Source: a virus
Taxonomy: Duplodnaviria; Heunggongvirae; Uroviricota; Caudoviricetes
IMG/VR virus record: IMGVR_UViG_3300047557_002576
Length of the DNA: 20,621 nucleotides
Strand: one strand, 5' to 3'
The notes under the pieces are model-generated. The model had not been told where the DNA came from. It was given only the letters and a program-made list of their open reading frames with translations, and made no database searches. This document shows positions 1 through 20,621 of this stretch, one piece after another. Every line of letters begins with the position of its first letter. Position 1 is the stretch's first letter. A program made the position numbers and the translations under genes.

Positions 1-587
1 GTACAATTAATTTTATGAGTTGGAATTTCTGCAGCAAACTCTTTTGCTTGTGGTGTAATTGAAGTTTGTAATCTAATTTGTCCAACAGTCGTTGGAGTTC
101 CAAATTCTAAAGATCCTCCTGTTATAATTCCTACTCTTGAATTATAAGAAATTGGAGTAGTTGCCGTTGCCGGACTTAAACTAGAAATCCAAGCACTAAC
201 TCTTGAAGTAGAAATATCTGCGAATTTTATCGTAGCAGAAGATCCAGATCCATCAACATATCGGTAGCGAATAGATGCTCCACTTAATCTACCATTTATG
301 GTTAAGTCTCCGAATAAAGTTGAATCTGCTGAAGATCTTAGATCTGAAATGGGTTTGTAAAAATCAGTTTCAGATAAAATTCTATCGAGTGTCCTATAAA
401 TCGGATCTTTAAGTCTCGAAAAACTTGACCAATCTTCAGAAGTTGCTCCAGCATTTTTTGATCCACGAATAACATCTAAATCATTTGAAGGTAGATTTAA
501 AGTTTTTAGTGCAGTATTTTTATCCCTTACGTCTGTAAAATTACTCGGGACATTTAACCCAAATATTTTCGGATTCCTAAGAGCCAT
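1..587 (-). CDS. Partial virion structural protein (runs off the left edge; absent from the ORF track)
   Basis: ATG at 587-585, 24 nt after the upstream stop and just downstream of a late promoter. I read it open for 195 codons to the edge (MALRNPKIFGLNVPSNFTDV...AEIPTHKINC). Ser/Thr/Gly-rich like its neighbours. Confidence 0.85.
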   Translation of the reverse strand, partial: MALRNPKIFGLNVPSNFTDVRDKNTALKTLNLPSNDLDVIRGSKNAGATSEDWSSFSRLKDPIYRTLDRILSETDFYKPISDLRSSADSTLFGDLTINGRLSGASIRYRYVDGSGSSATIKFADISTSRVSAWISSLSPATATTPISYNSRVGIITGGSLEFGTPTTVGQIRLQTSITPQAKEFAAEIPTHKINC

Positions 588-605
588 GTCTTATCAATTT
601 TATTT

Positions 606-613
606 TATTTATT
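606..613 (-). promoter_or_regulatory. T4-type late promoter (AATAAATA)
   Basis: NATAAATA variant of T4 TATAAATA. Overlaps the TAA stop at 612-614 and lies about 20 nt upstream of the ATG at 587. Confidence 0.7.
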
Positions 614-3600
614 ATTGTTCTTTATAATTAATACTTGCTTGTATTATACCAGTTTCCCCAGAATCAATTTTTTTTGCGGTTATAAAGAATGCCTCCAGAT
701 TATTATTATCGGGTGTTATGACAGTTCTATCTGGACCAAATATTTTTCTCAAATCAATTATATTTGTGGAATTTGCTCCAACATATAATGTATCTTTTTC
801 CAAATATGGTCTCAATTCTTGTTGATTTTGATTATCAATTAAAGCAGAAGATAACCTATAATTATCTTTAAAGTTAGTAGGAGCAGATCCTAATTTATCT
901 GCTTTTCCATTTGCATCTGTAATTTCGGTATTTTCATACACATACCATCTTGGAGAAATTGTTCTTTGATTATCTCCTATAGTTTCTCTTACTGAAATGT
1001 TGTTGATTTGGGCATTATCTTGTAATTTTGCAACAAGATAAAGTGGGAACGGATTATAATTAAAAATTTTAGTTGAATCTACATCTCCATTCGTTGATTT
1101 TATATTTACAGGTCTAAGTGCAAGAATAAATGGTGAACTAAAATTACTACCACTCGGAATAAGATTCAATGTTTCACTAATTTCAATATATGAATATTGA
1201 GTTGTAACCCCGCTTACAATTTGACTGTAAGTACTTACAACTCCTACAAACTTTGAATTATATGTAGTAATTCCAGAAACACTTTGTATTGCAATTTGTC
1301 CATTATTATAGTCATATGTTGGAAATTGTCCCTGAATCTGTAAATAATACTTTCCTTCACTATCACCTGTTTTTGGATTAATATTATACTCACGTATACC
1401 ATTAATTCCAATTGGATTTGAAACTGATACTGTAAGTTTGCAACAATGTCCTCCCGCAGGATTTGCTAGTGTTGGTATTCTATAATCAATTCCCATAGGG
1501 ATTGATGGTTGCCTGGGAGTCCACGCTTCATTAATTTCAACACCAGATTCATTTATATCTTGTCTAGATTGTCTATGCATTCCATAAAGAATATTTTCGT
1601 TTGGCAAAACAGTATTGGTAGTATCATTAATTATAAACCCATTCAAAATATCTGGTTCACTTATATCTGGTTGATTATTTGTAACACCTATTAAAAAGTC
1701 TGCAAAATGTCCATATTCATCACCCGCACCAGGATTCACAAATTGTATTTCTATTTTTGATCCTGTAAATTTAAAGTCGGATGCTGCATATGAATTGAAA
1801 TTACTTAGTCTTACTGGATATGGATATGCCCCATTTGAAATAGTTGTTGTTATTCCAGTAAATCTATCAAGAACTTTTGATCCACCAAGATTTCTATTGA
1901 CGTTTCTGTTTGCCCCTCTTACAACTGCAGATTGTCCCGCTCCAGTAACAGGATCGGGATTTACAATATCGTAAATATATGCATTGTAGATTGATGGTGC
2001 TATAATTTTCGCCCCAATATCACTAGAACTAAAATCTGTTCCAATAGCAGCAATTGTGTTGGAATTTAAAAATTGTATTTCTAAAATTCTACCACTTTCC
2101 GTAGTTGCCAAACCTGGAGTATAGACATGTCCAAATCCAGGGCAAGCCGAACAAGAAACAATTTTAATTTCAGATAGAGAATCTGATGATAAATTCAATT
2201 CTGTTGGAAAAATTATTTTTTTATTTTGAATTCCAATCCCAGCATTATTAAAAATAAAATCTTTAGGTTTGATTCCTATTAAAGTTTTATTTTTTGTAGT
2301 ATTAATTCCAACTTGCCTAGAACTTGCAGAATAAATTTGTGTTGTTCCCTCATCTCCACCATCAATATAATAAGATGCACCATACTTGTAAACATAATAA
2401 GGAACTCTTACATCAGCAGTATTTGGAATATTAACTGAATATTTGAATCTAAAATAAGAATCTCTTAAACATGGTTGATCTAATGAATTTTCAATTACTA
2501 AAGTATGTAATACAACCCATCTTGCATCACCATTATCTGTTGGAATATAGGCATAAAATCTTGCACCAATAGCACCATACCAACCAAATTCAATTTTATA
2601 CATTGTAACTTTATCGATATTCAAAGAATATCCCGATGGACCATTTCCAGTTAATGGATCTCCATTAAATTTATCTCTAGATATTACAACTGTATAATAT
2701 TGATTAGGATCAAAAGGATCTCCACTTGTTTGTAATGTTTGATCATCACTAGTTAATTTATTTCTGGTAAGAACAGATGGTGATAATGGAATTGTACTTC
2801 TTCTTACAATAGAAAATATATTTTGAGAATCAACTCTAAAAACATATTGATCTGTTGGGTTTGAAATGCCCCATTCTAAAGCAACACCAGCAACTCTAAC
2901 AGGAGTTGCTCTTACACCAAATGTAAATCCACTAATTCTGCCCGGTTGATATCGGAATACTTTTCTTGATTGTAAATAAACATATCTTTGACTTTCATTA
3001 GAATATCCAGGTCTCGTTGTATCCCGTGTAAATGTAGACCCAATAATATTTTGTACATTACTTACTCCAAAAGTTGTTCCAGTTACAGGATCTGTAAGAT
3101 TATTAGTTAAAATATCTTTCCATGTTTCTGTCCATATATCTATTTGAGCAAATGCTGTAGTAATACCAGCAACATATGCAACGTCATCATCATCTAAAGT
3201 TGCAAAAGATTTTGATAAGAATTTTTGCTTCCAGGTAGAAGGATATCCAGATCCAGCTCCAGTATCATAATAATCGTAAAGTTTATTTCCAGCATCAATA
3301 AAATTTATATATTGGTCAAACAAAGTTTTATTGTATAAACCTATTTTTTGAAATTCTGGTCCAAATGGATATGTATATGGAGTTGGAAATGCTGTAATTT
3401 TTATACCAGATTCTTGAGTTTCTTCAGTTATTTCCCCCTGATATCTTGGACCATAAAATTCACTTTCTCTATTTTCCCAAGATGCAAATGTATTTGATGC
3501 ACGAAAAACATAATATTCAAAGTCATCATTGTCTAAACCATAAGAAGAAACGTTTGAAAATAAACTTAATTGAACTTCTTGTCTATCTATACCAAGTAAA

Positions 3601-4121
3601 GTAGTGCTTACTTCACTTTTTTCAGGAAATTGCTCCTCAACTTTCCATACTGGGTTCGATTTTACAGTTGTTTGTTTTTTTCTTTGTATTTTAACTATTT
3701 CTTGTGTAGAAACTAAATTTGTTGTAAAATTTGAGATGTAAACACTACCTATACCAATTCTTGATATTATGGTGGATTCTGGTATGTAAGATCCAACAAT
3801 AATATCTCCAATATTTAAATTTGAAGTGATGATCCCTACAAGATTTGTATTTCCTGATGAATATGTTGCAGTTGTTATTGCAACATTATCTTCAGATAAT
3901 TTTAAATATTTGCCAACAACTGTTGAAAATGTAACCGAAGTTGAACGTTCCTTGCTTGCATCTGGTAAGAAGATTGCGTCAACTTCTGTCGTTAATGGAA
4001 ATCCAAATTCATCAACTAAAGGTTTTCCGTCGTTAATATTATAAAGAGGTTGTTCATCTTGGGGAACAATAGAAACTTTTCTCTTATCATCCCCAATTTT
4101 TATGTCCTTTCCACCATTCAT
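612..4121 (-). CDS. Large virion structural protein, 1169 aa; paralogue of 4125..7322
   Basis: Long ORF in the late structural block. Contains FRYQPGRISGFTFGVR, KVTMYKIEFGWYGAIG and KYGASYYIDGGD, all shared with the upstream ORF. Confidence 0.85.
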   Translation of the reverse strand: MNGGKDIKIGDDKRKVSIVPQDEQPLYNINDGKPLVDEFGFPLTTEVDAIFLPDASKERSTSVTFSTVVGKYLKLSEDNVAITTATYSSGNTNLVGIITSNLNIGDIIVGSYIPESTIISRIGIGSVYISNFTTNLVSTQEIVKIQRKKQTTVKSNPVWKVEEQFPEKSEVSTTLLGIDRQEVQLSLFSNVSSYGLDNDDFEYYVFRASNTFASWENRESEFYGPRYQGEITEETQESGIKITAFPTPYTYPFGPEFQKIGLYNKTLFDQYINFIDAGNKLYDYYDTGAGSGYPSTWKQKFLSKSFATLDDDDVAYVAGITTAFAQIDIWTETWKDILTNNLTDPVTGTTFGVSNVQNIIGSTFTRDTTRPGYSNESQRYVYLQSRKVFRYQPGRISGFTFGVRATPVRVAGVALEWGISNPTDQYVFRVDSQNIFSIVRRSTIPLSPSVLTRNKLTSDDQTLQTSGDPFDPNQYYTVVISRDKFNGDPLTGNGPSGYSLNIDKVTMYKIEFGWYGAIGARFYAYIPTDNGDARWVVLHTLVIENSLDQPCLRDSYFRFKYSVNIPNTADVRVPYYVYKYGASYYIDGGDEGTTQIYSASSRQVGINTTKNKTLIGIKPKDFIFNNAGIGIQNKKIIFPTELNLSSDSLSEIKIVSCSACPGFGHVYTPGLATTESGRILEIQFLNSNTIAAIGTDFSSSDIGAKIIAPSIYNAYIYDIVNPDPVTGAGQSAVVRGANRNVNRNLGGSKVLDRFTGITTTISNGAYPYPVRLSNFNSYAASDFKFTGSKIEIQFVNPGAGDEYGHFADFLIGVTNNQPDISEPDILNGFIINDTTNTVLPNENILYGMHRQSRQDINESGVEINEAWTPRQPSIPMGIDYRIPTLANPAGGHCCKLTVSVSNPIGINGIREYNINPKTGDSEGKYYLQIQGQFPTYDYNNGQIAIQSVSGITTYNSKFVGVVSTYSQIVSGVTTQYSYIEISETLNLIPSGSNFSSPFILALRPVNIKSTNGDVDSTKIFNYNPFPLYLVAKLQDNAQINNISVRETIGDNQRTISPRWYVYENTEITDANGKADKLGSAPTNFKDNYRLSSALIDNQNQQELRPYLEKDTLYVGANSTNIIDLRKIFGPDRTVITPDNNNLEAFFITAKKIDSGETGIIQASINYKEQ

Positions 4122-4124
4122 AAA

Positions 4125-7100
4125 TCACTGTTCCTCCCAGGTAAGACTTGCAGAAATATCAGCAGCAGCAGATTCACTAGTATAATTTGATTGTGATGAT
4201 ACACAAAGATACAAACTTTCCACTTTGTTTGTGAGTGGGAATGATAGATATTCTTTATTGTAATCAAAGTATGGTGACAAATCATATTCTTCACCAGATG
4301 CTGGAATAAACAAACTAGCAACAATTGTTCCAGTGTTTGGAATTGGACTTCTCACTTGAGGATTAACCTTAATTGATGATAGTTGTGCTAGAGTGAATTC
4401 AGTTGTTAATGGTGAAACGATCTCTCCAATTGAATTTGTGTTTTCTTCCTTCAAGAATGGATTCCCAGTGCTAACTAAAATAATTTCATCTGAATATGAA
4501 TTTAAAGAATAGAAATAATATCCTTCAAGTCCTCTATTCTCCAAATAACCTAATACTGAAAATAATTTTTTAGATGGATCATTTAAGTAATATCCTCTAT
4601 AATATCCATAAATTCCAGTATTTGTTGAAAGATAACTAGTATTTGATACTGAAATTGTTGTAGGTTTACCTCTCTTACCAATGTTAGTATCCACTGATAG
4701 TGAGGGTGGTGTACCAGTTGTTGATGAAGTTGTTTGGAAGATTGGTGACTTGACCAAATCAACTTTAAGAACACCAGTTGATCCAGTTGATAATCTAATT
4801 GGATAAACCTGTGTCCTATTTCTAACTAATTTTCCGGTACTACTTTGGATGTAATCCCTACATTTAATTCCTATAATTGGAACAGGGCGATTTGGAACTA
4901 CTGTGATTGTTGCTAAGGATGAGGAACTGAGAGGAGAATTCAAATATAGTCTTTGATTTGTTCCATAGGTAACTTCAATGTTTTGATCTAGTGCATTTGT
5001 TGTGATAACTTTAGATCCAACATAAAAAGATGTAATGATTCCAGAGTTGACAGTAATATATGGATCAGTTGTACTTGTGGCATTTGTTAAGTCTACTTGT
5101 GTTGCTGCAACTCCTACACCACCTCCATTATTGACATAGAAAAGTCTTCTAGATCCGTAAACACTTTGAGATGTTGGTGTAGAATAACTGAATAATTTTA
5201 CAGTTCCACGATCTCCACCATCAATGTAGTAAGATGCACCATACTTTACAATATGTTCGGAGGAAGATCCATAATTAAATGTTGATGCAGGTCTTTCTGT
5301 GTTTTGATATCCATATCTATTTTGATTACCTCCTCCATATACAAGATATGTAATTGGAAGAGTTGCATTACCAAGAGAAGACACTTTAAGTTGGTTAGAT
5401 GCTCTTAGATGGTGTACACGGACCCATCTAGCTTCTCCACTTTCTACGGGTACATATGCAAGGAACAGAGCACCTACGGCACCATACCAAGAGAATTCAA
5501 CCTTATACATGGTAACTTTTGTAAAATCAAGATTCCAAATACTTGAATCTGTTAATTGATCTCCAGTTGTAGGATCAATAACTGGTTGCCCTGGAAGATT
5601 ACTACTTACAACATCACTATAAATCAAAGGTCCATCTTGAACATTATCTAATCTATCTCCACTAAATCTTGATCTTGGAACGCGATACTCATAAACATTC
5701 CAATAATCTTTCTTAACATTATGGTTAACCCATTTTCCATAATAATTATTAATTGCATCAATCTGTAATTTGATTATATCAGTATCCGTTTCCCTGGTAT
5801 CAATATATCCTTCAAAGGATCCGTCTTCCTCATACATGTATGGGAACATTCCTGTTGGTTTTACAGTTCCATATGCATTTGGATTTCCATTTAATTGAGT
5901 TGTAGGATTCAATGGCTGTATAAATGGAACTGGAGTAATTAAAACATGCGATGAAATTCCACTAACAGTTGCAATTCCTGTCAATGGATTTCCATTTAAC
6001 TCTGATAATCTGACTGTAGTAATTCCTGTAATTGTATTGACGCCAACAGAAGTTACTCTATAAACTCCAGTGTCGGTAAATCCAGTAATGATTCCTGAAT
6101 TAGTACCTTTTGAGTATGAAACGTACTGATTGGTTGACAAACCTATGACATGTCCACCCGAGTTGTAAAATGTTGGAACCGTTGAAATGCCAATATTGAC
6201 AGTAAATGATGTACTTGAATTTACTACGAGGACATTGTAACCTGGAGTTCTATTTGGATAACTAATTGGAGTTGTTGGATTCAAATAACAGGTCATTCCA
6301 ATACCTGCAAGAGTTACGAATTTACCTTCCTCAAATCCATGTGGAGTTGAGGTTGTAATTACCATCAGTCCAGTATCAATATCATACGTAGCGTTTGTGA
6401 CAGTTTTAGCAAATCCGGCAAGAGAAATTATATTTCCATTATATACTGATGTGATTCCTGCTCTTGATTCATTTTGCAATAAAGATGGGTCATAGACTGC
6501 CGCATGAGTCATGATTAATCCATCTCTTAAAATCACCAAATCGCCAAACTTTTTAGGTCTTCCACCTACTGCTGGATTTTGAAGAGCGGTTGCATTATTT
6601 TCTGATTCTGATCCTCTTGGTGCTAATGGATCTTGAGGATTTGTTCTCCCATAATCTTGACTTTGTTGAGTACTTAATCCTCCAAATGGAATTGGATTTT
6701 CATAAATGATAGATTGAGTTCTTCTAACTACACAAAAATTGTCTCCAGATCCATTATTTCTAGATTCCCAATAATATCCGTCATAATTGTCAAAAATTCC
6801 ATACTTGCGGACACATGGGTTTTGTATATTTGATCCGGTGTTTCCAATTGATGTAGTCTTTACACCAAACGTTGCAGCAGAAACACGACCTGGTTGATAT
6901 CTAAAAAATCTTTTTGATGTTAAAACTGCGGTTTTATCTGCAGGTGCTTCAATAAGAGCACCAGATTCTTCTGGAATATGAGTTAGTCCCCAACCCATTG
7001 ATTGTGCGATTCCCGCATAGACACCAGAATTTGCTACGGTTGAATATTGCTCTGGTGTGGCAGACCATTCTGTTGGGTTTACGTCATAAGTATTAACATC

Positions 7101-7322
7101 AGCAAAGATACCGAGAGCAACTTCACTCCTAGGTATACCTAGGAGTGATAGAGCAACCTCTGATTGAATTTTATTTTGCTCTGCAACAGGAATAGTCGAT
7201 TGGTCGTTTGCAATAACGACAGGTATAGATTTTTCAGATTTTTGTTGACCTGGAGGAACAGGAGCAGTTCTCCCTACTACAACAACTGCTGCATTATTAT
7301 TTACATTAGTGTTATCTGCCAT
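4125..7322 (-). CDS. Large virion structural protein, 1065 aa; paralogue of 612..4121
   Basis: Starts immediately after the upstream stop (TAAATG). Contains FRYQPGRVSAATFGVK, KVTMYKVEFSWYGAVG and KYGASYYIDGGD. Confidence 0.85.
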   Translation of the reverse strand: MADNTNVNNNAAVVVVGRTAPVPPGQQKSEKSIPVVIANDQSTIPVAEQNKIQSEVALSLLGIPRSEVALGIFADVNTYDVNPTEWSATPEQYSTVANSGVYAGIAQSMGWGLTHIPEESGALIEAPADKTAVLTSKRFFRYQPGRVSAATFGVKTTSIGNTGSNIQNPCVRKYGIFDNYDGYYWESRNNGSGDNFCVVRRTQSIIYENPIPFGGLSTQQSQDYGRTNPQDPLAPRGSESENNATALQNPAVGGRPKKFGDLVILRDGLIMTHAAVYDPSLLQNESRAGITSVYNGNIISLAGFAKTVTNATYDIDTGLMVITTSTPHGFEEGKFVTLAGIGMTCYLNPTTPISYPNRTPGYNVLVVNSSTSFTVNIGISTVPTFYNSGGHVIGLSTNQYVSYSKGTNSGIITGFTDTGVYRVTSVGVNTITGITTVRLSELNGNPLTGIATVSGISSHVLITPVPFIQPLNPTTQLNGNPNAYGTVKPTGMFPYMYEEDGSFEGYIDTRETDTDIIKLQIDAINNYYGKWVNHNVKKDYWNVYEYRVPRSRFSGDRLDNVQDGPLIYSDVVSSNLPGQPVIDPTTGDQLTDSSIWNLDFTKVTMYKVEFSWYGAVGALFLAYVPVESGEARWVRVHHLRASNQLKVSSLGNATLPITYLVYGGGNQNRYGYQNTERPASTFNYGSSSEHIVKYGASYYIDGGDRGTVKLFSYSTPTSQSVYGSRRLFYVNNGGGVGVAATQVDLTNATSTTDPYITVNSGIITSFYVGSKVITTNALDQNIEVTYGTNQRLYLNSPLSSSSLATITVVPNRPVPIIGIKCRDYIQSSTGKLVRNRTQVYPIRLSTGSTGVLKVDLVKSPIFQTTSSTTGTPPSLSVDTNIGKRGKPTTISVSNTSYLSTNTGIYGYYRGYYLNDPSKKLFSVLGYLENRGLEGYYFYSLNSYSDEIILVSTGNPFLKEENTNSIGEIVSPLTTEFTLAQLSSIKVNPQVRSPIPNTGTIVASLFIPASGEEYDLSPYFDYNKEYLSFPLTNKVESLYLCVSSQSNYTSESAAADISASLTWEEQ

Positions 7323-9953
7323 TTAGATGACTCCGACTCTTCCTTTTGCGATAGTAAAGATATTCCTTATAGATATATATCCACTTAAATTTCCATCAGA
7401 TACCGAAGTTGTTGTAAATCCACTTAATCTCAATCTTTTGTTTCCTAAACCACCATCAATTTTTGCATCTACTACTAAAGCATAAGCAGAGAGATCTGGA
7501 GAGACTGAGTGTCCAACAAGTTTTACAACGTCACCAGTTGAAAATGCTGAAAAATGTTCATCAGTAGTGAGAGTAACTGTGTAATTGGTTGCTCCTACAC
7601 CAATTGTATTCCATACTCCAGTATTTATCCCAACATTAGTTGTAAAACCAACTGGAATTGATAAGTATTCTGTTCCGATGATATCATAACCAAGGGAAGA
7701 ACTTAATCCAAGTGTTGATGTTTGTGTTGAATTAAGTGTTAATTGGACGTAACCATTTTGTCTTCCAAAAATTCCAGAGTCTGGAGTTGGAATATTGAAG
7801 TTAAGGAATTTTGTTCCAAGAGATTCAGGAGTCGTTGTTGATCCCTGACCAACGATTGTTCCTATTCCGGCAGTGATTACAACCTTTGTGCTACTAAGAT
7901 CTTTTGGTTCTCCATTTTCAAGATACTGAAGAACTGGACCAGTGAAATTAACACCTCTTTGTACTGTAATGTTAATGGAATTATAATCACTGTCATAGAT
8001 ATCTGGAGACGGAATAAATTCGTCAGATGGTCCAAGAATTAGATTATTATTTGTTATAATTTTCCCAGTAGCATAAACTCTTAATCCAGTTCCACAATTT
8101 CTAATAATATTTCCGCCAGTTGATACAATAGATGTTACGGATAAATCAACAGGTCCTGGGAAATTTTCAAACAAACAATCGTTAATTCTTAAAGTTTCAG
8201 AATTTTGAGCATCTAATGGTTGGAAAACTGAATAGCGATCTGTAAGAGATCCATCAACAAATGAGCAATTTTCAACTGAAATTCTTCTAGAATTTTCTAA
8301 AAATATTCCAGACCCAGGACAATTTCTAAATTCAATACTTTTAAACATAGATGAAGAAACATCATCAAAATACCCAAGATAATTATCTGAATTAGACTGA
8401 TATAAAATATTATTTCCAAAATTTCCGTCAATTGTTAAGTCTTGAATTGTAATGTTATTTGATGATGTGCTACCTATACCAATTAGGTGTCCATTTAGAG
8501 CTAATGAGTTTCCGCCACCATCAGTCAGATCAGTTGCAAAATATTGCTGTTTTATAATTGTATTTTTTCCATTTCCTCTAATAGTAAATCCTGATGGAAC
8601 TGTAACGTTATTAGTTAAATATGTTCCACTTGGTAAATCAATAGAATTTTTTCCAGCAGCGACAGAGGCTGTAATTGCTTGTTTAAAAGCATATGTATTA
8701 TCATGAACAACCTTTACTTGATTTGTTAATCCTATTCCAAGATTGGTTCTATATTGATTACCAAGGCGAATATAATTTTGGCCTATTGCAATAATTTCAT
8801 CAATTCCCCATCCTCTCCGATGCCCTGTTGTTGCTATATTTGGGAAGTGAATTTGGTCATCGATGTATTCGTTGACAGTTCCTTTTGTTGACCACTCAGT
8901 TTGATCAAAAGTTCCATAATCTATCCAAGTATTTTGCAATGAAGACCCCAATTCTTTTGGACCTAAAATACCAATTAATTTTGCATCATTAATATTTGCC
9001 GTAGCTCCAATTTGCCTATAAACAAGTAATCCATAATTTAAATTTGTTCGTTTAAGAGTTAATGCAACATGATTTTCAGTATTAAAATCCCCAACTGCTG
9101 GCATTGTAACTCCAGCACCAATTTGAGATGAAACTCCAACTTTTCCAGTCCTTAAATCATATTGAGACAACCAATATCGATATGTTGAAATACCAGCAGC
9201 ATTTCCAATTTTTGTCACAGAAGATGAAGTATCTGGAGGATCTATTAAAGTATTATCTGTAATTGATGTAATTCCAAAAACTTTTACTTTTTCCCCAACA
9301 TAAAATCTAACAGTAGAAATTCCACTGATTTGTAATTTATTGCTTACTGTGCTTCCTATGCCACTATACACAGTACCATCATTACTAACTCCAAGACCAC
9401 CGAGTTGATATGCATTTAATAGAATAATATCAACAAGTTCATATCCAGATCCGTCACTCTTAACTTTTAAAACTCTATCTGGAGCAAATGAAGTCTCACT
9501 TGCCTTTGGTAAATCATCAAATGAAAAATTTTGATAATTGTTTGCGTAAATATTATTCCAATAAAAACTAGAACTACCTAAATCTAAAGTTCCATTTGCA
9601 TTTGGAATAATATTACTTCCTATTCGTGAACCTAAAGTTATAACGTCAGTATTAACATCATTTCCTAGCGTGACATTTCCGTTTACTGTCGCAATGCCAG
9701 TAACTAAAAGATTACTTAATGTTGGAGTAGTTACAGATAACGTGGTTACTGTTAAAACTCCAACAGTTGCGTTTTGGGAAAATAAATTTCTGGAAGTAGT
9801 TAATCCAGATACTTTTAAATTTCCAATTACGTCTAAAATTTCAGATGGTTGGGATGTTCCAATACCAACCAAACCACTAGATTGAACTATAAAATTATCT
9901 TCATCAACCTGTACACCATTCCTAAAATTAAATGACTTCCTATAATTTGCCAT
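7323..9953 (-). CDS. Tailspike/tail-fibre-like protein with a right-handed beta-helix (pectate-lyase-like) domain, 876 aa
   Basis: N-terminal LVGIGTSQP fibre motif. Central DNTYAFKQAI..IDLPSGTYL..VTVPSGFTIRGNG..TII resembles the Pectate_lyase_3 start, followed by beta-helix rungs (NITIQDLTIDGN, GSGIFLENSRRISVENCSF). Confidence 0.75.
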   Translation of the reverse strand: MANYRKSFNFRNGVQVDEDNFIVQSSGLVGIGTSQPSEILDVIGNLKVSGLTTSRNLFSQNATVGVLTVTTLSVTTPTLSNLLVTGIATVNGNVTLGNDVNTDVITLGSRIGSNIIPNANGTLDLGSSSFYWNNIYANNYQNFSFDDLPKASETSFAPDRVLKVKSDGSGYELVDIILLNAYQLGGLGVSNDGTVYSGIGSTVSNKLQISGISTVRFYVGEKVKVFGITSITDNTLIDPPDTSSSVTKIGNAAGISTYRYWLSQYDLRTGKVGVSSQIGAGVTMPAVGDFNTENHVALTLKRTNLNYGLLVYRQIGATANINDAKLIGILGPKELGSSLQNTWIDYGTFDQTEWSTKGTVNEYIDDQIHFPNIATTGHRRGWGIDEIIAIGQNYIRLGNQYRTNLGIGLTNQVKVVHDNTYAFKQAITASVAAGKNSIDLPSGTYLTNNVTVPSGFTIRGNGKNTIIKQQYFATDLTDGGGNSLALNGHLIGIGSTSSNNITIQDLTIDGNFGNNILYQSNSDNYLGYFDDVSSSMFKSIEFRNCPGSGIFLENSRRISVENCSFVDGSLTDRYSVFQPLDAQNSETLRINDCLFENFPGPVDLSVTSIVSTGGNIIRNCGTGLRVYATGKIITNNNLILGPSDEFIPSPDIYDSDYNSINITVQRGVNFTGPVLQYLENGEPKDLSSTKVVITAGIGTIVGQGSTTTPESLGTKFLNFNIPTPDSGIFGRQNGYVQLTLNSTQTSTLGLSSSLGYDIIGTEYLSIPVGFTTNVGINTGVWNTIGVGATNYTVTLTTDEHFSAFSTGDVVKLVGHSVSPDLSAYALVVDAKIDGGLGNKRLRLSGFTTTSVSDGNLSGYISIRNIFTIAKGRVGVI

Positions 9954-9972
9954 TTTATAATTCGTTTATAGG

Positions 9973-9980
9973 TATTTATG
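9973..9980 (-). promoter_or_regulatory. T4-type late promoter (CATAAATA)
   Basis: NATAAATA overlapping the TAA at 9976-9978, 20 nt upstream of the ATG at 9953. Confidence 0.7.
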
Positions 9981-12900
9981 AAACTCTCATAATAAAGGCA
10001 AGAGCATAGTATGGAGGTCTATTTTCATGGTAATTATCACCACCAGTATTTCCAGTAAGTGTAGTAAATCCATCAGCACCATCTCTACCACCTCCACTTG
10101 ATGTAGGTCTTGATGGTCCTGCAGTATTATCTAAGTGATTGTGAGAGGGCATTTCTGCAATTGTTAACTGGTGGGCAACTGACCCACCAGTGTTTCCGGG
10201 TGCATATGAACCACTTACTGCACCAGTAACAGCATTAAATGTAACTCCTGTGGATGCATCACTAGTGGCACCAACAACAAATCTACTTCTCAAGTCTGGA
10301 ATATTGCGTCCATTGATAGGTACACCATTATTTCCATCACACAATACCCAATTACTTAATGCTGGATTTGTAGAAAGTTCTGCAATGGTCCCAGACCACA
10401 TAACAATTCCACCTACAGGAATTACTCCATTCCCAACAAAAGTGGTAGCAGTGGCAACTCCAGAAACAACAACACCAGAAGAATTTGTGTCAAAATTGGA
10501 AGAATTTATTTCACCAGTTACATTACCGGTTACATTACCAGTAAGATTACCAGTTACATCGCCAGTTACATTGCCAGTTACGTTACCAGTTACGTTACCA
10601 GCAATATTTCCACTTATACTTCCAGTTACATTTAAATTTCCACTTACTGTTGCAATTCCAGAAGTTGCCCTAATAATTTGATTATAAGTTCCACTAGAAT
10701 TTTTTAAATTAATTACTAATGATCCACTATTGGTAGTATTGAAAATTCCAAAAATACCATCAGATCCACCATTACTACCTAAATCTCCTTCACCAATTCC
10801 AGTTGTATTGATGTTTAATGCATCAACGAATGCAGTTCCAAATACATTTAAGTTTTTACCAATACCAACTCCACCAGAAACAATTAAGTCTCCAGTAGTT
10901 GCTGAAGATGAATCATTACCCTCGGTAATTCTTACCTGTTTATTAAATACTGCCTTATCTTTAACTCTTACTGTTTTATTAAAGTTTACTGGACCGTTAA
11001 ATTGAGAAAGAACGGCGTTTGATTTACCACCCTCAACAAGAAGTCTCTCTTTGACAGTAACTTCATCAAATACAACACTCAATTTACTTGGATCTTCTCC
11101 AGTTACAGTTGGATTTGGAATATCAAAAGAAATAGTTTCTCCACTTACTGATGATGTTTTTGTGTTACCACTGAAGAAATCTCCATTGTTATTCATTCCA
11201 GTATAAACTACTGTTCCACAAGAACGTTCTTGTGATTGTGACAAGAAGTTTTCTTCGTCACTTAATGTCTTTACTTGAACCTGTGGTAATGCCGTTGAAT
11301 AGTTTCCTGGTCCATATCCAAGATATTCAAATGTTTGACCAGACGCTCTTATGATTGATGGTCTTCTAAATTCAATTGCAACTGGATGAATTTTGCGAAT
11401 AACGGAATTCGCATCATGTCTTTCTTGAACTGTTCCAAACACACCGCGAATTACAGTTGCAGATGAGTTGTTGTTACTACTTACAACTCTCATAATCTCA
11501 TTATCAATTTGAATATAAGATCCAAGAGGAAGTCTCTGTGCAGTTCCAATTCCAACTCCACTAATGTTAATAGTGGTTCCTGTTGTAATTGCAGACGTTA
11601 ATCTAAATGTCTCATTATCATAGAATGGAGTATTGCGAATTCCAAAATTTTCTTCTCTTGCATCTGAAATTGCTTCATTTGAAGATAATCCATGTTTTAA
11701 TATAAATCCATTTGTTACAGGTAGTAAATCATCAGTGATTGCAGTAAAAGATGTTGGACTAATTCTTTCATCAACAATATAATCACCTTGATTAATGTTA
11801 GTTGAATCTAAAACACGGAAGCGATTTCCTGCAAGAAGACCATGTGATGATGTAGTTGTAAATGTTGTAATTTTTGTTGTAGAATTATAACTTGGAGTTC
11901 CACTGATTCTAACTGATGGTCCAACAACAAAAGCATACTGCCCAGCAAAAATTGTCTCACCAGATGTTTTTGCAAGTGCAACCGTTGTTGAAGAAGGAAC
12001 TGAAGTGATACGGTAGTATTGGTCAGTTATGGTTCCAACACCTGTAATTTGAACAACATCTCCAATATTTGTTGAAATTCCTGCTGTCGTAATTGTATAT
12101 CTCGCTGCTCCATTACCTGCACCGATTCTTGTCTGATCAAAATATAATGATTCTGCACTATATCCAGAACCAGGAGAATTGAGGTTTACTGAAGAAACTG
12201 ATCCACCACTTACAACAACAGTTGCTGTAGCACCATTCCAAGTTCCAGTTTGAGATCCATTGAGTAATTTTACATTATAATAAGTACCATTAGTATAAGA
12301 TGCTCCACCGGTTATTGTTCCTGTTACGATTCCAGATAGACCGTGGAATCTTGAAAAACTGATTGTTGCAATACCAGTTGTTGAGGTAACAGATGAGATA
12401 GTAAGACCAATTCCAAGTGTCTTGATTGCAAGATCTGCAGTTTCTCTTGTAATGCTCTTTTTAAGATCATTTGTTACAACACCACCAATTGGAAAACGCT
12501 TAGCAAATGTTTTTGCTGCTGGTGGATTTGATTCAATATTATCACGATCTAATTGTGGATATAAATCTGCAGGAAGTTGTCCATACTTAAAGTCAGTAAA
12601 TTCCGTTGGAACTGCATTATTTGCATTTAAGACATACAGATGGTAAATTCCATCCTGCTGATTGTAAATATATGGAGAAATTACTTCATTTCTATAAACA
12701 AATAGATTTGATTGGCAATCATTTCGCTCAAATCTTGGAAGATTTTGATCTCTAGTTGAAGTTGTATTTGTAAACGTTCCTGGAGTGTGAACTACTCCCG
12801 AAACATCAGTTGTTGCATATTGGAAAGTAAATGTATCGGGGATATTTGTTACTCTAAATCTACCATTGTAACCTTCATTATCAGTTCCATTTGTATTTGT

Positions 12901-15549
12901 AGAACTCTTTACATTTTTAATGATAATAATGTCATTAACTTGAAGATTGTGTGGAAGTTCTGCAAGTACTGTTACTGTATTAGAACTTACCGAGCACGTA
13001 GAAATAAATCTTCTATTCTTATTGTACTCATAATCTTGATTTGTTAGAGTTGTTCTTGTAAATTCTGAACTATTTCCAACTCCTGTTGTACTACTTTCTT
13101 GAATTACAAATCCTGCCTCTGGATTTTTTCCATTTGCAAGTTCTTTTGGGATAACAACTCTAAATTTATAAAGTTTTTCATCAAGACTTCTATCATCAAC
13201 TAATCTCTTAACATATGCAAGATCTGTTGATTCTGTAAATGCAGCGACTCCACCTGATACCAATGCATTATAAATTGCATTATTAGCGTTTACATGAATA
13301 AACCAATTATTATTTCCAGCATCATATTGAATTGGTGATCCAAGTTCTCCTGCTACTTTATCTGAAACACGACTTAAAATGTGGAGATTTGTTCCGCCAT
13401 AAACAGTGATTGCTTCTCCCTGAGTTGCATTTGTGAAAGATGATGCAAGTTTAATTGCATTTGCACCATCTTTAATGACATAATAAGTTCTGTGTGGATC
13501 AATATTTTCTGGCAAATCCCCATCGTCACTTATAATCTTAACTTTTTCACCAGTTAATAAATTATTTGATCCAATTGTAAATGAATTTGATGATGGCCCA
13601 GAAGTCACATCATATGACTTAACTGAACTCGTAGTTCCAAGTGCTGTAGTAAGACCAGTTTTACTGATCTCATTATCACACATGTAAATGGAAGCACTAT
13701 ACGTTGTTCCGCTATTGGTAACATATAGTGTATCATTTAATCTTGCACCAATTCGATATCCTTGTGTAACTTCAGTCGGTGCAGCATCCGATGCAGTGAA
13801 TCCATAAAGATATAAATGACTTGAAATTCCAGCATTTATTGTCTTCTGAACGTCAAGTGATAACCATTCAATATTTTCTTCTTCAGCAACAATTGCTCTT
13901 GGAGGAATAATAGAAGTAATAAATGCGTTATTGTCCTTATCAAATGATTCTTGTTTGAATCCAGATGAGTTCAGAGAAATTTGACCAAAGTTTGAATTAG
14001 AGTTTGCAATTGAAGCATCACCACCAGACTCTACATCAAAATGTTTGGTATATCCGATTGCGAAAACTGAAACAACCTGAATAAATGCGTCATTTGAAAT
14101 CTTGATGTGACTTGTTTCCCATCCATTTCTGTAAATAGCATCAGGATCTAAATGATAAACTTGTGAGGATGATGTTGCAGATGCTCCTGAAGCAAGACCT
14201 GATCCATAAACAGTGGTGTAATCTACAACTTGATATGTTCTTGACTGCTTATCATATTTTGCAAAAGCACGATCATCTTTTTGTAGTGAAACTCCAGTAA
14301 ATTGAGCAACAACCATGCTCTTAAATCCTGATGCTTTACTACCATCAGCATACATTCCGTTCATACCCCAAACTGAACGGAGTGAAATATTAAAGATATA
14401 TGGAGAAGCACCTGAAACAGTATCAGTTTCTATTGTTACCGTAGCATTTGCTGCACTTGGACTTGCATTTATATTTGGATATGATGCGATTGATGGTAAA
14501 ACGTATGTGAATGATGTTGATGATAGTACGTTTTGAACGGTGGTTGAAATATTGTATGGAAATACAACACCACTTCCACTAACTCCTTTGATTTTAATCG
14601 GAGTTCCTACGTTTAGATTATGAGGATCTGATGTTGTTACTGTGATGATACTTGTAGCAGCAGATCCGTTTCCGGAAATAATTGATTCAATTTGGAGAGG
14701 ATCTGAGGCAAATGCACCAACAATTTCCCACTCTGGACGTTGCTTTGCAAATCCTTCAGATTCTGCTGGGAATTTTTGATCAATATTACGATAAGCATTA
14801 TATGCATTTGAGACCTTACTGTAATACATGTCAAGGTCAGTGAGTCCAAAAGACCCAATTTTATTAACACCGTCACAGTATTCAAAACAAGTTAACTTAT
14901 GATGTGAAAACAGTGGGGTTGACTGATATGCTATTGCGGCATTGTCTGGATTTGTATAGACTAATCCACTTGCGTCAGCATCAAAGAAAGAAAATTGCCA
15001 AAAATAGCAAGCACCAGTGATTCTGAAAATAGCAGAATTTGGTACTGAAGGATCTGTTGGATTTGGAACGTATTTTGGTCTAATCTTAGTCTTACGGAGA
15101 TCTAAACCTACAATTGAAGTTCCTCTTGGAACTACAATACCTCCATAATAACTATTGAATTTGTAAAGAATATTATCGTCCTGGGTTAAATCAAATACTG
15201 AACTTAGTCCTAATGAAAATGTCGTCGCAGCAAATGTTTCAGCACCTGATCTAGACACTGCTTTAGCGGTGCCATTATCATCTTTAATCGCCCATCCAGG
15301 TCTATTATCAATTAAGTGTTCGCCTGGAAATAGAAGAATTGTAGTTTTTTCAGTTAAATCGTTATTATTTCCTTTTACGTATGAGAATCTCGATGCTTCT
15401 AAAAGTGCTCTCTGAATTGTTTTAAAAGGTTGTGTAAGAGAGTTACCTTGATTTGTAATCGCATCGGTCGCATCAAGATCATTTGGATTTACATATAAAA
15501 TACGACCTTCAATATTCTTAATAAAATTATCCAGCTTATTAAGAGTCAT
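9976..15549 (-). CDS. Long tail-fibre/virion structural protein, 1857 aa, with N-terminal beta-helix-like region and C-terminal tail-collar plus gp12-like tip
   Basis: N-terminal LYVNPND..GNS..PFKTIQRAL; repeated T..pH(G/N)L..G modules; (GNVT)n linker; C-terminal IPVGGIVMWSG..WVLCDG..IPDLRSRFVVGA collar and EMPSHNH..HENRPPYYALAFIM tip. Confidence 0.85.
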   Translation of the reverse strand: MTLNKLDNFIKNIEGRILYVNPNDLDATDAITNQGNSLTQPFKTIQRALLEASRFSYVKGNNNDLTEKTTILLFPGEHLIDNRPGWAIKDDNGTAKAVSRSGAETFAATTFSLGLSSVFDLTQDDNILYKFNSYYGGIVVPRGTSIVGLDLRKTKIRPKYVPNPTDPSVPNSAIFRITGACYFWQFSFFDADASGLVYTNPDNAAIAYQSTPLFSHHKLTCFEYCDGVNKIGSFGLTDLDMYYSKVSNAYNAYRNIDQKFPAESEGFAKQRPEWEIVGAFASDPLQIESIISGNGSAATSIITVTTSDPHNLNVGTPIKIKGVSGSGVVFPYNISTTVQNVLSSTSFTYVLPSIASYPNINASPSAANATVTIETDTVSGASPYIFNISLRSVWGMNGMYADGSKASGFKSMVVAQFTGVSLQKDDRAFAKYDKQSRTYQVVDYTTVYGSGLASGASATSSSQVYHLDPDAIYRNGWETSHIKISNDAFIQVVSVFAIGYTKHFDVESGGDASIANSNSNFGQISLNSSGFKQESFDKDNNAFITSIIPPRAIVAEEENIEWLSLDVQKTINAGISSHLYLYGFTASDAAPTEVTQGYRIGARLNDTLYVTNSGTTYSASIYMCDNEISKTGLTTALGTTSSVKSYDVTSGPSSNSFTIGSNNLLTGEKVKIISDDGDLPENIDPHRTYYVIKDGANAIKLASSFTNATQGEAITVYGGTNLHILSRVSDKVAGELGSPIQYDAGNNNWFIHVNANNAIYNALVSGGVAAFTESTDLAYVKRLVDDRSLDEKLYKFRVVIPKELANGKNPEAGFVIQESSTTGVGNSSEFTRTTLTNQDYEYNKNRRFISTCSVSSNTVTVLAELPHNLQVNDIIIIKNVKSSTNTNGTDNEGYNGRFRVTNIPDTFTFQYATTDVSGVVHTPGTFTNTTSTRDQNLPRFERNDCQSNLFVYRNEVISPYIYNQQDGIYHLYVLNANNAVPTEFTDFKYGQLPADLYPQLDRDNIESNPPAAKTFAKRFPIGGVVTNDLKKSITRETADLAIKTLGIGLTISSVTSTTGIATISFSRFHGLSGIVTGTITGGASYTNGTYYNVKLLNGSQTGTWNGATATVVVSGGSVSSVNLNSPGSGYSAESLYFDQTRIGAGNGAARYTITTAGISTNIGDVVQITGVGTITDQYYRITSVPSSTTVALAKTSGETIFAGQYAFVVGPSVRISGTPSYNSTTKITTFTTTSSHGLLAGNRFRVLDSTNINQGDYIVDERISPTSFTAITDDLLPVTNGFILKHGLSSNEAISDAREENFGIRNTPFYDNETFRLTSAITTGTTINISGVGIGTAQRLPLGSYIQIDNEIMRVVSSNNNSSATVIRGVFGTVQERHDANSVIRKIHPVAIEFRRPSIIRASGQTFEYLGYGPGNYSTALPQVQVKTLSDEENFLSQSQERSCGTVVYTGMNNNGDFFSGNTKTSSVSGETISFDIPNPTVTGEDPSKLSVVFDEVTVKERLLVEGGKSNAVLSQFNGPVNFNKTVRVKDKAVFNKQVRITEGNDSSSATTGDLIVSGGVGIGKNLNVFGTAFVDALNINTTGIGEGDLGSNGGSDGIFGIFNTTNSGSLVINLKNSSGTYNQIIRATSGIATVSGNLNVTGSISGNIAGNVTGNVTGNVTGDVTGNLTGNVTGNVTGEINSSNFDTNSSGVVVSGVATATTFVGNGVIPVGGIVMWSGTIAELSTNPALSNWVLCDGNNGVPINGRNIPDLRSRFVVGATSDASTGVTFNAVTGAVSGSYAPGNTGGSVAHQLTIAEMPSHNHLDNTAGPSRPTSSGGGRDGADGFTTLTGNTGGDNYHENRPPYYALAFIMRVS
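10514..10633. repeat. Ten degenerate 12-bp tandem units (consensus CCAGTTACATTA) encoding a G-N-V-T tetrapeptide repeat
   Basis: Units start at 10514, 10526, 10538 and so on to 10622; they translate on the minus strand to ..GNIAGNVTGNVTGNVTGDVTGNLTGNVTGNVTG. Confidence 0.9.
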
Positions 15550-15578
15550 TTTTCTATTTTTGAGTTCTCATTATCTTC

Positions 15579-15586
15579 TATTTATG
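15579..15586 (-). promoter_or_regulatory. T4-type late promoter (CATAAATA)
   Basis: NATAAATA overlapping the TAA at 15582-15584, 30 nt upstream of the ATG at 15549. Confidence 0.7.
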
Positions 15587-15887
15587 AACTCAAATCTTCT
15601 TCATCAAATTCGGGAATATCCTCTGGAAGATCTTCTGGATTTTCTAAATCCACTATAAACAAGAGAGGATGTACTTCTTCATCTATGAGATAGAATGAAG
15701 ATTTGTAGAGGTCTTCTGGGTCATATCTAAGTTGTTGGTCCGCAAGTTTGATTAATTCTAGATCTTGTAAGTGTTCCTCCTCCTTTATTTCATCAAATGT
15801 AAATGGCGTACCGTTGATAAAGTACATGAGAACAATTTGAGATCCTCTATTGTACCAACAATACGCCTTTGTAATTCTATAAGACAT
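15582..15887 (-). CDS. Acidic hypothetical phage protein, 101 aa
   Basis: Clean ORF with its own late promoter at 15907-15914 and protein-like composition. Confidence 0.8.
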   Translation of the reverse strand: MSYRITKAYCWYNRGSQIVLMYFINGTPFTFDEIKEEEHLQDLELIKLADQQLRYDPEDLYKSSFYLIDEEVHPLLFIVDLENPEDLPEDIPEFDEEDLSS

Positions 15888-15909
15888 TTAGACTGTGCCG
15901 TTGTCTTAT
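15879..15909 (-). promoter_or_regulatory. 8-bp inverted repeat pairing the start-codon region with the late-promoter end
   Basis: ATAAGACA (15909-15902) / TGTCTTAT (15886-15879) with a 15-nt loop. The 3' arm contains the TG of the ATG at 15887. Confidence 0.5.
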
Positions 15910-15914
15910 TTATT
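15907..15914 (-). promoter_or_regulatory. T4-type late promoter (AATAAATA)
   Basis: NATAAATA between tRNA-Leu and the ATG at 15887. Confidence 0.65.
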
Positions 15915-15920
15915 TTTTAA

Positions 15921-16004
15921 TGTCACCTGCGGGACTCGAACCCGCAAGGGCTTCCGCCCGACGAATTTTAAGTTCGTTTCGTAGACCAATTCCGACAAGG
16001 TGAC
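15921..16004 (-). tRNA. trnL: tRNA-Leu(UAA), CCA not encoded
   Basis: Acceptor GTCACCT/AGGTGAC, A73, D-loop GGAATTGGT, anticodon arm ACGAA-CT TAA AA-TTCGT, long variable arm GGGC-GGAA-GCCC, T-arm GCGGG-TTCGAGT-CCCGC. Confidence 0.97.
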
Positions 16005-16013
16005 GATAAGACT

Positions 16014-16042
16014 ATTATAACTCAAAGAATTATAATAGTCAA
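16014..16042 (-). promoter_or_regulatory. sigma70-type promoter for tRNA-Leu
   Basis: TTGACT (16042-16037), 17-nt spacer, TATAAT (16019-16014). Confidence 0.85.
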
Positions 16043-16665
16043 GTGGTGCTGGGCAAATAGTATTTTGAAATAAACCTATTAACTTGGGTCCTTGAAACCC
16101 CCCAGTCATTAGCAATTTTAGTCCTTATTCCCCATTTTGTCAAGTCAACTCCTTTTAAGTATTCAATTCTATTTTTATATTGTTCTTTAAATGTATCCAT
16201 ATATTCATCCCAACTTCTACCATACTTTTTACTTTTTTTCTTTTTAACTTTTCCCTTTACCCAACCATCAGGTAATGTGTCTATTTTTAATATTCTTTTA
16301 TTTTGTACCCCATTATTAATCCACATAGATTGGGACATATATTTTCCCGCTTTTTTCCCACCCTTTGACGATGCTTTTCTTTTTTCTTCTTTTGTTAGGG
16401 AAAACAATCCAGTTCCTTTCTCATAACATTTTTTTCCAGCAATACTCATAATCTCTTTAATAATTTCTTCTTTTGATATTTGAGATGATAATCCTTTATA
16501 TGCGATATAATCTTCTTTATTATTCCATAAACGCCAATTACAATAGTGAAACATAGTATGACAAGTTCTAGATATTGTAACTAAATTATCAAAATCATCT
16601 GTCCCTCCCATATATCTTGGAAGAATATGATGCTTATCAAATAACCCTTCTTTTTTACAACTCAT
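16039..16665 (-). CDS. HNH homing-type endonuclease, 208 aa
   Basis: N-terminal KHHILPRYMGGTDDFDNLVTISRTCHTMFH HNH motif, basic linker, WINNG..K.I...PDGW.KG module, and C-terminal HTH-like KIANDWGVSRTQVNRFI. Free-standing between tRNA genes. Confidence 0.88.
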   Translation of the reverse strand: MSCKKEGLFDKHHILPRYMGGTDDFDNLVTISRTCHTMFHYCNWRLWNNKEDYIAYKGLSSQISKEEIIKEIMSIAGKKCYEKGTGLFSLTKEEKRKASSKGGKKAGKYMSQSMWINNGVQNKRILKIDTLPDGWVKGKVKKKKSKKYGRSWDEYMDTFKEQYKNRIEYLKGVDLTKWGIRTKIANDWGVSRTQVNRFISKYYLPSTT

Positions 16666-16671
16666 ACTTAT

Positions 16672-16688
16672 AATGGGACAGTCCCATT
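16672..16688. promoter_or_regulatory. 17-bp palindrome AATGGGAC-N-GTCCCATT between the late promoter and the HNH start
   Basis: Perfect 8-bp inverted repeat with a 1-nt spacer. It abuts TATAAATA and ends 6 nt before the ATG at 16665. Confidence 0.6.
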
Positions 16689-16696
16689 TATTTATA
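16689..16696 (-). promoter_or_regulatory. T4 late promoter TATAAATA for the HNH gene
   Basis: Exact T4 late consensus, 23 nt upstream of the ATG. Confidence 0.8.
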
Positions 16697-16712
16697 TGAG
16701 TTTTATTTAAAA

Positions 16713-16783
16713 TAGGCGGACGGGGAATTGAACCCCGAATGAGCCCTTATAAGGAGCCTCTTTTACCATTAAAGTACCCGCCC
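16713..16783 (-). tRNA. trnI: tRNA-Ile(UAU), canonical cloverleaf, CCA not encoded
   Basis: GGGCGGG TA CTTT-AATGGTA-AAAG A GGCTC-CT TAT AA-GGGCT CATT CGGGG-TTCAATT-CCCCG TCCGCCT A. Carries C4-G69, U12-A23, C29-G41, A37, A38 and A73, the E. coli IleRS determinants. Confidence 0.93.
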
Positions 16784-16816
16784 ATTCGCTATTCGCAAAT
16801 AGAGAATAGCGAATAG
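16784..16816. repeat. Heptamer-based inverted repeat filling the spacer between the two UAU RNAs
   Basis: 11-bp perfect IR ATTCGCTATTC (16784-16794) / GAATAGCGAAT (16804-16814). On the minus strand it reads CTATTCG CTATTCT CTATTTG CGAATAG CGAAT. Confidence 0.85.
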
Positions 16817-16901
16817 TCGCCCAGGGTATCGAACCCTGCCAAAGGCCCTAATCTGGGGCAAAGGGATTATAAGTCCCCTCTGAACACCTGTTCTGACGAC
16901 C
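16814..16901 (-). tRNA. Atypical tRNA-like RNA with UAU anticodon, long variable region and minimal D-arm (amino-acid identity unknown)
   Basis: Acceptor GGTCGTC/GGCGACT plus A73; D-arm GAAC-AGGT-GTTC; extended anticodon stem GAGGGGA-CT TAT AA-TCCCTTT; 21-nt variable region; T-arm CAGGG-TTCGATA-CCCTG. Lies directly downstream of a perfect sigma70 promoter. Confidence 0.75.
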
Positions 16902-16918
16902 AATAAAAATCCAAATCA

Positions 16919-16947
16919 ATTATAGAGGATTTGGAACTCTTTGTCAA
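16919..16947 (-). promoter_or_regulatory. Perfect-consensus sigma70 promoter for the UAU RNA pair
   Basis: TTGACA (16947-16942), 17-nt spacer, TATAAT (16924-16919). Confidence 0.9.
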
Positions 16948-17126
16948 CAACCTTCTTCGTGATCCGTGTGTATTCGTATCAGGTCGTCAACTTCTTTATG
17001 TTCACCATAAGGAATTAACATAGCATTACCGTGTTCGCTCTTAATGAGGAAGGACTCGCCTCCCTCAACACGGTTCATAATAGCATAAAAGTCTGCTTGT
17101 AGTTCTTCAATCGTGAGTGTTTTCAT
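16944..17126 (-). CDS. Small Phd/YefM antitoxin-like protein, 60 aa
   Basis: MKTLTIEELQADFYAIMNRVEGGESFLIKSEHGNAMLIP follows the Phd/YefM N-terminal pattern (M+T+xxxE......++.RVE.GE.+.I...G....L+P), with an acidic C-terminal tail. Judged by eye. Confidence 0.6.
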   Translation of the reverse strand: MKTLTIEELQADFYAIMNRVEGGESFLIKSEHGNAMLIPYGEHKEVDDLIRIHTDHEEGC

Positions 17127-17127
17127 T

Positions 17128-17319
17128 TTAGAAAGGATTTGAATAAAATAGGAAATCTTCTTTAACTTGTGTCCTTACAACTTCAAGGACATTCATAAAT
17201 TGGTCTACGGTTTCACATTCTACCACCTTTTCAGTTCCTTCGCTAGAGTAAAGATAAAACTTACGAGCAAGTGTATCAACCACGCAACGGGTTAGGAACT
17301 CTTCGGTTTCAGCGGGCAT
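17128..17319 (-). CDS. Hypothetical early/middle phage protein, 63 aa
   Basis: ORF 25 nt downstream of a perfect sigma70 promoter; its stop is 1 nt from the next ATG. Confidence 0.8.
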   Translation of the reverse strand: MPAETEEFLTRCVVDTLARKFYLYSSEGTEKVVECETVDQFMNVLEVVRTQVKEDFLFYSNPF

Positions 17320-17344
17320 CAGGTCGTTTCGTGATTACCCAAGT

Positions 17345-17373
17345 ATTATAGGGCATCTGGGTTGGGGTGTCAA
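17345..17373 (-). promoter_or_regulatory. Perfect-consensus sigma70 promoter heading the island
   Basis: TTGACA (17373-17368), 17-nt spacer, TATAAT (17350-17345). Confidence 0.9.
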
Positions 17374-17394
17374 CCCCCTTTATCTACCACTTAT

Positions 17395-17475
17395 CTATTG
17401 GACACTTCTGCCTTTGAAAAACTTTACATATTCATTAAAATAAGATTGTAAACCGTAAGTTTGAATGTCTGACAT
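17395..17475 (-). pseudogene. 26-codon probable 5' remnant of a truncated structural gene
   Basis: ATG 1 nt after the upstream TAA. Encodes MSDIQTYGLQSYFNEYVKFFKGRSVQ, then a TAG just upstream of the island promoter. Confidence 0.45.
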
Positions 17476-17476
17476 T

Positions 17477-18040
17477 TTAGAAAATTGTATTTAAAATTGT
17501 AGATGTAAATCCACCAATAAATCCATCTAGATAATCGCCGCCGACAAAACTTCCATCAAAAACTTGTTTTAAAAATCCTTTACCCAGTTCATCAATTAGA
17601 CTGCCTGTAGGTGATGAGACATCAAGTTTATTACCTTTTATTAAAGTTCTTCCAGAACCACTTTGAATGTTTATATTTCTCCCTGCCTTTAGATGAATAT
17701 CTTCATCTGCTTCTAACATAATGGAAGTCGCTCTTATACGAACCATTCCATTAGCAGTAATTGAAACATTACCATTGTTACCAATAATAATTACATCCTC
17801 ACTTTGACCCTGATTTTCAGTTCCACCAGAAATCTGAATTGTTCTATCATTATAAATTGAAAATATACCTCCACTACTCAAAGAAATTGATGATTGATTA
17901 TCTCCATTATCTGTTACTCCATAAATTTTATAAACATCAGTGCCAGATAATCCCATCTGTGGATTGGCAGTATCAATTCTAAAATTAGGATTGAAACTGA
18001 TTAATTGTCTTTTATATAAATTTTTACTTCTTTCTGCCAT
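17477..18040 (-). CDS. gp5 C-terminal/needle-like beta-strand repeat protein, 187 aa
   Basis: Serial short beta-strands (SSISLSSGG IFSIYNDR TIQISGG..VSITANG MVRIRAT SIMLEADE DIHLKAGR NINIQSG) as in gp5/VgrG triple beta-helix needles. Lies immediately downstream of the gp5 OB protein. Confidence 0.65.
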   Translation of the reverse strand: MAERSKNLYKRQLISFNPNFRIDTANPQMGLSGTDVYKIYGVTDNGDNQSSISLSSGGIFSIYNDRTIQISGGTENQGQSEDVIIIGNNGNVSITANGMVRIRATSIMLEADEDIHLKAGRNINIQSGSGRTLIKGNKLDVSSPTGSLIDELGKGFLKQVFDGSFVGGDYLDGFIGGFTSTILNTIF

Positions 18041-18044
18041 TTTA

Positions 18045-19970
18045 TCAGATACACTGTACTACTTTTTGAACTTCTCCAGAGAAATTCGCATTTCCTAATA
18101 ATGGTCGAAGAATTGCACCGGATCCAGAGGATCCTGGAACAGTTTTTACACTCAAAAATGGAAGAGACTGGGTTAAATTATTTAGAGGATTAACTTGATA
18201 GATTCTACCGTCTACAATTTGAGTTTTATACTCATTTCCAAAATTATCAATAACTACATCACCTTCAACATAACCAATTCCACCATTTTCAACAATAACA
18301 TCAAATACAGAATACTCTGATATATTACCAACTGAATAATTTTCTCCGACTGAAGACATATAAATTGATGTAACTTGTCCATTTTCATCAATTAATGATC
18401 TTGCCACCGCACCATATCCCTGCTCAGCATCATCCACAATTTCTACAAATGGTGGAAATGTATATCCAGATCCAGGATTTGTTACTTGAACACCAATGAT
18501 ACTTGCAGTTGTATTTCCATCAGGGTTGGTTACAATATCTCCAAAAATAGGAACAGCAGTTGCTCCAGATCCAGATCCACCAAAGATGTTGATAATTGGG
18601 GGATTTGCAAGTTGGAGAGCACCTGAAAAACATTCAGAAACAGAATTTGGATCAACACCGGAGTTTTGATAATTTACAATATTTTGTATTCCAGAATATG
18701 GATTTACATCTCCATATTTTGGACCTCCACCTACAACCCATTCATTAACAAGACCTTGATAGTTGGAATAGTTTTGATTACAATCAAACGCTGCAGCACC
18801 GGCAGATCCAAGTCCATCAATCACGGAACGACTTAAATTTCCTACACTGAAGTCTGTAAAAAACTGGAGAAGTTTTGATACCCCTGCTAATGGAGAACTC
18901 ATTAAAGTTTCAATAGTATCAATGATTGAATTTAAAAGAGATCCAGTAAATTGATCTGCTGCACAAGAAACAAATCTATCAACATTTTCAATCGTAGAAG
19001 TAATTATATCGACTACAACATTTGTGAGTTCATCAATTACTTTTCCAGCAACACATGAAAATGAGTCTTCAAGTTCTTTTACTGGAGCAACCATTGCTTT
19101 CTGTGCAGCAACTCCTGCAAGATGTGCAGCAACTGGATTTGATGTAGCTGCAAGAACTATCGCATATACCAAATCATAAAGTAATTTTAAACCTGTTTTA
19201 AGAAGACCTCGAAGTGTTGTTATCAATGTGTTCATAATGTATCCAATAAATTCATTACATAATGCTACAATTTTTGCTGCTGCTTTTCTTATTTCATCTC
19301 GAATTCTTTGGACATTTTCTCCAAGTCTTCTTACTTTTTTTATTAGATTTGTAATTATAGACTTTATTTTGGATGTTTTAGCATTTTGAGCAGTATTTGC
19401 AAGAGGTATAATATCTCCGATTGCAGCGTTTGCTGATACGACCTGATAACCAAATATTGGAGATAACCGATCTGCTTGTTCAGGTGAAACATCTTGTGGT
19501 GATGGTAAGGAATTTGATTTTACCTCATTACTTTCACTGGGATTGACTTTATTTTTTTGAATAGCACTAGAAAATCCAGTGAAAGGAATAAATGGTGATT
19601 GGTAAGTTGCTGATGGAACAGAATCTGTTCTGCCAAATGTTGCCAGAATAACTGGTATTTGTGCATTATCTCCATCTAAGAAAAATCCAAGTACAACATC
19701 TCCAGGTTGTAACTGAACTCCCGTAGCACAATTTGCCGCACCACTTCCAGATGTTGTTGGGATGAGAACTTGTGCCCAGGGAAGATCTTCATTTGGAAGA
19801 TCTGCTTCACTGTATGGATGATAACCAAGTATCCTTACCTTAAATCTATTTCCCCATCCACCACCTTCTATTTGTTTTCCCATCGATTCAATTGGTGGTA
19901 TTTGTCCTATCCACCAACGAAATCCATCTCTTCCTATAAAATGACTTTGAAGTAATGATTGATCTAACAT
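18045..19970 (-). CDS. gp5: gp5-like baseplate hub/central spike protein (N-terminal OB fold; no lysozyme motif seen), 641 aa
   Basis: FIGRDGFRWWIGQI..RFKVRILGYHP..DLPWAQVL..GDVVLGFFLDGDNAQIPVILATF matches the T4 gp5 N-terminal OB domain. Confidence 0.85.
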   Translation of the reverse strand: MLDQSLLQSHFIGRDGFRWWIGQIPPIESMGKQIEGGGWGNRFKVRILGYHPYSEADLPNEDLPWAQVLIPTTSGSGAANCATGVQLQPGDVVLGFFLDGDNAQIPVILATFGRTDSVPSATYQSPFIPFTGFSSAIQKNKVNPSESNEVKSNSLPSPQDVSPEQADRLSPIFGYQVVSANAAIGDIIPLANTAQNAKTSKIKSIITNLIKKVRRLGENVQRIRDEIRKAAAKIVALCNEFIGYIMNTLITTLRGLLKTGLKLLYDLVYAIVLAATSNPVAAHLAGVAAQKAMVAPVKELEDSFSCVAGKVIDELTNVVVDIITSTIENVDRFVSCAADQFTGSLLNSIIDTIETLMSSPLAGVSKLLQFFTDFSVGNLSRSVIDGLGSAGAAAFDCNQNYSNYQGLVNEWVVGGGPKYGDVNPYSGIQNIVNYQNSGVDPNSVSECFSGALQLANPPIINIFGGSGSGATAVPIFGDIVTNPDGNTTASIIGVQVTNPGSGYTFPPFVEIVDDAEQGYGAVARSLIDENGQVTSIYMSSVGENYSVGNISEYSVFDVIVENGGIGYVEGDVVIDNFGNEYKTQIVDGRIYQVNPLNNLTQSLPFLSVKTVPGSSGSGAILRPLLGNANFSGEVQKVVQCI

Positions 19971-19973
19971 GGG

Positions 19974-20621
19974 TTATTTTCTTGCCTCTACATTGACTCC
20001 AAAAGTGTCTCTTAATAATTTCATTGATGTATAAGAATTTTCTACATCAAAATGATGACATACTTCTTTAATCATATATAGACCACTTGTTTCCGAATCA
20101 AATTCCTTTGCATTAGATTGTGTTATCTTCGGAAATTTACATTCAATTAAATCTCCGGCTCTTAGATTTGTATTTGATGGTACTACAATATTTACAGTTT
20201 GTGTAAATAGCACATTATATCTCATTAAAGATTGTGATTGGTATTGTGATTGATCGGAATTAATTTCAGTTGATACACCTCTTTCCATTGTTCCAATATC
20301 ATAAATTGCAGTAATTATGCGAGTAGGAACATCACCTAAAGTTTTACTAGAGTCTTCTGATAATGGCGGTAACTTTAACTTATTACCAAGATTCTTTGTT
20401 TTTTGCACATAATTTTCAAATTTAAAAATACCATCTTCAGGACTTGAAAATGAAAAATCTAATGGATTAAAAAACATCCTTTGAGTTGCATAAGTTCCAA
20501 GTCTTAACTTTTCAAGTAAATTTTGATTTTTATCAACATAGTAATTTAAAATTTTAAAGTCATTATTAGTTTTCTTATCATTTTCATCATAAGATGATTG
20601 AGCTTCTGTATAAGTATACAC
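19974..20621 (-). CDS. Partial (3' part) gp27/GPD-like baseplate hub protein
   Basis: Frame is open to the right edge, so the listed GTG start is an edge artefact. C-terminal NLRAGDLIECKFP..SGLYMIKEVCHHF..TSMKLLRD is typical of hub proteins, and the gene directly precedes gp5. Confidence 0.7.
   Translation of the reverse strand: MYTYTEAQSSYDENDKKTNNDFKILNYYVDKNQNLLEKLRLGTYATQRMFFNPLDFSFSSPEDGIFKFENYVQKTKNLGNKLKLPPLSEDSSKTLGDVPTRIITAIYDIGTMERGVSTEINSDQSQYQSQSLMRYNVLFTQTVNIVVPSNTNLRAGDLIECKFPKITQSNAKEFDSETSGLYMIKEVCHHFDVENSYTSMKLLRDTFGVNVEARK

Follow-up and report, generated by a model that had tools for sequence, protein, structure and literature searches.

The viral DNA analysed here, a stretch of 20,621 nt that we call the window, carries on its minus strand a long-armed tRNA gene with the anticodon UAU, which is genuine, intact and non-canonical. 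Members of the same family were found on more than 300 viral contigs, and compensatory base changes among them show that the fold is under selection. Based on comparative sequence evidence, the element is probably a working phage elongator tRNA that decodes the rare codon AUA as isoleucine.

The element and its locus

The source of the window is a T4-like cyanomyovirus with 33% G+C, whose baseplate hub shares 64% identity with its counterpart in S-SRM01, a Synechococcus phage from freshwater. The features of the locus are as follows.

16944-17126, minus strand: small Phd/YefM-like open reading frame, directly upstream of the element (phrog_375, E = 1.7e-8; Pfam PF02604 below the cut-off)
16919-16947, minus strand: sigma-70-type promoter TTGACA-17-TATAAT, 12/12, about 17 nt upstream of G1
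16814-16901, minus strand: long-armed tRNA, anticodon UAU, 88 nt (G1 = 16901, A73 = 16814)
16882-16893, minus strand: D arm, 4-bp stem GAAC/GUUC and 4-nt loop AGGU
16860-16880, minus strand: anticodon arm, 7-bp stem GAGGGGA/UCCCUUU and loop CUUAUAA
16869-16871, minus strand: anticodon UAU
16845-16859, minus strand: extra (variable) arm, hairpin GCCC-CAGAUUA-GGGC with a 4-bp stem, 15 nt
16822-16838, minus strand: T arm CAGGG-UUCGAUA-CCCUG, normal, with a 5-bp stem
16785-16813, minus strand: spacer of 29 nt between both UAU tRNAs, with an 11-bp hairpin ATTCGCTATTC/GAATAGCGAAT
16713-16783, minus strand: canonical class I tRNA-Ile(UAU) (Rfam tRNA 55.7 bits; also called by ARAGORN)
16039-16665, minus strand: HNH homing endonuclease open reading frame, inserted in the tRNA cluster (Pfam HNH and PHROG homing-endonuclease families)
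15921-16004, minus strand: tRNA-Leu(UAA), class II, third tRNA of the cluster (54.3 bits)

The acceptor stem of the long-armed tRNA comprises 7 bp (GGUCGUC/GGCGACU, with G1.U72, C4-G69 and U6.G67) and is followed by the discriminator A73. It is linked to the D stem by a single A (A8, 16894), where tRNAs normally have positions 8 and 9, and one further A lies between the D stem and the anticodon stem. The anticodon loop is of the standard 7-nt type with U33 and A37. The loop of the extra hairpin has a central GAU at 16851-16853, and 3' of this hairpin stands the conserved linker CUUUGG (16839-16844), which brings the variable region to 21 nt in total. CCA is not encoded in the window copy, whose trailer begins with U. 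The stability of the fold lies 2.8 sd beyond that of shuffled sequences. An earlier note, made from the letters of the window, had described these structural details, all of which were found on the minus strand at 16814-16901, and it had also pointed to a perfect sigma70 promoter ahead of the element, which is indeed present with 12 of 12 consensus bases.

The same note had expected poor scores from standard models, and that is what was obtained. The element lies below the gathering threshold (29 bits) of the Rfam tRNA model RF00005, against which the homologue in S-SRM01 scores 28.8 bits. Its top Rfam match is tRNA-Sec (RF01852) with 30.5 bits, while the threshold is 47, so that no described Rfam family is reached at threshold. 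ARAGORN still calls tRNA-Ile(tat) at 16813-16902. Against a covariance model of the family, R1, built from 88 distinct sequences, the window copy reaches 103.4 bits; family members score 47-107 bits and ordinary tRNAs at most 36 bits.

An inverted repeat, CCAAATC/GATTTGG, flanks the -10 box of the promoter, and the same kind of promoter module occurs in about 30 of the 109 distinct upstream sequences of family members. Some of the related contigs retain the hairpin in the spacer, with compensatory variants. The canonical tRNA-Ile(UAU) and the long-armed tRNA have in common G1.U72, A73 and the loop CUUAUAA. The window, S-SRM01 and S-SKS1 share one gene order, namely the baseplate hub, small open reading frames (DUF7294, Phd/YefM-like), the long-armed tRNA, the next tRNA, tRNA-Leu(UAA), a small open reading frame and the tail fibre. 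The syntenic frame of S-SKS1 is annotated as a Phd-like antitoxin. We treat the Phd/YefM-like frame as context, since it is a neighbour in the cyanophage lineage only, and imply no functional link.

Among the 134 subfamily-1/2 loci listed, the next downstream tRNA is a tRNA(CAU) in 84 and a canonical tRNA-Ile(UAU) in 5. The gap to it is often 3-8 nt or about 30 nt, and such short distances imply a tandem precursor; gaps of 400-740 nt contain an HNH endonuclease gene. This linkage is missing in subfamily 3, which marks it as a lineage trait, not a mechanism. The neighbouring tRNA(CAU) and the canonical UAU tRNA, which occupies the corresponding place in the window, are separate genes. The tRNA(CAU) has G1-C72 and lacks a run of three G-C pairs, which rules out an initiator type, and it is either a Met tRNA or a lysidine-type Ile2 tRNA; arrays usually also carry a second, typical Met-like CAU tRNA. 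The extra loop can pair with the D arm of some of these tRNA(CAU) neighbours, which was judged to be chance, since that D arm varies.

Family and distribution

Members of the family were collected by exact-pattern scans of IMG/VR, and the contig counts are consequently lower bounds. Three subfamilies can be distinguished. The D-arm motif of subfamily 1 occurs on at least 55 IMG/VR contigs; subfamily 2, with the compensating D stem GACU/AGUC, was found on more than 80; and subfamily 3, which is 89 nt long and has a 5-bp extra-arm stem, on at least about 88. A near-identity search of GenBank phages gave no match, and the homologues in isolates were reached by a distant-mode search. The gene is present and unannotated in S-SRM01, S-SKS1 and S-CBWM1. 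S-CRM01, likewise without annotation, has a disrupted copy split by an HNH cassette, together with a divergent intact copy, which the cassette itself carries and which scores 47 bits against R1. In the Sinorhizobium phage Phosso (469 kb), the gene is annotated as tRNA-Ile(tat).

Outside the viruses, the genomes of 185,579 prokaryote species yielded 5 matches to the D-arm pattern of subfamily 1, all by chance, and R1 found only an ordinary tRNA-Leu(UAA), at 42 bits, in 151 sampled Actinomycetota genomes; as a sample, this does not prove that cellular genomes lack the family. No description of the family was found in the literature searched on allo-tRNA, nev-tRNA, cyanophage tRNAs and UAU/IleRS/TilS.

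Conservation and covariation

Several positions are conserved throughout the family. Base 8 is A, with U or C in rare cases; the D loop keeps its GG, the anticodon stem its GAG/UUU top and the linker the form CUU(U)GR. The discriminator A73 is invariant in 88 of 88 sequences. Pair 1:72 is weak, being G.U in 76 and A-U in 7 of the 88, and pair 2:71 is C-G in 73 and G-C in 15. The stem of the extra arm takes the forms GCCC/GGGC, CCGC/GCGG, CCUC/GAGG, GCAC/GUGC and GCCG/CGGC, and its loop, CAGAUUA, is near-invariant across the three subfamilies and the Sinorhizobium phage. Rare variants of this loop are CGGAUUA, CCGAUUA, CAGAUCA, UAGAUGG and one CGGACUG. The only member without the central GAU is L299, which has GAC. 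Most of the apparent variants returned by dedicated scans for the extra loop were members of subfamily 3 shifted by one base, and the same scans yielded the GAC of L299.

The alignment used for covariation holds 88 distinct sequences from all three subfamilies (60 in the first round). Standard pairs make up 99.7% of its 2590 cells, compared with 79% in shuffled alignments and 37-50% with slid partners. Compensatory changes on both sides were found in 23 of the 30 pairs, and all helices are supported. Homologues with compensatory changes, which the earlier note had asked to be sought, are thus numerous, and its view that the stems are intact and not decaying agrees with the backing of all five helices by such changes.

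Two D-stem pairs covary between subfamilies, from A-U/C-G to C-G/U-A. In the anticodon stem, covariation is seen in the four pairs next to the loop and is uninformative on the three distal ones (G.U, A-U, G.U), which are invariant. Three to four pairs covary in the extra-arm stem and four of five in the T stem. The tertiary contacts change in concert as well: G19:C56, which joins the second G of the D loop to C56 of the T loop, becomes A:U in 3 distinct sequences, and T54:A58 changes from U:A to A:U in 7. This is what a real tRNA elbow predicts.

The seventh acceptor pair is G-C in 64 and C-G in 23 of the 88 sequences, and the first T-stem pair is G-C in 63, C-G in 18, U-A in 5 and A-U in 2. 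Since both switch, the acceptor/T branch is 7/5. The fold of the single sequence had suggested an eighth acceptor pair, U-1:A73, which would give an 8/5 or 8/4 branch of the Sec or allo type. The base at -1 varies, being A, G or C in 46 of the 113 copies listed, with no consistent pairing with A73, and the first T-stem pair covaries, so the 8-bp acceptor is an accident of the window copy. A Y-shaped fold, in which AGAG pairs with the conserved CUUU linker to leave two equal 4-bp hairpins, was rejected as well. In each of the 60 members tested, its energy is less favourable by about 5 kcal/mol. Neither partner segment varies, so that covariation cannot discriminate here.

Comparison with known tRNAs

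With its covariation-supported cloverleaf and elbow pairs, the family has the general architecture of a tRNA, although the element stays below the threshold of the general tRNA model. The nearest relatives in function would be the class I tRNA-Ile(UAU) species that read AUA without TilS, such as tRNA-Ile2(UAU) of Mycoplasma mobile (PMC3575796) and the tilS-bypass tRNA of Bacillus subtilis (PMC3919564). They have the same UAU in a 7-nt loop, the same A73 and presumably the same reading of AUA without lysidine. However, where class I tRNA-Ile(UAU) has a 5-nt variable loop, the long-armed family has a 15-nt extra hairpin with a 6-nt linker; the 8/9 linker has two bases in the former and only one, at position 8, in the latter; the D loop is normal as against 4 nt long; and the anticodon stem comprises 5 bp as against 7 bp.

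The 4-nt D loop and the lengthened anticodon stem had been likened to tRNA-Sec and allo-tRNAs, and both features are present. Bacterial tRNA-Sec (RF01852) shares the 4-nt D loop, an anticodon stem of more than 5 bp and the long extra arm, but its own features, namely the 8/5 branch, the 6-bp D stem, the anticodon UCA and G73, are absent here; with a sub-threshold score, a 7/5 branch, UAU and A73, the family is not tRNA-Sec. An 8/4 or 9/3 acceptor/T branch is the defining trait of allo-tRNAs, most of which carry the serine-type discriminator G73 or U73 (PMC5389517, PMC7609411), and UAU is among the predominant anticodons of the (8/4) group (Mukai et al., 2017, PMC5389517). The family resembles them in the long extra arm, the tetraloop D arm, the lengthened anticodon stem, an anticodon that is not of the Leu, Ser or Tyr type, and the sub-threshold match to tRNA-Sec. 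It differs in its 7/5 branch by covariation, in A73 in all 88 sequences and in a D stem of 4 bp rather than a long one, and it is excluded from the allo-tRNAs by its lack of an 8/4 or 9/3 branch and of G73 or U73. The best reading is that of a core built like that of tRNA-Sec or allo-tRNA on a 7/5 frame.

The class II tRNAs for Leu, Ser and Tyr likewise have a stem-loop between the anticodon and T arms, and A73 is found in tRNA-Leu and tRNA-Tyr. Here, by contrast, the anticodon is that of isoleucine, the D arm is minimal, the extra loop is a conserved CAGAUUA and 6 nt of linker follow the arm. To our knowledge, a sequence-conserved extra-arm loop is not a general feature of class II tRNAs. The family therefore does not belong to the class II tRNAs for Leu, Ser or Tyr, and for tRNA-Leu and tRNA-Ser membership is contradicted by UAU, A73, the variable pair 2:71 and the 4-nt D loop. 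The nev-tRNA-Ile(UAU) of nematodes is also class II-shaped with UAU; it has a leucine-type body and is leucylated in vitro (PMC3333845, PMC4300185). It is, however, eukaryotic and shows no sign of homology with the family, in which codon use favours isoleucine.

Proposed decoding of AUA

The comparisons show a fixed anticodon, the occupancy of the AUA slot in phage tRNA sets and the use of AUA as an isoleucine codon. All aligned members have the loop YUUAUAA, with exceptions at position 38 in S-CBWM1, the S-CRM01 variant and Phosso. UAU was present in all 55 listed contigs that had been collected by the D arm alone, with the anticodon free to vary, and when 2.9 million viral contigs in IMG/VR were scanned three times for a subfamily-2 scaffold that departs from UAU at position 34, 35 or 36, there were 0 matches. 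In 64 of the 68 phage arrays with at least 15 tRNAs (in excerpts of up to 15 kb), the long-armed tRNA is the sole UAU tRNA, and such arrays typically add one GAU and two CAU tRNAs. Similarly, no second UAU tRNA was found in S-SRM01, S-SKS1 and Phosso among the Rfam tRNA matches scanned with ARAGORN. The tRNA set of S-SRM01 is small and consists almost entirely of U34 tRNAs for A-ending codons, which would be the expected need of an AT-rich phage in a host of higher G+C. CCA is encoded after A73 in 88 of the 88 subfamily-3 loci listed, and CC follows A73 in 27 of the 113 subfamily-1/2 loci listed, despite their AT-rich DNA. The window also has a canonical tRNA-Ile(UAU), and there the long-armed copy is therefore at least partly redundant.

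AUA is used at 17 per 1000 codons in the window. At conserved columns its AUA codons align with ATT or ATC in relatives, for example at residues 21, 47, 188, 202 and 227 of the hub, residues 102 and 123 of p187 and residues 373 and 1283 of the fibre. The phage therefore treats AUA as isoleucine, and a reassignment of the codon was rejected, since AUA is interchangeable with AUU and AUC at conserved isoleucine columns; this alignment does not show which tRNA reads AUA, and a low level of Ile-to-Leu ambiguity would escape it. Leu codons stand opposite some AUA positions (hub 210, fibre 360, fibre 1079 and residue 34 of p101) and likewise, at lower frequency, opposite AUU and AUC positions.

Expression, charging and the amino acid carried are what we infer. 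An early-type promoter of its own would drive transcription of the long-armed tRNA, in most cases within a tandem precursor that also holds the following tRNA, and the usual trimming of tRNAs would then apply. CCA would be added by the host in the window phage and taken from the genome in one subfamily. The RNA is predicted to fold as an L shape with a core unlike that of ordinary tRNAs, given its single linker base, 4-nt D loop, 7-bp anticodon stem and extra hairpin. It would most probably be charged with isoleucine by the host IleRS, and it would then provide for the reading of AUA in an AT-rich phage with close relatives that infect Synechococcus. Outside the anticodon loop, the identity pairs of E. 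coli IleRS are C4-G69, U12-A23 and C29-G41, which are not conserved in the family, and this counts against charging by IleRS. In addition, E. coli IleRS charges a UAU tRNA poorly (PMC3575796), so that isoleucine charging is not to be taken for granted.

A possible answer, tentative and in our view rather unlikely, is that the extra arm may be an anticodon-like hairpin that offers GAU to the host IleRS, with the UAU loop left to decode, so that the signals for charging and decoding would sit on separate arms. Between the loop CAGAUUA and its tRNA-Ile(GAU) equivalent, CUGAUAA, 5 of 7 bases agree. The extra-arm loop is kept in three subfamilies, in both cyanobacterial and Sinorhizobium phages, while its stem covaries, and the long-armed scaffold is tied to UAU. 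On the other hand, L299 has GAC, U33 and A37 are not copied in the extra loop, and the canonical tRNA-Ile(UAU) neighbour has no such arm.

Alternative explanations

The conserved extra loop also suggests a binding partner, and the element could be a decoy or sponge: an RNA that mimics a tRNA without decoding and would sequester a host factor that binds or attacks isoleucine tRNAs, for example an anticodon nuclease, a tRNA-acetylating toxin or some other tRNA-directed defence, with the UAU and GAU loops as bait. Its place directly after the Phd/YefM-like frame in the cyanophage lineage would fit, and so would its apparent redundancy beside the canonical tRNA-Ile(UAU) of the window. Nevertheless, such a role is unlikely. 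The long-armed tRNA is the sole UAU tRNA in most arrays; subfamily 3 always encodes CCA and is without a fixed neighbour or an antitoxin link; and the family retains its elbow pairs and a standard anticodon loop, although a decoy could need both. We know of no tRNA-Ile-specific nuclease in these hosts. A non-translational tRNA-like RNA, acting as a processing aid for the downstream tRNA, as a regulatory RNA or as a landing site for homing endonucleases, is very improbable. Such roles would make sense of the tight tandem linkage to tRNA(CAU) or tRNA-Ile(UAU) in 89 of the 134 subfamily-1/2 loci listed, and of the HNH endonuclease genes that recur alongside, one of which splits the S-CRM01 copy. 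But the linkage is missing in subfamily 3, an invariant anticodon, A73 and encoded CCA would be unnecessary for them, and the intact copy within the S-CRM01 cassette suggests a need for the tRNA function itself. The proposal in the earlier note of a new class of tRNA-mimic non-coding RNA also finds no backing, since the element behaves as an ordinary tRNA of phage arrays, where it is usually the sole UAU tRNA and, in one subfamily, always has its CCA encoded.

The remaining alternative is a mistranslating or recoding tRNA charged by LeuRS (or SerRS), which would insert Leu (or Ser) at AUA. The long extra arm together with A73, the discriminator of bacterial tRNA-Leu, speaks for it, as does UAU being one base away from the Leu anticodon UAA, and some AUA positions do align with Leu codons. 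However, AUA swaps with AUU and AUC of relatives at strictly conserved isoleucine columns, and as the sole UAU tRNA of most arrays, a tRNA of this kind would cause about 1.7% of all codons to be miscoded. E. coli LeuRS uses D-loop geometry including A14/A15, which the 4-nt D loop lacks and is too small to hold. For SerRS, G73 is absent, with A73 in its place, and pair 2:71 is variable. By eye, there is also no evident likeness to the phage's own tRNA-Leu(UAA). The leucylation of nev-tRNAs in vitro (PMC3333845, PMC4300185) remains a precedent for such charging; still, insertion of Leu or Ser at AUA, which the earlier note had put forward, is quite improbable in the light of these observations, and decoding of AUA as isoleucine is the reading that we prefer.

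Implications

Routine annotation mostly misses the family: of the five isolate genomes with the gene, four leave it unannotated. If the function proposed here holds, AUA is read in hundreds of large phages by a tRNA whose body plan textbooks ascribe only to Leu, Ser, Tyr and Sec, and an isoleucine tRNA can bear a long extra arm. Phage tRNA inventories and analyses of codon adaptation would then undercount AUA decoders. The family would also be a natural test of how IleRS recognizes UAU tRNAs and of what the conserved extra arm does. Since the family is represented in cultured phages with cultured hosts (S-SRM01, S-SKS1, S-CBWM1 and Phosso), the proposed decoding of AUA as isoleucine is directly testable.

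The 88-nt tRNA with anticodon UAU and a long extra arm is preceded by a promoter module and two small ORFs and is followed by a hairpin spacer, and these features are located in the window as follows.

17345-17373, minus strand: second sigma-70 promoter (12/12), ahead of the DUF7294 and Phd/YefM-like ORFs
16944-17126 and 17128-17319, minus strand: 60-aa Phd/YefM-like ORF and DUF7294 ORF, respectively, directly upstream of the tRNA unit
16919-16953, minus strand: promoter module of the long-armed tRNA, ACGAAGAAGGTT-TTGACA-...-TATAAT
16785-16813, minus strand: conserved hairpin spacer of ~29 nt, separating the long-armed tRNA from the tRNA that follows it

The -10 box of the promoter module is flanked by an inverted repeat, and the module is conserved, being found upstream of the tRNA also in six other viral contigs (L007, L013, L016, L037, L141 and L142). 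The 60-aa ORF matches phrog_375 (E = 1.7e-8) and stands without a toxin partner upstream of the tRNA unit in the window. S-SKS1 is syntenic for this upstream arrangement, and its ORF is annotated as a Phd-like antitoxin.

On the 3' side, the stem of the spacer is formed by GCTATTCG/CGAATAGC, for which compensatory variants are present, and this spacer is also present in L005, L014, L016, L018, L029, L031 and L038. Other lineages have a different hairpin, which starts two bases past A73 of the long-armed tRNA. The spacer may be a processing signal.

Further tRNAs combine a class I anticodon other than UAU with an extra hairpin arm, which is capped by a GAAA tetraloop in both cases, namely tRNA-Asn(GUU) of S-CBWM1 (L001:580-668, 89 nt) and tRNA-Thr(UGU) of L027 (6285-6369, 85 nt). 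A long extra arm is expected for bacterial tRNA-Leu, and the window's own tRNA-Leu(UAA) has one. In many arrays, tRNAs with Leu anticodons (UAA, CAA, GAG) are just 73-76 nt long and have no long extra arm, for example in S-SRM01 (L169:4161-4233) and in L006 (2906-2978).

Two other RNA genes were reported by ARAGORN on contigs with the long-armed tRNA. One is a CUA-anticodon tRNA (amber-reading type, labelled Pyl) at L306:6732-6807, which belongs to the set of 59 tRNAs of the jumbo Sinorhizobium phage Phosso, and the other is a tmRNA-like gene at the start of contig L008 (60-445), with the tag peptide ANDNAFDLPLAA.

In S-CRM01 (L002, NC_015569; 2494-3160), the family copy is interrupted after the D arm by a cassette of ~590 bp, which has an ORF for an HNH endonuclease and also carries a family copy that is divergent yet intact.

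L002:3008-3096: intact divergent copy, 47 bits with R1, the covariance model of the family
L002 ~3113-3160: remaining 3' half of the split copy (extra arm, T arm and acceptor), after the cassette

The insert looks like a homing cassette that carries its own replacement tRNA.
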